A stretch of DNA of 64,000 nucleotides, taken from the sequence record OP555980.1; one strand, given 5' to 3'. Position numbers and translations under genes: made by a program. The notes below the pieces were generated by a model. That model made no database searches and had not been told where the DNA came from. It saw only the letters and a program-made list of their open reading frames with translations. This document shows positions 1 through 64,000 of the stretch, one piece after another. Positions within the stretch are counted from its first letter, which is position 1, and each line of letters starts with the position of its first letter. The DNA comes from Escherichia phage vB_EcoM-UFV06.

Positions 1-33
1 TTCATCTATACGTAACATTTCAAATATATTCAT
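1..33 (-). CDS. e: lysozyme e (endolysin), N-terminal 11 codons only; gene runs off the window start
   Basis: Reverse complement of 1-33 reads MNIFEMLRIDE, the T4 lysozyme N-terminus; AGGAGG SD and TATAAATA motifs upstream on minus strand. Confidence 0.7.
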   Translation of the reverse strand, partial: MNIFEMLRIDE

Positions 34-46
34 AATACCTCCTAAG

Positions 47-67
47 TATTTATAGAAGGTATTTATA
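47..67 (-). promoter_or_regulatory. two tandem late-promoter motifs (TATAAATA) upstream of e
   Basis: Plus TATTTATA at 47-54 and 60-67. Confidence 0.5.
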
Positions 68-70
68 AAA

Positions 71-526
71 TTAAAAGAGGTTGTTCATTATTCGGTAAAG
101 TGAAGGACCCATCACATATTGCCACTGAGTACGAGGAATAAGAGCAAAAGCATCCATCTCTGGAATCATAACGCCATCTTTATTTTCAAAATAAGACTCG
201 CAATGGCAATTTCTGAACATCTCATGCTCTACTGGAATCGTATAATAAAATAACTGTAAGTCTTTATTACTAGAATATTTAAATACACCTAGGTCTTCTA
301 GAAGGTCTGGATTATAATTGCTAAAACCGGTCTCTTCTAAGCATTCTCTTTTTGCAGCTTCCAGTGCATTCAAATCAGAACTTTCTACACGTCCCTTTGG
401 AATATCCCAGCGATGTGCCATCATTCCAGGCTTACGAGAACCAGTAACTCGTCCCATAAATAAATCTTTATCTTCTGTCATAAAGATAATACCAGCTGAT
501 AGTGTTTTCATTTTAATTTCCTGCAT
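71..526 (-). CDS. nudE: Nudix hydrolase NudE (e.1)
   Basis: 151 aa as in T4 NudE; Nudix box visible (GRVESSDLNALEAAKRECLEETGF). Confidence 0.85.
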   Translation of the reverse strand: MQEIKMKTLSAGIIFMTEDKDLFMGRVTGSRKPGMMAHRWDIPKGRVESSDLNALEAAKRECLEETGFSNYNPDLLEDLGVFKYSSNKDLQLFYYTIPVEHEMFRNCHCESYFENKDGVMIPEMDAFALIPRTQWQYVMGPSLYRIMNNLF

Positions 527-849
527 TCAGTGATAAAGTTATTTAAATTTTGAGTGTATTTCTTTTCATCAAAAATCTTTTGTTGTCTGCGTAGCCGCCA
601 TGGCATTTCAATGAACGTGTACCATATCCCAGATAATATTGCTGCTGTAAAAATATTAACAAGTATGGTTAAAAGAATCCAATCTCCTATTCTGTCCATT
701 GGATTTTTTATAAAAAAGTAAAATACGAATGATGTCACAGGACCTATTAATACATCAGTAGGAATTAGCTGACGCTTTAGTTCATACTTCACAGGTTCAC
801 TTGGAAGGTATAGTGATGGCTTTGACATATTCTCTACATTCCTTAACAA
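508..849 (-). CDS. hypothetical small membrane protein (e.2-like position); start uncertain
   Basis: 113-aa ORF with hydrophobic segments (FVFYFFI, WILLTILVNIFTAAILSGIW); syntenic with T4 e.x genes. Confidence 0.5.
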   Translation of the reverse strand: MLRNVENMSKPSLYLPSEPVKYELKRQLIPTDVLIGPVTSFVFYFFIKNPMDRIGDWILLTILVNIFTAAILSGIWYTFIEMPWRLRRQQKIFDEKKYTQNLNNFITECRKLK

Positions 850-1402
850 ATTTTTCTAATAATAAATCGCTTTCAAAATTGGGATTTTCCACGAATTTAT
901 CAAAAAGATCATCAACAATAGTTAAGATATTCTTTTTACTAAGAATACACTTATTTTCATGCTTCGTTTCAGAATCAACTATAAGAGTAAAGAAATATTT
1001 CTTGCCCTGAAATTTTACAGTAGTATCAATATAGAATAAATTTGACTTTTGTAAATTACGTTTAAACCATGCATCACTTAAACTATAAACGCCAAGATAA
1101 TCATAATCGTCGTTTAAATAACAGACCGTCCATTCAGGAGAAACAAAATCAGTAAATTCAACGTCAAAATCGCATGTTAATGAATGAATTGATTCAATAC
1201 TGTTAATAAGTATTCCAGGACGTATTAAAGACTTTTTACCTTTATAAAATCCAGAAAGACTTTCATCAGTTTCATATGAAGAACCCCAATAATAATTACG
1301 TCCTTCTGCCATACGTTTAAGAGCATTTAATAATTGATCTGGAACATCAACCTGTCTTTGGAACTCTTCAAACATTGAATTGAAATCACTTTGCATTTTC
1401 AT
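797..1402 (-). CDS. hypothetical protein (e.x family position)
   Basis: 201-aa ORF in minus-strand early gene array; no motif recognised. Confidence 0.5.
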   Translation of the reverse strand: MKMQSDFNSMFEEFQRQVDVPDQLLNALKRMAEGRNYYWGSSYETDESLSGFYKGKKSLIRPGILINSIESIHSLTCDFDVEFTDFVSPEWTVCYLNDDYDYLGVYSLSDAWFKRNLQKSNLFYIDTTVKFQGKKYFFTLIVDSETKHENKCILSKKNILTIVDDLFDKFVENPNFESDLLLEKFVKECREYVKAITIPSK

Positions 1403-1423
1403 TCCTACTTACTTCAAGTAATA

Positions 1424-1437
1424 GGGGCCGAAGCCCC
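1424..1437. terminator. GNRA-tetraloop stem-loop, likely bidirectional terminator/RNA stability element
   Basis: GGGGCCGAAGCCCC. Confidence 0.5.
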
Positions 1438-1443
1438 TTATCA

Positions 1444-2037
1444 TTATTTCAGAGAATTAATATATTCCTGAACATCGGCAGAGGTAGTTTCAACCCCGGA
1501 AATATTACCGTTAAAGGTTTCAACTCGAGCAAGAGTATCTTCAATATCAACCTTAGTCAGTGCTGCAATTTCAACTACATCATCAGCAGTACTAATTCCG
1601 AGGGCATTCGCGGCGCGAGTTTCACGGATATATTCCAATTTAACTGCAAGTTCTTGGCGAGCATCATCCAATTCAACTACTTTCTTGGCGATTTCAATTC
1701 GCATTTCAGCATACCCATCAGCTTTAGTAGTTAACTGCTCAGCTGTTCGACGATATAGCAAGCCGAGTTTAGCATGCATTGTTACATCTTGACCTTCGGA
1801 AAGAAGCTTGCGAATTTCACGCTCTTTTGATTCGGCCTGTCGATTCTTTTCGATAACAAGTTCACGAATACGTTTTTCTTCATTAATAGATTTAACAGAA
1901 GCAGTTTTTAAATCTTTAATTTTATCAAGTAGTTTTGCTGCTGCAGCAGTATACTGTTCTTCAACAGATAGATTTTTAGCCATAGCAGAACCAAGTTTAG
2001 TGCGAATAAACTCAACAATTTTCTTCAGTGTGTTCAT
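1444..2037 (-). CDS. hypothetical coiled-coil protein, possibly PspA/IM30-like
   Basis: 197-aa ORF, long heptad-like charged helices; resemblance to PspA architecture is by eye only. Confidence 0.5.
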
Positions 2038-2080
2038 AGTATTTCCTTAGGTTGATTAAGATTTAAAATCCGTGAGAGTA

Positions 2081-2257
2081 TTATACTCCGGATAGTTTGT
2101 AAACTATTTCAACATCGCCTTTTGCTGCTTTATAACCTTCAGCCCAAGATATAACCGAGTTTTTATCCGAAGATTCAAATTCTGGCATTGGGCTTTCGCC
2201 AATGTTCACGCAGTATGTTTCTTCATTTTCGTCAAACCAAATAATTAAAGTAGTCAT
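2081..2257 (-). CDS. hypothetical small protein (58 aa), not in ORF track
   Basis: ATG at 2257-2255 with GGAG SD 7 nt upstream; reads MTTLIIWFDENEETYCVNIG...KLSGV, stop at 2083-2081. Confidence 0.35.
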   Translation of the reverse strand: MTTLIIWFDENEETYCVNIGESPMPEFESSDKNSVISWAEGYKAAKGDVEIVYKLSGV

Positions 2258-2325
2258 TTATTTCTCCGTTTCTGTATTTGTTTTGATAAGTCTATAATAA
2301 CACCGTCCTTGGTGTTTGTACACAA

Positions 2326-2601
2326 TTATTTCATATTATTGAAATATTCTTCTGCAATTTCGTCGTTATCATGGTAAACTTTAGAAGACAGTTTAACATA
2401 ACCTTCAGCAGTGAACATGTTAATCACAACCTTTACAGTATACCACTGACCATCTTCATTACCCATTACTGCGTAAGTTTCAAACATCGGATGATCAGGA
2501 CCGATAACTTTAATATCATTCACTGTACGACCAAAATCTTCTGAAACACATTTCATAAAGAAGTTGAACAGTTCGCCGTAATTATCCATTTCATTCTCCA
2601 A
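2326..2601 (-). CDS. hypothetical protein
   Basis: 91-aa ORF preceded by early-promoter motif (TTTACA-17-TACTAT) and GGAG SD. Confidence 0.5.
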   Translation of the reverse strand: MENEMDNYGELFNFFMKCVSEDFGRTVNDIKVIGPDHPMFETYAVMGNEDGQWYTVKVVINMFTAEGYVKLSSKVYHDNDEIAEEYFNNMK

Positions 2602-2630
2602 GTTGTTTTCTGTATCAGTAGTTGATAGTT

Positions 2631-2661
2631 GTATAGTACCATAGAAGAACAGGGATGTAAA
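2631..2661 (-). promoter_or_regulatory. early (sigma70-type) promoter, TTTACA-17 bp-TACTAT
   Basis: Minus strand reads ...TTTACAtccctgttcttctatggTACTAT...; upstream of 2326-2601 gene. Confidence 0.5.
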
Positions 2662-2795
2662 CAGTTTTGTGAAAAATTTTTTAAAAAGTTTTGGGGAATT
2701 CTAGGGCAAGGAGGGGAAATTAAAGGATAGGATAATATATTATAAAGGGTAGAAACTAAATGATGCCTAGAGAGGCCTGGAAAGGCTTAGATACC

Positions 2796-2822
2796 AAAAA
2801 GCCCCAACCTTTTGGTCGGGAC
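2796..2822 (-). terminator. intrinsic terminator for minus-strand transcripts
   Basis: Minus strand cccgacc-aaaa-ggttggg followed by gcttttt; just downstream of stop at 2831. Confidence 0.55.
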
Positions 2823-2830
2823 TAAGAATG

Positions 2831-3304
2831 TTATTTGATTTGTTTAGCAGACCAAATGCGGTCTTTAATAATTTTTTGGATGTCTTCAACATACTCAAGA
2901 GAATGAGCATGTGGGTTATCTTTAAAGCTATGAGCACGAGCTAGCTTTTGGCCTTCAGTTTTGATTACTAAAAGCTCTTTAAGGATAGCTTCATATTTGG
3001 AGATAATTCCTTTAACGATATTTTTTTCTTGTGCGACTTTAGGATCTGCTTTAGGAGCAGGTTTACCCGAAGCCTTTGCAAAAGCAGCGCCAGTAGCAAC
3101 TAAACTTTTCCAGGCCATACTAACTGCATTTCCCGTAAATCCTTCCGCTTTCATGTCGCGTGCGAACTGGAATCGTGATTCATCAGAAGCATCTTTGTAA
3201 GAATATTTACCCGCTGCAATGGCTGCTTTTGCGACAGCTTGAATTTCGGTGCTAGATGCTTCATTTAACACCGCTTCATTTAAAAATTGAGTATATGATT
3301 TCAT
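2831..3304 (-). CDS. internal-protein-like head protein with capsid-targeting sequence
   Basis: N-terminus MKSYTQFLNEA resembles the T4 IP targeting sequence MKTYQEFIAE with L-x-E cleavage motif; own TATAAATA upstream; terminator hairpins on both sides. Confidence 0.6.
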   Translation of the reverse strand: MKSYTQFLNEAVLNEASSTEIQAVAKAAIAAGKYSYKDASDESRFQFARDMKAEGFTGNAVSMAWKSLVATGAAFAKASGKPAPKADPKVAQEKNIVKGIISKYEAILKELLVIKTEGQKLARAHSFKDNPHAHSLEYVEDIQKIIKDRIWSAKQIK

Positions 3305-3340
3305 CTTATTTCCTGTTTTAATTCGTGGATTTAATATACT

Positions 3341-3348
3341 TATTTATA
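3341..3348 (-). promoter_or_regulatory. late-promoter motif TATAAATA upstream of internal-protein-like gene
   Basis: Plus TATTTATA at 3341-3348, about 36 nt upstream of ATG at 3304. Confidence 0.45.
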
Positions 3349-3354
3349 CTAAAA

Positions 3355-3378
3355 AGCCCCAACCTTTTGGTCGGGGCT
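3355..3378 (-). terminator. intrinsic terminator (near-identical copy of the 2796-2822 element)
   Basis: AAAAAGCCCCAACCTTTTGGTCGGGGCT versus AAAAAGCCCCAACCTTTTGGTCGGGACT at 2796. Confidence 0.55.
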
Positions 3379-3379
3379 A

Positions 3380-3685
3380 AGCCTTGCGGCAACCTTGTCG
3401 GGGTTCCACCTGCTAAGGCAAGTGTTTGTACGAAACGCCGGGATTCGAACCCGGTTATTAAGCAGTTGACGCTACTCAATATTTTTAAAAGGCCATATCT
3501 CGACCATATCCGAACGTTCCGTCAAAAACGCTACTCGGCTTACGGCAAAGATATTTCCTCGAATCGATAATTCGGTGCGCCGTTTCTGCTGTGATAGTAA
3601 AGAGCCAGAACACAGTAAAACTGTGGGAGGAAACTATACTCCAGGGAACATCAGTCCGACGACTTACCGGTAGCGACCCGGTTTC
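3380..3685 (-). ncRNA. putative small stable RNA(s), rnaC/rnaD-like region
   Basis: About 300 nt without ORF, GC-richer than surroundings; contains tRNA-like T-arm (CCGGGTTCGAATCCCGG on minus strand, plus 3438-3454) with pairing acceptor-like ends; ends at a terminator hairpin. Confidence 0.35.
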
Positions 3686-4036
3686 TTAGTATTCTTTTAA
3701 AGCATCAATTTGTTCACGGCGTTTACGCCATAAATCAATTGCTTCATAAGCAGATTCAGCATTTCGAATTAGCCGACATTTATATAAAGACTTGTGATTT
3801 TGGTATTGCGTAGATAATGGAATTTTATCTAAAAGGTCTTTGCGTTCAAAGTATTCGTAACCATCTAAACCAAATGAACGATTTTTGAGAAATTGCCAAT
3901 GACCATATTCGTTTTCGACATAAACATAATCTGCATGCTGATAAAGCAAATTAATTACACGTTCAGAAATAACAGTATCATTATGATTAAAATAGAATGT
4001 TAAATCATGAACTACTAAATAAACATTACCTTTCAT
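3686..4036 (-). CDS. hypothetical protein
   Basis: 116-aa ORF between tRNA-Arg and the small-RNA region. Confidence 0.5.
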   Translation of the reverse strand: MKGNVYLVVHDLTFYFNHNDTVISERVINLLYQHADYVYVENEYGHWQFLKNRSFGLDGYEYFERKDLLDKIPLSTQYQNHKSLYKCRLIRNAESAYEAIDLWRKRREQIDALKEY

Positions 4037-4054
4037 ATTTTCCTCACTTATAAT

Positions 4055-4130
4055 TGGTCGAGGCAGTAGGGATCGAACCTACGACCCAGGACTTAGAAGG
4101 TCCTTGCTCTTCCTTCTGAGCTATGCCCCG
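4055..4130 (-). tRNA. tRNA-Arg (anticodon UCU), CCA encoded
   Basis: Hand-folded cloverleaf; anticodon loop CTTCTAA; T-arm GTAGG/TTCGATC/CCTAC; acceptor CGGGGCA/TGCCTCG. Confidence 0.8.
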
Positions 4131-4134
4131 TAAT

Positions 4135-4210
4135 TGGGGTGACCGATGGGAGTCGAACCCATGACTACGAGAATCACAATCTCGAGTTCTACCAACTGAA
4201 CTACGGCCAC
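4135..4210 (-). tRNA. tRNA, anticodon GUG (His by code; tentative, no G-1)
   Basis: Cloverleaf with U8, A14, G18G19, T-loop TTCGACT; anticodon loop TTGTGAT; CCA encoded. Confidence 0.55.
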
Positions 4211-4324
4211 ATTAATACCTACTCCAACAATCATGATGTCTTCACACGAAATTAAGAGAAGAGTGATCAGTTCAACCCCTATAATCGCGTCAAGTAGATA
4301 TTAATGTGACAGTTGTCACAAATT

Positions 4325-4399
4325 TGGCGGACGTGATAGGATTCGAACCTATAACCAATCGCTTAACAGGCGATCGCTCTGCCATTGAGCTACACATCC
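4325..4399 (-). tRNA. tRNA-Asn (GUU)
   Basis: Cloverleaf; anticodon stem ATCGC/GCGAT, loop CTGTTAA; T-loop TTCGAAT; CCA encoded. Confidence 0.8.
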
Positions 4400-4403
4400 A
4401 AAT

Positions 4404-4490
4404 TGGTGGGGAGTGATGGAGTCGAACCACCCGAGTCGCAATGACAATGAATTTACAGTCCACACCGCTACCTCTACGGGATAACTCCCC
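4404..4490 (-). tRNA. tRNA-Tyr (GUA), long variable arm
   Basis: 87 nt, 3-bp D-stem, anticodon loop CTGTAAA, 15-nt variable arm, T-loop TTCGACT; CCA encoded. Confidence 0.7.
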
Positions 4491-4496
4491 TTAATT

Positions 4497-4571
4497 TGGT
4501 GGCCCTGGGTGGAATTGAACCACCATCTGGCGATTATGAGTCGCTTGCTTGAACCTTCCAGCTACAGGGCC
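4497..4571 (-). tRNA. tRNA with anticodon CAU (Met or lysidine-modified Ile, as in T4 tRNA-Ile)
   Basis: Cloverleaf; anticodon loop CTCATAA; T-arm GGTGG/TTCAATT/CCACC; acceptor GGCCCTG/CAGGGCC. Confidence 0.75.
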
Positions 4572-4572
4572 T

Positions 4573-4648
4573 TGGTGCTGATTGACGGAATCGAACCGCC
4601 GACATCCTCATTACAAGTGAGGTGCTCTACCTACTGAGCTAAATCAGC
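4573..4648 (-). tRNA. tRNA-Thr (UGU)
   Basis: Cloverleaf; anticodon stem CCTCA/TGAGG, loop CTTGTAA; T-loop TTCGATT. Confidence 0.8.
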
Positions 4649-4653
4649 AAAGC

Positions 4654-4743
4654 TGGCGGAGGCGATAGGATTTGAACCTATGAATCGCCGGAGCGACTGC
4701 CGGTTTTCAAGACCGGTGCATTAAACCACTCTGCCACGCCTCC
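4654..4743 (-). tRNA. tRNA-Ser (UGA), long variable arm
   Basis: 90 nt; anticodon stem CCGGT/ACCGG, loop CTTGAAA; T-loop TTCAAAT; CCA encoded. Confidence 0.8.
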
Positions 4744-4745
4744 AG

Positions 4746-4819
4746 TCTCCATACAAGGATTTGAACCTTGGACCTCCTGATCCCAAATCAGGCGCTCTAC
4801 CAAACTGAGCTACACGGAG
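4746..4819 (-). tRNA. tRNA-Pro (UGG), CCA not encoded
   Basis: Anticodon stem CCTGA/TCAGG, loop TTTGGGA; T-arm CAAGG/TTCAAAT/CCTTG; only 2 nt from tRNA-Ser 5' end. Confidence 0.8.
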
Positions 4820-4829
4820 TAAATTAAAT

Positions 4830-4903
<74 letters not shown>

Positions 4904-4908
4904 AAATT

Positions 4909-4995
4909 TGGTGCGAGAAGTGGGACTCGAACCCACAAGGAAATCATTCCGCAGCATTTTAAGTGCTGTGCCTTTACCAATTTGACCATTCTCGC
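4909..4995 (-). tRNA. tRNA-Leu (UAA), long variable arm
   Basis: 87 nt; anticodon stem CAGCA/TGCTG, loop CTTAAAA; T-loop TTCGAGT; CCA encoded. Confidence 0.8.
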
Positions 4996-4996
4996 G

Positions 4997-5069
4997 CTGG
5001 GAATAAAGGATTCGAACCTTTGCATCTAGCAGTCAAAGTGCTATGCCTTACCAACTTGGCTAATTCCCA
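4997..5069 (-). tRNA. tRNA-Gln (UUG), U1:A72, CCA not encoded
   Basis: Anticodon stem TAGCA/TGCTA, loop CTTTGAC; T-loop TTCGAAT; 1 nt from tRNA-Leu 5' end. Confidence 0.8.
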
Positions 5070-5155
5070 ATTATTAACAAAGGCTCTTTAGCAAGAACCC
5101 TTGATGATAGAGGGTATTAATCAGTGCGGTATGAGTTAATAATAACAAATAATTC

Positions 5156-5680
5156 TTAAAGCAAATTAAACATTTTAACAGTCGGCAAAACAATTTCTTT
5201 TTCTATATAAGAGTATTTAACACTCTCAACTACACGCAAAAAATCATAATCATAATACTCAGAAGCACTGCCTAAAATATTAATAAGTCCTTCAAGCACT
5301 TTATTACCATTCACAAAGAATAAGTCAAATACACGTTCTTCGTCTTCTTCGGATTTATTACCAAGGTCAACTTCTATGTCAAAGACCTTTTTAATGAATT
5401 CTGGATAAAGTTGTTCTGAGAACAGTCCTTCAACCAAGTATTCATAAATAAAAAGCGATTGCTCGCTGAACAAGCCATTACCACAATAACGTTCAGCTTT
5501 AGTACTAGAATGTCTGCTTTTAAACTTCTTTAAAAGATATTGGAATTGTAAGATTTCATGCTCTTCTACGCCAAACAGTGTTTTAGTTTTATAGTTGTCA
5601 CCATCATTTTCCCAGGTAGTGACATCAATTACGTAACCCTGTGGAATTGTAGTACCTAAACAAATATTCATTTTCACCAC
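5156..5680 (-). CDS. hypothetical protein (variable locus between tRNAs and ipI)
   Basis: 174-aa ORF, no capsid-targeting sequence, no motif recognised. Confidence 0.5.
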   Translation of the reverse strand: MVKMNICLGTTIPQGYVIDVTTWENDGDNYKTKTLFGVEEHEILQFQYLLKKFKSRHSSTKAERYCGNGLFSEQSLFIYEYLVEGLFSEQLYPEFIKKVFDIEVDLGNKSEEDEERVFDLFFVNGNKVLEGLINILGSASEYYDYDFLRVVESVKYSYIEKEIVLPTVKMFNLL

Positions 5681-5964
5681 GCTGCATTAATATACGTTTT
5701 CTGAATGCATTCAAGACCTAAAGGATTCTTGAAAATATCATATTCAAGAGGACCTTTTTCTGTTTCAATAAAGAAATCAAAATTTACTGTATTAAATTTA
5801 CGGTCTTCCTTCACTAATTTAACTTGAGAAGATGAACGGTCAACATAAACCTTTTCAACTTCAAAACATGTTAAAACGCCATAATCATCAATCAAGGCTT
5901 TAGCCGCGTCTTGATCATATTTATATCCATTTTCAATGGATGATACTTTCGCATAAAGAATCAT
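5674..5964 (-). CDS. hypothetical protein (variable locus)
   Basis: 96-aa ORF, tightly packed with neighbours. Confidence 0.5.
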   Translation of the reverse strand: MILYAKVSSIENGYKYDQDAAKALIDDYGVLTCFEVEKVYVDRSSSQVKLVKEDRKFNTVNFDFFIETEKGPLEYDIFKNPLGLECIQKTYINAAW

Positions 5965-5966
5965 TA

Positions 5967-6371
5967 TTAACCTTTATCAACAATAGTATGTGTATGGGCA
6001 TTTACGATTTGCCACCAGTCAAAACTATCGCCAAATCGTTTTGATTTATTGTCTTCAATAATTTGGCGTAATTCATCTTCTGTTTCAGCATACGCAATCA
6101 AATCATCATATCCACCGCAAGGATAGTAATTATCGCCTGCGAACAAAAGAAAATTTACTTTAGATGGGTCTACATAATAATGCTCTTTAGGATATTTAGT
6201 TCCTTTCCAATCAGTTACTTCAACATAACGATAAGAAAATCCATTTTTACTTTCAACCCAACTCCACGCTTCAAAAGGAGTATTAAAAACTCTATCAGGT
6301 ATTAAATTACCTTCAAAATGAGAAGGATTTGCATAATCCCCAGCATAAACATAATATTCGTTAATATTCAT
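5967..6371 (-). CDS. hypothetical protein (variable locus)
   Basis: 134-aa ORF; Tyr/Trp-rich; stop abuts next gene start. Confidence 0.5.
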   Translation of the reverse strand: MNINEYYVYAGDYANPSHFEGNLIPDRVFNTPFEAWSWVESKNGFSYRYVEVTDWKGTKYPKEHYYVDPSKVNFLLFAGDNYYPCGGYDDLIAYAETEDELRQIIEDNKSKRFGDSFDWWQIVNAHTHTIVDKG

Positions 6372-6557
6372 TTATTCACCTTTAGAAATTTTATCCATAA
6401 CAATAGCGATTAAACCAATTAAAAATGCTACTACAAGTGAAAAAACATTTTCTGCTGTAGTCAATAATCCGCATATAAATCCAACAAACATTGAAAAACT
6501 AAAAGCGGAAGCAGAAATTGCAATAGCAACATTTCGAATTAATTCACAACGTTTCAT
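6372..6557 (-). CDS. hypothetical small membrane protein
   Basis: 61 aa with two hydrophobic helices; early-promoter motif and GAGGAG SD upstream. Confidence 0.45.
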   Translation of the reverse strand: MKRCELIRNVAIAISASAFSFSMFVGFICGLLTTAENVFSLVVAFLIGLIAIVMDKISKGE

Positions 6558-6585
6558 TTTATTCTCCTCGGTAGTTGATAGGGTA

Positions 6586-6614
6586 ATAGTATCACAACTA
6601 AAACCCTATGTAAA
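6586..6614 (-). promoter_or_regulatory. early promoter, TTTACA-17 bp-TACTAT
   Basis: Same motif family; upstream of 61-aa gene. Confidence 0.5.
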
Positions 6615-6633
6615 CAACTTTGTGAAATATTTA

Positions 6634-6918
6634 TTACAAAAGATTTTTAGCAATAATTTTAAGCTGAGCTACTGAAATATGCTTGGCTTTAAACAAAGCA
6701 GTTTCTTCAGCAGGGGAGATAACGATTGTAGCACCATCTTTCTTAGCGGACCATCCATCACCCAGGTAAACAGTACCTTTGACTTCTTCGCCATCAACCA
6801 GGCTAATCATCGGTTTACCTTCACGTCCTTTGTTTGCTTTAATAACTTCAGAAGTAAGGGTCGCTTCAGTCAAAGTAGAAGCGTTAGTGGTTGAAGTGAA
6901 TTCTTGATAAGTTTTCAT
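6634..6918 (-). CDS. ipI: internal protein I-like, capsid-targeting sequence at N-terminus
   Basis: MKTYQEF... N-terminus; 94 aa; adjacent to 57B as in T4; early-promoter motif upstream. Confidence 0.55.
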   Translation of the reverse strand: MKTYQEFTSTTNASTLTEATLTSEVIKANKGREGKPMISLVDGEEVKGTVYLGDGWSAKKDGATIVISPAEETALFKAKHISVAQLKIIAKNLL

Positions 6919-6948
6919 TTTATTTTCCTAATTAATTTTGATGAGGTA

Positions 6949-6977
6949 ATAGTATCACTACCTCATCAGCATGTAAA
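6949..6977 (-). promoter_or_regulatory. early promoter, TTTACA-17 bp-TACTAT, with embedded 9-bp inverted repeat
   Basis: Minus strand ...gttgTTTACAtgctgatgaggtagtgaTACTATtacctcatc...; upstream of ipI-like gene. Confidence 0.5.
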
Positions 6978-6990
6978 CAACTTTGTGAAA

Positions 6991-7687
<697 letters not shown>

Positions 7688-7688
<1 letters not shown>

Positions 7689-8401
7689 TATAGTACCTTT
7701 AGTGTATTTTTAATTTTAGAAAAAAGTTCTTCAAGAGAACCATCGTTTGTAATTACTAAATCGCCATCACGAATTGGCAATCCAGCTTCTGTAATATGTG
7801 TATCATTGGATTTTTGACCAGGACGAACTACATGAATTACTGTAGCACCCATCGCCCTAGCCGCATCCATTTCATGATCTTGACGAGTATCAGGAACGAT
7901 ATAATAATCATAACCTGAGTTAAATTTATCAAGATAATCTAAAGCAAATAATTTTACCCAATACATGCGGTCGAAGTTATTAACAATCAAATCCGTACCT
8001 AGGGCTTGCATCAGACGACGGACTGACCATTGATCTTCAATATTATTTATAACGTCAGCAATCTTGTTAAATGCTACGAAATTAACTGCGTCATCAAAAA
8101 CAAACACACCTTTAATTGGGCTTTTACCATTAAGATAGCAAAATGCTTGTTCCATAATCGTGATTACTTCTAATTTAGTCAGATTTAAATTAGTCTCACG
8201 ATCATAGTCAATTCCTTCAAACTCTTTACGAGTTAAGCAAGGATAGCCAGTGTTTGCTGCAAATACACCCCATGCATAAGCCAATGCATCCTTAATAGGA
8301 CCAGCAAGTTGGTATTTAACTGCAGAATAATTGCTCATGATAAAATCAGCAGTAGTATCTTTTCCACTACGCTTTACACCACTTAAAAAGATTAGTTTCA
8401 T
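7688..8401 (-). CDS. 1: gp1 deoxynucleoside monophosphate kinase
   Basis: Starts MKLIFLSGVKRSGKDT (P-loop); ATG at 8401-8399; the track ORF extends upstream from a non-ATG start. Confidence 0.85.
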
Positions 8402-8450
8402 GTGTTTCTCCTCAAATTTAATTAAGATTATAACACACAAAACTGAAGCA

Positions 8451-8981
8451 TTAAACTTCTGCTATAATTTTTCCATCTTTTTCTACTTGAAAATAGGTGT
8501 AAGGAATCGTTGCAGTACATACTAAAGCCGGGTCTGAATCTTCCGTATAGCTAAATTCTACTTCAGATAGGTCAGAAACCCAAGGCTTATAAAAATTTAT
8601 TGACATCACGATTTCAGTTTTGCTATTATCTAAGATGTAAAGCGTAATGTACTCAGGACCTGTTTTTTGGGCAGTATTTTCACCTGTAAGATAGTTGCTA
8701 GTTCCTAGCATCCATTCATACATTCCTATCCATGACTTAAGTTCTTCATCAACTATAAATCTCACAATGAGTGGATCATACTCAAATGTAACACCTGGAC
8801 GTTGTGCTCGGCCCAGTCCAAACGGCCCAGTCACGGTATCAGTAACAGGTATCCTAATTCCCGGAATAGGAACTGACTGAGCATTTAAAGTAAAAGCAGA
8901 TGTAGTATTACTATGCGGTATTGATACTACAAAGTTAGTTGTATTTGCTTGGTTAAAAATTTGTTGTAGTGCTTGCGACAT
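8451..8981 (-). CDS. 3: gp3 tail tube terminator/completion protein
   Basis: 176 aa from MSQALQQIFNQ... (ATG at 8981-8979, GAGGA SD); order 1-3-2-4 as in T4. Confidence 0.8.
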   Translation of the reverse strand: MSQALQQIFNQANTTNFVVSIPHSNTTSAFTLNAQSVPIPGIRIPVTDTVTGPFGLGRAQRPGVTFEYDPLIVRFIVDEELKSWIGMYEWMLGTSNYLTGENTAQKTGPEYITLYILDNSKTEIVMSINFYKPWVSDLSEVEFSYTEDSDPALVCTATIPYTYFQVEKDGKIIAEV

Positions 8982-9087
8982 ATATTCCTCATAATGCTTC
9001 ATAAATGTTGGTGGTATAATGGGTCTAAGTCCCTTCCATTCAATTCCAATTAGAACAAACAATAGAAAAGAATGGAAGATAATAGAA

Positions 9088-9912
9088 TTAAATATTTGAC
9101 CAGACTTTGTTTGCAGAGAAACGTTTTCCTTTTGAAACGAACTGCTGAAGTGGCATCAACACAACGTTCGCCCAGTCTTTCGGGGCGATTTCAACAAGGC
9201 TACCCATAATATTACCGGGTATATATGCCTTAATCATTTGGTCTGCACCCCTAAATCCTTTCACTTGACTCCAATCAATTTTTAATTTCGTTTTATTAGT
9301 AATAGTAGGTGTATTTGAGTATTGCTTTAAAAGCTCTTCTAGAAATTGCTGACGAGCTTTAGGTGGAATATAGTGCAAGTTTAATCCGTACATTAAATTA
9401 TGCTTACCTAAACCAAGGTAAATTATCAAAGGAAATTTATCCCAGTAAGGAAGAGTTTCCTTGTGTTTAGCATCATAAGCAAAAGCATATATTCGTCCCG
9501 GCTGCGGGCGAACAACTTTATGTCCTTTTACTTGCTTAATAGTTTCAGCAAACCATTTTCTGGTTTTATTATTAATTGCTGCGCCTTCATTACGAATTTT
9601 ATCACGCAATGTTTGTCTGAATGAATTTATCATAAGCAGTTGTCTTTCTTGCTTATTGAGCTTATTCATTGGTTTTGATTCAAGCTTTTGAATCTTTTCA
9701 GCTGTTTTAATTCCTGAAGCATATTTTGACATTGCCGAAGTAAACGTAGAGTATTTGATTCCTCTTTCTTCAGCAAATTGTTTTCCTGTCATTCCTTTTG
9801 CTTTGGCCTTTTTATATTCAAGACCTATTTGAATCCATTTCTTTTCGTTTAATGATTGCTTAACCTTTGGAACTTGGGGAGTGCTTTCATTAATTATTTG
9901 AAAAATAGCCAT
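9088..9912 (-). CDS. 2: gp2 DNA end-protector protein
   Basis: 274 aa as T4 gp2; synteny. Confidence 0.8.
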
Positions 9913-10364
9913 TATGCCCCCTTAAAGCCAAGAGCTCGTAATCCATCTTCTGTTAGAATTCTAAATTTTATTCCACGCTTTTCAGCTAAAGCTTGCGCTG
10001 CTTTCCATTTGTCAGTGTTCACAGACCAGGTATAAATTTCATTCATAAATCTTTTCTTCGCTGCGGTTGTTAGATGTGCTGGTTTAACTGGTGGTTGTGT
10101 TTCTTTTTTAGGCTTTATTTCAATAAAAAATTCTTGTCCAGAAGAATCTTTCATCCAAATATCCATGAAGTATCTACGTTTTTTCCCTTCGGCATTACAA
10201 AAATAAGGAATTACTGCTGTTTCACTACCCCATGCAATAATTTCTGGATTTTTATCTAACCATTCAAAAAAGAATTTTTCCCAATTTGATCTATACGTAA
10301 TTTTTTTAGGGTCACCTCTATACTTTGATATATTTTTAGGAACCCATTTTCCAGAATATGCCAT
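9912..10364 (-). CDS. 4: gp4 head completion protein
   Basis: 150 aa as T4 gp4; late promoter on minus strand upstream. Confidence 0.8.
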
Positions 10365-10375
10365 TGGATTCTCCT

Positions 10376-10398
10376 TATAAATAGATAATATATTTATA
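10376..10398. promoter_or_regulatory. divergent late promoters for gene 53 (+) and gene 4 (-)
   Basis: TATAAATA at 10376-10383 (+) and TATTTATA at 10391-10398. Confidence 0.5.
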
Positions 10399-10411
10399 AA
10401 CAGGAGGGCCC

Positions 10412-11002
10412 ATGCTCTTTACATTTTTTGATCCGATTGAATATGCGGCCAAAACGGTGAATAAAAACGCGCCGACTATTCCTATGACAGATATTTTTAG
10501 AAACTATAAAGACTATTTCAAACGTGCTCTTGCGGGATACCGCTTACGTACTTATTATATTAAAGGTTCACCTCGTCCCGAAGAATTAGCAAATACTATA
10601 TATGGAAATCCACAGTTGTATTGGGTTTTATTGATGTGTAATGATAATTATGATCCATATTATGGATGGATTACTTCACAAGAAGCTGCTTATCAAGCAT
10701 CTATACAAAAATACAAAAACGTAGGTGGAGACCAAATAGTATATCATGTAAATGAGAACGGTGAAAAATTTTATAATTTAGTATCATACGATGATAATCC
10801 ATATGTTTGGTATGACAAAGGTGATAAAGCTAGAAAATATCCTCAATATGAAGGAGCACTTGCTGCTGTTAATACGTATGAAGCTGCTGTTCTTGAAAAT
10901 GAAAAACTTCGTCAAATAAAAATAATAGCAAAATCAGACATCAATTCATTTATGAACGACCTTATACGTATAATGGAGAAATCTTATGGAAATGATAAGT
11001 AA
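10412..11002 (+). CDS. 53: gp53 baseplate wedge protein
   Basis: 196 aa as T4 gp53; TATAAATA upstream; precedes gene 5. Confidence 0.8.
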   Translation: MLFTFFDPIEYAAKTVNKNAPTIPMTDIFRNYKDYFKRALAGYRLRTYYIKGSPRPEELANTIYGNPQLYWVLLMCNDNYDPYYGWITSQEAAYQASIQKYKNVGGDQIVYHVNENGEKFYNLVSYDDNPYVWYDKGDKARKYPQYEGALAAVNTYEAAVLENEKLRQIKIIAKSDINSFMNDLIRIMEKSYGNDK

Positions 11003-12713
11003 TAACCTTAATTGGTTTGTTGGTGTTGTTGAAGATAGAATGGACCCATTAAAATTAGGTCGTGTTCGTGTTCGTGTGGTTGGTCTGCATCCACCACAAA
11101 GAGCACAAGGTGATGTAATGGGTATTCCAACTGAAAAATTGCCATGGATGTCAGTTATTCAGCCTATAACTTCGGCAGCTATGTCTGGAATTGGAGGTTC
11201 CGTTACTGGACCGGTAGAAGGAACTAGAGTTTATGGTCATTTTTTGGACAAATGGAAAACTAATGGAATTGTTCTTGGCACGTATGGTGGAATAGTTCGC
11301 GAAAAACCGAATAGACTTGAAGGATTTTCTGACCCGACTGGGCAATATCCTAGACGTTTAGGAAATGATACTAACGTACTAAACCAAGGCGGAGAAGTAG
11401 GATATGATTCGTCTTCTAACATTATCCAAGATAGTAACTTAGACACTGCAATAAATCCTGATGATAGACCACTATCAGAGATTCCAACTGATGATAATCC
11501 AAATATGTCAATGGCTGAAATGCTTCGCCGTGATGAAGGATTAAGACTAAAAGTTTATTGGGATACCGAAGGATATCCGACAATTGGTATTGGTCATCTT
11601 ATCATGAAGCAGCCAGTTCGTGATATGGCTCAAATTAATAAAGTTTTATCGAAACAAGTTGGTCGTGAAATTACTGGAAACCCAGGTTCTATTACAATGG
11701 AAGAAGCGGTAACTTTATTTGAACGCGATTTGGCTGATATGCAACGTGACATTAAATCACATTCTAAAGTAGGACCAGTCTGGCAAGCTGTCAACCGTTC
11801 TCGTCAAATGGCATTAGAAAATATGGCATTTCAGATGGGTGTTGGCGGTGTAGCTAAATTTAACACAATGTTAACTGCTATGTTAGCAGGAGATTGGGAA
11901 AAAGCATATAAAGCTGGTCGTGATTCATTGTGGTATCAACAAACAAAAGGCCGTGCATCCCGTGTTACCATGATTATTCTTACGGGGAATTTGGAATCAT
12001 ATGGTGTTGAAGTGAAAACTCCAGCTAGGTCTTTGTCGGCAATGGCTGCTACTGTGGCGAAGTCTTCTGATCCAGCTGACCCTCCTATTCCAAATGACTC
12101 AAGAATTTTATTCAAAGAACCAGTTTCTTCATATAAAGGCGAATATCCTTATGTGCATACAATGGAAACTGAAAGTGGACATATTCAGGAATTTGATGAT
12201 ACCCCTGGGCAAGAACGATATAGATTAGTTCATCCAACTGGAACTTATGAAGAAGTATCACCGTCAGGGAGAAGAACAAGAAAAACTGTTGATAATTTGT
12301 ATGATATAACCAACGCTGATGGTAATTTTTTGGTAGCCGGTGATAAAAAGACTAACGTCGGTGGTTCAGAAATTTATTATAACATGGATAATCGTCTTCA
12401 CCAAATAGATGGAAGCAATACAATATTTGTACGTGGCGATGAAACTAAGACGGTTGAAGGTAATGGAACTATCCTAGTTAAAGGTAATGTTACTATTGTA
12501 GTTGAAGGTAATGCTGACATTACAGTTAAAGGAGATGCTACTACGTTAGTTGAAGGTAATCAAACTAATACAGTAAATGGAAATCTTTCTTGGAAAGTTG
12601 CTGGGACAGTTGATTGGGACGTTGGTGGTGATTGGACAGAAAAAATGGCATCTATGAGTTCTATTTCATCTGGTCAATACACAATTGATGGATCGAGGAT
12701 TGACATTGGCTAA
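10986..12713 (+). CDS. 5: gp5 baseplate hub/cell-puncturing protein with lysozyme domain
   Basis: 575 aa; internal T4-lysozyme-like domain (MAEMLRRDEGLRLKVYWDTEGYPTIGIGHL); C-terminal beta-helix VxGxxxxx repeats. Confidence 0.9.
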   Translation: MEMISNNLNWFVGVVEDRMDPLKLGRVRVRVVGLHPPQRAQGDVMGIPTEKLPWMSVIQPITSAAMSGIGGSVTGPVEGTRVYGHFLDKWKTNGIVLGTYGGIVREKPNRLEGFSDPTGQYPRRLGNDTNVLNQGGEVGYDSSSNIIQDSNLDTAINPDDRPLSEIPTDDNPNMSMAEMLRRDEGLRLKVYWDTEGYPTIGIGHLIMKQPVRDMAQINKVLSKQVGREITGNPGSITMEEAVTLFERDLADMQRDIKSHSKVGPVWQAVNRSRQMALENMAFQMGVGGVAKFNTMLTAMLAGDWEKAYKAGRDSLWYQQTKGRASRVTMIILTGNLESYGVEVKTPARSLSAMAATVAKSSDPADPPIPNDSRILFKEPVSSYKGEYPYVHTMETESGHIQEFDDTPGQERYRLVHPTGTYEEVSPSGRRTRKTVDNLYDITNADGNFLVAGDKKTNVGGSEIYYNMDNRLHQIDGSNTIFVRGDETKTVEGNGTILVKGNVTIVVEGNADITVKGDATTLVEGNQTNTVNGNLSWKVAGTVDWDVGGDWTEKMASMSSISSGQYTIDGSRIDIG

Positions 12714-13242
12714 TATACTTCCAATGAGCGCTGATTTAGGAGAATCCATGGAAGGTTCTTCTATCGACGTCACCTTTACCGCTCAATTAGAAACAGGTGA
12801 AACGTTAGTATCTATAAATATAACTAGTTACGAAGAAACTCCTGGGGTTTTAGTAGAAGAAAGTCGCTTATATGGAACATATGAATCTGTATTTGGTTTC
12901 GGAAATGACGCGTTGAAATATCGTTTAGGTGATGAATTTAAAACTGCTGCTTCATGGGAAGAACTTCCTACTGATTCTGACACCCAGTTGTATTTGTGGA
13001 AAGCTCCTCAAAATCTCCAGAAGACATTCACTTACGAAGTAACATTAATATATGACTACCAAGAACAAAGTGAATCTGGAGGTTCTGGCAGTAATTCTAG
13101 GTCATCTTCTGATACTACTGAACCGACAGATCCTCCTGCTCCGGTAAGAAAAACTCTAGTTAAAAATTATACTAAAACTATAGTTGGAAATTGGAGTCGT
13201 TGGGCTAATAAATTAAGAAGCTATGTGTATGAGAGGTCATAG
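12685..13242 (+). CDS. hypothetical protein, 5.1-like; start uncertain (overlaps gene 5 end)
   Basis: 185-aa ORF between genes 5 and 5.4. Confidence 0.5.
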   Translation: MMDRGLTLANILPMSADLGESMEGSSIDVTFTAQLETGETLVSINITSYEETPGVLVEESRLYGTYESVFGFGNDALKYRLGDEFKTAASWEELPTDSDTQLYLWKAPQNLQKTFTYEVTLIYDYQEQSESGGSGSNSRSSSDTTEPTDPPAPVRKTLVKNYTKTIVGNWSRWANKLRSYVYERS

Positions 13243-13536
13243 ATGTCAGGATTAAGTTATGATAAATGTGTTACTGCTGGTCATGAAGCATGGCCTCCAA
13301 CAGTTGTGAATGCTACACAAAGTAAAGTATTCACTGGAGGAATTGCTGTTCTAATAGCAGGCGATCCAATTACAGAACATACAGAAATCAAAAAGCCATA
13401 TGAAACACATGGCGGAGTGACACAACCTAGAACTTCTAAGGTATATGTCACAGGAAAGAAAGCTGTTCAAATGGCTGATCCAATATCATGCGGTGATACT
13501 GTGGCTCAGGCATCATCTAAAGTATTCATTAAATAG
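13243..13536 (+). CDS. 5.4: gp5.4 PAAR-repeat spike tip protein
   Basis: 97 aa as T4 gp5.4; position immediately before gene 6. Confidence 0.7.
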
Positions 13537-13544
13537 GATTTAAA

Positions 13545-15527
13545 ATGGCAAATACCCCTGTAAATTATCAATTAACAAGAACAGCAAATGCTATTCCCGA
13601 GATATTCGTCGGGGGTACGTTTGCTGAAATAAAACAAAACCTCATTGAATGGCTTAATGGCCAAAATGAATTTTTGGATTACGATTTTGAAGGCTCAAGA
13701 TTAAACGTTCTGTGCGACCTTTTAGCTTATAATACATTGTACATTCAGCAGTTTGGTAATGCTGCTGTGTATGAAAGCTTTATGCGTACTGCTAACTTAC
13801 GAAGTTCAGTTGTTCAGGCTGCACAAGATAATGGATATTTACCTACTTCAAAATCCGCTGCACAGACCGAAATTATGTTAACGTGTACAGATGCATTGAA
13901 TAGAAATTACATTACTATTCCTCGCGGTACTCGCTTTTTAGCATATGCAAAGGATACTTCTGTTAATCCATATAACTTCGTTTCTACCGAAGACGTTATT
14001 GCTATTCGTGATAAAAATAACCAATATTTTCCACGATTAAAATTAGCCCAGGGACGTATAGTAAGAACTGAAATCATTTATGATAAATTAACACCTATTA
14101 TCATTTATGACAAAAACATAGATAGAAACCAAGTTAAACTATACGTTGATGGAGCAGAATGGATTAACTGGACAAGAAAGTCAATGGTTCATGCTGGTTC
14201 TACATCAACAATTTACTACATGCGTGAAACTATTGATGGAAACACTGAATTCTATTTTGGCGAAGGTGAAATTTCTGTTAATGCGGCAGAAGGAGCTCTA
14301 ACTGCTAACTATATTGGAGGTCTTAAACCTACCCAGAACTCTACTATTGTTATTGAGTACATCAGTACTAACGGTGCAGATGCGAATGGTGCAGTCGGAT
14401 TTTCATACGCAGATACATTAACAAATATAACTGTCATCAATATTAACGAAAATCCAAATGATGACCCAGATTTTGTTGGGGCAGATGGCGGTGGCGATCC
14501 AGAAGATATTGAGCGTATTCGCGAATTGGGTACTATTAAACGCGAAACCCAGCAACGCTGCGTAACTGCGACCGACTATGATACATTCGTCTCAGAAAGA
14601 TTCGGTTCTATTATTCAAGCTGTTCAGACTTTCACTGATTCTACTAAACCTGGTTATGCATTTATTGCTGCTAAACCTAAATCAGGACTATATTTAACTA
14701 CTGTGCAACGTGAAGATATTAAAAATTATCTCAAAGACTATAATTTAGCGCCTATTACACCGTCAATTATTTCTCCTAATTATCTTTTTATTAAGACTAA
14801 TTTAAAAGTCACATATGCTTTAAATAAACTACAAGAATCCGAACAGTGGCTTGAAGGTCAAATAATTGATAAAATTGATCGCTATTATACCGAAGATGTA
14901 GAAATTTTTAACTCATCTTTTGCCAAGTCTAAGATGTTAACTTACGTAGATGATGCAGATCATTCTATCATTGGTTCATCAGCGACTATTCAAATTGTTC
15001 GTGAAGTACAAAACTTCTATAAAACGCCTGAAGCAGGTATTAAATACAATAATCAAATAAAAGATCGTTCTATGGAATCTAATACGTTTTCATTTAATTC
15101 TGGACGAAAGGTTGTAAATCCTGATACCGGTTTAGAAGAAGATGTATTATATGACGTTCGTATAGTATCAACAGACCGAGATTCTAAAGGAATTGGTAAA
15201 GTTATTATTGGTCCATTTGCTTCTGGCGATGTTACAGAAAATGAAAACATTCAGCCGTATACAGGCAACGATTTTAACAAATTAGCAAATTCTGATGGAC
15301 GCGACAAATACTATGTTATCGGTGAAATAAATTATCCAGCTGACATGATTTATTGGAATATCGCTAAAATTAATTTAACATCTGAAAAATTTGAAGTTCA
15401 GACTATTGAATTATATTCTGACCCAACCGATGATGTTATCTTTACTCGCGATGGTTCACTGATTGTATTTGAAAATGACTTACGTCCACAATACTTAACT
15501 ATCGATTTGGAGCCTATATCACAATGA
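13545..15527 (+). CDS. 6: gp6 baseplate wedge protein
   Basis: 660 aa as T4 gp6; synteny. Confidence 0.85.
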   Translation: MANTPVNYQLTRTANAIPEIFVGGTFAEIKQNLIEWLNGQNEFLDYDFEGSRLNVLCDLLAYNTLYIQQFGNAAVYESFMRTANLRSSVVQAAQDNGYLPTSKSAAQTEIMLTCTDALNRNYITIPRGTRFLAYAKDTSVNPYNFVSTEDVIAIRDKNNQYFPRLKLAQGRIVRTEIIYDKLTPIIIYDKNIDRNQVKLYVDGAEWINWTRKSMVHAGSTSTIYYMRETIDGNTEFYFGEGEISVNAAEGALTANYIGGLKPTQNSTIVIEYISTNGADANGAVGFSYADTLTNITVININENPNDDPDFVGADGGGDPEDIERIRELGTIKRETQQRCVTATDYDTFVSERFGSIIQAVQTFTDSTKPGYAFIAAKPKSGLYLTTVQREDIKNYLKDYNLAPITPSIISPNYLFIKTNLKVTYALNKLQESEQWLEGQIIDKIDRYYTEDVEIFNSSFAKSKMLTYVDDADHSIIGSSATIQIVREVQNFYKTPEAGIKYNNQIKDRSMESNTFSFNSGRKVVNPDTGLEEDVLYDVRIVSTDRDSKGIGKVIIGPFASGDVTENENIQPYTGNDFNKLANSDGRDKYYVIGEINYPADMIYWNIAKINLTSEKFEVQTIELYSDPTDDVIFTRDGSLIVFENDLRPQYLTIDLEPISQ

Positions 15528-18500
15528 CAGTAAAAGCACCTTCAGTCACTAGTCTCAGAATTTCCAAGTTATCCGCTAATCAGGTGCAAGTACGCTGGGA
15601 TGACGTTGGTGCTAATTTCTACTATTTTGTAGAAATCGCTGAGACAAAATCAAACTCGGGAAAAAATCTCCCGAGTAATCAATATCGTTGGATTAATTTA
15701 GGATATACAGCAAATAATAGTTTCTTTTTTGATGATGCTGATCCATTGACATCATATGTTATTAGAGTAGCTACAGCTGCGCAAGATTTTGAGCAGTCTG
15801 ATTGGATTTATACCGAAGAGTTTGAAACTTTTGCTACAAATGCTTATACATTTCAAAACATGATTGAAATGCAATTAGCCAATAAATTCATTCAGGAAAA
15901 ATTTACTCTTAATAATTCTGATTATGTTAATTTCAATAATGACACAATAATGGCTGCGTTGATGAATGAATCATTTCAGTTCAGCCCATCGTATGCTGAT
16001 GTCTCATCAATCAGTAATTTTATTATTGGTGAAAATGAGTATCATGAAATACAAGGTTCTATTCAGCAAGTATGTAAGGATATTAACCGAGTTTATTTGA
16101 TGGAATCAGAAGGAATTCTATATCTTTTTGAGCGCTATCAACCTGTAGTTAAAGTATCCAATGATAAAGGACAAACCTGGAAAGCTGTAAAGCTCTTCAA
16201 TGACCGTGTAGGATATCCTTTATCTAAGACTGTATATTACCAATCTGCAAACACAACATACGTTCTAGGATATGATAAGATTTTCTATGGCCGTAAATCG
16301 ACTGACGTTAGATGGTCAGCAGATGATGTCAGATTCAGTTCGCAGGATATAACATTTGCTAAATTAGGAGACCAACTTCATTTAGGATTCGATGTTGAAA
16401 TCTTCGCTACTTATGCGACTTTACCAGCGAATGTATATCGTATAGCTGAAGCCATCACTTGTACGGATGATTATATCTATGTTGTTGCCAGAGATAAAGT
16501 TAGATATATAAAAACGAGTAATGCACCTATAGATTCTGACCCGTTATCACCAACATACTCGGAAAGACTTTTTGAACCTGATACAATGACTATAACTGGA
16601 AATCCTAAAGCTGTATGCTATAAAATGGATTCTATCGGTGATAAAGTTTTTGCTCTTATTATTGGTGAAGTTGAAACATTAAATGCTAATCCTAGAACAT
16701 CAAAAATAATTGATTCTGCTGATAAAGGAATATATGTTTTAAATCACGACACAAAAACGTGGAAAAGAGTTTTTGGCAACACCGAAGAAGAAAGAAGACG
16801 TATTCAACCTGGATACGCAAACATGTCAACTGATGGTAAATTAGTTTCTCTGTCTTCGAGTAATTTTAAATTTTTAAGTGATAACATTGTTAATGACCCT
16901 GAAACTGCTGTAAAATACCAGTTAATCGATGCTGTTAAATATGAATTTCCTCGCGAATGGTTAGCTGATAAACATTATCATATGATGGCGTTTATAGCGG
17001 ATGAAAAATCTGATTGGGAGACTTTTACTCCTCAACCGATGAAATACTACGCAGAACCGTTCTTTAATTGGTCTAAAAAATCTAACACTCGTTGTTGGAT
17101 AAACAACTCTGATAAAGCTGTTGTAGTTTATGCAGATTTGAAATACACCAAAGTTATTGAAAATATTCCAGAAACGTCACCAGATAGATTAGTACATGAA
17201 TACTGGGATGATGGCGATTGCACTATAGTAATGCCAAATGTTAAATTCACTGGATTTAAAAAATACGCATCAGGAATGCTTTTTTATAAATCTTCTGGTG
17301 AAATAATTTCTTATTATGATTTTAACTATCGTGTGAGAGATACAGTAGAAATTATTTGGAAGCCGACTGAAGTATTTTTAAAAGCATTTTTACAAAACCA
17401 AGAGCGTGAAACTCCTTGGTCACCAGAAGAAGAACGTGGATTAGCTGACCCTGATTTAAGACCATTAATTGGCACAATGATGCCTGATTCTTATTTGTTA
17501 CAAGATTCTAATTTTGAGGCATTTTGTGAAGCATATATTCAATATCTTTCTGACGGATATGGAACTCAGTATAACAATTTACGAAATTTAATTCGTAACC
17601 AATATCCACGAGAAGAGCATGCGTGGGAATATTTATGGTCAGAAATATATAAAAGAAACATTTATTTAAATGCTGACAAACGCGATGCTGTTGCAAGATT
17701 TTTTGAATCACGTAGCTATGATTTTTATTCTACTAAAGGAATTGAAGCATCATATAAATTTCTTTTTAAAGTTCTTTATAATGAAGAAGTTGAAATTGAA
17801 ATTGAATCGGGAGCAGGTACTGAATATGATGTAATCATTCAATCTGATTCTCTTACAGAAGATTTAGTAGGACAAACTATCTATACTGCAACTGGAAGAT
17901 GTAATGTTACTTATATAGAAAGAAGTTATTCTAACGGTAAATTGCAATGGACCGTGACTATACATAATCTTTTGGGGCGGTTAATAGCAGGACAAGAAGT
18001 TAAAGCAGAAAGACTTCCGGGCTTTGAAGGCGAAATTATTCGTGGGGTTAAAGGAAAAGATTTGCTTCAAAATAATATAGACTATATTAATAGAAGTAGA
18101 TCATATTATGTAATGAAAATTAAATCCAATTTACCTTCTTCCCGCTGGAAATCTGACGTTATTCGTTTTGTTCACCCAGTAGGATTTGGATTTATAGCAA
18201 TCACGCTTTTAACTATGTTTATTAATGTCGGTTTAACTCTTAAACACACAGAGACAATAATTAATAAATATAAAAACTACAAATGGGATTCTGGATTACC
18301 TACTGAATACGCAGACCGTGTAGCTAAATTGACTCCTACCGGTGAAATTGAACATGATTCAGTAACGGGTGAAGCAATTTATGAACCTGGTCCAATGTCC
18401 GGTATAGAATATCCTCTTCCTGGCGACTATAATACCGAAAATAATAATTCAGTATTTCAAGGTCAATTGCCGTCTGAACGACGTAAATTAATGAGTCCTT

Positions 18501-18622
18501 TATTTGATGCATCTGGAACAACATTTGCACAATTTAGAGATTTAGTTAATAAACGTCTAAAAGATAATATAGGAAATCCAAGAGACCCTGAAAATCCAAC
18601 ACAGGTTAAAATAGATGAATGA
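15524..18622 (+). CDS. 7: gp7 baseplate wedge protein
   Basis: 1032 aa as T4 gp7; synteny. Confidence 0.85.
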   Translation: MTVKAPSVTSLRISKLSANQVQVRWDDVGANFYYFVEIAETKSNSGKNLPSNQYRWINLGYTANNSFFFDDADPLTSYVIRVATAAQDFEQSDWIYTEEFETFATNAYTFQNMIEMQLANKFIQEKFTLNNSDYVNFNNDTIMAALMNESFQFSPSYADVSSISNFIIGENEYHEIQGSIQQVCKDINRVYLMESEGILYLFERYQPVVKVSNDKGQTWKAVKLFNDRVGYPLSKTVYYQSANTTYVLGYDKIFYGRKSTDVRWSADDVRFSSQDITFAKLGDQLHLGFDVEIFATYATLPANVYRIAEAITCTDDYIYVVARDKVRYIKTSNAPIDSDPLSPTYSERLFEPDTMTITGNPKAVCYKMDSIGDKVFALIIGEVETLNANPRTSKIIDSADKGIYVLNHDTKTWKRVFGNTEEERRRIQPGYANMSTDGKLVSLSSSNFKFLSDNIVNDPETAVKYQLIDAVKYEFPREWLADKHYHMMAFIADEKSDWETFTPQPMKYYAEPFFNWSKKSNTRCWINNSDKAVVVYADLKYTKVIENIPETSPDRLVHEYWDDGDCTIVMPNVKFTGFKKYASGMLFYKSSGEIISYYDFNYRVRDTVEIIWKPTEVFLKAFLQNQERETPWSPEEERGLADPDLRPLIGTMMPDSYLLQDSNFEAFCEAYIQYLSDGYGTQYNNLRNLIRNQYPREEHAWEYLWSEIYKRNIYLNADKRDAVARFFESRSYDFYSTKGIEASYKFLFKVLYNEEVEIEIESGAGTEYDVIIQSDSLTEDLVGQTIYTATGRCNVTYIERSYSNGKLQWTVTIHNLLGRLIAGQEVKAERLPGFEGEIIRGVKGKDLLQNNIDYINRSRSYYVMKIKSNLPSSRWKSDVIRFVHPVGFGFIAITLLTMFINVGLTLKHTETIINKYKNYKWDSGLPTEYADRVAKLTPTGEIEHDSVTGEAIYEPGPMSGIEYPLPGDYNTENNNSVFQGQLPSERRKLMSPLFDASGTTFAQFRDLVNKRLKDNIGNPRDPENPTQVKIDE

Positions 18623-19718
18623 TTCAAGTGTTATCTATCGTGCGATAGTTACTTCAAAATTTAGAACAGAAAAAATGTTGAATTTTTATAATTCAATTGG
18701 AAGTGGTCCGGATAAAAACACTATCTTTATCACATTTGGAAGATCAGAACCGTGGTCATCAAATGAAAATGAGGTGGGCTTTGCCCCACCTTATCCTACC
18801 GATTCTGTATTAGGTGTAACTGACATGTGGACTCATATGATGGGAACAGTAAAAGTTCTTCCATCAATGCTTGATGCTGTTATTCCTCGCAGAGATTGGG
18901 GAGATACTAGATATCCGGATCCATACACATTTAGAATTAATGATATTGTAGTGTGCAACTCAGCTCCTTACAACGCTACTGAATCAGGCGCAGGCTGGTT
19001 AGTATATCGTTGTTTAGATGTTCCTGATACCGGAATGTGTTCAATAGCATCTTTAACTAATAAGGATGAATGTCTTAAATTAGGTGGAAAATGGACTCCT
19101 TCTGCTAGGTCAATGACTCCTCCTGAAGGCCGAGGAGATGCTGAAGGAACAATTGAACCTGGCGATGGATATGTATGGGAATATCTTTTTGAGATTCCGC
19201 CTGATGTATCTATAAATAGATGCACGAATGAGTATATTGTAGTTCCTTGGCCTGAGGAATTAAAAGAAGACCCGACTAGATGGGGGTATGAAGATAATCT
19301 CACTTGGCAGCAAGATGATTTTGGATTAATTTACCGTGTTAAGGCAAATACTATCCGTTTTAAAGCATATTTAGATTCAGTTTATTTTCCTGAAGCTGCA
19401 TTGCCGGGAAATAAAGGATTTAGACAAATATCAATAATTACGAATCCTCTTGAAGCTAAAGCTCATCCAAATGACCCAAATGATTTTCCTGAAGCTGCAT
19501 TGCCGGGAAATAAAGGATTTAGACAAATATCAATAATTACGAATCCTCTTGAAGCTAAAGCTCATCCAAATGACCCAAATGTTAAAGCTGAAAAGGATTA
19601 TTATGATCCGGAAGATTTAATGAGGCATTCGGGCGAAATGATTTATATGGAAAATAGGCCACCTATTATTATGGCAATGGATCAGACAGAAGAAATCAAT
19701 ATTCTGTTTACATTTTAA
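18615..19718 (+). CDS. 8: gp8 baseplate wedge protein carrying an in-frame 33-aa tandem duplication
   Basis: 367 aa versus 334 in T4 gp8 as I recall it; the excess is one extra copy of FPEAALPGNKGFRQISIITNPLEAKAHPNDPN. Confidence 0.85.
   Translation: MNDSSVIYRAIVTSKFRTEKMLNFYNSIGSGPDKNTIFITFGRSEPWSSNENEVGFAPPYPTDSVLGVTDMWTHMMGTVKVLPSMLDAVIPRRDWGDTRYPDPYTFRINDIVVCNSAPYNATESGAGWLVYRCLDVPDTGMCSIASLTNKDECLKLGGKWTPSARSMTPPEGRGDAEGTIEPGDGYVWEYLFEIPPDVSINRCTNEYIVVPWPEELKEDPTRWGYEDNLTWQQDDFGLIYRVKANTIRFKAYLDSVYFPEAALPGNKGFRQISIITNPLEAKAHPNDPNDFPEAALPGNKGFRQISIITNPLEAKAHPNDPNVKAEKDYYDPEDLMRHSGEMIYMENRPPIIMAMDQTEEINILFTF
19384..19581. repeat. perfect 99-bp direct tandem duplication (2 copies) inside gene 8
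   Basis: 19384-19482 and 19483-19581 identical base-for-base on hand alignment; flanking bases differ (19383 t vs 19482 g; 19483 a vs 19582 t). Confidence 0.9.
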
Positions 19719-19723
19719 ATTAA

Positions 19724-19741
19724 GGGAGCCCATGGGCTCCC
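19724..19741 (+). terminator. stem-loop after gene 8
   Basis: GGGAGCCCATGGGCTCCC followed by TTTTTC. Confidence 0.55.
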
Positions 19742-19749
19742 TTTTTCTT

Positions 19750-19757
19750 TATAAATA
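19750..19757 (+). promoter_or_regulatory. late-promoter motif TATAAATA upstream of gene 9
   Basis: Exact TATAAATA about 25 nt before ATG. Confidence 0.5.
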
Positions 19758-19781
19758 CTATAAACTCATAAGGAAACCGCT

Positions 19782-20648
19782 ATGTTCATTCAAGAACCAA
19801 AGAAATTGATTGATACCGGCGAAATTGGTAACGCTTCTACTGGTGATATCTTATTCGACGGTGGTAATAAAATTAATAGTGATTTTAACGCAATTTATAA
19901 CGCGTTTGGCGATCAACGTAAAATGGCAGTAGCAAATGGCACTGGAGCAGATGGTCAAATTATCCATGCTACTGGATATTATCAAAAACACTCTATTGCA
20001 GAGTATGCAACTCCAGTAAAAGTTGGCACTAGGCATGATATTGATACCTCTACTGTAGGTGTTAAAGTTATCATTGAAAGAGGCGAACTTGGCGACTGCG
20101 TTGAATTTATTAACTCAAATGGATCAATATCAGTTACTAATCCTTTAACGATTCAAGCTATTGATTCAATTAAAGGCGTTTCAGGTAATTTAGTAGTAAC
20201 TAGTCCATATAGTAAAGTTACCTTACGTTGTATTTCATCTGATAATTCTACGTCGGTTTGGAATTATTCTATTGAAAGTATGTTTGGTCAAAAGGAATCA
20301 CCTGCTGAAGGTACATGGAATATTTCTACATCTGGATCAGTTGACATTCCACTATTTCATCGCACTGAATACAATATGGCTAAATTGCTAGTTACGTGCC
20401 AATCAGTAGATGGAAGAAAAATTAAAACAGCAGAAATAAATATTCTTGTGGATACTGTTAATTCAGAAGTTATTTCTTCTGAGTATGCTGTCATGCGAGT
20501 TGGAAATGAAACAGAAGAAGACGAAATCGCTAATATTGCATTTAGTATTAAAGAAAATTACGTAACGGCGACTATAAGTTCTTCAACTGTCGGTATGAGA
20601 GCAGCAGTTAAAGTTATCGCTACGCAGAAAATCGGGGTGGCTCAATAA
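19782..20648 (+). CDS. 9: gp9 baseplate protein, long tail fibre socket
   Basis: 288 aa as T4 gp9; TATAAATA at 19750-19757. Confidence 0.85.
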   Translation: MFIQEPKKLIDTGEIGNASTGDILFDGGNKINSDFNAIYNAFGDQRKMAVANGTGADGQIIHATGYYQKHSIAEYATPVKVGTRHDIDTSTVGVKVIIERGELGDCVEFINSNGSISVTNPLTIQAIDSIKGVSGNLVVTSPYSKVTLRCISSDNSTSVWNYSIESMFGQKESPAEGTWNISTSGSVDIPLFHRTEYNMAKLLVTCQSVDGRKIKTAEINILVDTVNSEVISSEYAVMRVGNETEEDEIANIAFSIKENYVTATISSSTVGMRAAVKVIATQKIGVAQ

Positions 20649-22453
20649 TGAAACAAAATATTAATATCGGTAATGTTGTAGATGATGGTACCGGTGACTA
20701 CCTGCGTAAAGGTGGTATAAAAATAAATGAAAACTTTGATGAGCTTTATTATGAACTCGGTGATGGTAATGTTCCATATTCAGCCGGTGCCTGGAAAACT
20801 TATAATGCTTCATCTGGGCAAACATTAAAAGCTGAATGGGGAAAATCATACGCTATTAATACTTCGTCTGGAAGAGTAACACTGCAACTTCCTAAAGGAA
20901 CTGTTAATGATTATAATAAAGTAATTAGAGCTAGGGATGTATTTGCAACATGGAATGTTAATCCAGTTACTTTAGTAGCCTCTTCTGGTGATACTATCAA
21001 AGGATCATCGTCATCGGTTGAAATTAACGTTCAATTTAGTGATTTAGAGCTAGTTTATTGCGCTCCGGGTCGTTGGGAATATGTCAAAAATAAACAAATT
21101 GACAAAATTATTAGTTCAGACATTAGCAATGTAGCTCGTAAAGAATTTTTAGTCGAAGTTCAAGGACAAACAGACTTTTTAGATATTTTCCGTGGAACTA
21201 GTTATAATGTTAATAACATCAGAGTAAAACACCGCGGTAACGAATTGTATTACGGCGATGTTTTTAGCGAAAACAGTGACTTTGGCTCTCCAGGGGAAAA
21301 TGAAGGAGAATTGGTTCCTCTTGATGGATTTAATATTAGATTAAGACAGCCTTGTAATATTGGTGACACTGTTCAAATTGAAACATTTATGGATGGTGTA
21401 TCGCAGTGGAGAAGTTCATACACAAGACGTCAAATAAAAGTATTAGATTCAAAATTAACATCAAAAACTTCTTTGGAAGGAAGTATTTACGTTACTGATT
21501 TATCGACAATGAAATCAATTCCATTCTCCGCATTTGGATTAATTCCAGGAGAACCTATTAATCCTAATTCTCTTGAAGTTCGTTTTAATGGAATTTTACA
21601 ACAACAAGCTGGAACAGCAGGATATCCTCTGTTTTTATGTGAAGGCGCTAATTCAGATACACAAGAAGGATGTATATCTCTTGGTGGTGAATGGAAAGAA
21701 TCAAACACAGATTATTCTATAGAATATGAAGATGGAAAACCGATCAGTCTTTTATTTGATAGAAAATTTGAATCAGGTGATATAATCGTTATAACATGGT
21801 TCAATAATGATTTAGGAACTCTTTTGGAAAAAGATGACATTATTGAATTAACTGATGAACGCTATGTTAGCAAAGGATCATCTACTGAAGTTACTGGTGA
21901 TGTAGCCTTAACTGATTTTGATAAAATCGGTTGGCCAAATGTTGAAAAAGTTGATTCTTATACTAGAACATATAATTCAATATCATCTATTTTCGATAGC
22001 ATTTATCCCATTGGTTCAATTTATGAAAATGCTATAAACCCAAATAATCCGGTGACTTATATGGGATTTGGTTCATGGAAATTATTTGGTAAAGGACAAG
22101 TTTTAGTAGGATGGAATGATGATGTTACGGATCCAAACTTTGCATTAAATAACAATGATTTAGATTCTAGCGGAAATCCTTCGCATACTGCCGGTGGAAC
22201 AGTTGGAACAACATCAGTGACACTTGAGAACGCAAATCTTCCTGCGACTAAAACTGATGAAAAAGTTTTAATTGAAGATGAAAACGGATCAGTTATTATT
22301 GGAGGTTGCCAATATGACCCAGATGAAACTGGTCCTATATATACAAAATATCGTGAAGACTACGCAACAACAAACTCTTCACATACTCCTCCTGCTAATA
22401 TTAGTAATATTCAACCGTCTATTACTGTATACCGTTGGATAAGGATTGCATAA
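20648..22453 (+). CDS. 10: gp10 baseplate wedge protein
   Basis: 601 aa (T4 gp10 is 602); synteny. Confidence 0.85.
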
Positions 22454-23112
22454 TGAGTTTACTTAATAATAAAGCGGGAGTTATTTCCCGCTTAGCAGAT
22501 TTTCTTGGTTTTAGAACTAAGAAAAATGATATTTCGGTTATGAATAATCAGCCGGTAGGTGCTGTAACAATTTCACAAATAGCAAAAGGTTTTTATGACC
22601 CAAATGTAGAATCTGCTATCAATGATGTTAGAAATATGGCAGAGCAACAGGTTGGAGCTGTATTAGTTAATATAAGTGGCGTATCTCCTACCGGCGTGCA
22701 GCAAACAGACTATTGGTCATTTGAAGGAACTGTTACTGATACTTCAGCCAAACCAGGTGACCCAGTTATTGTTAATATGTTTGGCATTCCTGTTAAAGCT
22801 ACTAATGGAATGACTTCAATCGAATTTACCAGTGCCGTTAGAACAGCTCTGCAGGAAATGGTTGCAAAATTTATTGCAATTGATTCATTTGAAGACCATC
22901 CTACCATAGGAAATAAAATACAAGTTAAGTATTTAGATAACCAAGAACATATCTTAGAACAATACTCTGATAAAGGAATTACTTTCAAACAGGAAATAAT
23001 TTCTCCTTCTAAACCTGGGTATGGAACTTGGCAATTATTAGGTGCGCAAACTGTTACGCTAGATAGTCACACCCAACCTACAGTATTTTATTATTTTGAG
23101 AGAATAGCATGA
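22453..23112 (+). CDS. 11: gp11 baseplate wedge/short tail fibre connector
   Basis: 219 aa from ATG at 22453 ([10 protein letters not shown]...), ATGA overlap with gene 10 stop. Confidence 0.85.
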
Positions 23113-24659
23113 GTAACAATACATATCAGCACGTATCAAATGAATCAAAATACGTTAAATTCGATCCTGCAGGATCGAATTTTCCTGACACTGTCACGAC
23201 AGTGCAGTCAGCATTATCAAAAATAAGTAATATCGGCGTAAATGGTATTCCTGATGCAACTATGGAAGTTAAAGGAATAGCAATGATTGCATCGGAGCAA
23301 GAGGTTTTAGATGGAACTAATAATTCTAAAATCGTTACACCAGCTACATTAGCAACAAGATTATTGTATCCAAATGCTACTGAAACTAAATATGGATTAA
23401 CGCGCTATTCAACAAATGAAGAAACTTTAGAAGGCTCAGATAATAATTCATCAATAACGCCGCAAAAACTGAAATACCATACTGACGATGTATTCCAAAA
23501 TAGGTATTCATCTGAATCATCAAATGGAGTTATTAAAATATCATCTACTCCTGCGGCTTTGGCTGGTATAGATGATACTACGGCGATGACTCCGTTGAAA
23601 ACCCAAAAACTCGCAATAAAATTAATTTCGCAAATAGCTCCTTCAGAAGACACAGCATCAGAATCTGTTAGAGGTGTAGTTCAGTTATCAACTGTCGCTC
23701 AAACTCGTCAAGGAACTCTCCGCGAAGGATATGCAATTTCTCCGTATACCTTTATGAATTCTGTTGCAACACAAGAATATAAGGGTGTTATACGTTTAGG
23801 AACACAATCAGAAATTAACAGTAATTTGGGAGATGTTGCAGTAACAGGTGAAACATTAAATGGTCGAGGAGCTACCGGTTCTATGCGTGGGGTAGTAAAA
23901 TTAACGACGCAAGCCGGTATTGCCCCTGAAGGTGATAGCTCTGGAGCATTAGCATGGAACGCAGATGTAATTAATACTCGCGGTGGACAAACTATTAATG
24001 GTTCTTTAAATTTAGATCATTTAACAGCAAATGGAATTTGGTCGCGCGGCGGAATGTGGAAAAATGGCGATCAACCTGTTGCCACTGAAAGATATGCGTC
24101 CGAAAGGGTTCCAGTTGGAACTATTATGATGTTTGCTGGAGATTCAGCTCCTCCTGGTTGGATTATGTGTCATGGTGGAACCGTGTCAGGAGATCAATAT
24201 CCTGATTATAGAAACACAGTTGGAACGAGATTTGGTGGCGATTGGAATAATCCTGGCATTCCTGATATGCGAGGTCTTTTCGTCAGAGGAGCTGGTACTG
24301 GTGGTCATATTTTAAATCAACGAGGGCAAGATGGTTACGGGAAGGATAGACTTGGTGTAGGATGTGACGGAATGCATGTTGGCGGTGTTCAAGCACAACA
24401 GATGTCATACCATAAACATGCTGGTGGTTGGGGAGAATACCAAAGACATGAAGCTCCATTTGGCGCGTCCGTTTATCAAGGATATCTTGGAACTAGAAAA
24501 TATGCCGACTGGGATAATGCTTCATACTTCACTAATGATGGATTTGAATTAGGTGGACCGAGAGATGCCCTTGGTACACTTAATCGTGAAGGATTAATTG
24601 GTTATGAAACTAGACCATGGAATATATCATTAAACTATATTATTAAAATTCATTACTAA
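23109..24659 (+). CDS. 12: gp12 short tail fibre
   Basis: 516 aa (T4 gp12 is 527); synteny between 11 and wac. Confidence 0.85.
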
Positions 24660-24668
24660 GGATTACAA

Positions 24669-26126
24669 ATGATTGAATTAAAAGATTTACCTTTTGTTGA
24701 TAGCGTTCCTGACGAAGGTCAGGAGCGTATTTCATGGATTAAAAATGGTGAAGAAATACTAGGAGCTAGTACTAAGTATGGAAACGATGGATCAATGAAT
24801 AGACCAACTGTGTCCGTATTTAAAAATGTTGAGGTTCTTGATGAAAATATAGGAATTCTTAAAACTGCCGTTGAAACATCACAGGAAGATATTAAAACAA
24901 TTCAAGGCATTTTGGATGTATCTGGAGATATCGAAGCACTATCACAGATTAGCGTTAATAAAAATGACATATCAAATTTAAAGACGCTTACGAATGAACA
25001 CACTGATATATTAAATGGTACAAATGCCACTGTTGACCGCATTCTTTCTGATATAGGTCCATTTAATGAACACGCAAATTCAGTTTATAGAACAGTTCGA
25101 AATGATTTGTTATGGATTAAAAGAGAATTAGGGCAATATGCTGGACAAGATATTAATGGTCTTCCTGTTGTAGGAAATAGCAGCACGGGTATGAAGCACC
25201 GTATCATTAATAATACAGATGCTATAACTTCCCAAGGAATACGTCTAAGTGATTTGGAAGAAAAATTTATTGAATCTGATGTAGGTTCACTGACAATTGA
25301 AGTTGGAAATCTTAGACAAGAACTTGGACAAAGACCATCTTCATTTAGTGAAAGCATATATTCACGTGTGCATAATTTAGATCAATCGCAGATTAATCTT
25401 AGTTCCGAAATTAAATCTATCAAAACTTCTATTGGATATCCAGGAAATACTTCAATAATCACAGATGTCAATGTCAATAGTCAAGAAATTTCAGCTTTAA
25501 ATGATGAACTAAATAAAAGTGGCGGCGTTAAACAGCGATTAACTGTTATTGAAACATCGATTGGTTCAGATGATATTCCTTCTAGTATTAAAGGTCAAAT
25601 TAAAGATAATACAACTTCTATTGAATCTTTAAATGGAATTGTAGGTGAAAACACCTCGTCCGGTTTAAGAGCTAACGTTTCATGGCTAAATCAGATAGTT
25701 GGAACTGATTCTAGCGGAGGTCAACCTTCTCCTCCGGGGTCTCTTTTAAATAGAGTTTCAACAGTTGAAACCTCTGTTAATAGACTTAACAATGATGTTC
25801 AAAACTTACAGGTTGAAATTGGTAATAACAATTCCGGAATTAAAGGGCAAGTTGTAACACTAAATAAATTAGTAAATGGAACAAATCCGAATGGTTCAAC
25901 TGTCGAAGAACGCGGATTGACTAATTCAATAAAAGCTAATGAGACTAACATTTCTTCAATTAATCAAGAGATTCGTAGTATTAAAGGTAATGTGTCCTCA
26001 TTACAGAGGGATGTCCAGACTTTACAAGAAGCTGGTTATATTCCTGAAGCTCCAAAAGATGGTCAAGCTTACGTTCGTAAAGACGGCGAATGGGTATTGC
26101 TTTCTACCTTTTTATCACCAGCATAA
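24669..26126 (+). CDS. wac: fibritin (whisker antigen control)
   Basis: 485 aa coiled-coil; C-terminal foldon [27 protein letters not shown]. Confidence 0.9.
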
Positions 26127-26157
26127 CATGGGGCCGCAAGGCCCTAAAGGATTTTAA

Positions 26158-27859
<1,702 letters not shown>

Positions 27860-27900
27860 TAAATATTATAAACTAATTAAAGCCCAGATTAGGAGAAATC

Positions 27901-31038
<3,138 letters not shown>

Positions 31039-31069
31039 ATATATTAAAGCATATTAAAGAGGATTAAAA

Positions 31070-33049
31070 ATGACTTTATTATCTCCGGGCATTGAGCTCA
31101 AAGAAACTACGGTTCAAAGCACCGTGGTTAATAACTCTACTGGTACAGCAGCTTTGGCCGGTAAATTCCAGTGGGGTCCTGCTTTTCAGATTAAACAGGT
31201 TACAAATGAAGTAGATTTAGTTAATACTTTTGGTCAACCAACCGCTGAAACTGCTGACTATTTTATGTCTGCGATGAATTTCTTGCAGTACGGAAATGAC
31301 TTACGAGTAGTTCGTGCTGTTGATAGAGATACCGCTAAAAACTCATCTCCGATTGCTGGTAATATTGAATACACAATTTCTACCCCAGGTAGTAACTATG
31401 CAGTTGGAGATAAAATCACGGTCAAATATGTTTCAGATGATATTGAAACTGAAGGTAAAATTACTGAAGTAGACGCAGATGGAAAAATTAAGAAAATTAA
31501 TATTCCTACTGCAAAAATTATCGCTAAAGCAAAAGAAGTCGGTGAATATCCAACACTAGGTTCTAACTGGACTGCAGAAATTTCTTCATCTTCTTCCGGT
31601 TTAGCTGCAGTAATAACTCTTGGAAAAATTATTACTGATTCCGGTATTTTATTAGCTGAAATCGAGAGCGCTGAAACTGCTATGACAGCAGTTGATTTTC
31701 AGGCAAATCTTGAAAAATATGGAATTCCAGGAGTAGTAGCTCTCTATCCAGGCGAATTAGGCGATAAAATTGAAATTGAAATCGTATCTAAAGCTGACTA
31801 TGCGAAAGGCGCTTCTGCATTACTCCCAATTTATCCAGGTGGTGGTACTCGTGCATCTACTGCTAAAGCGGTGTTTGGATATGGACCACAAACTGATTCA
31901 CAGTACGCTATTATAGTTCGTCGAAATGATGCTATTGTTCAAAGCGTTGTTCTTTCAACTAAGCGTGGTGAAAAAGATATTTACGATAGTAACATCTATA
32001 TCGATGACTTTTTCGCAAAAGGTGGTTCAGAATATATTTTTGCAACTGCACAAAACTGGCCAGAAGGCTTCTCTGGAATTTTAACTCTGTCTGGTGGATT
32101 ATCATCAAATGCTGAAGTAACAGCAGGAGATTTGATGGAAGCTTGGGACTTCTTTGCTGACCGTGAATCTGTTGACGTTCAACTGTTTATTGCGGGTTCT
32201 TGTGCTGGTGAATCTTTAGAAACAGCATCTACTGTCCAAAAACACGTCGTTTCAATTGGTGATGCTCGCCAGGATTGCTTAGTATTGTGCTCACCACCGC
32301 GTGAAACTGTAGTTGGAATTCCTGTAACCCGTGCTGTTGATAACTTAGTCAATTGGAGAACTGCAGCAGGTTCATACACTGATAATAACTTTAATATCAG
32401 TTCAACCTACGCAGCAATTGATGGCAACTACAAATATCAGTATGACAAATATAATGATGTGAATCGTTGGGTCCCATTAGCAGCTGATATTGCTGGATTG
32501 TGTGCAAGAACTGATAACGTATCTCAGACTTGGATGTCTCCAGCTGGTTATAATCGTGGCCAGATTCTTAACGTTATTAAACTTGCTATTGAAACTCGCC
32601 AGGCTCAGCGCGACCGTTTATACCAAGAAGCTATCAACCCGGTAACTGGTACAGGTGGTGATGGTTACGTATTGTATGGTGATAAAACAGCTACTTCTGT
32701 TCCTTCTCCATTTGATCGTATTAACGTTCGTCGTCTGTTTAATATGTTGAAAACGAATATCGGACGTAGTTCAAAATATCGTTTGTTCGAATTAAACAAT
32801 GCGTTTACTCGTTCATCATTCCGCACAGAAACTGCCCAGTACTTACAGGGAATTAAAGCTCTCGGTGGAATTTATGAATATCGTGTAGTTTGCGATACAA
32901 CAAATAACACTCCGTCAGTAATTGATAGAAATGAGTTTGTTGCAACATTCTACATCCAACCGGCTAGAAGCATTAACTACATTACCTTAAACTTCGTAGC
33001 AACTGCTACCGGTGCAGATTTCGATGAGTTAACTGGTCTTGCAGGTTAA
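31070..33049 (+). CDS. 18: gp18 tail sheath protein
   Basis: 659 aa as T4 gp18. Confidence 0.9.
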   Translation: MTLLSPGIELKETTVQSTVVNNSTGTAALAGKFQWGPAFQIKQVTNEVDLVNTFGQPTAETADYFMSAMNFLQYGNDLRVVRAVDRDTAKNSSPIAGNIEYTISTPGSNYAVGDKITVKYVSDDIETEGKITEVDADGKIKKINIPTAKIIAKAKEVGEYPTLGSNWTAEISSSSSGLAAVITLGKIITDSGILLAEIESAETAMTAVDFQANLEKYGIPGVVALYPGELGDKIEIEIVSKADYAKGASALLPIYPGGGTRASTAKAVFGYGPQTDSQYAIIVRRNDAIVQSVVLSTKRGEKDIYDSNIYIDDFFAKGGSEYIFATAQNWPEGFSGILTLSGGLSSNAEVTAGDLMEAWDFFADRESVDVQLFIAGSCAGESLETASTVQKHVVSIGDARQDCLVLCSPPRETVVGIPVTRAVDNLVNWRTAAGSYTDNNFNISSTYAAIDGNYKYQYDKYNDVNRWVPLAADIAGLCARTDNVSQTWMSPAGYNRGQILNVIKLAIETRQAQRDRLYQEAINPVTGTGGDGYVLYGDKTATSVPSPFDRINVRRLFNMLKTNIGRSSKYRLFELNNAFTRSSFRTETAQYLQGIKALGGIYEYRVVCDTTNNTPSVIDRNEFVATFYIQPARSINYITLNFVATATGADFDELTGLAG

Positions 33050-33065
33050 TACAGTGCATTCTAAA

Positions 33066-33083
33066 GGCCTGTTTCGACAGGCC
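33066..33083 (+). terminator. stem-loop after gene 18
   Basis: GGCCTGTTTCGACAGGCC. Confidence 0.5.
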
Positions 33084-33084
33084 A

Positions 33085-33151
33085 TATAAATACACTATAT
33101 CCTTAATTCTTTAATTCTATATGCCCTAGGTTAAACATAGGGATATAAATA
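33085..33151 (+). promoter_or_regulatory. two late-promoter motifs upstream of gene 19
   Basis: TATAAATA at 33085-33092 and 33144-33151. Confidence 0.5.
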
Positions 33152-33165
33152 CTACAGAGGCTAAT

Positions 33166-33657
33166 ATGTTTGTAGATGATGTAACACGAGCGTTTGAATC
33201 TGGTGATTTTGCTCGACCTAACTTATTCCAAGTAGAAATTTCTTATCTTGGACAAAATTTTACGTTCCAATGTAAAGCCACTGCTTTACCAGCTGGTATT
33301 GTAGAAAAAATTCCAGTCGGATTTATGAACCGTAAAATTAACGTGGCAGGCGATCGTACATTCGATGACTGGACTGTTACAGTAATGAACGATGAAGCTC
33401 ATGATGCTCGCCAGAAGTTTGTTGATTGGCAAAGCATTGCCGCAGGACAAGGAAACGAAATTACTGGTGGAAAACCTGCAGAGTATAAAAAGAGCGCTAT
33501 TGTTCGCCAATATGCTCGTGACGCTAAAACAGTAACAAAAGAAATTGAAATTAAAGGTCTATGGCCTACTAACGTGGGTGAACTTCAATTAGATTGGGAT
33601 TCAAACAATGAAATCCAAACATTTGAAGTAACTCTTGCTCTCGATTATTGGGAATAA
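33166..33657 (+). CDS. 19: gp19 tail tube protein
   Basis: 163 aa as T4 gp19; two TATAAATA motifs upstream. Confidence 0.9.
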   Translation: MFVDDVTRAFESGDFARPNLFQVEISYLGQNFTFQCKATALPAGIVEKIPVGFMNRKINVAGDRTFDDWTVTVMNDEAHDARQKFVDWQSIAAGQGNEITGGKPAEYKKSAIVRQYARDAKTVTKEIEIKGLWPTNVGELQLDWDSNNEIQTFEVTLALDYWE

Positions 33658-33689
33658 AATGAATGGGGAGAAATCCCCATCCTGCTTAA

Positions 33690-35314
<1,625 letters not shown>

Positions 35315-35315
<1 letters not shown>

Positions 35316-35560
35316 TGGAAGGTTTAATTGAAGCTATTAAATCAAACGACCTCGTAGCCGCTCGTAAATTATTTGCTGAAGCCATGGCTGCAAGAACGAC
35401 TGATTTAATTAAAGAAGAAAAAATCACTATCGCTCGTAATTTCTTAATCGAGGGTGAAGAACCTGAAGACGAGGATGAAGATGAAGATGATGACGAAGAT
35501 AGCGATGATAAAGACGACAAAAAAGACAAAGACTCTGACGAAGACGAGGATGATGAATAA
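35315..35560 (+). CDS. 67: gp67 prohead core protein
   Basis: 81 aa with acidic C-terminal tail; between 20 and 68. Confidence 0.75.
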
Positions 35561-35985
35561 TGATTCTAATCCCTGAAACTCATGAATTAGTTCTCGAGAA
35601 TGTCGAAGCACTTATTCCTGAAGCACAGGGTCGCTTTGACGAGTTGTCTTCTGCTTTAAATAAAGACGATATAAATAAAATTATCGAGAATATGCTTGAT
35701 GATGAAACTGATTTAGCGGTTGCATTAGCTTCTATTAATGAAAATATGCCGTTAAATGAATTTATCGTTAAACATGTTTCTGCCCGTGGTGAAATTACTC
35801 GCACTAAAGATCGCAAAACCCGCGAACGTAATGCATTTCAAACTACCGGGTTGTCTAAAGCAAAACGTAGACAAATTGCTCGTAAAGCTACCAAAACGAA
35901 GATTGCCAATCCAGCAGGTCAATCTCGTGCTCAGCGTAAGCGTAAAAAAGCTCTCAAACGCCGTAAAGCATTAGGATTAAGCTAA
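35560..35985 (+). CDS. 68: gp68 prohead core protein
   Basis: 141 aa, basic C-terminus; synteny. Confidence 0.75.
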
Positions 35986-36623
35986 TGAATGAACCCCAAT
36001 TACTAATTGAAACTTGGGGTCAACCTGGCGAAATTATTGATGGCGTACCAATGCTTGAATCCCATGATGGAAAAGACTTAGGTTTAAAACCTGGTTTATA
36101 CATCGAAGGAATATTCATGCAAGCGGAAGTCGTCAATAGAAATAAACGTCTTTATCCAAAACGTATATTAGAAAAAGCGGTAAAAGACTATATCAATGAG
36201 CAAGTTTTAACTAAACAAGCTCTCGGAGAATTAAATCATCCTCCACGCGCTAATGTTGACCCGATGCAAGCCGCTATCATTATAGAAGATATGTGGTGGA
36301 AAGGAAATGACGTATACGGACGAGCTCGTGTTATTGAAGGTGACCATGGTCCTGGAGATAAATTAGCAGCTAATATTCGTGCCGGATGGATTCCAGGAGT
36401 TTCTTCTCGTGGATTAGGTTCATTGACTGACACAAATAAAGGTTATCGTATCGTAAACGAAGGATTCAAATTAACTGTAGGTGTTGATGCAGTATGGGGT
36501 CCAAGTGCTCCAGATGCATGGGTAACTCCTAAGGAAATTACAGAATCACAGACGGCGGAAGCCGATACAAGTGCCGATGACGCCTATATGGCTCTCGCAG
36601 AGGCCATGAAAAAAGCGTTATAA
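35985..36623 (+). CDS. 21: gp21 prohead core protease
   Basis: 212 aa as T4 gp21. Confidence 0.85.
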   Translation: MNEPQLLIETWGQPGEIIDGVPMLESHDGKDLGLKPGLYIEGIFMQAEVVNRNKRLYPKRILEKAVKDYINEQVLTKQALGELNHPPRANVDPMQAAIIIEDMWWKGNDVYGRARVIEGDHGPGDKLAANIRAGWIPGVSSRGLGSLTDTNKGYRIVNEGFKLTVGVDAVWGPSAPDAWVTPKEITESQTAEADTSADDAYMALAEAMKKAL

Positions 36624-36653
36624 ATATTATTATCTAAACAACAGGACTACAAA

Positions 36654-37463
36654 ATGCTTAAAGAACAACTGATTGCCGAAGCGCAGAAAATTGATGCTTC
36701 CGTTGCTCTTGATAGTATTTTCGAATCAGTTAATATTTCTCCGGAAGCAAAAGAAACTTTCGGCACTGTATTCGAAGCTACCGTCAAGCAGCACGCCGTT
36801 AAATTAGCTGAATCTCATATCGCTAAAATTGCTGAAAAAGCAGAAGAAGAAGTAGAAAAAAATAAAGAAGAAGCAGAAGAAAAAGCTGAGAAGAAAATCG
36901 CTGAGCAAGCTTCTAAATTCCTTGACCATCTTGCAAAAGAATGGCTCACTGAAAATAAATTAGCAGTAGATAAAGGTATCAAAGCCGAACTGTTTGAATC
37001 CATGCTTGGTGGATTGAAAGAGCTCTTCGTTGAACACAACGTTGTTGTTCCAGAAGAATCAGTTGATGTTGTAGCTGAAATGGAAGAAGAACTGCAAGAA
37101 CATAAAGAAGAATCAGCTCGTCTGTTCGAAGAACTCAATAAGCGTGACGCATATATCAATTATGTGCAGCGTGAAGTGGCATTGAGCGAAAGTACTAAAG
37201 ATCTGACTGAGTCTCAAAAAGAAAAAGTCTCTGCTCTGGTCGAAGGTATTGATTATTCAGATGCATTCTCAAGCAAATTGAGTGCCATCGTAGAAATGGT
37301 GAAGAAATCTAATAAAGATGAAAGCACTATTACTGAGAGTATAAATACTCCTGATACTGAAGCAGCCGGACTGAATTTCGTCACTGAAGCTGTAGAAGAT
37401 AAATCTGCGCAAGGTGCAGAAGATATTGTAAGTGTATATGCGAAAGTCGCATCTCGTTTCTAA
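36654..37463 (+). CDS. 22: gp22 prohead scaffold protein
   Basis: 269 aa as T4 gp22; Glu/Lys-rich helical. Confidence 0.85.
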   Translation: MLKEQLIAEAQKIDASVALDSIFESVNISPEAKETFGTVFEATVKQHAVKLAESHIAKIAEKAEEEVEKNKEEAEEKAEKKIAEQASKFLDHLAKEWLTENKLAVDKGIKAELFESMLGGLKELFVEHNVVVPEESVDVVAEMEEELQEHKEESARLFEELNKRDAYINYVQREVALSESTKDLTESQKEKVSALVEGIDYSDAFSSKLSAIVEMVKKSNKDESTITESINTPDTEAAGLNFVTEAVEDKSAQGAEDIVSVYAKVASRF

Positions 37464-37481
37464 TTTTAAAGGTTAACACAA

Positions 37482-39047
37482 ATGACTATCAAAACTAAAG
37501 CTGAACTTTTGAACAAATGGAAGCCATTACTGGAAGGTGAAGGTTTACCGGAAATTGCTAATAGCAAACAAGCGATTATCGCTAAAATCTTTGAAAACCA
37601 GGAAAAAGATTTCCAGACAGCTCCGGAATATAAAGACGAAAAAATTGCTCAGGCATTCGGTTCTTTCTTAACAGAAGCTGAAATCGGTGGTGACCACGGT
37701 TACAATGCTACCAACATCGCTGCAGGTCAGACTTCTGGCGCAGTAACCCAGATTGGCCCGGCTGTTATGGGTATGGTACGTCGTGCTATTCCTAACCTGA
37801 TTGCTTTCGATATTTGTGGTGTTCAGCCAATGAACAGCCCGACTGGTCAGGTATTCGCACTGCGCGCAGTATATGGTAAAGATCCAATCGCTTCCGGCGC
37901 TAAAGAAGCATTCCACCCAATGTATGGTCCAGATGCAATGTTCTCTGGTCAGGGTGCTGCTAAGAAATTCGCTGCTTTGAAAGCAAGTGATACTCTTGAA
38001 GTTGGAACTATTTACACCCACTTCTTCCAGGACACTGGTACAGTATATCTGCAAGCTACAGAAGCTAAACAAATTGATTCAGGCGCATCTGACGCAGCTA
38101 AATTAGATGCTGAAATTAAGAAACAAATGGAAGCAGGTGTACTGGTAGAAATCGCTGAAGGTATGGCTACTTCTATCGCTGAACTTCAGGAAGGTTTTAA
38201 CGGTTCTACCGATAACCCATGGAATGAAATGGGCTTCCGTATCGATAAGCAAGTTATCGAAGCTAAATCTCGTCAGCTGAAAGCTGCTTACTCTATTGAA
38301 TTAGCACAAGACCTCCGCGCTGTTCACGGTATGGATGCTGATGCTGAACTGTCTGGTATTCTGGCTACAGAAATTATGCTGGAAATCAACCGTGAAGTTG
38401 TTGATTGGATTAACTACTCCGCTCAGGTTGGTAAATCTGGTATGACCCTGACTCCGGGTTCTAAAGCTGGTGTATTCGACTTCCAGGACCCAATCGATAT
38501 TCGTGGTGCTCGCTGGGCGGGTGAATCCTTTAAAGCTCTGTTGTTCCAGATTGACAAAGAAGCAGTTGAAATTGCTCGTCAGACCGGTCGTGGTGAAGGT
38601 AACTTCATTATTGCTTCCCGTAACGTAGTTAACGTTCTGGCTTCAGTTGATACCGGCATTTCTTATGCTGCACAGGGTCTGGCTACCGGCTTTAACACTG
38701 ATACTACCAAGTCAGTATTTGCTGGTGTTCTGGGTGGTAAATACCGTGTATATATCGACCAGTATGCTAAACAGGATTATTTCACTGTAGGTTATAAAGG
38801 TCCGAACGAAATGGATGCTGGTATTTACTACGCTCCATATGTAGCTCTGACTCCACTGCGTGGTTCTGATCCGAAGAACTTCCAACCGGTAATGGGGTTC
38901 AAAACTCGTTACGGTATCGGTATCAACCCATTTGCAGAATCCGCTGCTCAGGCTCCGGCTTCTCGCATTCAGAGTGGTATGCCTTCTATCCTGAACAGCC
39001 TTGGTAAGAACGCTTACTTCCGCCGTGTATATGTTAAAGGTATCTAA
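37482..39047 (+). CDS. 23: gp23 major capsid protein
   Basis: 521 aa; MTIKTKAELLNKWKPLLEGEGLPEIANSKQAIIAKIFENQEKDFQTAPEYKDEKIAQAFGSFLTEAEIGG matches T4 gp23 as recalled. Confidence 0.95.
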   Translation: MTIKTKAELLNKWKPLLEGEGLPEIANSKQAIIAKIFENQEKDFQTAPEYKDEKIAQAFGSFLTEAEIGGDHGYNATNIAAGQTSGAVTQIGPAVMGMVRRAIPNLIAFDICGVQPMNSPTGQVFALRAVYGKDPIASGAKEAFHPMYGPDAMFSGQGAAKKFAALKASDTLEVGTIYTHFFQDTGTVYLQATEAKQIDSGASDAAKLDAEIKKQMEAGVLVEIAEGMATSIAELQEGFNGSTDNPWNEMGFRIDKQVIEAKSRQLKAAYSIELAQDLRAVHGMDADAELSGILATEIMLEINREVVDWINYSAQVGKSGMTLTPGSKAGVFDFQDPIDIRGARWAGESFKALLFQIDKEAVEIARQTGRGEGNFIIASRNVVNVLASVDTGISYAAQGLATGFNTDTTKSVFAGVLGGKYRVYIDQYAKQDYFTVGYKGPNEMDAGIYYAPYVALTPLRGSDPKNFQPVMGFKTRYGIGINPFAESAAQAPASRIQSGMPSILNSLGKNAYFRRVYVKGI

Positions 39048-39062
39048 TCTTTGACGATTTAA

Positions 39063-39078
39063 GGGACCTTCGGGTCCC
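39063..39078 (+). terminator. stem-loop/terminator after gene 23
   Basis: GGGACCTTCGGGTCCC followed by T-rich tract. Confidence 0.6.
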
Positions 39079-39095
39079 TTTAGTTGTTTTTATGG

Positions 39096-39103
39096 TATAA
39101 ATA
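39096..39103 (+). promoter_or_regulatory. late-promoter motif upstream of gene 24
   Basis: TATAAATA after the gp23 terminator hairpin. Confidence 0.5.
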
Positions 39104-39130
39104 AATCATATAAACTGAAAGGAAAGCGCA

Positions 39131-40414
39131 ATGGCTAAAATCAACGAACTTCTGCGCGAATCAACCACAACGAATAGCAACTCAATCGGTCGCCCAAATC
39201 TCGTTGCTTTGACTCGCGCTACCACTAAATTAATATATTCTGACATTGTAGCAACGCAAAGAACTAATCAACCTGTTGCTGCTTTTTATGGTATCAAATA
39301 CCTTAACCCAGACAACGAATTTACATTTAAAACTGGTGCTACTTATGCTGGCGAAGCTGGATATGTAGACCGAGAACAAATCACAGAATTAACAGAAGAG
39401 TCTAAATTAACTCTCAATAAAGGCGATTTATTCAAATATAATAATATCGTTTATAAAGTATTAGAAGATACACCATTTGCTGATATTGAAGAAAGTGATT
39501 TAGAATTAGCTCTTCAGATTGCAATTGTTCTTTTAAAGGTTCGTCTATTTTCTGACGCAGCGTCAACAAGCAAATTTGAAAGCTCTGATAGTGAAATTGC
39601 GGATGCTAGATTCCAGATTAATAAATGGCAAACCGCAGTTAAATCTCGCAAACTTAAAACTGGTATCACAGTTGAATTAGCACAAGATTTAGAAGCAAAC
39701 GGATTCGATGCTCCTAATTTCTTAGAAGATTTGCTTGCAACCGAAATGGCAGATGAAATCAATAAAGATATTCTGCAGTCTTTGATTACAGTATCAAAAC
39801 GTTATAAAGTTACAGGAATTACTGATACTGGATTCATTGATTTGAGTTATGCATCTGCACCTGAAGCTGGTCGTTCATTATACCGAATGGTATGCGAAAT
39901 GGTTTCACATATCCAGAAAGAATCAACTTATACTGCAACGTTCTGTGTTGCTTCAGCTCGTGCTGCTGCGATTCTTGCTGCATCAGGTTGGTTAAAACAT
40001 AAACCAGAAGATGATAAATATCTTTCACAAAATGCCTATGGGTTCTTAGCTAATGGTTTGCCGCTTTATTGCGATACTAACAGCCCATTAGATTATGTAA
40101 TCGTTGGCGTAGTAGAAAATATCGGTGAAAAAGAAATTGTTGGATCAATTTTCTATGCTCCATATACAGAAGGTCTCGACTTAGATGACCCTGAACATGT
40201 AGGTGCATTTAAAGTTGTGGTTGATCCAGAAAGCTTACAACCGTCTATCGGTTTATTAGTTAGATATGCTTTATCTGCAAATCCTTACACCGTAGCAAAA
40301 GATGAAAAAGAAGCAAGAGTAATTGATGGTGGAGACATGGATAAAATGGCGGGTCGTTCAGATTTGTCTGTTTTATTAGGTGTTAAGCTACCGAAAATTA
40401 TCATTGATGAATAA
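39131..40414 (+). CDS. 24: gp24 capsid vertex protein
   Basis: 427 aa, paralogous to gp23; TATAAATA at 39096-39103. Confidence 0.9.
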   Translation: MAKINELLRESTTTNSNSIGRPNLVALTRATTKLIYSDIVATQRTNQPVAAFYGIKYLNPDNEFTFKTGATYAGEAGYVDREQITELTEESKLTLNKGDLFKYNNIVYKVLEDTPFADIEESDLELALQIAIVLLKVRLFSDAASTSKFESSDSEIADARFQINKWQTAVKSRKLKTGITVELAQDLEANGFDAPNFLEDLLATEMADEINKDILQSLITVSKRYKVTGITDTGFIDLSYASAPEAGRSLYRMVCEMVSHIQKESTYTATFCVASARAAAILAASGWLKHKPEDDKYLSQNAYGFLANGLPLYCDTNSPLDYVIVGVVENIGEKEIVGSIFYAPYTEGLDLDDPEHVGAFKVVVDPESLQPSIGLLVRYALSANPYTVAKDEKEARVIDGGDMDKMAGRSDLSVLLGVKLPKIIIDE

Positions 40415-40420
40415 AACAAA

Positions 40421-40436
40421 GGGACCGAAAGGTCCC
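40421..40436. terminator. bidirectional terminator between gene 24 (+) and rnlB (-)
   Basis: GGGACCGAAAGGTCCC with flanking A-run and T-run. Confidence 0.6.
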
Positions 40437-40443
40437 TTTTTAT

Positions 40444-41448
40444 TTAGCTCACCAACTCAATCCAAGCCGGACGAAGTACATCTTGTACCATTTTAACTAA
40501 TTCCTTTTTAACCAAAGAAGGATTATCCGCTTGAGTTAGAGTAATACCTTCACGAGAAGTTTCTTCCAAAATATCTTGAACAGTTAATCCCATCACCTTT
40601 CCAAAATCTTTTGGACCAATTTCGCCAATTTTGGAAATAACGTTATTTACTCGGTTCAATGTAACATAACAAGCTAAAATTCCAACCAATTTATTATCAG
40701 CTTCTGACAATTCAACTTTAGCTTTAATAGGCTTATCAGACTTTTTCTTTTCACTAAATTTAGAGTTCTTGCATTTGATGGCCACACGATTGCGATTAGG
40801 CAGCCAAGAAGGATAACAAGGTTTCAATACATATCCTTCAGCAGTAAATACTTCGCCTTTTGCTTCGGCATTCCAAACGCATTTATTTGCATCAACTAAT
40901 CCAGCATGGTCTACTGTAAAATTATAATCTTGGACGACAGAATCTAAATCATTTGGCAATTTAATAAGCTCTTCAAATTTACCGCGACCTAAAAGTGGAG
41001 CCATTTTAAATTTAAATGTATTACAGAATGATTCCATCATATAATCATCGACATAAGTCACATCACCACTTTCTGTAGTGACAATAATGTCAAATACATA
41101 AAAATCTTTATCACCATAATCAACATTCTTCTGAATGCCAGGACCAGCGAATTCGCCAAATACCTGATAAGTCACAACAGCTGAAGTTTCCATAATATCT
41201 TGTACTGCTTTAATGGAATCAGCGTAATTCTTTAGAATAATTTCATACCCAAAGAAATCTTCAGCAGGAAGAATCGGTCCAGTACGTTTAGCGCAAGTTA
41301 ATTTATCACGCTCAATAATCAATGAGAAATTTGTGCCGTGAATCTTTTCACGAGCTACCCATTCGCCGCCAGTCAATCCCAAGCTATAAAGTTTTTCAAT
41401 AAATTTAGAGTTGTAATGATTTTCAAGACTGCTATACTTTTTAAACAT
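40444..41448 (-). CDS. rnlB: RNA ligase 2
   Basis: 334 aa; nucleotidyltransferase lysine motif EKIHGTNF. Confidence 0.85.
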
Positions 41449-41457
41449 AATTAATCC

Positions 41458-41736
41458 TCAAAATGTAATTTCTAACCAATCACCATCACGCTGATCACTA
41501 TTGACTTTAAAATTAAATCCTTCTTTTCTCAACCAATCACCAATTTCTTCAGTAATCAATTTATCGCGAGCAGTACAATAATAACTAAAATATGTTTTAC
41601 CTTGTTCAGCTGCTTTATTAGCAAGTTCTGAAAAATCTTTAATAAAGCACTCTAGCTTAAACTGTTTGCTTTTTAATGCTTTTTCGCGTAATTGATTAGC
41701 AAAAGATTCATTTTCATAAAGATCATACTGTTCCAT
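41458..41736 (-). CDS. hypothetical protein (24.2 position)
   Basis: 92-aa ORF downstream of rnlB region. Confidence 0.5.
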   Translation of the reverse strand: MEQYDLYENESFANQLREKALKSKQFKLECFIKDFSELANKAAEQGKTYFSYYCTARDKLITEEIGDWLRKEGFNFKVNSDQRDGDWLEITF

Positions 41737-41938
41737 TTTTCACCTTTTTATTGATATGTCTTTTTCTATAGACAACTTTTTCTCGAGTTTCAAATTTATT
41801 CTTAGCAGTCATAGCTCGAGCCCATAATACAGCCACTTCTTTTGCCTGTAAGTTCAATTCACGAGCAATTTCAATGAATGACTTTCCAGACTCATGAAGA
41901 GTAAACACCACAACCTCAGTTCTCATAATCAATCTCAT
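41723..41938 (-). CDS. hypothetical protein (24.3 position)
   Basis: 71-aa ORF. Confidence 0.5.
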   Translation of the reverse strand: MRLIMRTEVVVFTLHESGKSFIEIARELNLQAKEVAVLWARAMTAKNKFETREKVVYRKRHINKKVKNGTV

Positions 41939-42027
41939 GTTATTGAGTTGGTGCCATTATATACATCGTTTTCTGATTGTGTTTTGTGTGCTTTCAAAAT
42001 GAAGAAAGGGGCCGAAGCCCCTTACGA

Positions 42028-43445
42028 TTATGGATAGGTATAGATGATACCAGTTTCTAAAGCTGTTTTGTGAATGATGTATCCATTACGCGATTCTTGG
42101 ACATCAACTTCTGGATAGTCTTTCATCATCTTCTGAAGCGTATAACGATGCAAGTAGTACTTACTATCTGGGTCGTCAGTTTTCCAATCTTTACCTTCTT
42201 CAGTCATTTTTTGGATTTCATCCATAACCCACCAACCGCACCAGATATAAGCTGAAGTACGGTGCGGAAGAGGATGAACATAAGGCAATTCACCTTCTGG
42301 TTCTGGAGCAACTTTATCAGTCACTTGAACTTGACCTGTTGTTTTAACTGTTTTGCTATCATAATCAGTTGCTGTAACGACAGCAGTAACTTCAATAGTT
42401 TGACTTCCAACAGATGAGGTATCGACAGTATATACGTTAGTTGACCCTTCTACAGGAGAAGAATCTTTCTTCCACGAGTAAGTAATTTGTGCTTCTTCTG
42501 GAGCATCCGTAACATTAGCAGTAAATGTAGCCGAAGCATCTTGCTGAACGTTAATAGAAGGAGGAGTCAATGTAACCTGTGGATTCATTGTCTTCTTATT
42601 AACTGTCAATGATACTTCATTAGAAGTAACTTCCTTTTCATTGTAATTTTCTGCTGTTACTTGGGCTACGCATTTAATTCTTTTTACTCCACTTGTAGTT
42701 GGAGTATAGCTAAATGTAGAGTTAGTTTCTCCACCAACTTGTGAATCATCTACATACCATTTATATGTAGCAGACGCTCCATCAGGTTGAGAAGCTAAGG
42801 CAGCAGTAAATTGAACTGGGGTTCCAATTACTCCAGCTGAAGGACTAGCAGGAGTTACTGCCAATGTAGTTGTCTGTGTCTTTTTATTAACAGTCAGTGA
42901 TACTTCATTCGAAGTAACGGTTTTTTCATCATAATTTGTCGCGGTTACTTGAGCTACACACTTGATTTTTTTAACTCCGCTTGCGGCAGGAGTGTAATTG
43001 AATGTAGCAGAAGTCGCTTCGTCTACAGGAGAACTGTCAACGTACCATTGATACGTAGCAGATGCACCTGATGGCTGCGAAGCTAAAGCAGCGGTAAATT
43101 TAACAGCTGTTCCAATTACTCCTGCTGGAGGACTATTGGGAGTTACGGCTAAGGTAGTCGTCTGAGTTTTGTTTTTGACTGTGATAGTTGTAGTAGCTTC
43201 TGCTGTTTCAGCTTCAGATTCTGGAACTGTATTTGTTGCAACAACTTTAATAGTCTTTTGACCAGCAGGACCTTTTAATACATAATCAAAAGTTGCTTCA
43301 GACCCATCTTGTGGAGCATTATCTACACTCCAAGCATAAGTAATAGTTCCACCTCCAGTTTCACCACGGGTGCAGCAGTAAACTGCTTGGTTTCATCAAT
43401 AACTCCTGACGGTGCTTTAGGAGTTATATCAACTGTAAAAGCCAT
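42028..43445 (-). pseudogene. hoc: hoc (highly immunogenic outer capsid protein), interrupted by a frameshift near codon 29
   Basis: ATG at 43445 gives MAFTVDITPKAPSGVIDETKQFTAAP then stops at 43325-43323 after 40 codons; rest of Hoc (Ig-like domains and C-terminal ...PYVHPLPHRTSAYIWCGWWVMDEIQ...IIYTYP) is open in another frame from 43392 to 42028 with no ATG before a TTG at 42864; span is 1418 nt (2 mod 3). Confidence 0.7.
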
Positions 43446-43454
43446 AAGTTATCC

Positions 43455-44135
43455 TTATTTTAATGTTACGAAAGAAGAATTGCGTGTTTCACGAATTAAA
43501 ACTGATCCGTCGCGATTAATGTAATAAATTAAGCTAAACAAAGTTTGGTGTGCTGACGCGTGTTCAAAACTAGTTGGATGAGATTTCCAATCAGGAGTTT
43601 CAGCGATCCATTGATAAATCCACCAAGGAACCGTACAGAATCCTGGATTTTTCCCCAATAATTGAAGATTCGGGCTAAAGTTTTCCGGAAGAGTAAATAC
43701 AGACGGCTTTTCAGATTCAATAATCTCAGCTACAGCTTGTTCAAACTTTTCTTCAACAAAAGGAGTGTCTTCAATCAAAACATCAGTATTTTCAGGAATT
43801 TTATCCGTTTCTACAACTTCAATTTTAATATCAGATTTAACTGGAGAATCAATCAGAAGCGCTGCTTCTGGATTAACTTCTTCATCGTCATATTTTAATC
43901 CCTCTGCAGCATCAGCAGCATCAATTAAGTCTTTAATAGATAACCCATCAGTCTCTGGCATAGGTTCACTAGCGAGCTTCTGGAGGGCTTCTTCAATATC
44001 AACAACGATATTATCAAAAGATTTATTCTTTTTGACCTTTATACCAAACTGTTCAGCATATTCAGCTAATTTAGCTTTAGCTTCTTTATTATCATCAAGA
44101 GCCTTCAGCTCTGCAATATAATCTTTATCTATCAT
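43455..44135 (-). CDS. inh: Inh, inhibitor of prohead protease
   Basis: 226 aa as T4 Inh; position between hoc and uvsW. Confidence 0.7.
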   Translation of the reverse strand: MIDKDYIAELKALDDNKEAKAKLAEYAEQFGIKVKKNKSFDNIVVDIEEALQKLASEPMPETDGLSIKDLIDAADAAEGLKYDDEEVNPEAALLIDSPVKSDIKIEVVETDKIPENTDVLIEDTPFVEEKFEQAVAEIIESEKPSVFTLPENFSPNLQLLGKNPGFCTVPWWIYQWIAETPDWKSHPTSFEHASAHQTLFSLIYYINRDGSVLIRETRNSSFVTLK

Positions 44136-44150
44136 AATATTTCCTCAGTA

Positions 44151-44158
44151 TAAATATA
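44151..44158 (+). promoter_or_regulatory. late-promoter motif upstream of uvsW
   Basis: TATAAATA about 28 nt before ATG. Confidence 0.5.
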
Positions 44159-44185
44159 GATATATTTATTACATGGTATTTAGAC

Positions 44186-45697
44186 ATGACTGACATTAAA
44201 GTACATTTTTATGATTTTAGTCACGTGAGAATTGATTGTGAAGAAAGTACATTTCATGAACTCCGTGATTTCTTTTCGTTTGAGGCCGATGGATATAGAT
44301 TTAACCCTCGCTTCAGATATGGCAACTGGGATGGACGAATCCGTCTTTTAGATTATAATCGCCTTCTTCCATTCGGCTTAGTCGGGCAAATTAAAAAGTT
44401 CTGTGATAACTTTGGCTATAAAGCCTGGATTGACCCACAAATTAACGAAAAAGAAGAATTATCAAGAAAAGATTTTGATGAATGGCTTTCTAAATTAGAA
44501 ATCTATTCAGGAAATAAAAGAATTGAACCACACTGGTATCAAAAAGATGCAGTGTTCGAAGGATTAGTTAATCGTCGTAGAATTCTTAATCTTCCAACAT
44601 CTGCAGGTAAATCTTTAATTCAAGCTTTGCTTGCACGTTATTATTTGGAAAATTATGAAGGTAAAATTCTTATCATTGTTCCAACAACTGCTCTGACAAC
44701 TCAGATGGCTGATGACTTTGTTGACTATCGTTTATTCAGTCATGCAATGATAAAGAAAATTGGTGGCGGAGCATCAAAAGATGATAAATATAAAAATGAT
44801 GCACCAGTCGTTGTTGGTACATGGCAAACTGTAGTAAAACAACCAAAAGAATGGTTCTCACAATTTGGAATGATGATGAATGATGAATGTCATCTTGCTA
44901 CAGGAAAAAGTATTTCATCTATCATATCAGGTTTAAATAACTGCATGTTCAAATTTGGTCTATCAGGTTCATTACGTGATGGCAAAGCCAATATCATGCA
45001 GTATGTTGGAATGTTCGGTGAAATATTTAAGCCAGTAACGACTTCTAAATTAATGGAAGATGGGCAAGTAACTGAGCTAAAAATTAATAGTATTTTTCTT
45101 CGTTATCCTGATGAGTTCACTACTAAATTAAAGGGAAAAACTTACCAAGAAGAAATAAAAATTATTACTGGGCTCAGTAAAAGAAATAAATGGATCGCTA
45201 AATTAGCTATTAAGCTTGCGCAAAAAGATGAAAACGCTTTTGTCATGTTTAAACATGTATCGCACGGTAAAGCTATTTTCGATTTAATTAAAAATGAATA
45301 CGATAAAGTTTATTACGTATCAGGGGAAGTTGATACCGAAACCCGCAATATAATGAAAACCTTAGCTGAAAATGGTAAAGGAATAATTATAGTAGCTAGT
45401 TATGGTGTATTTTCTACTGGTATTTCAGTTAAAAATCTGCATCACGTTGTTTTAGCGCACGGTGTTAAATCAAAAATCATTGTATTACAAACAATCGGTC
45501 GTGTATTACGTAAGCATGGTTCTAAAACAATCGCAACTGTCTGGGACCTCATAGATGATTGTGGTGTTAAGCCAAAATCTGCTAATACGAAAAAGAAATA
45601 TGTTCATTTGAACTATCTTTTAAAACACGGCATTGATCGTATTCAGCGCTACGCAGATGAAAAATTCAATTACGTAATGAAAACAGTTAATTTATAA
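44186..45697 (+). CDS. uvsW: UvsW helicase
   Basis: 503 aa; Walker A LPTSAGKS, DECH box; TATAAATA at 44151-44158. Confidence 0.9.
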   Translation: MTDIKVHFYDFSHVRIDCEESTFHELRDFFSFEADGYRFNPRFRYGNWDGRIRLLDYNRLLPFGLVGQIKKFCDNFGYKAWIDPQINEKEELSRKDFDEWLSKLEIYSGNKRIEPHWYQKDAVFEGLVNRRRILNLPTSAGKSLIQALLARYYLENYEGKILIIVPTTALTTQMADDFVDYRLFSHAMIKKIGGGASKDDKYKNDAPVVVGTWQTVVKQPKEWFSQFGMMMNDECHLATGKSISSIISGLNNCMFKFGLSGSLRDGKANIMQYVGMFGEIFKPVTTSKLMEDGQVTELKINSIFLRYPDEFTTKLKGKTYQEEIKIITGLSKRNKWIAKLAIKLAQKDENAFVMFKHVSHGKAIFDLIKNEYDKVYYVSGEVDTETRNIMKTLAENGKGIIIVASYGVFSTGISVKNLHHVVLAHGVKSKIIVLQTIGRVLRKHGSKTIATVWDLIDDCGVKPKSANTKKKYVHLNYLLKHGIDRIQRYADEKFNYVMKTVNL

Positions 45698-45722
45698 GGG
45701 CTTCGGCCCTTTGGAGAAAAAG

Positions 45723-45956
45723 ATGTTACTAGAATTTAAACAATTTCTTTATGAAGCTTCTATTGATGAATTTATGGGTAAAATTGCCTCTTGTCAAACA
45801 TTAGAAGGTTTAGAAGAACTTGAAGCTTATTATAAGAAAAGAGTCAAAGAAACTGAATTAAAAGATACTGATGACATCTCTGTGAGAGATGCTTTGGCAG
45901 GAAAAAGAGCTGAATTAGAAGATTCAGACGATGATGAAGTAGAAGAAAGTTTTTAA
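45723..45956 (+). CDS. uvsW.1: UvsW.1 small acidic protein
   Basis: ATG at 45723 with GGAG SD; about 77 aa; follows uvsW. Confidence 0.6.
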   Translation: MLLEFKQFLYEASIDEFMGKIASCQTLEGLEELEAYYKKRVKETELKDTDDISVRDALAGKRAELEDSDDDEVEESF

Positions 45957-46011
45957 ATAAAAAAGGCCCAACCAAAAAAGGAAGGGCCAAAACTATAGAC
46001 TAAAGGTCACA

Positions 46012-46179
46012 CTATAGCAAAAGTTGTGTTTCATTTAATTGTTCTTCCGAACTTTCTGAAACTGGTAGTTCTTTAATGTAATTATAGCAAGGCCCAGGAT
46101 GTACAGGACCTTTGTCTGTTTCAACAACCAATGCAGAATCGATTGGAGTTTTACAGACAACACAAATCTTATCTGACAT
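46012..46179 (-). CDS. hypothetical small Cys-containing protein (uvsY.-2 position)
   Basis: 55 aa from ATG at 46179-46177 with AAGGAGA SD; CxxC...C pattern; late promoter upstream. Confidence 0.55.
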   Translation of the reverse strand: MSDKICVVCKTPIDSALVVETDKGPVHPGPCYNYIKELPVSESSEEQLNETQLLL

Positions 46180-46204
46180 GATTGTCTCCTTTTGAATATA
46201 GTAA

Positions 46205-46212
46205 TATTTATA
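46205..46212 (-). promoter_or_regulatory. late-promoter motif upstream of the uvsY.-2-position gene
   Basis: Plus TATTTATA at 46205-46212. Confidence 0.4.
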
Positions 46213-46302
46213 AACCCATTTTAATCCGCATTTCTTGTACACGGATTAAGCAAGCTTCCATCTCTGCTAATAGTCGAAATACTTCTTTATAATCTGTCAT
46301 AT

Positions 46303-46530
46303 TTACCCCATATCTCTCATATGCATATCAATGCCCATATCTTTAGAATAAAAATATTCATCAAGATATCCGGCAAATTTTCCTTTAATATAAAGAACAT
46401 CTTCACCACATGGGTGGTCGGCCAGGATACGAATATCCTGACGCTTAAGATTATGCTTTTTCATTAAGAATTGAATTTCCGTTTCAAATTCTTCTTCATA
46501 ATTAAAAGCATCATCAATGCTATATCTCAT
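46303..46530 (-). CDS. hypothetical protein (uvsY.-1 position)
   Basis: 75-aa ORF directly downstream of uvsY. Confidence 0.55.
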   Translation of the reverse strand: MRYSIDDAFNYEEEFETEIQFLMKKHNLKRQDIRILADHPCGEDVLYIKGKFAGYLDEYFYSKDMGIDMHMRDMG

Positions 46531-46943
46531 TATTTTCCAGCCTCAAATGCTCGCATGTCTTGAATATGCTTAATAGCAAATCCACGTGATTTAATAGCAT
46601 CAAGAGCTCCGCTACAGAAATCTAATAAAATTCCCCAATATTGTAATGAAGTATCAACCTTTAAAACATCCTTATCAGCTGATAGGACTGTCTTCATTTC
46701 TGATTTCTCGTAACGATCCATACTAAATTCATCACCATCTCCTCGTCCCGAGTAGTAATCTAATTTAGCTTTAAGAGCAACTTTTTTCTGTGCTTCAATT
46801 CTAAGCATTTCCTTTTTAATACTTGAATGCTTATTAAGCCATTTACTATATAACATCACATTATTAGCTGCTTCATACTGTAATTTAGTCGAATCTATAA
46901 ACACATCTTTCTTCAATTCTTCTTGAAGATCTTCTAATCTCAT
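46530..46943 (-). CDS. uvsY: UvsY recombination mediator
   Basis: 137 aa as T4 UvsY. Confidence 0.85.
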   Translation of the reverse strand: MRLEDLQEELKKDVFIDSTKLQYEAANNVMLYSKWLNKHSSIKKEMLRIEAQKKVALKAKLDYYSGRGDGDEFSMDRYEKSEMKTVLSADKDVLKVDTSLQYWGILLDFCSGALDAIKSRGFAIKHIQDMRAFEAGK

Positions 46944-47009
46944 ATTGTTCTCTATTCAATTGTTATTGGATGGACTTAGATTCATTATACCACGTTTTAA
47001 CGTGAAGCA

Positions 47010-47408
47010 TTATACCCTATTACTGGAAGCCAGTTGCAGTTTTATCTGCTCAATATCATCAGGATTATCGATGACCGAAAAGCGTATTTCTACTATCAGA
47101 GTATAATCATCATAAACCGGTATTACATTAACTGCTAATTTATCAATACGTGGCTCATAGTTTCTTACTGCGCTTTCGATATTGCGCTCAACCGTGTCAG
47201 CAGTAAGAGGAGTCATATTCTCAAAAAGCTGGTCAGATAAATCACATCCAAATTCAGGGTCAAACGGTCTTGAACCTTTTCTTGTTGTAATAATTCCTAA
47301 AAGACTATTTTTAATTGACCTTAATCCAAGTGATCTTGAAACGTCTTTGTTCCAATCCATTTTCATCTCTGGGTCAATATCAGAATAAAGCTTATTAATA
47401 TTTGCCAT
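47010..47408 (-). CDS. 25: gp25 baseplate wedge protein
   Basis: 132 aa as T4 gp25. Confidence 0.85.
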   Translation of the reverse strand: MANINKLYSDIDPEMKMDWNKDVSRSLGLRSIKNSLLGIITTRKGSRPFDPEFGCDLSDQLFENMTPLTADTVERNIESAVRNYEPRIDKLAVNVIPVYDDYTLIVEIRFSVIDNPDDIEQIKLQLASSNRV

Positions 47409-48034
47409 TACAATAGCTCAAAGAATTCTTTGAGTCCTCTTATTACATGAGCGTGAGTTTTTCCACACTCTGGACATTTAATTGGAACAGCCAAATAAAC
47501 AGTAGGCTTTAAAAGAATATCTTTTATAGCTACAATATCTGACTCTGTGATGATAGAATATAAATCTTCCAACTCTTTTTCATTCAAGTCTTCAACTGGA
47601 ATGCTTTCCCCGTTAGCGTGAATCGTTTCTATACATGATACTATCATGTGGGCTATATTTTTATCATCAAAAATTTTAGGGTAATGGAATTTAATTTTAA
47701 TGTCACCCAGTGTATACCAGAGGTCTTCTGGTGCATCTATTTGTGTATGTAATAGATTTATATGGGTTGGTATTTCAGTTCCGCAGGTGCACTTCCAGGA
47801 GTTTTCGTGATTAACTTCGCCAAGAGAATGTGCCCATAAATGAATCAACAATAGTTCTGATTCTTGACGATTTAAATCTTTTGCATTTGTGCAGTCTTTG
47901 ATTAGCTTTTTAACAATTACTTCTACGGAACCATTATTTTTGGCAGTAATAAGTTCTAGATATTCTTTAAGCGTGAATGCGCGACAATTGATTATTTTAG
48001 AACCAACTCTCACATCAAATTTGTATTCATACAT
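47408..48034 (-). CDS. 26: gp26 baseplate hub protein
   Basis: 208 aa as T4 gp26; divergent late promoter shared with gene 51. Confidence 0.8.
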
Positions 48035-48054
48035 ATTTAGCTCCTTTATTTATC

Positions 48055-48066
48055 ATATTTATAAAT
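48055..48066. promoter_or_regulatory. overlapping divergent late promoters for gene 26 (-) and gene 51 (+)
   Basis: TATTTATAAATA: TATAAATA on plus at 48059-48066 and on minus at 48055-48062. Confidence 0.55.
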
Positions 48067-48084
48067 AGAATAAAAGGAGCATCT

Positions 48085-48837
48085 ATGGCAAACATTATTC
48101 GTTGTAAATTACCAGATGGTGTTCATCGTTTTAAACCATTTACGGTAGAAGATTATCGAGATTTTTTGTTAGTTCGAAACGATATAGAACATCGGTCACC
48201 ACAAGAACAAAAAGAAGTAATTGCTGATTTAATTGCTGATTATTTTGGAGACTATCCAAAGACTTGGCAACCATTTATATTTTTGCAGGTATTTGTAGGT
48301 TCAATAGGTAAAACTAAAGTACCAGTCACATTTGTATGTCCAAAATGTAAAAAAGAAAAGACAGTTCCATTTGAAATATATCAAAAAGAATTAAAGGAAC
48401 CTATTTTTGATGTAGCTAATGTTAAAATTAAATTAAATTTTCCTTCTGAGTTTTATGAAAATAAAGCAAAGATGATTACTGAAAATATTCATTCTGTTCA
48501 AGTAGATGAAATGTGGTATGATTGGAAGGAAATTAGTGAATCAAGTCAAATAGAACTTGTTGACGCCATCGAGATAGAAACATTAGAAAAAATTCTCGAT
48601 GCAATGAATCCTATTAATTTAACATTGCACATGTCGTGTTGCGATAAGTACATTAAAAAATACACTGATATAGTAGATGTGTTTAAGCTATTAGTTAATC
48701 CAGATGAGATATTTACTTTTTATCAAATCAATCACACGCTTGTAAAAAGTAATTATAGCTTAAATTCAATAATGAAAATGATTCCTGCCGAGCGCGGATT
48801 CGTATTAAAACTGATTGAGAAGGATAAACATCAATGA
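48085..48837 (+). CDS. 51: gp51 baseplate hub assembly protein
   Basis: 250 aa (T4 gp51 is 249); TATAAATA at 48059-48066. Confidence 0.8.
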
Positions 48838-50006
48838 GTATGTTACAACGTCCTGGATATCCAAATCTCAGCGTTAAATTATTTGAGAGTTATGACGCTT
48901 GGAGTAATAATAGATTTGTTGAATTAGCTGCTACTATTACCACATTAACTATGCGTGACTCTCTTTATGGTCGAAATGAAGGAATGCTGCAGTTTTATGA
49001 TTCTAAAAACATCCATACAAAAATGGATGGAAATGAAATAATTCAGATTTCTGTAGCTAATGCAAACGATATTAATAATGTTAAAACACGAATTTATGGA
49101 TGCAAGCATTTTTCCGTGTCAGTAGATTCAAAAGGCGATAACATCATTGCTATTGAATTGGGAACTATTCATTCTATAGAAAATCTTAAATTTGGTAGAC
49201 CATTTTTCCCTGATGCCGGTGAATCTATAAAGGAAATGCTTGGCGTAATTTATCAAGATCGTACATTATTAACTCCAGCGATAAATGCTATTAATGCTTA
49301 TGTTCCTGATATTCCATGGACTAGCACATTTGAAAACTATTTGTCATATGTAAGAGAAGTTGCTCTAGCGGTAGGAAGCGATAAGTTCGTGTTTGTATGG
49401 CAAGACATCATGGGAGTTAACATGATGGACTATGATATGATGATAAATCAAGAACCATATCCAATGATTGTCGGTGAGCCAACTTTAATAGGTCAATTCG
49501 TCCAAGAATTGAAATATCCATTAGCATATGATTTTGTTTGGTTGACTAAATCAAACCCGCATAAACGCGATCCAATGAAAAATGCTACTATCTATGCTCA
49601 TTCATTTTTAGATTCTTCATTACCAATGATTACTACAGGAAAGGGTGAAAACTCTATTGTAGTGTCAAGGTCAGGTGCTTATTCTGAAATGACTTATAGA
49701 AATGGATATGAAGAAGCTATTCGTCTTCAGACTATGGCGCAGTATGATGGTTACGCTAAATGTTCTACTGTCGGTAATTTTAACTTGACTCCTGGCGTTA
49801 AAATTATTTTTAATGATAGTAAAAACCAATTTAAAACAGAATTTTACGTTGATGAAGTTATTCACGAATTATCAAATAATAATTCCGTAACTCATCTTTA
49901 TATGTTCACTAATGCAACGAAACTGGAAACAATCGACCCAGTTAAGGTTAAAAATGAATTTAAAACTGATACTACCACTGAAGAAAGTAGTTCTTCCGAT
50001 AAGTAA
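48834..50006 (+). CDS. 27: gp27 baseplate hub protein
   Basis: 390 aa (T4 gp27 is 391). Confidence 0.85.
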
Positions 50007-50487
50007 TAAAGAAGTTTCTATTCCTAAGATGGGTCTTAAACATTATAACATTTTAAAAGATGTTAAAGGTCCTGATGAAAATTTAAAGCTTCTTATTGAT
50101 TCTATTTGTCCAAATTTATCACCGGCAGAAGTTGATTTCGTTTCTATTCATTTGCTAGAATTTAATGGAAAGATTAAATCTCGTAAAGAAATAGATGGTT
50201 ATACTTATGATATTAATGACGTTTATGTATGTCAAAGATTGGAATTTCAATACCAAGGAAATACATTTTATTTTAGACCTCCTGGAAAATTTGAACAATT
50301 TTTAACTGTAAGCGATATGTTATCCAAATGCTTGCTTAAGGTCAATGATGAAGTTAAAGAAATTAATTTTCTTGAGATGCCAGCATTTGTTTTAAAATGG
50401 GCAAATGATATTTCTACAACTTTAGCAATTCCTGGCCCTAATGGTCCAATAACCGGAATTGGCAATATTATTGGATTATTTGAATGA
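49954..50487 (+). CDS. 28: gp28 baseplate hub distal protein
   Basis: 177 aa from ATG at 49954 (MNLKLILP...); overlaps gene 27 3' end. Confidence 0.75.
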
Positions 50488-52256
50488 AAAAGCCACAAGA
50501 AATGCAAACGATGCGTAGAAAAGTTATTTCAGATAATAAACCAACACAGGAAGCGGCTAAATCCGCTTCTAATACTTTATCTGGTCTTAATGACATTTCT
50601 ACAAAATTAGATGATGCTCAAGCTGCCTCTGAATTAATAGCTCAAACTGTCGAAGAAAAATCGAATGAAATAGTTGGAGCAATTGATAACGTTGAAAGCG
50701 CAGTAAGTGATACTACTGCCGGTTCTGAGTTAATTGCTGAAACTGTTGAAATTGGCAACAATATTAATAAAGAAATCGGTGAATCGCTCGGAAGCAAATT
50801 AGATAAATTAACAAGTTTACTGGAACAAAAAATTCAGACAGCTGGAATTCAGCAAACTGGAACGAGTTTAGCAGTAGTCGAAAATGCTATTCCTGTTAAA
50901 GTCGTCGAGGATGATACAGCTGAATCTGTGGGTCCTTTATTACCGGCTCCTGAAGCAGTTAATAATGATCCTGATGCTGATTTTTTCCCTACTCCTCAGC
51001 CAATTGAACAAAAACAAGAGTCTCCAGAAGAGAAGCAAAAAAGAGACGCATTTAACTTAAAAATATCTAATGCATTAGATAAATTAACAAAGACAGTTGA
51101 TTTCGGATTTAAGAAATCTATTTCAATTACTGATAAAATATCTAGTATGCTATTTAAGTATACCGTCAGTGCTGCTATTGAAGCTGCTAAAATGGTTGCA
51201 TTGATAATGGCTGTTGTTATTGGAATAGACCTGCTGATGGTTCATTTTAAATACTGGTCAGATAAATTTTCAAAAGCCTGGGATTTATTTGGTACTGATT
51301 TTACTAAATTCTCTAGCGAAACCGGAACATGGGGTCCTTTATTACAGAGCATCTTTGATTCTATTGATAAAATTAAACAACTTTGGGAAGCTGGAGATTG
51401 GGGCGGATTAACAGTAGCTATTGTTGAAGGGCTTGGAAGTGTTCTTTATAATTTAGGAGAGCTTATTCAATTAGGTATGGCTAAATTATCTGCAGCAATT
51501 CTTCGAGTCATTCCTGGCATGAAGGATACTGCTGATGAAGTAGAAGGAAGAGCATTAGAAAATTTCCAAAATTCTACTGGAGCATCTCTTAATAAAGAAG
51601 ACCAAGAAAAAGTAGCAAATTATCAAGATAAACGAATGAATGACGATCTTGGCCCAATAGCAAAAGGATTAGACAAAATTGCGAACTGGAAAACTCGTGC
51701 ATCTAACTGGATTCGTGGTGTAGATAATAAAGAAGCATTGACTACTGACGAAGAACGTGCAGCAGAAGAAGAAAAATTAAAACAACTTTCACCGGAAGAA
51801 AGAAAAAATGCTTTAATGAAAGCTAATGAAGCTCGTGCTGCGATGATTCGTTTTGAAAAATACGCTGATTCAGCTGATATGAGCAAAGACTCGACAGTTA
51901 AATCAATTGAAGCTGCTCATGAAGACCTTAAAAAACGAATGAATGATCCGGATTTAAATAATTCACCAGCGGTTAAAAAAGAACTTGCTTCTAGATTTGC
52001 TAAAATTGATGCCACTTATCAAGAGCTCAAGAAAAATCAACCTGAAGCAAAACCTGAAACTTCTGCTAAATCACCAGAAGCAAAACAGGTCCAGGTGATT
52101 GAAAAGAACAAAGCACAACAAGCTCCTGTTCAACAAGCATCTCCTTCAATCAATAATACTAATAATGTTATTAAGAAAAATACTGTCGTTCATAACATGA
52201 CACCTGTCACAAGCACAACTGCTCCTGGTGTATTTGGCGCGACGGGAGTTAATTAA
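50484..52256 (+). CDS. 29: gp29 tail tube length tape measure
   Basis: 590 aa as T4 gp29. Confidence 0.85.
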   Translation: MKKPQEMQTMRRKVISDNKPTQEAAKSASNTLSGLNDISTKLDDAQAASELIAQTVEEKSNEIVGAIDNVESAVSDTTAGSELIAETVEIGNNINKEIGESLGSKLDKLTSLLEQKIQTAGIQQTGTSLAVVENAIPVKVVEDDTAESVGPLLPAPEAVNNDPDADFFPTPQPIEQKQESPEEKQKRDAFNLKISNALDKLTKTVDFGFKKSISITDKISSMLFKYTVSAAIEAAKMVALIMAVVIGIDLLMVHFKYWSDKFSKAWDLFGTDFTKFSSETGTWGPLLQSIFDSIDKIKQLWEAGDWGGLTVAIVEGLGSVLYNLGELIQLGMAKLSAAILRVIPGMKDTADEVEGRALENFQNSTGASLNKEDQEKVANYQDKRMNDDLGPIAKGLDKIANWKTRASNWIRGVDNKEALTTDEERAAEEEKLKQLSPEERKNALMKANEARAAMIRFEKYADSADMSKDSTVKSIEAAHEDLKKRMNDPDLNNSPAVKKELASRFAKIDATYQELKKNQPEAKPETSAKSPEAKQVQVIEKNKAQQAPVQQASPSINNTNNVIKKNTVVHNMTPVTSTTAPGVFGATGVN

Positions 52257-52264
52257 GGAATAAT

Positions 52265-53359
52265 ATGGCAATTGTTAAAGAAATAACTGCTGATTTAATT
52301 AAAAAGTCCGGTGAAACAATTTCAGCCGGACAGAGTACTAAATCAGAAGTAGGAACTAAAACATACACAGCCCAGTTTCCAACTGGGCGTGCTAGTGGTA
52401 ATGACACTACAGGGGACTTCCAGGTAACAGATCTATATAAGAATGGATTATTATTTACTGCATACAATATGTCATCTAGGGATTCTGGAAGTCTTAGAAC
52501 GATGAGATCTAACTACTCTTCTTCATCTTCGAGTATTTTACGTACAGCCAGAAACACTATCAGTAATACAGTATCAAAACTATCAAATGGACTAATATCA
52601 GATAATAATTCAGGAACAATAAGTAAAGTTCCTGTTGCAAATATTCTTTTACCTAGATCTAAATCTGACGTCGATACGTCATCACATAGATTTAATGATG
52701 TTCAAGATAGTCTTATTACAAAAGGCGGAGGTACTGCTACTGGTGTGCTAAGCAATATGGCTTCAACCGCAGTATTTGGAGCGTTGGAAAGTATAACACA
52801 AGGTATAATGGCTGATAATAATGAACAGATCTATACAACAGCCAGAAGCATGTACGGCGGTGCTGAAAATAGAACAAAAGTGTTCACTTGGGATTTGACT
52901 CCACGCTCAACAGAAGATTTAATGGCTATTATTAATATCTATCAGTATTTTAACTATTTTTCTTACGGTGAAACTGGTAAATCTCAATATGCTGCTGAAA
53001 TAAAAGGATATTTAGATGAGTGGTATCGTTCTACATTTATTGAACCATTAACGCCAGAAGACGCGATTAAAAACAAGACGTTATTTGAAAAAATGACATC
53101 GAGTTTAACGAACGTTCTTGTAGTTTCAAACCCGACAATTTGGATGGTGAAAAACTTTGGTGCAACTTCTAAATTTGATGGAAAGACTGAAGTATTCGGT
53201 CCATGCCAAATACAGAGTATTAGATTTGATAAAACACCAAATGGTAACTTTAATGGATTAGCTATTGCTCCTAACCTTCCAAGTTCTTTTACACTCGAGA
53301 TTACTATGAGAGAGATTATTACGTTAAACCGTGCTTCTTTATATACGGGGACTTTCTAA
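52265..53359 (+). CDS. 48: gp48 baseplate-tail tube junction protein
   Basis: 364 aa as T4 gp48. Confidence 0.85.
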   Translation: MAIVKEITADLIKKSGETISAGQSTKSEVGTKTYTAQFPTGRASGNDTTGDFQVTDLYKNGLLFTAYNMSSRDSGSLRTMRSNYSSSSSSILRTARNTISNTVSKLSNGLISDNNSGTISKVPVANILLPRSKSDVDTSSHRFNDVQDSLITKGGGTATGVLSNMASTAVFGALESITQGIMADNNEQIYTTARSMYGGAENRTKVFTWDLTPRSTEDLMAIINIYQYFNYFSYGETGKSQYAAEIKGYLDEWYRSTFIEPLTPEDAIKNKTLFEKMTSSLTNVLVVSNPTIWMVKNFGATSKFDGKTEVFGPCQIQSIRFDKTPNGNFNGLAIAPNLPSSFTLEITMREIITLNRASLYTGTF

Positions 53360-54324
53360 TGTATTCTTTAGAGGAATTTAATAATCAAGCAATAAACGCA
53401 GACTTCCAACGTAATAATATGTTCAGCTGTGTTTTTGCTACAACTCCATCAACTAAAAGCTCATCGTTAATAAGCTCAATTAGTAACTTTGCTTATAATA
53501 ACTTGGGTCTAAATTCAGATTGGTTGGGATTAACTCAAGGTGATATTAATCAGGGAATTACCACGCTAATTACTGCTGGCACACAAAAACTAATAAGAAA
53601 ATCGGGAGTCAGTAAATATCTTATTGGCGCTATGAGTCAGCGTACTGTTCAGAGTTTATTAGGCTCATTTACAGTTGGTACATATTTAATTGACTTCTTT
53701 AACATGGCATATAACTCATCTGGATTGATGATATACTCTGTAAAAATGCCAGAGAATAGATTATCCTATGAAACTGACTGGAACTATAATTCTCCTAATA
53801 TTCGTATAACTGGAAGAGAATTAGACCCTTTGGTTATTTCATTCAGAATGGATTCAGAAGCTTGTAACTATCGTGCAATGCAAGACTGGGTTAACGCTGT
53901 TCAAGACCCAGTAACTGGATTGCGTGCTTTGCCGCAAGATGTCGAGGCAGATATTCAGGTTAATCTTCATTCTCGCAATGGATTACCTCATACTGCGGTG
54001 ATGTTCACTGGATGCATTCCAATATCAGTGAGCGCTCCTGAGTTATCATATGATGGAGATAACCAAATAACTACATTTGACGTTACTTTTGCGTATAGAG
54101 TGATGCAGGCTGGAGCAGTTGATAGACAAGCTGCCCTTGAATGGCTTGAATCTGCTACTATAAATGGTATTCAAAGCGTTCTCGGAAATAGTGGAGGTGT
54201 TACTGGACTATCTAATTCGCTTTCACGACTTAGTAGATTAGGGGGAACTGCAGGAAGCATTTCAAATATTAATACTATGACAGGAATTGTCAATTCGCAA
54301 AGTAAAATATTAGGAGCAATATAA
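53359..54324 (+). CDS. 54: gp54 baseplate-tail tube initiator
   Basis: 321 aa (T4 gp54 is 320). Confidence 0.85.
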   Translation: MYSLEEFNNQAINADFQRNNMFSCVFATTPSTKSSSLISSISNFAYNNLGLNSDWLGLTQGDINQGITTLITAGTQKLIRKSGVSKYLIGAMSQRTVQSLLGSFTVGTYLIDFFNMAYNSSGLMIYSVKMPENRLSYETDWNYNSPNIRITGRELDPLVISFRMDSEACNYRAMQDWVNAVQDPVTGLRALPQDVEADIQVNLHSRNGLPHTAVMFTGCIPISVSAPELSYDGDNQITTFDVTFAYRVMQAGAVDRQAALEWLESATINGIQSVLGNSGGVTGLSNSLSRLSRLGGTAGSISNINTMTGIVNSQSKILGAI

Positions 54325-54328
54325 CAAT

Positions 54329-54346
54329 GGGGACCGAAAGGTCCCC
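54329..54346. terminator. stem-loop between gene 54 (+) and minus-strand genes
   Basis: GGGGACCGAAAGGTCCCC. Confidence 0.55.
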
Positions 54347-54352
54347 ATATTT

Positions 54353-54643
54353 TTATTTACGGAATGAAATAAAAGCAGCAACTGAAGCAACAGAGGTTTC
54401 TTCAATATAAACCTCAATTTTTACCGGAGCTTCTGACTCAAATTTACCTGTTACTACACCTTGGAAAATACTTTCAGTCTGTTCTGGCTTTGAAAAATTT
54501 TCAGAAGGAAAAATTCCAAACTTTTTATCGGTTCCGAAAATTTTAATAAATTCATCATAAACTGCTTCATTGAAAGCGTTATCAGCGGGAATAACGCCTT
54601 CAACGACGAGTTCTTGACCTAAAAAGCGCAAAGAAGATTTCAT
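54353..54643 (-). CDS. hypothetical protein (alt.-x position)
   Basis: 96-aa ORF; early-promoter motif TTTACA-17-TATAAT upstream. Confidence 0.5.
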   Translation of the reverse strand: MKSSLRFLGQELVVEGVIPADNAFNEAVYDEFIKIFGTDKKFGIFPSENFSKPEQTESIFQGVVTGKFESEAPVKIEVYIEETSVASVAAFISFRK

Positions 54644-54674
54644 TTTGTGTTCCTCATGTTATGTCAGTAAGATT

Positions 54675-54703
54675 ATTATAACACAACACGAGGGACTTGT
54701 AAA
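54675..54703 (-). promoter_or_regulatory. early promoter, TTTACA-17 bp-TATAAT
   Basis: Minus strand ...TTTACAagtccctcgtgttgtgtTATAAT...; upstream of 96-aa gene. Confidence 0.5.
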
Positions 54704-56761
54704 CTACATTTTGAACTTTTTAGACATTCCGTTGATGTTAACCAAAGAAGCTAAGATTTGAGAAACTTCGTTTTCCTCTTCTTTTGATTCTTCTACAAGG
54801 AATTGATTAAATCCAGCCATTGGACGAACTTCACCAGTTTCCATCAGATGGTCGCCATCATATACTGATTCTTCTAATTGTTCAGAAGGAGGAACGATTG
54901 TACCTTCGATTAGATACTTGTTATAAGCAGTTTCTTTCATCATGTACGTACTTACTTTATTAATCTTCAGTAAAATTCCACGCGGCAAAATAACTTCAGC
55001 TTCGGATGGAAATCCTGATAAATGACCTGGAACGATAACTTTAACTCGTTCAGCTCCTTTAATTACCATACCTACATTAGTTTCAGCGTCTTCATTCGCA
55101 TATGTAGAATGACTACCCATATGCATTAAATCTTCAGCATCAACTGAACCTTCTCCTTCACCAGAAAATACTGCTCCGGAATCATCTAAGGCCATATAAT
55201 TTTTACCATATTCACCGAAGATATTTGGCTTGAGTGAAGTAGATACAAAGTTCTTGAAATAGAACATTTTATTTTCTATATTATGACGTAAAGTTTTAAA
55301 GGTAACTTCTTGCCCACGATAAAGAGTAGTTCCTGGAGGAAGAACTGAACCTTTAGAAAATGCAGAATCCAGCGTCTCAATATGTTTAATAGCTCGTTCC
55401 ATATATTCTTCACGGGTAGAATCAGGTTTACCTAGAAGGAACGAGTTCATTTCAACATATGAATCTGCGCAATAATCTTCAATTACATCAGACTCAGCCT
55501 GAGTTAATCCTTTTGGAGTTACTTCAGTGCTTGCATATTCATATGCCTGAGCAGCAGATTCATCAATTAATTTATAAATTCCATTCATTACAAATTGAAT
55601 AATAGCTGTCTTTTCATCTGGTGTAGCTTTAGAACCTTTAACTAAATCATTGACAATTTTCTTAATAACATCAAAGCTATTAGAAATATTAATGTCAGCA
55701 AGATCGCTTAAAATTTTATCAGTTTTATAATCAAAGAATTCTTTATTCTTTAAATATTCTTGAGAACCTTGATATGTTATATCGCTCTGCAGCTTGATAG
55801 ATGGATCGCGTAAACGTGCATGGGCCAATGCAATATGATTTCGGAAGCTTTCGAGTTCATAATCACTAGATTTAAAACGAGAAGCACTTCTCATACCACC
55901 GATAGCTCCTTTGCTAAAGTTTGAACCAACCTGAATAACGCCAGAGTTCATTGGTCCTTCTGCTTTATATACCGGAACTTTAGATTCAAACTCTTGATAT
56001 TTCTTAGCAGCGAAGCTATCACCCTGAAGTGAAGCATCAACAGTAGAATATTGAGCTTGTGCTGCTAATCGACGACTAATTTTAGTTTTCTGAATAACAG
56101 CTTGATCCGTGCGCTTATCATTTTCTAAAGCAATAGAAGCAGCAACAGCAACAGCTTTAGGAACAGCATTACCTGTTTTAACGTCTACATAAACATCACC
56201 AACCTTTGATTCAACTTTTGTGAATAACTCGGTTGAAATAGGAGGTACACCTGGAATGTCTTCTAAATTGGCATTTTTACGGTAAACCATAATATATGCG
56301 TACTTTTTATCATAATCCCAGATTTCCTTTAAAAGAACATATCGACCTGCTCCTTTAGTACGTACTAAACGGTCAGCAATAACTTGCATTTGCCGAGCAG
56401 CGCCATTTGTTTTACTTTTTAGTACGCGGAATAAGCATGCATCAATTTTATACTGTTTCATTGTTTGAAGAGCAGTATCAAAAACAGCATTAATGACGCC
56501 AATTGGATTTCCACCCAAGTTTTTAAGCTTAACTAATGATAGTTTCTCATTAACACCTATCATTACGATATGCATCATTTTGTCGCCTGGCTTAACGTTT
56601 TTATTCGTATCACCGCCAGAGGTGTATGTACAAAATCTAAATCCAGGAAGCACGCTTTCTTCACCTGCTTGAATAGCAAAAATTTGAGGTATTTTATGCT
56701 TAGGATTTAAGTTAACAACCGGCGCCGAAGCGCCGTCAAATAATTCTGTAATAAGTTCCAT
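54704..56761 (-). CDS. Alt-like mono-ADP-ribosyltransferase, paralog 2
   Basis: 685 aa; N-terminus MELITELFD shared with neighbour; Arg-STS-ExE signature (LYRGQ, FVSTSL, SEAEVILPRG). Confidence 0.8.
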   Translation of the reverse strand: MELITELFDGASAPVVNLNPKHKIPQIFAIQAGEESVLPGFRFCTYTSGGDTNKNVKPGDKMMHIVMIGVNEKLSLVKLKNLGGNPIGVINAVFDTALQTMKQYKIDACLFRVLKSKTNGAARQMQVIADRLVRTKGAGRYVLLKEIWDYDKKYAYIMVYRKNANLEDIPGVPPISTELFTKVESKVGDVYVDVKTGNAVPKAVAVAASIALENDKRTDQAVIQKTKISRRLAAQAQYSTVDASLQGDSFAAKKYQEFESKVPVYKAEGPMNSGVIQVGSNFSKGAIGGMRSASRFKSSDYELESFRNHIALAHARLRDPSIKLQSDITYQGSQEYLKNKEFFDYKTDKILSDLADINISNSFDVIKKIVNDLVKGSKATPDEKTAIIQFVMNGIYKLIDESAAQAYEYASTEVTPKGLTQAESDVIEDYCADSYVEMNSFLLGKPDSTREEYMERAIKHIETLDSAFSKGSVLPPGTTLYRGQEVTFKTLRHNIENKMFYFKNFVSTSLKPNIFGEYGKNYMALDDSGAVFSGEGEGSVDAEDLMHMGSHSTYANEDAETNVGMVIKGAERVKVIVPGHLSGFPSEAEVILPRGILLKINKVSTYMMKETAYNKYLIEGTIVPPSEQLEESVYDGDHLMETGEVRPMAGFNQFLVEESKEEENEVSQILASLVNINGMSKKFKM

Positions 56762-56764
56762 GAT

Positions 56765-58858
56765 TTATCCTTGAACGAACTTGTAAGGCATGTTTGTAAT
56801 ATCTATGCAAGACGCAATAATTCCAAGAGATGATTCTACTTTCTGTTTAATATTTGATGAAACAAATGATGCAAAGTCAACTCTGTCTTCTATTTCAATA
56901 TCACCTGTCATTGCAACCAATTCACCAGTTTCCATTAAATGGTCTCCATCATAGATTACCGATTCGGTGAGCTCTTCCGTGGTCATAACTTCAGCTTGAA
57001 TGAGTTTTGTATTATTAGATGTTGTTCCGTCATTATTAGAAGCATCGATTATTTTATTAACTTTGACCATCAATCCACGCGGTAGAATAACTTCAGCTTC
57101 TGTTGCTATTCCGAGACTTCCTGGATATACAACATTAACTTTATGAGCTCCATCAATTGCCCATCCTATTTGAACTTTAACATATTCAGGATTTTCTTTA
57201 TACGCTCTTATTTCGTTTGGATTAATAGTTATTCCTTCTTCATTTTTATCAACTGTTAATTCATTGCGAGCTTCTGGTTCTAAAAGACCAATACCAGCAT
57301 GTGTGATTCCAAAACGTCCAAAAATGATAGGAGTTAAAGAAGTAGATACAAAATTTCTGAAGTAGAACACTTTATTTTTAACTAACGCTTCATATATAGG
57401 AGCAGTCATACTTTGAGCACGATAAACTGTAATGCCTTCTGGTATACGGTCACCATTTTCAAAAGCTGAATCTAAGTTATTTATAGCAGATTCAATTTCT
57501 TTTTCACTCATTACATCGTATCGTTCTGGATTGTAACGACCTAAAAGAAGATTATTGATGTCAGTATATCCTGAACCGCAATATTCTCTAATGCCACGCT
57601 TTTGTGATGGAGTATATTTAGAACCATCGCGGGCAATAGTAATATCAATCATTGGACCAGCACCAATTCCAGAAAAACTGTAAATCATTCGTTTGAGGAA
57701 TTTAGTTTTTGCTGCGTTCCAGGAATTTTTAGTTATTTCTTCCCAGACTTCATCTGGTTGTCCTTTACGATTTTTATTATGATTAGCAAGCCATTTATCT
57801 TTATAATCTTCAAAGAATTGATTTACAGCTGCTGCGTATTTCTCTAAACATTTTATTGAAGTAGTTGGTTCATTTTTAATTGCATTAAAAATTACTTCTT
57901 TAATTTTTTCTGAAACTTCACCGACTTGACTCATTGGAAAGAATTTATAATCATAGTGAAGTTCATCTGCCGTTCCTTCAGCAATAATTTTTGCTGCCTT
58001 TGTTTTAGAAGCTAATGAATTAATTCCAATTTTCATTTCTTCTGCTTCGGGAATTAAAGGTGCAGTAGCTGGTTTATTAAAATTAGCTGCTGTAGATTCA
58101 TACTTCTGGAATAATTCACTTTCAAATCTAGAAGATTCCAATGACTGACTTTGTGCAATTGCTCTACGGGAAATTTTAACTTTAACGATTACAGCTTGGT
58201 CAGAACGTTTATCATTTTCTTGCGCAATAGATGCTGCAATTGCTTCATTTTTAGTTACTTGAGCTCCAGTATCTTTATTGATATAAACATCACCGACCTT
58301 CGATTCAACTTTAGTAAAGAGTTCAGTGCTAATTTCTGGAACTCCTGGAATGTCTTCTAATGATACATTTTTGCGATGTATAAGAATATATGCATACTTT
58401 TTATCGTAATCCCAGAGTTCCTTAAGAAGGACGTATCTGCCACCTGAACGACTACGGATAAGTCTATCAGCAATAACTTGAATTTGTCGAGCTTGGCCAG
58501 CAGTTTTAGACTTAAGAATACGAAGCATGCAGGCATCAATTTTATATTGACGCATCGTTTGCATTGCAACAGTAAAAACTGAATTGATATAATTAATTGG
58601 GCTTGGACCAAGACCTTTTAATTTAGCAATTGAGCCTTTAGCAGTTAATGTAAAAGGAACAATATGCATCATTTTATCGCCCATCTTTAAATCGCGATTA
58701 GTATCACCTCCAGATGTATAGGTACATAAACGAAAGCCTGGTTGTTCAATTGCATCATCAACATGAACTGAAAAAATTTGTGGTATTTTCTTCTTTGGAT
58801 TTAAGTTTGTAATCGGAAGAGTAGTATCTTCGTCAAATAATTCTGTAATAAGTTCCAT
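56765..58858 (-). CDS. alt: Alt ADP-ribosyltransferase (head-packaged RNAP-modifying enzyme)
   Basis: 697 aa; MELITELFD N-terminus; VYRAQ, FVSTSL, TEAEVILPRG; TATAAATA on minus strand upstream. Confidence 0.8.
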   Translation of the reverse strand: MELITELFDEDTTLPITNLNPKKKIPQIFSVHVDDAIEQPGFRLCTYTSGGDTNRDLKMGDKMMHIVPFTLTAKGSIAKLKGLGPSPINYINSVFTVAMQTMRQYKIDACMLRILKSKTAGQARQIQVIADRLIRSRSGGRYVLLKELWDYDKKYAYILIHRKNVSLEDIPGVPEISTELFTKVESKVGDVYINKDTGAQVTKNEAIAASIAQENDKRSDQAVIVKVKISRRAIAQSQSLESSRFESELFQKYESTAANFNKPATAPLIPEAEEMKIGINSLASKTKAAKIIAEGTADELHYDYKFFPMSQVGEVSEKIKEVIFNAIKNEPTTSIKCLEKYAAAVNQFFEDYKDKWLANHNKNRKGQPDEVWEEITKNSWNAAKTKFLKRMIYSFSGIGAGPMIDITIARDGSKYTPSQKRGIREYCGSGYTDINNLLLGRYNPERYDVMSEKEIESAINNLDSAFENGDRIPEGITVYRAQSMTAPIYEALVKNKVFYFRNFVSTSLTPIIFGRFGITHAGIGLLEPEARNELTVDKNEEGITINPNEIRAYKENPEYVKVQIGWAIDGAHKVNVVYPGSLGIATEAEVILPRGLMVKVNKIIDASNNDGTTSNNTKLIQAEVMTTEELTESVIYDGDHLMETGELVAMTGDIEIEDRVDFASFVSSNIKQKVESSLGIIASCIDITNMPYKFVQG

Positions 58859-58882
58859 GTTATCCTCTCTAGTGTTTATTCT

Positions 58883-58890
58883 ATTTATAA
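58883..58890 (-). promoter_or_regulatory. late-promoter motif upstream of alt
   Basis: Plus TATTTATA; about 25 nt upstream of alt ATG at 58858. Confidence 0.5.
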
Positions 58891-58914
58891 AATTAAAGGC
58901 CCGAAGGCCTTTAA

Positions 58915-59100
58915 TTAATAGAGAGCTAAAAGAGTACGATATACTTCAAACTTTGGACCTTTTTCATATGGATCAAATCTTTCCGTGAATTCATCATATG
59001 CTAGTTTATCTGGGAATTCAAGAATAACCTGCGATACCGCAGTGGAAACATCTCCACCTTCTTTTTGAGCCACGACAATTGTTTCTAAGTAAGCTTTCAT
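58915..59100 (-). CDS. hypothetical small protein
   Basis: 61-aa ORF overlapping stop of gene 30 by 4 nt. Confidence 0.45.
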   Translation of the reverse strand: MKAYLETIVVAQKEGGDVSTAVSQVILEFPDKLAYDEFTERFDPYEKGPKFEVYRTLLALY

Positions 59101-60560
59101 AAACCAGTTACCTCATGAAAATCGCCAAATACATCTTCGAACGTATTAGCTTTAGTTTTATCTTCACGTAAACGAATTGCAATTGGAAGAAATAGCTTAA
59201 CGTAATCAGTACGTCCATCTAATTTTACCCAGCCGTTGCATTCGCACTCTAGAATTTTTCCAATATAATAATTTTGGTTTTCCATAATGCGAGTACGATC
59301 AAGTTCATGCGATTTTATACCGGCTTTATCTTTTAAGCCTGAACCAGCATTTACTTTAATTTTTCCACACTCTGATTCAAGAATGAAACCACCTGCTTTA
59401 GTAGGGTCTTTACGGTGAGGATAAATTCCTACAATTTTTAAATCAACATCAATTACTTCTTTAAATTTATAAAGATTTTTTGAACGAGCATTTTCCCATA
59501 ATCCATCGATATTTTTGAGAATAATACCTTCAAGACCTTGGTCAATATACTTTTTATAAATTACCTTAGCTTCATCTAGGTTATTTACTATCTGGTTTTC
59601 AATTAAAATTACTTTATCATAGCCTGATGTCATTTGTTCTAGTTTAGAAAAACGTACATCATATTTTAAACGAAATGCTGGAAGACCATATATTTCTACT
59701 AATGGAACATAGTCCCAGACCTGAAACTTCATGCATTGTGCTTCTTTTTCCGAAATGGTTCCCTTTAAAGATTTATTAGCGATTCCATTAGAAGTAGTAC
59801 GTGATTCAGCTACTTCGGCGAATTCTTTAGCTTTACTAATTTCAGGATAAGCATCAAAAAGAAAATCTAGGCCTTCTGGCTCCTTTTTAACCTGCTCATG
59901 GTATACCAATTCGCCATCAATTAACACACCTTCTGGATGAATCTGGCGAGCTTCTGCAGTCATTTTGATTAACTCTTCTTTAAGAAGATCTAATCCTAGA
60001 TATTCATTGCCAGCTCGTGATAAAAGACGAACATCATCTAATTCATCACCTCTGACTTCAGCAAAACAGCGAGCTCCATCAGCTTTTAGCTGTGCAAAGG
60101 CTGGAAATTTGATATTCTTATTAATGCCTTTTTCGTCATAAGAACTTGCTAGCATTTGAGGTTGTTCAGGAATTAAACCTGGCCAAACTTTGTTTGCAAT
60201 AGATACTGATGCACCGCATTCAAGGTCTCGCATCATCACCCGACGCAAAACTTCAACATCATCTTTTTTACCATCGGTGATATATCCGATTAATTCCTCA
60301 ATTGCCGCATTTCCAGTCAATTTCCGAGTAGCTAACGTGAATTCAATGAAGTCAAGCATATCGGTAAGAGTCAACATTCCAAAACTCTGGGTAGTAATAC
60401 CCGGTTTAGGCCATTTCTTGATATAATACTGTAACCCACGAGAATAAGTCAGACGATATACTCGTTTAAGCAATTCATTATCTTTATTCTTTTCAAGAAT
60501 TGCTTGCTTCTGCTTAGTTGAACCAATAGATGCTATTTCGTTCAGAATTTTAAGAATCAT
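59097..60560 (-). CDS. 30: ATP-dependent DNA ligase
   Basis: 487 aa; near-identical to T4 DNA ligase as recalled (MILKILNEIASIGSTKQKQAILEKNK...; adenylation lysine motif KADGAR). Confidence 0.95.
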   Translation of the reverse strand: MILKILNEIASIGSTKQKQAILEKNKDNELLKRVYRLTYSRGLQYYIKKWPKPGITTQSFGMLTLTDMLDFIEFTLATRKLTGNAAIEELIGYITDGKKDDVEVLRRVMMRDLECGASVSIANKVWPGLIPEQPQMLASSYDEKGINKNIKFPAFAQLKADGARCFAEVRGDELDDVRLLSRAGNEYLGLDLLKEELIKMTAEARQIHPEGVLIDGELVYHEQVKKEPEGLDFLFDAYPEISKAKEFAEVAESRTTSNGIANKSLKGTISEKEAQCMKFQVWDYVPLVEIYGLPAFRLKYDVRFSKLEQMTSGYDKVILIENQIVNNLDEAKVIYKKYIDQGLEGIILKNIDGLWENARSKNLYKFKEVIDVDLKIVGIYPHRKDPTKAGGFILESECGKIKVNAGSGLKDKAGIKSHELDRTRIMENQNYYIGKILECECNGWVKLDGRTDYVKLFLPIAIRLREDKTKANTFEDVFGDFHEVTGL

Positions 60561-60826
60561 TGTTCATCCTTTAGAGTTTGGTTTACAGCTCTATTATAAA
60601 TCAATTCATCATTAAGCTCAGTCAAAGACCTGTGGTACGTGGTTCTAACTTTATTTCCTTGCATCCAGTGCTTGACGTAAATGAAACCTTGCTCTACACA
60701 TTTTTTAAAAATTCGTTCGTCTTTTTGAGCTCGGAATTCTGGATTGCATCTAAAAAATTGATTTACGTGACCGTAATCACGTGTAGTATTACCTTCATTT
60801 TCATAAATAGTATGAACAACAAACAT
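60557..60826 (-). CDS. hypothetical protein (30.1 position)
   Basis: 89-aa ORF. Confidence 0.5.
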   Translation of the reverse strand: MFVVHTIYENEGNTTRDYGHVNQFFRCNPEFRAQKDERIFKKCVEQGFIYVKHWMQGNKVRTTYHRSLTELNDELIYNRAVNQTLKDEQ

Positions 60827-61668
60827 TAGAATGCTCCTTGTAAAATATTATCACCACTAGTAGGTCTATTATACAAATACTCTATGCCACCGGGTTTAAT
60901 ATAATTCCATGTCTGAAACGGATACACATGATATGGATGTGTATAATATGGATGGTATGGATTTAATCCAGGAGTTCTCCAGGTAGTGTTCCAAGGAAAA
61001 GAATCGTTTTTAATCATCTTTTCAATTACATCTTTTATAGCTTTTTCACTATCAAAACTTTCTTTATTTTCCTTCGATGGAAAAAGCTTATTCTCTACAT
61101 CATTCCATGTATAAACTCGCTGTGCAGTTTTTGGAATACTGTCACGCTCCCCTCGAGCCATCCAATAAACAGGAACATTTAATATTTCACTCGCATGATC
61201 GCAGTGGTGAGCGAGATCGTCAATATAACAAATTACGTTATATTTCTCTTTTGCCTTTTTGAATAACTCTTCTTTTGAAGAATCATGACCACACATCAAT
61301 ACTTCTGAGAAGGCACCAGGAAAAAGAGCATTCAAATTAAATTGACGATTCAGCAGAGCGTCAATAGAATCACCCAGTGCTGTAACAGCTACAAAATTAT
61401 AATCTTCTTTTAATTTGTTAATTACACACAGGGCATCTTTATATGGAGACAAATAGCGAATAAAATCTGAACGATTATACTTTTCGATTAATTTAACACC
61501 AAGTTCTTCATCGCAATTAAAGAGCTTACCAGGAGAAATAAATTTTTCATCCTGAATCATTTTTAAAATATGTTCTAACGGAAGATTATATTTTTGGGCA
61601 AAATAAGGAAGGCCTGATTGCCAGCTTAAACACACCCCGTCAATATCAGTCAAAATAGTAGGCTTCAT
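60826..61668 (-). CDS. HAD-superfamily hydrolase-like protein (30.2 position)
   Basis: 280 aa; N-terminal motif LTDIDGV (DxDG[TV]) typical of HAD phosphatases. Confidence 0.55.
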   Translation of the reverse strand: MKPTILTDIDGVCLSWQSGLPYFAQKYNLPLEHILKMIQDEKFISPGKLFNCDEELGVKLIEKYNRSDFIRYLSPYKDALCVINKLKEDYNFVAVTALGDSIDALLNRQFNLNALFPGAFSEVLMCGHDSSKEELFKKAKEKYNVICYIDDLAHHCDHASEILNVPVYWMARGERDSIPKTAQRVYTWNDVENKLFPSKENKESFDSEKAIKDVIEKMIKNDSFPWNTTWRTPGLNPYHPYYTHPYHVYPFQTWNYIKPGGIEYLYNRPTSGDNILQGAF

Positions 61669-62129
61669 AGAGAGTCTCTTAATAGGTTTAACACATCAAT
61701 AAATTCAGCTTCGGTTAGTATTGTATCATCTTTTGTTAGACCACTAGCCATGCTGTGCTTCAAAACTTTTCCTTTTGAGGCTTGTAAGGCATCACGAAAC
61801 CCCTTGTTTTGAATCGCTGCTTCAAAATATGCATTTGTATACAACTCTTTCCATGCTGCAGAGTATCTTGAAAAGGGAATTCCAAGCCAGAAAAGCGTCC
61901 CACGGTCCGCAGCTCTTGCATAAGCTCTTCCACTTTGCTGGGCGGCCAAGCCGGAGAGCCTAAATATACGACGTTGTTGTTCAACATTTTTCACCTTGCA
62001 TCCTTGGAGGAATCCTTCAAGACCTCCGAATTGAATACCATCCATGACGAAAGGCCATTGGGCGAAATTACTTAATGCACACGATGGCCATCTAAAATTG
62101 CTTCTAATCTCTAACTCAGACATTTTCAA
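61665..62129 (-). CDS. NADAR/YbiA-family (DUF1768) protein (30.3 position)
   Basis: 154 aa; SNFAQWPFVMDGIQF matches the YbiA/NADAR core (SNFAAWP..DG) as recalled. Confidence 0.6.
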   Translation of the reverse strand: MKMSELEIRSNFRWPSCALSNFAQWPFVMDGIQFGGLEGFLQGCKVKNVEQQRRIFRLSGLAAQQSGRAYARAADRGTLFWLGIPFSRYSAAWKELYTNAYFEAAIQNKGFRDALQASKGKVLKHSMASGLTKDDTILTEAEFIDVLNLLRDSL

Positions 62130-62322
62130 TACTTATAATTTCAACATCAGCCCAATGACCATAGCAAGGAAGACGAAATTCAACTGGCCAGTTAGGGTCC
62201 TTTTCTAATATAATAGACTTAACTTGTGGTTCTTCATGTTCATCAGTATATGGATTTTTATCTGTTACTTTATATGTGACCTTAATGTATTGAATTCCAA
62301 AAATCTTATTAATTATATTCAT
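62116..62322 (-). CDS. hypothetical protein
   Basis: 68-aa ORF in 30.x array. Confidence 0.45.
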   Translation of the reverse strand: MNIINKIFGIQYIKVTYKVTDKNPYTDEHEEPQVKSIILEKDPNWPVEFRLPCYGHWADVEIISIENV

Positions 62323-62516
62323 ACTAATTCCTTTAATCCGTAAATAGGAGACAATTCATCACCCATACGAAGGTCTTCATTTCCATCTACCCAGGAAACA
62401 ATATAAGCCTCTTTTATTTGAACACCACTCCATTTAAACGGAGGTAGAACCTTAGAAATTAATCCAGGTATACCAACTCCCTTTAATTCAACAGTTTGAC
62501 CTAAAAAGAATTTCAT
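62319..62516 (-). CDS. hypothetical protein
   Basis: 65-aa ORF in 30.x array. Confidence 0.45.
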   Translation of the reverse strand: MKFFLGQTVELKGVGIPGLISKVLPPFKWSGVQIKEAYIVSWVDGNEDLRMGDELSPIYGLKELV

Positions 62517-62803
62517 TAGAACCTCATCTGAAAACCATGCGATTTAACATTACCGCCGCCAATATCAGAAATATTAATTTCACGCGCAATCGAAGGATCG
62601 ATGTCAATTTCACGATTAAGTTTAGCGATAGCTAAAGTATCACGCCCATTTACAGTACGGAACTCTAAAGGACAAACCACATCAACGTAATTTTTAATCG
62701 ATTCACTGGTAGGTTGCAAATGAGCAGGAAGGTCTTTGGGCGCCTTTGAGAAAACCACTTCACAGAAATTTTTGCGGGTGTCAAAATAAGTAGTCATAAA
62801 CAT
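62516..62803 (-). CDS. hypothetical protein
   Basis: 95-aa ORF; GNRA hairpin upstream. Confidence 0.5.
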   Translation of the reverse strand: MFMTTYFDTRKNFCEVVFSKAPKDLPAHLQPTSESIKNYVDVVCPLEFRTVNGRDTLAIAKLNREIDIDPSIAREINISDIGGGNVKSHGFQMRF

Positions 62804-62844
62804 AATATTTTCCTCAGTAAGGGGCCGAAGCCCCTCATTTATTT

Positions 62845-63210
62845 TTAAATATCAAATTCGTTAAGAACTACATCAAAGATTGCTTCAAGATGCTCAGGTT
62901 TAGCTCTGTTACTCAGAATATGACGAATCCAAGTTTTAACCAAAAGCTTACGATTATCACCATTCCAGCAAGGATGAGTCCCTAAATCGCGTTGACGAAA
63001 ATCATCATCCAAAGCGATTTTGAAGTTGGAACCTTCCATTGTGATTGAAACCGTGATGCCATTTTCAAATCGCATATAAACATAATTAGGAGTCATATAC
63101 TGTTCAATTTCGCATACTGATCCATTTTGATGTTTCCAAAGGCAAATAGTATCAATAGAACCTGCAATACCATTAGAAACATATTTACGTTCAAAGTTGA
63201 TGTAGTTCAT
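62845..63210 (-). CDS. hypothetical protein
   Basis: 121-aa ORF. Confidence 0.5.
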   Translation of the reverse strand: MNYINFERKYVSNGIAGSIDTICLWKHQNGSVCEIEQYMTPNYVYMRFENGITVSITMEGSNFKIALDDDFRQRDLGTHPCWNGDNRKLLVKTWIRHILSNRAKPEHLEAIFDVVLNEFDI

Positions 63211-63278
63211 TTTTGTTCTCCGAGATGTTTAATTGCGGTACAGGTATATAATATCATATCCTGTACCAAAGTAAACAA

Positions 63279-63611
63279 TTATTTTACTACTTTCCAGTGC
63301 TGCATGTCAAGTTTACCGACTTTTTTCATCTTCTCAATTAAGCGTTCGGCACGTTGGCGAGCTGTAACATAATACCATTCACCTAATTCATTTTGTTCAA
63401 TTTTTCCAACGATTACTGTATTCAATTCATAAATCCAACCAGTAAAGAAATTATGAACTTGAATTGTAAAGGTGAAATCTGTTCCCATACCTTCTGTTGT
63501 TTCTACTTCAATAATATCACCTTCAACTGCCATTAAGAACCACATAGTTTCGTTATATTCACCATTGAAGCATTTAGCTTTAACTGAAGCGTTCAGATTA
63601 ATCGTTTTCAT
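63279..63611 (-). CDS. hypothetical protein
   Basis: 110-aa ORF; early-promoter motif TTTACA-17-TAGTAT and GGAG SD upstream. Confidence 0.5.
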   Translation of the reverse strand: MKTINLNASVKAKCFNGEYNETMWFLMAVEGDIIEVETTEGMGTDFTFTIQVHNFFTGWIYELNTVIVGKIEQNELGEWYYVTARQRAERLIEKMKKVGKLDMQHWKVVK

Positions 63612-63638
63612 TTTATTCTCCTTTGTTTGTGTAAGATA

Positions 63639-63667
63639 ATACTATCACAAAGGAACCATACTGTAAA
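63639..63667 (-). promoter_or_regulatory. early promoter, TTTACA-17 bp-TAGTAT
   Basis: Same motif family upstream of 63279-63611 gene. Confidence 0.5.
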
Positions 63668-63697
63668 CAACTTTATGCAATCGTTGGAAAATAAAAA

Positions 63698-63717
63698 AGG
63701 ACTCCCGAAGGAGTCCT
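63698..63717. terminator. stem-loop
   Basis: AGGACTCCCGAAGGAGTCCT preceded by A-run. Confidence 0.5.
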
Positions 63718-63721
63718 CAAC

Positions 63722-63898
63722 TTATGCTTTCTGCTTACCAAAACGAGAAGCATCATCTCGAAGAACCGCACGTGCTCGGCGCATGATCTTCTCAACAGTT
63801 TGATTGATACGAGAGTTCGACCCACGCTTGTAGCCAGCGCGTTTAGAATCACCAACTTTCTTTTCAACTGCTTTCTTTGCTTTAACTTGTTTTGCCAT
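63722..63898 (-). CDS. hypothetical small basic protein
   Basis: 58 aa from ATG at 63898-63896 (MAKQVKAKKAVEKK...), Lys/Arg-rich. Confidence 0.45.
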   Translation of the reverse strand: MAKQVKAKKAVEKKVGDSKRAGYKRGSNSRINQTVEKIMRRARAVLRDDASRFGKQKA

Positions 63899-64000
63899 TA
63901 TAAATTCTCTTTTAAATGAAAATGCAGGACTTATTGGCATTGCCTGCGCAAGCCCTCAAGGGGAACATAGGTTTTTGGGTATTTAACGACCAGGATAACC

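Follow-up and report, generated by a model that had tools for sequence, protein, structure and literature searches.

Hoc is a highly antigenic and highly immunogenic outer capsid protein, which forms roughly 155 fibres located at the centre of gp23 hexamers. In phage T4, null mutations of hoc leave phage production, viability and infectivity unaffected (PMC3012670). The protein mediates adherence of the phage to mucus and to fucosylated glycans: it binds the latter, and glycan binding is weaker in delta-hoc phage (PMC9271167). It also keeps virions dispersed, and when particles without Hoc are stored their plaque titre falls, apparently via clustering (PMC10385173). Several T-even phages devoid of Hoc have been described. 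T4 HAP1 (T4 delta-Hoc), which has a Hoc-less capsid, arose by a spontaneous CAA->TAA change in hoc and was found after selection on mammalian cells; the mutation, C496T, places an ochre codon at 44% of the 376-amino-acid gene (PMC10580926). Phage T2 is naturally Hoc-defective: its hoc (PV958097.1) is annotated in three fragments and bears several lesions, including deletions of 11 bp, 1 bp and 2 bp. Finally, T4 itself was engineered by designed hoc deletions or amber mutations into display strains, the capsids of which are Hoc-less and infectious and have their Hoc-binding sites free.

A broken hoc is not very unusual among T4-like phages. A single-base frameshift splits the gene in Shigella phage SfPhi01 (one G added after nucleotide 756, in a GG run), in Escherichia phage UPWr_E2 (one A lost from an A7 run at nucleotide 475) and in IMG/VR sequence 2700989062 (near codon 146). 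The IMG/VR set comprised 21 hoc loci: 19 were read at full length, with 18 intact genes of 279 to 472 codons and the one just mentioned, frameshifted near codon 146; one further locus was cut by a contig end and two matches were partial. Two of 60 Tequatrovirus records, sampled evenly, have a split annotation of hoc; this figure and that of one frameshifted gene in 19 are to be taken as rough estimates. Annotation pipelines label the fragments of these other broken hoc genes as ordinary capsid proteins.

The locus studied here belongs to a stretch of 64,000 nucleotides, hereafter the window, of Escherichia phage vB_EcoM-UFV06 (OP555980.1), which megablast identified as a Tequatrovirus of the vB_EcoM-UFV05 type. 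The gene order is that of T4, i.e. uvsW, inh, hoc, 24.3-24.2-like genes, RNA ligase 2 and gene 24; hoc lies between inh and the latter group and opposite uvsW. The features on which the following discussion relies are listed below.

42006-42023, minus strand: hairpin resembling an intrinsic terminator (AAGGGGC TTCG GCCCCTT, with a T-rich tail) just past the hoc stop codon
42028-43392, minus strand: body of hoc in the -1 frame, coding for Hoc residues 28-472 and ending with TAA at 42030-42028; intact, including the C-terminal capsid-binding domain and its ESRNG motif
42589-43164, minus strand: two tandem units of 288 nt, 75% identical in DNA and 79% in protein, each coding for one Ig-like/PKD domain
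43258-43260, minus strand: hoc codon 63, CAA (Gln), wild type in the window and TAA (ochre) in UFV09, UFV10 and UFV11
43323-43445, minus strand: truncated 5' hoc ORF, with its ATG at 43445-43443, 26 native codons, 14 out-of-frame codons and TAG at 43325-43323
43367-43368, minus strand: deletion junction, from which the A of AGT (Ser, codon 27) is missing (GCA CCC^GTG GTG AAA)
43452-43456, minus strand: AAGGA resembling a Shine-Dalgarno sequence, 6 nt before the ATG of hoc, as read from the sequence
43455-44135, minus strand: inh (inhibitor of prohead protease), the intact upstream neighbour of hoc

An earlier note, written from the letters of the window and a list of its ORFs, had described a 40-codon ORF running from the ATG at 43445 to the TAG at 43325-43323, within a hoc of 1418 nt (2 mod 3) from ATG to stop; translation of the ORFs reproduced all of this. 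The 40-amino-acid product consists of MAFTVDITPKAPSGVIDETKQFTAAP followed by 14 out-of-frame residues (VVKLEVELLLMLGV) before the TAG, and would be a peptide of 4.3 kDa. Exactly this product is found under two NCBI accessions, UYE93151.1 and UYL84044.1, the former from the UFV05 record, where it is annotated as 'head decoration protein'; the interruption is no product of chance. Because AAGGA precedes the ATG by 6 nt, initiation on the truncated ORF should be normal; the inh stop codon also lies just before this ATG. The motif TATAAATA of T4 late promoters occurs 24 times in the window for 8.8 expected (e.g. at 33085, 33144, 33705, 37340, 39096 and 44149). The copy at 44149-44156, on the plus strand, faces uvsW; upstream of inh-hoc, on the minus strand, no exact TATAAATA was found, only a AATAAATA-like variant near 44170.

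The lesion was mapped by DNA alignment and with MAFFT against the intact 472-codon hoc of phage ECP52 (98.6% identical) and that of the sister phage UFV09, the alignment of the 5' part also taking in UFV05. Exactly one base is missing, nucleotide 79 of the gene, i.e. the A of Ser27, between positions 43368 and 43367, so that CCC AGT GGT becomes CCC GTG GTG. The gap is common to the window and UFV05, while both ECP52 and UFV09 read CCC AGT GGT GAA, and alignment of the whole genes with MAFFT revealed no further indel with respect to the intact gene. The missing A would sit alone between CCC and GTG: a CCC run adjoins it, but it belongs to no run of A. The 1-bp deletion that the note had proposed was thus borne out, as was, to the letter, the repair it had guessed (CCC AGT GGT); its position had to be moved from near codon 29 to codon 27. 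The note had likened the restored sequence, P-S-G-E-T-G-G-G, to the T4 N-terminus; T4 Hoc reads T-P-S-G-Q-T-G-G-G at this point. As for the remainder of the gene, which was said to be open from 43392 to 42028 and devoid of ATG, the frame is indeed intact (its translation gives ...GETGGGTITYAWSVDN...ESRNGYIIHKTALETGIIYTYP), but it contains internal methionines, at residues 287, 408, 414, 440 and 441. Instead of one uninterrupted ORF, the gene has a break at codon 27 and a stop at codon 41; judged by its reading frames, it is a pseudogene or null allele without functional status.

Restoring the A yields an ORF of 472 codons that matches T4 Hoc end to end. The repaired protein has a computed mass of 50.6 kDa and a computed pI of 4.8. 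It aligns with T4 Hoc (PDB 5vf3_Z) over residues 1-103 and 189-472 with an E-value of 4e-219, the N-terminal part of the alignment including MTFTVDITPKTPTGVIDETKQFTATPSGQTGGG, and it matches PHROG 1149, 'Hoc-like head decoration', with an E-value of 4e-144. Against Pfam, a PKD match was obtained (E = 4e-10) together with weaker matches to PKD_4, Ig_2 and Ig_3. The C-terminus, ...EVDVQESRNGYIIHKTALETGIIYTYP, shows a single substitution relative to T4 across the last 78 residues, and comprises the ESRNG motif described for the capsid-binding domain of Hoc (PMC10385173). The protein possesses four Ig-like domains in 472 residues against three in the 376 residues of T4 Hoc, the fourth being due to the 288-nt tandem unit. 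Among related phages, hoc is 279, about 367-378 or 471-472 codons long, which indicates that the number of Ig-like domains changes by duplication or loss of whole domains.

Comparison of the hoc region with other phages gave 100% identity with UFV05 (OP572230.1; wastewater, Brazil), 99.9% with UFV09, UFV10 and UFV11, and 98.6% with ECP52, whose hoc is annotated as one gene of 472 codons. The four UFV phages named here all come from one laboratory. The window is not identical to OP572230.1, from which it differs at gp8 and at gp12 (position 24504, G vs A). UFV09, UFV10 and UFV11 retain the A of Ser27 and carry instead CAA->TAA at codon 63 (plus strand 43260, G vs A); their records annotate a hoc fragment of 62 codons. 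ECP52 holds both ancestral states, i.e. the A is present and codon 63 is CAA. Since both intact states are found in ECP52, and since a precise reversion would be needed to pass from one lesion to the other, the alignments indicate that hoc was still intact in the ancestor which the UFV phages share and that the two knockouts arose independently.

The complete genomes of UFV05 and UFV09 were compared base by base. They differ by 13 SNPs and 5 indels, i.e. 18 differences in 166 kb, and the only other 1-bp indel lies in an intergenic A run (A8/A7). Two of the 18 differences fall in hoc, which represents 0.86% of the genome, and both are null; the probability of at least two of the 18 falling there is 0.010. 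Ten of the SNPs are non-synonymous and three synonymous, the latter in rIIA, agt and an alt-like gene (window position 56555, minus strand: A/G vs UFV09, Gly69). So few synonymous differences, such as that at 56555, imply that the siblings are very recent relatives and not a single clone. Most of what separates the siblings lies in proteins of the virion surface and of adsorption. Missense changes affect codons 463, 465 and 466, a span of four codons in the C-terminal part of gp12, the short tail fibre (window positions 24495, 24501 and 24504): UFV09 has R463G and Y465H, the UFV05 record has A466T, and the window has the ancestral state, as does ECP52. Others are G363E, E944Q and S950G in gp37, of the long tail fibre (outside the window), two changes at codons 83 and 86 of a 161-amino-acid protein, and S51N in motA. 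The clusters in gp12 and gp37 look like rapid host-range adaptation.

The records of these phages hold other irregularities. In the UFV05 record, a 7-bp tandem duplication, ACAATCC (OP572230.1 1484-1490), frameshifts rIIA, a gene which is intact and 725 codons long in UFV09; counting the hoc lesion, the deposited UFV05 is doubly mutant, each time in a classic dispensable gene. Gene 8 is an essential baseplate gene, and the gp8 ORF of the window (18615-19718, plus strand) contains at 19384-19581 an exact 99-bp tandem duplication, in frame, which adds 33 amino acids. At this site, the UFV05 record has a 9-bp duplication and UFV09 neither; none of the best 12 of 607 matching phage records spanned the 99-bp duplication in one piece, and no record exists of the 367-amino-acid gp8 product. 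UFV09 possesses an exact 99-bp tandem duplication of its own, in gp34. Both duplications are probably the k=99 end overlap left by the assembler in a re-oriented circular contig, and the fact that they were left in shows that curation of the assemblies was imperfect.

In our opinion the window very probably bears a genuine, spontaneous loss-of-function allele of hoc, caused by the 1-bp deletion and resulting in Hoc-less capsids. We favour this reading because the deleted A lies in no homopolymer, because 1-bp indels are rare genome-wide and because the hoc of the sister phages is independently null; the rIIA duplication of UFV05, typical of spontaneous mutation and not of a sequencing artefact, was counted as further support. 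Of the three scenarios which the earlier note had left side by side, a genuine null mutation is accordingly the one that fares best, given the absence of a homopolymer of the deleted base, the existence of only one other 1-bp indel and the nonsense codon of the sisters. The homopolymer sequencing error that it had also envisaged is disfavoured, the indel not being inside a run of the same base. An error of sequencing, assembly or consensus of whatever kind is the main rival; it would mean that hoc is in reality intact, with 472 codons, and that the capsids are decorated with Hoc, and it appears to us unlikely. Single-base indels are the most frequent consensus error, the deleted base does adjoin a CCC run, the sibling assemblies contain uncurated artefacts (the exact 99-bp duplications and a 9-bp leftover in gp8), and there are deposited Tequatrovirus hoc frameshifts located in homopolymers, those of UPWr_E2 (A7) and SfPhi01 (GG). 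However, the deleted A is itself outside any homopolymer. There are just two 1-bp indels between UFV05 and UFV09, and a random error had a chance of only about 0.9% of hitting hoc. Moreover, the hoc of the sisters is null by a substitution, which is atypical of a sequencing artefact; the deletion is present in two deposited records that differ elsewhere, the window and OP572230.1, although these may derive from the same reads; and the 99-bp end-overlap duplications would fit a k-mer-based short-read assembly, a procedure in which indel errors are rare.

If the deletion is accepted as real, one may ask if Hoc could nevertheless be made, either at full length through -1 ribosomal frameshifting or transcriptional slippage, or as a truncated capsid-binding form through re-initiation. 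The arrangement seems at first sight suitable: the body of hoc, read in the -1 frame, shares about 70 nt with the short ORF, the lesion spares the capsid-binding domain at the C-terminus (PMC10385173), and PHANOTATE called a 278-amino-acid ORF starting with TTG. Yet we consider it very improbable. The 70-nt overlap (43392-43323), within which any -1 shift would restore the Hoc frame, contains neither an X_XXY_YYZ heptamer nor a run of at least four identical bases, and conservation of the two-frame split is lacking: hoc is one ORF in ECP52 and in T4, UFV09 has the A, the ORF is undivided here in every close relative read outside the UFV group, and the arrangement is absent at this site from the 19 full-length IMG/VR genes (the one frameshifted gene being interrupted elsewhere, near codon 146), while the locus cut by a contig end is intact through the lesion site. 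Recoding was rejected on these two grounds. As to a restart, the Hoc frame is free of ATG, GTG and TTG for 176 codons after it opens, as far as the TTG at 42864; its first ATG is Met287, and by inspection neither this ATG nor the TTG at 42864 is preceded by a convincing, well-spaced Shine-Dalgarno sequence. Weak internal initiation, e.g. at Met287, could give a short capsid-binding fragment. With no slippery site, no conservation and no nearby start codon, the allele was treated as null. Even less credible, to the point of being hardly worth retaining, is the idea, raised in the earlier note, that the phage is a display or other laboratory derivative deliberately made hoc-minus. It is true that hoc-minus T4 strains are a standard chassis for capsid display (PMC3012670). 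But according to the records the isolates come from wastewater and a river at Vicosa, Brazil, and are used in work on biofilms and mastitis, the backbone is not that of T4 and the hoc carries an extra Ig-like domain; the lesion is a single-base deletion, and that of the siblings another point lesion, neither of them a designed deletion or an amber codon. This origin was rejected for an environmental isolate with a point deletion.

The preferred reading, a genuine null allele, would have the following consequences. Ribosomes would start normally at 43445, read the 26 native codons, shift out of frame relative to Hoc and terminate after 40 codons in all. Beyond the lesion, the 445 codons that encode the four Ig-like domains and the capsid-binding domain are intact, but with no usable start nearby no Hoc would be produced. 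Virions would then assemble normally, without the roughly 155 fibres at the gp23 hexamer centres. The absence of Hoc is predicted from the consensus sequence, and the expectation of normal viability is by analogy with the hoc-null mutants of T4. Such virions would be expected to show less Hoc-mediated adherence to glycans and mucus, lower immunogenicity and more aggregation. A Soc-like ORF, found in UFV05 with an approximate T4 Soc sequence as query, is intact, and the predicted particle is Hoc-minus, Soc-plus.

The separate inactivation of hoc in two sister lineages suggests that its loss was favoured, or at least cost-free, while this phage stock was isolated and propagated. We may only tentatively go further and propose that the loss was positively selected in this lineage, the Ig-like fibres being a liability on the isolation host or in the source water; this is possible, if somewhat doubtful. 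The proposal is based on the occurrence of two early hoc knockouts among about 18 differences, together with the clusters in the tips of gp12 (463-466) and gp37 (944, 950); most of the other non-synonymous differences between the siblings are clustered in these receptor-contacting tips, and the parallel loss of hoc alongside them hints at selection on virion surface proteins. The ratio of 10 non-synonymous to 3 synonymous changes is what is expected without constraint, so that only the clustering speaks for selection. A transposon screen of T4, in which insertions in inh, hoc and uvsW were depleted (bioRxiv 10.1101/2025.11.20.689424), argues against a general benefit of hoc disruption. The isolation host of UFV09 was a biofilm-forming mastitis E. 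coli, and if selection did operate, Hoc may, for example, stick virions to matrix or surface glycans; it would then be a conditionally costly adhesin, quickly shed, and not just a dispensable ornament. Recognition of Hoc as the trigger of a bacterial defence system was considered as a cause of selected loss and set aside, nothing relevant having been found in the literature. For UFV05, UFV09, UFV10 and UFV11, the literature search yielded a single paper, on optimising UFV09 production, in which hoc is not mentioned; a paper in Heliyon concerns UFV13.

These considerations have a practical side. The UFV phages are in development for the control of biofilms and mastitis, and the presence or absence of Hoc bears on their mucosal retention, storage behaviour and immunogenicity. 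Public annotation hides the defect, the fragments being labelled 'head decoration protein' or 'capsid and scaffold protein'. With their two independent knockouts, the near-identical siblings constitute a cheap and testable case for finding out when Hoc is costly, and they offer what is predicted to be a ready-made capsid devoid of Hoc, on a hoc backbone with four Ig domains.

How does this allele compare with those already described? With the Q63* allele of UFV09, UFV10 and UFV11 it shares the lineage (about 99.99% identity), the gene and the consequence, the two lesions being 108 nt apart, but the former is a substitution and mutually exclusive with the deletion of the window. T4 HAP1 resembles it in having a spontaneous point lesion in hoc and in giving viable T-even virions without Hoc (PMC10580926); the change in HAP1 is, however, of the type found in the three sisters, whereas the window has a 1-bp deletion, at codon 27, in a 472-codon hoc and in a Brazilian wastewater isolate. 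T2 is, like this phage, a naturally Hoc-defective T-even, but its multiple lesions denote an old, decayed pseudogene, while the single lesion of the window, with the rest of the gene intact, points to a very recent event. SfPhi01, UPWr_E2 and IMG/VR sequence 2700989062 have in common with the window a single-base frameshift that splits hoc; those of SfPhi01 and UPWr_E2 are located in homopolymer runs and further into the gene, that of the window at codon 27 and outside a run of the deleted base. The engineered display strains of T4 share with it the Hoc-less infectious capsid with free Hoc-binding sites, which for the window is a prediction; they are of designed origin, in contrast to a spontaneous lesion in an environmental Tequatrovirus. 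Since Hoc-null phages were known already, in the form of T4 HAP1, T2 and the display strains, we have here an otherwise ordinary null in a gene whose dispensability was established long ago; what it adds to them is that sister isolates, nearly identical, carry a second and independent knockout.

Follow-up and report, generated by a model that had tools for sequence, protein, structure and literature searches.

The hoc gene (highly immunogenic outer capsid protein) of Escherichia phage vB_EcoM-UFV06 very probably carries two old, diverged types of its domain-2 module, A and B, set head to tail in a cassette that changes copy number by unequal recombination; the two-copy state found here is a common one, and the gene itself is broken in this isolate. 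We analysed a 64,000-nucleotide stretch of record OP555980.1 (referred to hereafter as the window; position 1 is its first letter), which over the stretch queried is 100% identical to Escherichia phage vB_EcoM-UFV05 (OP572230.1, Tequatrovirus), hoc likewise being 100% identical. The features of the locus are given below, with residue numbers referring to the frameshift-repaired protein.

40444-41448, minus strand: rnlB homolog.
41458-41736, minus strand: 24.2 homolog.
41723-41938, minus strand: 24.3 homolog.
42028-43445, minus strand: hoc, 1418 nt, a pseudogene as sequenced.
42031-42306, minus strand: C-terminal capsid-binding domain (residues 381-472).
42307-42594, minus strand: domain 3 (D3), Ig-like, I-set/Ig_3-like (residues 285-380).
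42595-42882, minus strand: unit D2b, type B (residues 189-284), the counterpart of T4 domain 2, its DNA 91% identical to the T4 unit.
42883-43170, minus strand: unit D2a, type A (residues 93-188), a module absent from T4.
43171-43445, minus strand: domain 1 (D1), Ig-like (residues 1-92), placed by alignment to T4 Hoc and broken by the frameshift.
43366-43368, minus strand: frameshift site, an A lost at hoc nt 79, codon 27 (CCC AGT GGT becomes CCC GT GGT).
43455-44135, minus strand: inh, with uvsW next to it on the opposite strand.

On sequence grounds we identify the gene at 42028-43445 as hoc, both from its position between inh and 24.3/rnlB and from a C-terminal domain that is nearly that of T4. 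Comparison of the window ORFs with the T4 annotation returns the T4 order (rnlB, 24.2, 24.3, hoc, inh, uvsW), and comparison with the ECP52 annotation again finds hoc flanked by inh and by 24.3/24.2/rnlB. The window protein matches T4 Hoc chains (5vf3_Z and others) at E = 4e-219 in phmmer, residues 189-472 aligning to T4 residues 93-376 with 574 bits, and the C-terminal domain (residues 381-472, against T4 284-376) differs by one non-synonymous change (dN 0.004). The deposited UFV05 annotation holds hoc in fragments, as a 40-aa ‘head decoration protein’ and a 278-aa ‘capsid and scaffold protein’. Inspection by eye picks out a G+C-rich hairpin (GGGGCCGAAGCCCC) at about 42003-42026, 3' of the hoc stop and before the 24.3 homolog, which looks like an intrinsic terminator; the NBG2 and fPS-90 records have a ‘terminator’ feature annotated under the region matching the hoc gene.

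The first-pass annotation of this DNA had described two adjacent segments of ~290 bp, similar but diverged (42591-42880 and 42881-43170), and had read them as a tandem duplication giving Hoc an extra Ig-like domain. The repeat is real: a repeat search recovers two 288-nt copies (42589-42876 and 42877-43164) that are 75% identical at a spacing of exactly 288, and Tandem Repeats Finder reports a period of 288, 2.0 copies, 76% matches and a score of 663. The bounds first given lie a few bases off the units in codon register (42595-42882 and 42883-43170), and the example strings and peptides quoted with them are correct, the peptides being found in minus-strand frame 2. D2a and D2b share 214 of 288 bases (the several measures of identity spanning 74-76%), which stands at z = 19 against 20,000 shuffles (75 ± 7 identical bases, maximum 107), such that self-comparison of the gene returns a significant internal repeat. 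Their translations agree at 76 of 96 residues (BLASTP, E = 2e-52), and the segments do encode two related domains, as had been proposed; the remaining Ig-like domains of Hoc are far more distant from this pair (30-42% identity; D1 against D2a, E = 1e-12). We rejected an assembly artefact as the origin of the repeat, since assemblers cannot collapse or expand units with 75% identity, and the arrangement recurs in many independent records.

Repair of the frameshift yields a hoc of 1419 nt (472 codons and a stop), to be compared with the 1131 nt and 376 aa of T4 (NC_000866, 110187-111317); the lengths of about 472 and 376 residues that had been given for the two proteins are thus exact. Alignment of the repaired protein with T4 Hoc shows a single clean 96-residue insertion, with D2b aligning to T4 domain 2, so that T4 has one domain-2-type module and the window protein two. 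That this additional module is Ig-like, as had also been suggested, agrees with profile searches and with structure prediction. The Pfam PKD model hits D2b above cut-off (28.7 bits) and D2a just below it (20.1 bits, E = 6e-4, against a cut-off of 23.5 bits), and Ig_3/I-set matches fall on D3, with PKD/Ig hits in both whole-protein and single-unit searches. An AlphaFold2 model, calculated from the window's own translation past the frameshift (445 aa, 26-row alignment), has a mean pLDDT of 82, with block means mostly 83-95 across D2a, D2b and D3 (per unit, about 72-92 for an all-beta D2a and about 90-95 for D2b), and displays an all-beta strand pattern that recurs unit by unit. Foldseek places strings of three to five Ig domains (Dscam, NCAM, ICAM) at the top of its PDB matches to this model (E about 1e-11). 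The predictions support an Ig-like (Ig/PKD-like) fold for both domain-2 units.

The age of the two units bears directly on how the array arose. A recent duplication in situ, in which domain 2 was copied within this lineage and then diverged quickly to give a lineage-specific novelty, would sit comfortably with units that are exactly adjacent and in frame and with unit boundaries that are highly conserved (...VTSNEVSLTVNKKTQTTTLAVTP...). Such an origin is nonetheless scarcely tenable: within the window, D2a and D2b are separated by a dS of 1.54, which is near saturation, whereas orthologous parts of hoc separate UFV05 from T4 or PP01 by only 0.19-0.39, and type A orthologs of D2a are present at 84-98% identity in six other phages (ECP52, PP01, phiD1, teqskov, OMNI12 and Sfk20). 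The first units of all multi-unit alleles examined group together as a single clade in 199 of 200 bootstraps, being 84-99% identical to one another and 74-82% identical to later units. The high dS, a dN/dS of 0.09 between D2a and D2b, and the first-unit clade together argue that A and B are old module types held under purifying selection, as opposed to the products of a fresh duplication. The duplication is not peculiar to the window phage; by sequence it belongs to an old allele class common to many Tequatrovirus phages.

Comparison of Hoc lengths among relatives, which the first-pass annotation had named as a check, resolves a series that ascends by whole units. Domain-2-type units number zero in JQD51 (280 aa), one in T4, RB68 and NBEco003 (376 aa), two in UFV05, ECP52, PP01, phiD1 and teqskov (472 aa), three in OMNI12 (568 aa) and four in Sfk20 (664 aa), the three- and four-unit arrays (OMNI12, Sfk20) ending in a third unit type, C (...PGASATYQWYVDGSLVDGETTTTF...). 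A single-piece hoc of 1419 nt is found in many records (ECP52, ECO4, G28, Sf23, PP01, phiD1, PhiZZ30). To survey lengths we took 60 evenly spaced records from the 678 that matched a full-gene search: 20 have a hoc of 1419-1425 nt, about 26 have the 1131 nt of T4, and a further three, OMNI12 and Sfk20 among them, align across both units, their D1 being divergent. (A megablast with D2a alone was rejected as a count of type A, because single-unit type A alleles match it too and divergent units are missed.) D3 and the C-terminal part are present in about 605 records. We estimate that the 472-aa form makes up ~40% of about 600 Tequatrovirus hoc records, a proportion of database records whose isolates are non-independent. 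Among the best 120 clusters from a collection of 5.8 billion proteins, 30 are of 468-472 aa (444 member sequences) and nine of 567-570 aa. The five-domain, 472-aa allele is accordingly common and already annotated in many genomes (the relatives' proteins as ‘Hoc-like head decoration’ or ‘PKD domain protein’), and papers have previously reported that Hoc differs in domain number between phages; a literature search aimed at the 472-aa Tequatrovirus allele itself returned general statements on domain number and one Klebsiella phage, and no allele-specific paper.

Sequences of individual alleles capture the recombination itself. The 376-aa hoc of NBEco003 equals the hoc of ECP52 minus 288 nt, with nine mismatches in 1131, and in its single unit all informative sites as far as nt 84 agree with ECP52 type A, and those from nt 93 on with type B, placing the crossover at unit nt 85-93; comparison of the two genes shows that this T4-length allele derives from a five-domain allele by a 288-nt unequal crossover. 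Other junctions are visible in ECO111 5-P, a comparable A/B chimera of teqskov-like units, and in the T4 unit, of type B except for a type A tail. The 1131-nt hoc of ATK48 has a unit of type A throughout (93.7% identity with D2a across 287 nt). T4-length alleles can, on this sequence evidence, arise from a two-unit allele by deletion. Alleles that differ by whole units, together with chimeric units whose breakpoint falls inside the unit, mark the array as a variable-number cassette.

The direction of this traffic could in principle be the reverse, with A and B diverging as alleles in different phages and being joined later by unequal crossover in a mixed infection. In favour of this are the four-domain alleles, some having a B unit (T4, RB68), one an A unit (ATK48) and others chimeric units, and T4-type phages recombine very actively. 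We consider this origin unlikely, however: type A comes first in every multi-unit allele examined and type C closes the three- and four-unit arrays, an order that fits a conserved ancestral array losing units, and the alleles examined include a demonstrable deletion product (NBEco003) but no fresh fusion product. Our preferred reading remains that of an old cassette. In it the window gene has two long-diverged versions of the domain-2 Ig/PKD-like module, A and B, lying head to tail and in frame; copy number would shift in whole 288-nt steps as units undergo unequal homologous recombination with one another, such that Tequatrovirus populations would hold alleles with zero to four copies, the two-copy allele being one common state. 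In the window phage as sequenced, a one-base deletion at codon 27 brings translation to a stop after 40 codons and leaves no Hoc with a capsid-binding domain.

That hoc is frameshifted here had been noticed in the first-pass annotation, and both alignment with UFV09 and ECP52 and a blastn comparison of the window with UFV09 confirm that one A is missing. Frame 0 of the window hoc ends after 40 codons, at 43323, and the window holds no intact reading frame for Hoc; as sequenced, the gene is by its reading frame a pseudogene, and the virion is probably Hoc-less. Two routes by which a product might be rescued were discounted. Programmed frameshifting at GCA CCC GUG GUG was rejected, since the site lacks a slippery heptamer and the intact relatives differ just by an extra A. 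Re-initiation to a shorter Hoc is unlikely; beyond the shift, a TTG at 42864 (278-aa ORF) offers the sole in-frame start, and inspection of the sequence upstream of this TTG revealed no Shine-Dalgarno.

The sister phages inform on whether the lesion is genuine. Across 64 kb, the window differs from UFV09 (MZ291552.2), a sister phage in the same laboratory's collection, by five point differences and one 99-nt indel, and two of the five fall in hoc (43260 and 43367; P about 0.005, judged by position alone). The UFV09 gene is itself interrupted, by a CAA to TAA change at codon 63, and UFV10 (OP555981.1) and UFV11 (OP555982.1) have the same truncated 63-codon hoc CDS as UFV09. Of the remaining differences, those at 24495 and 24501 lie 6 nt apart in the short-tail-fibre region (a ‘straight tail fiber’ ORF in UFV09), and that at 56555 lies in a hypothetical protein adjoining an Alt-like ADP-ribosyltransferase. 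The indel corresponds to a perfect (100%) tandem duplication of 99 nt at 19384-19581, within the ORF for a gp8-like baseplate wedge protein (18615-19718, plus strand; 367 aa), where it encodes a 33-aa repeat (DFPEAALPGNKGFRQISIITNPLEAKAHPNDPN twice); the near-identical UFV09 has one copy of this unit. Either an essential baseplate gene has acquired an in-frame duplication very recently, or the assembly is at fault here.

We also weighed the reading in which faulty sequencing or assembly produced the hoc frameshift, so that the phage would still make a complete 472-aa Hoc. Just one base is missing, it is missing in a single deposited assembly, and the perfect 99-nt duplication in the baseplate gene of that same assembly may signal assembly problems; the UFV09 paper (PMC8468216) contains no sequencing details useful for judging the window frameshift. 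An error of this kind is improbable all the same, given that the missing A lies outside any homopolymer run (CCC-A-GT), that UFV09, UFV10 and UFV11 have a different inactivating change at codon 63, and that two of only five point differences in 64 kb are in hoc. With both of those differences inactivating, each in a different lineage, the pattern suggests genuine, repeated and independent loss of a dispensable hoc in this lineage.

Placed alongside known Hoc systems, the window gene is closest to the five-domain alleles of its genus. T4 hoc (structures PDB 5vf3, 8t1x and 8t9r) shares its locus and orientation but is without the 96-aa D2a module that the window protein has between D1 and D2, and the window copy differs again in its frameshift at codon 27. 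Along its full length the hoc of ECP52 has 98.5% DNA identity to the window gene, and it forms an unbroken 1419-nt ORF, the window copy being one base short; the Hocs of ECP52, ECO4, G28, Sf23, PP01, phiD1 and teqskov have the identical five-domain architecture, with their genes intact. In the T2 record (PV958097.1, 162497-163813), hoc is disrupted and annotated as three ‘Hoc-like head decoration protein’ CDS. T2 hoc is thus naturally broken like that of the window, but has the four-domain length and different lesions. T2 capsids are not known to carry Hoc.

Variation in domain number extends well beyond this genus. Hoc homologs range from a single Ig-like domain up to the ten in a Hoc-like protein from Serratia phage Muldoon (PMC10385173, section 3.6); Klebsiella phage PMBT63 has a Hoc-like protein with one additional Ig-like domain (PMC13435897), and the Hoc of phage PNJ-9 is without domain 3 (PMC11853027). 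Those three are more distant homologs, in contrast to the present case, in which one module type varies within one genus and recombinant intermediates are visible.

In the ‘bacteriophage adherence to mucus’ model Hoc acts as the capsid adhesin; it is also in wide use as a display platform. Its C-terminal domain binds the centre of the gp23* hexamer, from which a 180-Å fibre of Ig-like domains projects (PMC10385173; Fokine et al, 2023), and the motif NEVSLT (N180-T185) is the reported MUC2-binding site in domain 2 of PNJ-9 Hoc (PMC11853027). T4 Hoc has a single NEVSLT (position 180), the window protein has two (180 and 276), and the three- and four-unit alleles have three and four, with one motif per unit. 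An intact 472-aa Hoc would accordingly be expected to form a fibre about one Ig domain (~45 Å) longer, with a second NEVSLT exposed, and an avidity effect of the extra copies on adhesion would be plausible. The first-pass annotation had raised the prospect that domain number affects capsid surface adhesion; any such effect of an added domain is irrelevant to this isolate, whose hoc is frameshifted as sequenced.

In practical terms, then, the window phage appears to have a dead hoc. For work that takes the 376-aa T4 Hoc as its reference, it is worth knowing that a 472-aa, two-cassette allele is common in Tequatrovirus; further interest is limited to the parallel knock-outs of hoc in sibling phages and to the clean recombinant series. 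We offer tentatively, and with considerable doubt, a reading in which Hoc is actively selected against under some condition that the phages have met (propagation, purification or source water) and, as a separate matter, one in which the domain-2 array allows adhesion to be adjusted quickly. If true, that array, with its 0-4 copies of mosaic types A, B and C, would be a length/avidity dial for capsid adhesion.

Follow-up and report, generated by a model that had tools for sequence, protein, structure and literature searches.

The genes alt and alt2 of the T6-like Tequatrovirus vB_EcoM-UFV06 probably encode a pair of paralogous mono-ADP-ribosyltransferases that belong to the Alt/VIP2 (R-S-E) family and are expressed late, a judgement that includes the mechanism proposed for them below. 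The analysis shows the structure of the genes, their family, the conservation of the motifs, purifying selection and the distribution of the pair, and transposon data show that insertions in nearly identical orthologues of the two genes have different phenotypes. In the window, by which we mean the whole 64,000-nucleotide stretch of DNA that was analysed, the locus comprises the following features:

54353..54643, minus strand: alt.-3 orthologue of 96 aa, the downstream neighbour, outside the ADP-ribosyltransferase (ART) pair
54704..56761, minus strand: alt2, the proximal copy, an ORF of 685 aa
56762..56764, minus strand: spacer of 3 nt between alt and alt2, in the context TAA ATC ATG
56765..58858, minus strand: alt, the distal copy (T6-type allele), an ORF of 697 aa
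57478..57485, minus strand: second TATAAATA, inside the distal ORF and 724 nt upstream of the alt2 ATG
58882..58889, minus strand: late promoter motif TATAAATA (T4-type), 31 nt upstream of the distal ATG
After alt.1 and just before the late promoter motif of alt: GC-rich hairpin AAAGGCCTTCGGGCCTTT

The first-pass annotation had described two adjoining minus-strand ORFs of 697 and 685 aa, both starting with MELITELFD, and both lie exactly where it had placed them. It was also right in not taking them for an assembly duplicate: the two proteins are 42% identical over their full length (BLASTP, E = 1e-164), and a search with a 4.85-kb query recovered the pair from 356 independent phage records, each with a single place that covers 80% or more of the query. 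Together, these results rule out an assembly or duplication artefact. The implied novelty of the tandem pair did not hold, as the arrangement is ordinary in Tequatrovirus and is already known: it has been annotated, named and included in a preprint screen. The proximal gene is called 'alt.-2' in RB14 and T6 and 'Alt2' in the BASEL records, RefSeq uses 'Alt-like ... (x2)', and alt duplications were already described in 2006 (PMC1524935). T6, RB14 and the BASEL phages, e.g. Bas37 KarlGJung, Bas38 AugustSocin and Bas41, carry the two genes in identical order, with an identical 3-nt junction and proteins that are 97-98% identical (distal protein: 97.3% to T6 alt and 97% to Bas37 Alt; proximal protein: 98% to Bas37 Alt2), and the region shares 99.5% DNA identity with Bas38. 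The pair in the window does not differ substantially from these pairs and is simply another member. The alt/alt2 locus is 100% identical to that of phage vB_EcoM-UFV05, whose record gives the proximal gene no name beyond 'hypothetical protein'.

Both proteins were assigned to the same families. The Pfam model PF03496 (ADPrib_exo_Tox) matches the two with E-values of 1.8e-20 and 8.2e-37, the proximal score of 73.5 bits being lower than the 126.9 bits of the other and both exceeding the 23.4-bit cut-off, and phrog_802, 'Alt-like RNA polymerase ADP-ribosyltransferase', covers both end to end (1-685/674, E = 4.5e-257, and 1-696/674, E = 2.4e-272). Close homologues of the proximal protein carry PF03496 and PF26846 as precomputed domains in the protein database; none of the NCBIfam models matches. 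Homology to T4 Alt over the full length, including the non-catalytic N-terminal domain, places both copies in the Alt family, and membership of the C3/VIP2-like exotoxins (PF03496) holds at the superfamily level only.

All catalytic motifs quoted in the first-pass annotation were found in their respective copies: the arginine motif reads ITVYRAQ in the distal and TTLYRGQ in the proximal protein, FVSTSL is present in both, and the ExE motif reads TEAEVILPRG and SEAEVILPRG, respectively. The catalytic residues are thus R480, S505-T506-S507 and E587-x-E589 in Alt, and R482, S507-T508-S509 and E587-x-E589 in Alt2. In the alignment of the two copies with each other and with T4 Alt, neither lacks catalytic residues; R478, S503/T504/S505 and E574/E576 (T4 numbering) occupy columns that do not vary among the three proteins, so that the claim of diverged paralogs with a conserved Arg/S-T-S/E-x-E signature is borne out. 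Among 21 homologues, most of these columns are invariant and the threonine of STS is nearly so, at 90% or more. Mutation of the second glutamate of the T4 Alt ExE motif ('E577A', offset by one from E576 in the count used here) abolished activity (PMC11404850).

The conservation between the paralogs varies strongly by domain, with 67% identity in the N-terminal domain, 9-20% in the middle region and 31-36% in the ART domain. Between STS and ExE, Alt2 resembles neither Alt allele, be it in length or in sequence, which, like its lower Pfam score, counts against the reading given above. The head-targeting N-terminus that the two proteins had been proposed to share thus extends, by sequence, beyond a common propeptide to the whole N-terminal domain of ~238 aa. 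An AlphaFold2 model of Alt2 (pLDDT 76) predicts an alpha/beta N-domain, a helical middle region, an ART domain and a disordered tail. When the whole model rather than its separate domains was used as Foldseek query, the top matches were 4xzk, 1gze, 4gf1, 2wn7 and 1qs1; the modelled ART domain resembles those of Vis, C3bot, Certhrax, CDTa and VIP2 (probability 1.00, E-values of 5e-8 to 3e-5), and for the targets with a single domain, Vis and C3, the target-normalised TM-scores are 0.57-0.67. No solved structure of an Alt protein was found by sequence search, and by fold the toxin ART domains alone were matched.

With C3 exoenzyme, Vis, VIP2 and the iota/CDTa toxins, the phage proteins have in common the catalytic fold and the R-S-E motif at 13-20% sequence identity. 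In contrast to these toxins, they add an N-domain of ~240 aa, a helical region of ~230 aa and propeptides predicted to be removed by a protease, and by analogy to T4 Alt they would be delivered from the phage head rather than secreted. In ARTs, E-x-E specifies an arginine target and the Q-x-E of C3 an asparagine. Since both phage proteins carry E-x-E, their predicted target is arginine. T4 ModA and ModB are also phage R-S-E ARTs and modify host transcription and translation proteins, but they are ~200 aa long, early and unpackaged, and lack the N-terminal and middle domains; the window proteins are set apart from them by their best family matches, which are Alt families.

[quoted passage not shown] It shares with both window proteins the length class, domain order, MELITE start, gp21 motifs and R/STS/ExE residues, and with the pair the genomic position and late promoter motif. 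The distal protein is 72% identical to T4 Alt overall, with 99.6% in residues 1-238, 32% in residues 239-420, 59% in the ART domain and ~90% in the C-terminal tail; it has an 11-residue insertion before ExE and reads EAE where T4 has EME. For the proximal protein, the overall identity to T4 Alt is 43%, falling to 9% in the middle region.

The locus is flanked by gene 30/alt.1 and alt.-3/gene 54 in the same order as in T4, and the late promoter motif of alt with its context is the same in T4, T6, RB14 and Bas37/38/41; motif and gene order together indicate the position and the probable late transcription typical of the Alt family. At the alt/alt2 junction, which is identical in T4, Bas37 and Bas38, the AAGGA Shine-Dalgarno sequence of alt2 lies inside the last codons of alt. 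This arrangement and the 3-nt spacer imply that the two genes are probably co-transcribed, with independent initiation of translation. We found no sigma-70-like promoter or terminator between alt and alt2. The earlier claim that a late promoter is confined to the distal copy is, as regards the motif, correct for intergenic DNA, but not for the whole region upstream of alt2, as the second TATAAATA lies within alt. This internal motif, a candidate for a promoter of alt2 itself, is conserved in each of the six T6-type alleles that we inspected and missing in alleles of the T4 type and of sb1. It is possibly an internal late promoter, or else a chance or coding-constrained match: it encodes Ala-Ile-Asn, and its conservation may be for coding reasons alone. 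Downstream of the pair, alt.-3 has a strong early promoter of its own of the sigma-70 type (TTTACA-17-TATAAT at 54703-54675) and a hairpin terminator at 54327-54348, which has terminator features on the plus strand as well. Extension mutants of T4 Alt.-3 escape CmdTAC (PMC11618068).

T4 Alt is cleaved at ITE-6 and LTE-619 to give a protein of 68.2 kDa (PMC5694885), and our mass calculation reproduced this value. The N-terminal gp21 motif, MELITE|LF, is identical in T4 Alt and both window proteins, and the C-terminal motifs (LTE-619 in T4, LTE-632 in the distal and LEE-631 in the proximal protein) align just before SV(I)YDGDHLMETGE. Applying the L-x-E motif ~55-65 residues from the end that characterises the Alt family, we predict cleavage at ITE-6 and LTE-632 to a mature protein of 70.1 kDa for Alt, and at ITE-6 and LEE-631 to one of 69.1 kDa, with an acidic C-terminal propeptide of 54 aa, for Alt2. 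The tail of the Alt2 model is disordered past residue 629, which would fit a propeptide. In the mature T4 head, Alt is present in about 40 copies and is injected. The literature yielded no virion proteomics showing a second Alt, and nothing specific on 'Alt2', 'alt.-2' or 'Alt-like'.

T4 does not have an identical, characterised two-gene set; the second gene survives there as a decayed remnant only. The T4 alt.-1 and alt.-2 ORFs are annotated as 'hypothetical proteins' of 61 and 67 aa, and the translation of alt.-1 corresponds to the first 54 residues of Alt2. Aligned on the window, T4 DNA covers 56761-56414 and resumes at 54723; the T4 fragments share homology with ~116 codons at the start of the proximal gene and ~20 nt at its end. 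Compared to the intact alt2, T4 is frameshifted and lacks ~1.69 kb, and the whole ART domain is gone. The proximal copy scores higher than the distal one against the PHROG families that derive from the T4 fragments. On the strength of these alignments, alt.-1/alt.-2 of T4 is the deletion remnant of a full-length paralog, alt2. The note in the T4 record, which speaks of a duplication of 'the first part of gene alt', is replaced by an internal deletion in the mapping of the T4 DNA.

Such a loss raises the question of whether Alt2 is packaged at all, or rather acts late in the producing cell or as a redundant back-up that is drifting toward loss as in T4. T4 is fully viable with most of the gene deleted, the proximal gene of Shigella phage sb1 is split into two annotated ORFs, and proteomic detection of Alt2 was not found in the literature. 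However, a sequencing error may account for the split in sb1, since gp48 is split there too, and in ~401 phage records, mostly Tequatrovirus and including T6, RB14 and BASEL phages, the gene is intact at 685 aa and at least 90% identical. The dN/dS of alt2 is 0.042-0.046 (dS ~0.2, versus T6 and RB14), compared to 0.05-0.08 for alt. A value of ~0.045 indicates strong purifying selection and, with the intact motifs, rules out that alt2 is a pseudogene or decaying copy in vB_EcoM-UFV06. Moreover, the gp21 motifs and the propeptide are conserved and would be purposeless outside the prohead. We consider it very improbable that Alt2 is an unpackaged or merely redundant protein, and favour a second packaged enzyme.

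The two genes also differ in public HIDEN-SEQ transposon data for Bas37, taken from the supplement of a preprint whose authors do not discuss Alt2. On a host with Mokosh type I, insertions in Alt were lost (log2FC -7.74, q=0) and those in Alt2 were 2.5-fold enriched (log2FC +1.32, q=0); on CFE331, the values were -1.56 (q=0) for Alt and +0.12 for Alt2. In the K-12 baseline, the counts were 44.5 reads per TA site for Alt2 versus 203.6 for Alt, i.e. Alt2 insertions were ~4.5-fold under-represented, and the screen classified Alt2 as 'Intermediate' and Alt as 'Non-essential'. The phenotypes are opposite in sign, which shows that the genes are not redundant and further speaks against the back-up role considered above. 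The first-pass annotation had suggested divergent roles, one of them against host defence; this is supported in outline, since Bas37 depends on Alt, but not on Alt2, to overcome Mokosh type I. Ectopic expression of T4 Alt partially rescued growth on Mokosh type I, and that of Bas37 Alt did not (10.1101/2025.11.20.689424). Although alt lies upstream of alt2, Alt insertions had no fitness cost in K-12, from which it follows that the transposon is non-polar, that alt2 has its own promoter, or that the cost of Alt2 insertions stems from truncated products and not from a loss of function. T4 grows well without alt2, so the gene is dispensable in the laboratory.

These phenotypes could also arise if the main role of Alt2 were structural, as a competitor or modulator within the head that altered the dosage of Alt rather than acting by its own catalysis. 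The N-terminal 238 aa (67% identical between the paralogs) and the identical propeptide would suit such a role, as would the limited slots of the T4 head, with about 40 copies of Alt; the gain in fitness on Mokosh type I upon Alt2 disruption is expected if more Alt is packaged. Unlike a space-filler, however, Alt2 has its catalytic triad and ART domain under strong purifying selection (dN/dS of 0.03-0.04 for codons 416-631), and competition leaves the under-representation of Alt2 insertions in K-12 unexplained, as Alt is dispensable there. We therefore regard a purely structural role as unlikely. A combination of both elements is conceivable, and we put it forward tentatively: Alt2 may be a second injected effector with its own substrates, whose dose trades off with that of Alt over a fixed number of head slots via the shared N-domain. 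If so, alt2 would help on common hosts and slightly weaken the Alt-dependent evasion of Mokosh type I, and lineages such as T4 may have lost the gene on account of this trade-off.

Under the mechanism that we propose for the two enzymes, the late promoter before alt would drive both genes, alt2 being read from the same message. By analogy to T4 Alt, the conserved N-domain behind the MELITE propeptide would send each protein to the prohead core; it would be followed by the highly diverged helical middle, the C3/VIP2-like catalytic domain and the acidic C-terminal propeptide. The gp21 prohead protease would trim both ends, at ITE-6 and at L-x-E near position 631, and the mature proteins of ~69-70 kDa would be injected together with the phage DNA and, consuming NAD+, modify host proteins at arginine residues by ADP-ribosylation. 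As Alt and Alt2 differ strongly in the middle region and in the loops between STS and ExE, they would act on different, non-redundant sets of substrates, Alt serving the evasion of Mokosh type I and Alt2 another role that benefits growth on plain E. coli K-12. T4 itself lost alt2 through an internal deletion. For Alt2, we infer all of co-transcription, packaging, processing, catalytic activity and distinct substrates.

The three textbook ADP-ribosyltransferases of T4, Alt, ModA and ModB, come from a phage that lost a fourth, and the transposon data suggest that this fourth enzyme, Alt2, is no spare copy of Alt. If the proposed competition for head slots is true, two packaged anti-host enzymes would be subject to a trade-off whose costs and benefits can be measured. 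Once identified, the substrates of Alt2 would extend the range of proteins modified by T-even phages in the first seconds of infection and would help to explain differences in host range and defence evasion among therapeutic T4-like phages.

The two neighbouring minus-strand ORFs, both beginning with MELITELFD, were found at exactly the coordinates that the first-pass annotation had reported:

56765-58858, minus strand: alt (distal gene), ORF of 697 aa
54704-56761, minus strand: alt2 (proximal gene), ORF of 685 aa

Aligned over their full length, the two proteins are 42% identical (E = 1e-164). Both are matched by the Pfam family PF03496 (ADP-ribosyltransferase exoenzyme), with 73.5 bits for the proximal and 126.9 bits for the distal protein at a cut-off of 23.4 bits, and end to end by phrog_802, 'Alt-like RNA polymerase ADP-ribosyltransferase'. 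The catalytic motifs quoted in the same annotation, Y-R-A/G-Q, FVSTSL and T/S-E-A-E-V-I-L-P-R-G, were all recovered, and the shared N-terminus it described was borne out but is longer than the nine residues MELITELFD: over their entire N-terminal 238 aa the paralogs share 67% identity, compared to just 9-20% in the next ~180 residues. Both proteins show all defining features of the Alt family that can be tested at the sequence level. The locus is the T4 alt locus, flanked by gp29, gp48 and gp54 and, at the opposite end, by alt.1, DNA ligase (gene 30) and 30.1-30.3. The window belongs to a Tequatrovirus, and its alt/alt2 region is 100% identical to that of Escherichia phage vB_EcoM-UFV05.

With a 4.85 kb query that takes in both genes, 356 phage records reached a coverage of at least 80%, and the proximal protein is present at 90% identity or more in ~401 records, including T6, RB14 and RB33. 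T6 and RB14 carry the same gene pair in the same order as the window. The T6 annotation of alt.-2 reads 'apparent insertion in alt.-2; also similar to alt'; in BASEL the pair is labelled 'ADP-ribosyltransferase Alt' and 'ADP-ribosyltransferase Alt2', and RefSeq labels both genes 'Alt-like RNA polymerase ADP-ribosyltransferase'. A list of paralogous alt duplications published in 2006 (Nolan et al., PMC1524935) includes the fragments of T4 and, in phage 44RR, a full-length duplicate. Since the same pair occurs in T6 and RB14, is labelled in BASEL and RefSeq and has precedents in that list, the tandem arrangement was already known. The pair in the window is T6 alt/alt.-2, i.e. BASEL Alt/Alt2; the structure and the direction of function proposed in the first-pass annotation hold, but the novelty it implied does not.

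The proximal gene is, as judged by alignment, the intact form of T4 alt.-1 plus alt.-2. T4 alt.-1, when translated, matches residues 1-54 of the proximal protein before the frame is lost, and phrog_23015 and phrog_15247, which were built on the T4 fragments, score far higher on the proximal than on the distal protein. The T4 DNA aligns to 56761-56414 of the window and picks up again at 54723, so that ~1.69 kb, and with it the entire catalytic domain, is missing from T4. The T4 record describes alt.-1/alt.-2 as 'an old duplication of the first part of gene alt'; set against the intact gene, they prove to be what a deletion has left of a full-length paralog. In the record of Shigella phage sb1 (PQ666539, 3001-5058), alt2 is annotated as two ORFs (178 and 415 aa) and gp48, too, is split; the split of alt2 reflects either genuine decay in another lineage or sequencing frameshifts.

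The distal gene is assigned to alt as a T6-type allele, its product being 97.3% identical to T6 Alt. Its identity to T4 Alt is 72% overall and follows a mosaic pattern:

Residues 1-238: 99.6% identity
Residues 239-420: 32% identity
ART (ADP-ribosyltransferase) domain: 59% identity
C-terminal tail: ~90% identity

In all, alt occurs in at least two markedly different allelic forms with near-identical ends (window 56765-58858, minus strand, versus 5455-7503 of the T4 sequence). About 316 records are at least 90% identical to the Alt of the window (T6-type) and ~212, T4 among them, fall at 60-80%. The allele boundaries resemble the recombination break-points of an exchangeable cassette in the centre of the gene.

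In order to assess selection, dN/dS was estimated by the Nei-Gojobori method against the T6 and RB14 orthologues, giving 0.042-0.046 (dS ~0.2) for the proximal and 0.05-0.08 for the distal gene. The codons of the proximal ART domain, at 0.03-0.04, are the most constrained among the larger segments of that gene. No variation is seen in the Arg, Ser-Thr-Ser and Glu-x-Glu columns between T4 Alt and the two copies of the window, and among 21 homologues down to 43% identity only the Thr of the STS motif varies, being nearly invariant. Mutation of the catalytic Glu of T4 Alt abolished ADP-ribosylation (PMC11404850); this residue is numbered E577 (E577A) in that study and counts as E576 on NP_049811 (ExE = E574, E576), an offset of one residue. 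The proximal protein, as modelled with AlphaFold2 (mean pLDDT 76), has four parts:

Residues ~15-235: alpha/beta N-terminal domain
Residues ~240-470: all-helical region
Residues ~470-622: ART domain
From residue 629: low-confidence tail

Foldseek matched this model in the PDB to Vis toxin, C3 exoenzymes, Certhrax, CDTa and VIP2; no Alt structure was found there by sequence or Foldseek fold search. That Alt2 is a non-packaged or decaying copy is very unlikely.

T4 Alt is a non-essential prohead core protein of ~40 copies that is cleaved (PMC9026906); the prohead protease gp21 cuts it at ITE-6 and LTE-619, yielding 68.2 kDa (Ali et al. 2017, PMC5694885), in agreement with the 68.2 kDa that we computed for residues 7-619. 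At the aligned positions, gp21 motifs are present in the distal (ITE-6, LTE-632) and proximal protein (ITE-6, LEE-631), with predicted mature masses of 70.1 and 69.1 kDa, respectively; the predicted C-propeptide of the proximal protein is acidic and has 54 residues. From these motifs we infer that Alt2 is packaged and cleaved; a literature search found no virion proteomics for Alt2.

With regard to expression, the T4-type late promoter motif TATAAATA occurs twice in the minus-strand alt region:

31 nt upstream of the distal ATG: TATAAATA, right after the GC-rich hairpin 3' of alt.1
57478-57485, minus strand: second TATAAATA, perfect match, inside the reading frame of alt and 724 nt upstream of alt2

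Between the genes lie 3 nt, an AAGGA ribosome-binding site falls within the end of alt, and a consensus scan found neither a sigma-70-like promoter nor a terminator between them. The internal motif is kept in all six T6-type alleles checked (T6, RB14, Bas37, Bas38 and Bas41 among them) and is absent from T4-type alleles; it could be the source of a separate late transcript for alt2, albeit its conservation may reflect coding constraint, as its codons, Ala-Ile-Asn, belong to a conserved stretch. On both strands of the 64 kb, TATAAATA was counted 24 times versus 8.8 +/- 2.7 expected from shuffles, an excess that fits a T4-type structural region rich in late genes.

Phenotypes of both genes are available from the HIDEN-SEQ transposon-insertion screen of Bas37 (preprint 10.1101/2025.11.20.689424), i.e. 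phage KarlGJung (MZ501089), whose Alt2 and Alt are identical to the window proteins at 674/685 and 679/697 residues, respectively. Its gene pair is bas37_0032/0033. Insertions in the reference library place Alt2 in the class 'Intermediate' (116/164 TA sites hit) and Alt in the class 'Non-essential' (164/179), with mean reads per TA site on K-12 of 44.5 and 203.6 compared to ~170-200 for neighbouring non-essential genes. Alt2 goes unmentioned in the main text of the preprint.

Table. Conditional log2FC of insertions in Alt2 and Alt of Bas37, from the supplementary tables of the preprint; the transposon may or may not be polar.
CFT073: Alt2 +0.11; Alt +0.01
CFE299: Alt2 +0.19; Alt -0.06
CFE303 (table assigned by order in file): Alt2 0.00; Alt -0.24
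CFE331: Alt2 +0.12 (q=1); Alt -1.56 (q=0)
CFE336: Alt2 +0.36; Alt +0.11
K-12 ΔRM vs Mokosh type I: Alt2 +1.32 (41.6 to 105.3, q=0); Alt -7.74 (213.1 to 0.0, q=0)

These data show that insertions in alt2 are costly on ordinary K-12 and those in alt are not, that intact alt2 is no substitute for alt against the host defence system Mokosh type I, and that loss of alt2 is mildly advantageous on Mokosh. T4 Alt supplied ectopically complements in part, but Bas37 Alt does not (same preprint). Insertions in Alt lie upstream of alt2 and yet cost nothing on K-12, which leaves three options: no polarity of these insertions, a separate promoter for alt2, or an alt2 cost that stems from truncated products; a late transcript from the internal TATAAATA, if real, would make Alt insertions non-polar on the Alt2 phenotype. 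The enrichment of Alt2 insertions on Mokosh agrees with the idea that Alt2 merely competes with Alt for head slots, its own catalysis being irrelevant to the phenotypes; this we regard as rather improbable, since neither the strong constraint on the Alt2 catalytic domain nor the cost of Alt2 insertions on K-12 fits.

Downstream of alt2 lies a further gene with signals of its own:

54353-54643, minus strand: alt.-3 orthologue, 96 aa, phrog_1739
54703-54675, minus strand: early promoter of alt.-3, TTTACA-17-TATAAT, near-consensus (11/12 matches)
54327-54348: hairpin terminator of alt.-3, reading as terminator on both strands

T4 mutants with a C-terminal extension of Alt.-3 evade the CmdTAC defence (PMC11618068). 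In the Bas37 screen, the orthologue bas37_0031 was depleted on E. coli CFT073 (log2FC -2.70, q=0.02), with no significant depletion on the other four clinical strains or Mokosh-carrying K-12, which suggests a host-specific role of the wild-type protein.

Taken jointly, we consider it probable that Alt and Alt2 are late-made, packaged ARTs with a shared N-domain, a variable substrate region and different targets. Both would be prohead-targeted, processed by gp21 and co-injected with the DNA as arginine ADP-ribosyltransferases, the conserved N-terminal domain serving the step common to both, association with the head core. Substrate choice would be set by the hypervariable helical region, which also differs between T4-type and T6-type alt alleles, and by variable loops between STS and ExE; Alt would counter Mokosh type I and Alt2 would have a separate target set. 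The genes themselves will not surprise a specialist; the Mokosh phenotypes of opposite sign, together with the loss of alt2 in T4, make a reasonable and directly testable follow-up.

What the first reader, a model, noticed from the sequence alone, without database searches (positions are those of the whole stretch)
60826..62129. NADAR/YbiA-like and HAD-like genes next to DNA ligase: candidate ADP-ribose processing module
The 154-aa ORF (61665-62129) has the SNFAQWPFVMDGIQF core that I recognise from the YbiA/NADAR (DUF1768) family, members of which remove ADP-ribose from guanine bases. The adjacent 280-aa ORF (60826-61668) starts with the HAD phosphatase motif LTDIDGV. With two Alt ARTs about 3 kb away, the window holds both writers and a potential eraser of ADP-ribosylation. 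The NADAR-like protein could be an anti-defence factor against DNA ADP-ribosylating toxins (DarT-like), or could process ADP-ribose products.
Basis: partly seen in the sequence, partly recalled or inferred. Interest (0 to 1): 0.6.

Follow-up and report, generated by a model that had tools for sequence, protein, structure and literature searches.

The report
Known anti-DarT NADAR plus HAD nucleotidase
The small gene is this T4-like phage's copy of AdfN, a published enzyme that strips ADP-ribose off phage DNA to defeat the bacterial DarTG1 defence. Its neighbour is a separate, uncharacterised HAD phosphatase that resembles deoxyribonucleotidases and is not needed for that defence evasion.

Summary

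The small ORF is the ortholog of T4 gene 30.3:
- It is 95% identical to T4 gp30.3 and matches Pfam PF08010 at E=1e-67.
- Its true start is the ATG at 62123, giving 152 aa, not the TTG at 62129.
- Its predicted fold matches only the three solved NADAR structures.
- The catalytic residues E36, K43 and H123 and the C-terminal helix are intact.

T4 gp30.3 is already published as AdfN, a guanine-ADP-ribose DNA glycohydrolase that is necessary and sufficient to overcome DarTG1 (Nat Commun 2025; Toxins 2024).

The 280-aa ORF is T4 gp30.2. It has a genuine HAD fold with all four catalytic motifs conserved (D8xD10, T96, K132, D150D151) and a helical C1 cap. Its nearest relatives are 5'(3')-deoxyribonucleotidases (NT5C). 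It ends in a disordered tail.

The idea of an "ADP-ribose module" is not supported:
- Published T4 transposon sequencing shows 30.2 and alt are dispensable on DarTG1 hosts, while 30.3 is strongly depleted.
- In one Klebsiella phage lineage the two genes lie about 100 kb apart.

Overall interest is low.

The parts
61665..62123 (-). adfN (T4 gene 30.3 ortholog). Encodes a 152-aa NADAR-fold ADP-ribosylglycohydrolase for guanine-ADP-ribose on DNA, which acts as the anti-DarTG1 factor.
   Evidence: 95% identical to T4 gp30.3 over 152/152 residues. PF08010 E=1.3e-67. AF2 model has pLDDT 92.8. Foldseek against the PDB hits only YbiA 2b3w (E=2.8e-5, TM 0.68), PnNADAR 8bau and G. lovleyi NADAR 8bat. 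The family profile hits YbiA at E=0.0024. 17 of 36 relatives also hit PF08719 NADAR. The function of the T4 ortholog is published.
62016..62018 (-). Codon GAA for catalytic Glu36 of AdfN.
   Evidence: Read directly from the sequence. The column is invariant in alignment A2. It aligns with the Glu of the YbiA E-x6-K motif. The E36A mutant of T4 AdfN is inactive.
61995..61997 (-). Codon AAG for catalytic Lys43 of AdfN.
   Evidence: Read directly from the sequence. At least 90% conserved in A2. The K43A mutant of T4 AdfN is inactive.
61755..61757 (-). Codon CAC for His123, the subfamily-defining residue in the last beta-strand of phage gp30.3-type NADARs.
   Evidence: Read directly from the sequence. 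Invariant in A2. It lies in the predicted last strand, E120-123. PMC11125620 states that this position is Glu in the YbiA family, Asp in the BC4488 family and His in phage NADARs.
61084..61668 (-). Residues 1-195 of the gene 30.2 ortholog: the HAD-superfamily phosphatase domain with an alpha-helical C1 cap. It is NT5C-like (5'(3')-deoxyribonucleotidase-like).
60826..60993 (-). C-terminal tail of gp30.2 (residues about 226-280, plus the stop codon). It is rich in aromatic residues and proline, is predicted disordered, and ends with a short conserved motif, G-IEYLxx(Q/R)PT.
   Evidence: pLDDT is below 50 for residues 226-268 and 270-280. The tail is variable or absent in many homologs. The motif EY[LWY]..[QR]PT occurs in 16 of 57 homologs of at least 240 aa.
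62116..62322 (-). Gene 30.4 ortholog (68 aa), immediately upstream of adfN and overlapping its start. Included as context only.
   Evidence: phrog_2042 E=2e-35. It overlaps the adfN ATG. In T4 it was the only other significant hit on the DarTG1 host (log2FC -1.79, padj 0.014). It is restricted to 720 T-even-type phage records.

Best explanation
The locus holds two independent early genes of a T4-type phage, packed into the conserved 30.9-to-30 gene array.

(1) adfN (30.3).
- It encodes a single-domain NADAR enzyme.
- During infection of a DarTG1-carrying host, the DarT1 toxin ADP-ribosylates guanines in phage DNA and blocks replication.
- AdfN hydrolyses the guanine-ADP-ribose bond and releases ADP-ribose, so replication continues. 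Catalysis uses the E36/K43 pair, with H123 in place of the usual Glu/Asp.
- This mechanism is shown experimentally for the 95%-identical T4 protein. It is inferred by orthology for this allele.

(2) Gene 30.2.
- It encodes a Mg2+-dependent HAD phosphomonoesterase.
- Inferred roles of the conserved residues: Asp8 is the nucleophile that forms the aspartyl-phosphate intermediate. Asp10 is the general acid/base. Thr96 and Lys132 hold the phosphate. Asp150 and Asp151 bind Mg2+.
- A helical C1 cap closes over a small substrate.
- The substrate is most likely a (deoxy)nucleoside monophosphate, as for cellular 5'(3')-deoxyribonucleotidases. The enzyme would then trim or rebalance a nucleotide pool during infection.
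- The fold and motifs are shown here. The substrate and physiological role are inferred.

The two genes are neighbours because of conserved Straboviridae gene order, not because they act in one pathway.
For: AdfN:
- Orthology and synteny with T4.
- PF08010 E=1e-67.
- NADAR-only fold hits and a profile hit to YbiA.
- PF08719 hits in 17 of 36 relatives.
- E36, K43 and H123 are conserved, and the C-terminal helix 138-151 is intact.
- None of the 7 differences from T4 (positions 55, 64, 67, 72, 82, 89, 125) falls in an invariant column.
- Published genetics and biochemistry of T4 AdfN.
- An independent Tn-seq confirmation: log2FC -7.25 on DarTG1.

gp30.2:
- All four HAD motifs are conserved, and 95 of 100 homologs carry D[IV]DG[VI].
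- Confident AF2 model.
- The family profile's best PDB hit is cdN, E=0.009. That alignment also pairs the invariant W16-x-S18-G-L with cdN's F-E-S-G-L.
- The wider family has 1,516 representatives.
- Its distant members hit Pfam NT5C (18 of 38, best E=4e-10) and 3bwv (E=1.5e-4), followed by the yeast pyrimidine nucleotidase SSM1 and XMP phosphatase.

Independence of the two genes:
- In T4, 30.2 has log2FC -0.12 on DarTG1 and tolerates insertions at 72 of 72 sites.
- The two genes are separated in Klebsiella phage TNG87.
- No 30.2 relative lies next to the NADAR on jumbo-phage-like contigs.
Against: - The window's own AdfN allele has not been assayed.
- The 30.3-30.2 adjacency, with overlapping stop and start codons, is conserved as far as Acinetobacter phage fHyAci03 in another subfamily. 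That leaves room for some functional coupling.
- The Nat Commun paper states that T-even phages probably encode an unidentified factor needed for full AdfN activity.
- Transposon data measure necessity only under one condition.
Confidence: 0.85

Rival explanations
1. gp30.3 (NADAR) and gp30.2 (HAD) act in sequence as one ADP-ribose processing unit: the NADAR releases ADP-ribose from DNA, and the HAD phosphatase processes the released ADP-ribose or a phosphorylated derivative. gp30.2 might alternatively be the unidentified factor that potentiates AdfN.
For: The genes overlap by 4 nt (ATGA) and are co-oriented. The adjacency is conserved in Tevenvirinae and in the Twarogvirinae phage fHyAci03. 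The AdfN paper proposes an unknown potentiating phage factor.
Against: Insertions in 30.2 are neutral on a DarTG1 host (log2FC -0.12, p=0.61), while 30.3 insertions are lost. In TNG87 the NADAR moved to the tRNA cluster and 30.2 stayed by the ligase. Divergent PF08010 genes on large contigs lack a 30.2-like neighbour. The nearest relatives of gp30.2 are nucleotide monophosphatases. ADP-ribose has no phosphomonoester for a HAD phosphatase to remove (established chemistry).
Confidence: 0.05
2. Writer-eraser pairing. The NADAR reverses ADP-ribosylation installed by the two nearby Alt transferases, for example to limit self-modification of phage components.
For: Two full-length Alt paralogs with PF03496 domains lie 3-7 kb away in the same orientation.
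Against: alt is neutral on DarTG1 hosts (log2FC -0.01), and 30.3 is non-essential without DarTG1 (27 of 28 sites hit). The activity shown for T4 NADAR is on guanosine-ADPr DNA, with none on thymidine-ADPr. Alt is known to modify proteins on arginine (established knowledge). The alt-ligase-30.x order is simply the conserved T4 map.
Confidence: 0.03
3. gp30.2 is a nucleic-acid end-healing 3'-phosphatase that prepares nicks for the adjacent DNA ligase, like the HAD phosphatase domain of T4 polynucleotide kinase. On this view it is not a nucleotidase.
Against: gp30.2 has an alpha-helical C1 cap of about 80 residues between motifs I and II. HAD enzymes that act on macromolecules, Pnkp included, are typically capless (established knowledge of the HAD superfamily). 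Similarity to PseT is limited to 25 residues around motif I. Nucleotidase hits are consistently stronger. T4 already has PseT.
Confidence: 0.08

Closest known systems
T4 AdfN (gp30.3), anti-DarT factor NADAR (Johannesman et al., Nat Commun 2025, PMC11825919; in vitro activity in Toxins 2024, PMC11125620)
   Same: Orthologous: 145 of 152 residues identical, same length, and same position between 30.4 and 30.2. Catalytic E36 and K43, subfamily His123 and the C-terminal helix are all present.
   Different: Seven substitutions (window residue/T4 residue: R55/G, S64/A, A67/S, A72/Q, I82/V, A89/P, M125/I), none at an invariant position. This allele has not been tested.
DarG1 / DarT1-associated NADAR (BC4488 family; G. 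lovleyi NADAR 8bat) and E. coli YbiA (2b3w)
   Same: Same YbiA/NADAR fold and the same E-x6-K catalytic motif. The literature shows the same guanine-ADPr hydrolysis for these enzymes.
   Different: No N-terminal extension and no linked DarT toxin, so it is an orphan antitoxin. It has His where these proteins have Asp or Glu in the last strand. T4 AdfN does not rescue DarT1 toxicity in uninfected cells. Sequence similarity is only marginal (E=0.0024 profile-to-sequence, 16-18% identity).
5'(3')-deoxyribonucleotidases of the NT5C family (Pfam PF06941; human/mouse cdN and mdN; S. epidermidis 3bwv)
   Same: HAD core plus helical C1 cap. DxDGV motif I is followed by an aromatic residue at +6 and then S-G-L. 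These are the best structural and profile matches.
   Different: Identity is only 14-20%, and the window protein does not reach the Pfam threshold. gp30.2 carries an extra disordered tail of about 85 residues with a conserved terminal motif. Its substrate is untested.
T4 polynucleotide kinase/phosphatase (PseT) HAD domain
   Same: A phage-encoded DxDGT/V HAD phosphatase.
   Different: PseT's phosphatase is capless and fused to a kinase. Similarity to gp30.2 is confined to motif I.

Membership tests
NADAR superfamily, phage gp30.3 (AdfN) subfamily | Sequence membership in the curated family model | tested here: met
   PF08010 Phage_30_3 at E=1.3e-67, 226 bits against a cutoff of 36. The window protein gives no direct PF08719 hit, but 17 of 36 family members hit PF08719 NADAR, best E=1.5e-7.
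NADAR superfamily, phage gp30.3 (AdfN) subfamily | [quoted passage not shown] | tested here: met
   AF2 model with pLDDT 92.8 and pTM 0.88 has 7 helices and 6 short strands. The only Foldseek PDB hits with probability of at least 0.98 are 2b3w, 8bau and 8bat, all NADARs.
NADAR superfamily, phage gp30.3 (AdfN) subfamily | Catalytic Glu and Lys (E36 and K43 in T4 AdfN; E-x6-K) | tested here: met
   Both residues are present. E36 is invariant and K43 is at least 90% conserved in A2. They align to the YbiA E...K motif. Mutants are inactive in T4.
NADAR superfamily, phage gp30.3 (AdfN) subfamily | [quoted passage not shown] | tested here: met
   H123 is invariant and lies in predicted strand 120-123.
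NADAR superfamily, phage gp30.3 (AdfN) subfamily | Intact C-terminal helix (the RB69 frameshift that removes the last 15 residues abolishes function) | tested here: met
   Full-length 152 aa with helix 138-151.
NADAR superfamily, phage gp30.3 (AdfN) subfamily | Hydrolysis of guanine-linked ADP-ribose on DNA, and protection from DarTG1 | not testable with these tools
   Shown for the 95%-identical T4 protein and confirmed by Tn-seq. Inferred for this allele.
HAD (haloacid dehalogenase-like) phosphatase superfamily | Motif I DxDx[T/V] with both aspartates. The second Asp marks phosphotransferases rather than dehalogenases. | tested here: met
   D8-I-D10-G-V. D8 and D10 are invariant in A1 and A3. 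95 of 100 homologs carry the motif.
HAD (haloacid dehalogenase-like) phosphatase superfamily | Motif II Ser/Thr, motif III Lys, motif IV acidic pair | tested here: met
   T96 is at least 90% conserved (Ser in a few). K132 is invariant. D150 and D151 are at least 90% conserved.
HAD (haloacid dehalogenase-like) phosphatase superfamily | Rossmannoid core with a cap inserted after motif I (C1 cap) | tested here: met
HAD (haloacid dehalogenase-like) phosphatase superfamily | Reaches a curated model threshold (Pfam/NCBIfam) | tested here: not met
   The window protein has no Pfam hit at E<=0.1 and no relevant NCBIfam hit. Relatives hit PF00702, PF13419 and PF06941.
NT5C 5'(3')-deoxyribonucleotidase family (PF06941) | Profile or sequence similarity specific to NT5C rather than generic HAD | tested here: inconclusive
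NT5C 5'(3')-deoxyribonucleotidase family (PF06941) | Aromatic residue six positions after the second Asp, which contacts the nucleoside in cdN/mdN (role recalled from the structural literature) | tested here: met
   The invariant W16 aligns with Phe of cdN in DGVLADFESGL.
NT5C 5'(3')-deoxyribonucleotidase family (PF06941) | dNMP phosphohydrolase activity | not testable with these tools
   In T4 HIDEN-SEQ on DarTG1, 30.3 has log2FC -7.25 and 30.2 has -0.12.
   Adjacent in T4 and fHyAci03. About 100 kb apart in TNG87. No 30.2-like neighbour next to the NADAR on jumbo-phage-like contigs.

The most novel reading that the evidence does not exclude
gp30.2 is not a housekeeping nucleotidase but a conditionally essential counter-defence enzyme. 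It would dephosphorylate a nucleotide-derived immune signal or a toxic nucleotide made by a defence system absent from E. coli K-12 and from the DarTG1 assay. Its conserved C-terminal IEYLxxQPT motif would dock it onto a phage or host partner. A related open possibility in the same array is that the small upstream protein gp30.4, not gp30.2, is the unidentified T-even factor that potentiates AdfN.
Probability: 0.1. Interest if true: 0.6.

Novelty: already known. Interest (0 to 1): 0.15.

Why it matters
The main element, AdfN, is an established example of a lytic phage carrying an orphan enzymatic antitoxin. Finding an intact copy here only predicts that this phage resists DarTG1.

The useful residue of the analysis concerns gp30.2:
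- It is present in about 1,450 phage records and has a wider family of more than 1,500 sequence clusters.
- It is a catalytically intact, NT5C-like HAD phosphatase with no published function.
- Existing genetic data argue that it is not part of the DarTG1 counter-defence.

That narrows what should be tested for gp30.2. It also points to gp30.4, rather than gp30.2, as the nearby candidate for the missing AdfN cofactor.

Tried and rejected
- Single-sequence searches of the PDB gave only marginal hits (YbiA E=0.48; cdN E=1.1). Family profiles and fold searches were needed.
- NCBIfam gave nothing useful for gp30.3, gp30.2 or gp30.4.
- Literature searches for 'gp30.2' and 'gene 30.2' returned no papers.
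- I tested whether the 254-aa gene downstream of a divergent NADAR on a 308-kb contig is a 30.2 relative. It is not (hhalign probability 0.06).
- I tested whether gp30.2 resembles the T4 PseT phosphatase domain beyond motif I. It does not (25 aligned columns, probability 12.8%).
- I checked whether TNG87's gene upstream of 30.2 is a 30.4 homolog. It is not.
- The promoter and terminator scan of 58800-64000 showed no enrichment over shuffles and was not used.
- L-2-haloacid dehalogenase was considered for gp30.2 because of the top Foldseek hits. It was rejected because the second motif I aspartate (D10) and the motif IV acidic pair are conserved. Also, those matches have rmsd 7-9 A, against 4.6-5 A for the nucleotidases.
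Full report
**Source and observation.** The window is a Tequatrovirus genome segment. Region 60500-62400 is 100% identical to Escherichia phages vB_EcoM-UFV09, UFV05, UFV10 and UFV11, and matches 727 phage records at megablast level. The ORF list confirms both reading frames on the minus strand: 61665-62129 (154 aa from a TTG) and 60826-61668 (280 aa). They sit in a head-to-tail array with DNA ligase (59097-60560), a DUF3045 gene (60557-60826) and two Alt ADP-ribosyltransferase paralogs (54704-56761 and 56765-58858). The gene order is that of T4: alt, alt.1, 30, 30.1, 30.2, 30.3, 30.4 and onward. The quoted peptide strings are present. One correction: the T4-annotated start of the small gene is the ATG at 62123, giving 152 aa. 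This ATG overlaps the stop of gene 30.4 by 8 nt. The stop of 30.3 overlaps the ATG of 30.2 by 4 nt.

**The small gene is adfN (T4 30.3).**
- The protein is 145/152 identical to T4 gp30.3 and matches Pfam PF08010 'Phage_30_3' at E=1.3e-67.
- A profile of 36 diverse relatives hits E. coli YbiA in the PDB at E=0.0024. That alignment places E36...K43 on YbiA's E-x6-K motif.
- 17 of the 36 relatives also hit Pfam NADAR PF08719, best E=1.5e-7.
- An AlphaFold2 model (pLDDT 92.8, pTM 0.88) searched against the PDB returns exactly three credible hits: YbiA 2b3w, Phytophthora NADAR 8bau and Geobacter lovleyi NADAR 8bat. Everything else has probability of at most 0.10.
- E36 and H123 are invariant and K43 is at least 90% conserved. 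H123 lies in the last predicted strand.
- The C-terminal helix 138-151 is intact.
- The seven differences from T4 avoid all invariant columns.

**This is already published.**
- Johannesman et al. (bioRxiv 2024; Nat Commun 2025, PMC11825919) renamed T4 30.3 as adfN, 'anti-DarT factor NADAR'. They found it by crossing the DarTG1-sensitive phage RB69, whose 30.3 carries a frameshift removing the last 15 residues, with T2 and T4.
- AdfN was necessary and sufficient for DarTG1 resistance. The E36A and K43A mutants were inactive. Purified protein removed ADP-ribose from DarT1-modified DNA.
- Toxins 2024 (PMC11125620) independently showed that T4 gp30.3 hydrolyses guanosine-ADPr but not thymidine-ADPr. 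It defines the phage subfamily by a His in the last strand.
- A T4 transposon screen (HIDEN-SEQ, bioRxiv 2025.11.20.689424) confirmed loss of 30.3 insertions on a DarTG1 host (log2FC -7.25, adjusted p rounded to 0 by the tool).
- GenBank already labels the Acinetobacter phage homolog 'Member of NADAR superfamily'.

**The 280-aa gene is T4 30.2, a HAD phosphatase.**
- It is 95% identical to T4 gp30.2 and belongs to phrog_420, of unknown function. No paper mentioning gp30.2 was found.
- In an alignment of 36 homologs down to 34% identity, all four HAD motifs are conserved. D8 and D10 of motif I (DxDGV) and K132 of motif III are invariant. T96 of motif II and D150-D151 of motif IV are at least 90% conserved.
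- The AF2 model is confident for residues 1-222 (pLDDT mostly above 90) and disordered from 226 to the end.
- Foldseek gives 105 PDB hits at E<=1e-3, and the 50 listed are HAD-fold proteins. The lowest-rmsd matches are cytosolic and mitochondrial 5'(3')-deoxyribonucleotidases.
- The family profile's best PDB hit is mouse cdN (E=0.009). That alignment pairs the invariant W16-x-S-G-L with cdN's F-E-S-G-L just after motif I.
- An exhaustive profile search shows that gp30.2 belongs to a much larger family: 1,516 representatives at E<=1e-3.
- Of 38 members sampled from the lower-scoring end of the 150 best hits (E about 1e-20 to 1e-55, 22-42% identical to gp30.2), 18 hit Pfam NT5C (best E=4e-10). 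Their profile hits 3bwv (E=1.5e-4), then the yeast pyrimidine nucleotidase SSM1 and an XMP phosphatase.
- I conclude that gp30.2 is a catalytically competent, C1-capped HAD phosphomonoesterase. Its most likely substrate is a (deoxy)nucleoside monophosphate. The fold and motifs are shown; the substrate is inferred.
- The window protein itself does not pass any curated model threshold. NT5C membership therefore remains inconclusive.

**Are the two genes one module?** The evidence says no.
- In the DarTG1 HIDEN-SEQ table, 30.2 insertions are neutral (log2FC -0.12, p=0.61) and alt insertions are neutral (-0.01). 30.2 tolerates insertions at 72 of 72 sites on K-12.
- The 30.3-30.2-ligase order is ancestral. 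It is also found in the Twarogvirinae phage fHyAci03. But it is separable. In Klebsiella phage TNG87 the PF08010 gene lies inside the tRNA cluster, while 30.1, 30.2, ligase and alt stay together about 100 kb away.
- Divergent PF08010 genes on 16-308 kb contigs have no 30.2-like neighbour.
- ADP-ribose has no phosphomonoester for a HAD phosphatase to remove.
- Nothing connects AdfN to Alt's protein substrates.
- The proximity of 'writers' and 'eraser' reflects the conserved T4 map.

**Residual open points.**
- The Nat Commun paper concludes that T-even phages probably encode another factor needed for full AdfN activity.
- In the Tn-seq data the only other significant gene is 30.4, the 68-aa gene whose stop overlaps the adfN start (log2FC -1.79, padj 0.014).
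- That could be polarity on adfN, or 30.4 could be the missing factor.
- 30.4 is restricted to about 720 T-even-type records, against about 1,500 records for adfN.
- I could not resolve this with the tools available.

**Verdict.** The central element is already known. Interest is low.

Noticed in passing
window 62116-62322 (-): The gene 30.4 ortholog (68 aa) has a stop codon that overlaps the adfN ATG. In the published T4 Tn-seq it is the only other gene significantly depleted on a DarTG1 host (log2FC -1.79, padj 0.014). The AdfN paper posits an unidentified T-even factor needed for full AdfN activity. 30.4 is confined to about 720 T-even-type phage records. The depletion could be a polar effect, or 30.4 could be the missing cofactor.
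   Followed up: partly
window 61760-61987 (-): An internal out-of-frame ORF corresponds to T4's annotated gp30.3' (75 aa). It is still open but only 73% identical to T4 30.3', while the overlapping 30.3 frame is 95% identical. This pattern suggests no purifying selection on the 30.3' frame.
   Followed up: partly
window 60826-60993 (-), gp30.2 residues ~226-280: The tail is predicted disordered and is rich in aromatic residues and proline (PWNTTWRTPGLNPYHPYYTHPYHVYPFQTW...). It varies or is missing among homologs, yet it ends in a short conserved motif, G(T)GIEYLxx(Q/R)PT, found in 16 of 57 long homologs. This may be a docking peptide for an unknown partner.
   Followed up: partly
window 54704-56761 and 56765-58858 (-): There are two full-length Alt ADP-ribosyltransferase paralogs in tandem, 41% and 71% identical to T4 Alt. 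Both have PF03496 domains, and the middle and catalytic regions have diverged. T4 itself keeps only the remnants alt.-1 and alt.-2 of the second copy.
   Followed up: partly
L002 5001-5468 and neighbours (ENA contig of 308 kb): A divergent gp30.3-type NADAR (38% identical) lies on a large, probably jumbo-phage contig. Within about 3-5 kb are a NUDIX hydrolase and a Thg1-like gene. This is a different nucleotide-processing neighbourhood from the T4 one.
   Followed up: no
L006 3001-3450 (Klebsiella phage TNG87): In this phage the NADAR gene is embedded in the tRNA gene cluster rather than next to the ligase. This shows that the gene has relocated within Straboviridae.
   Followed up: partly
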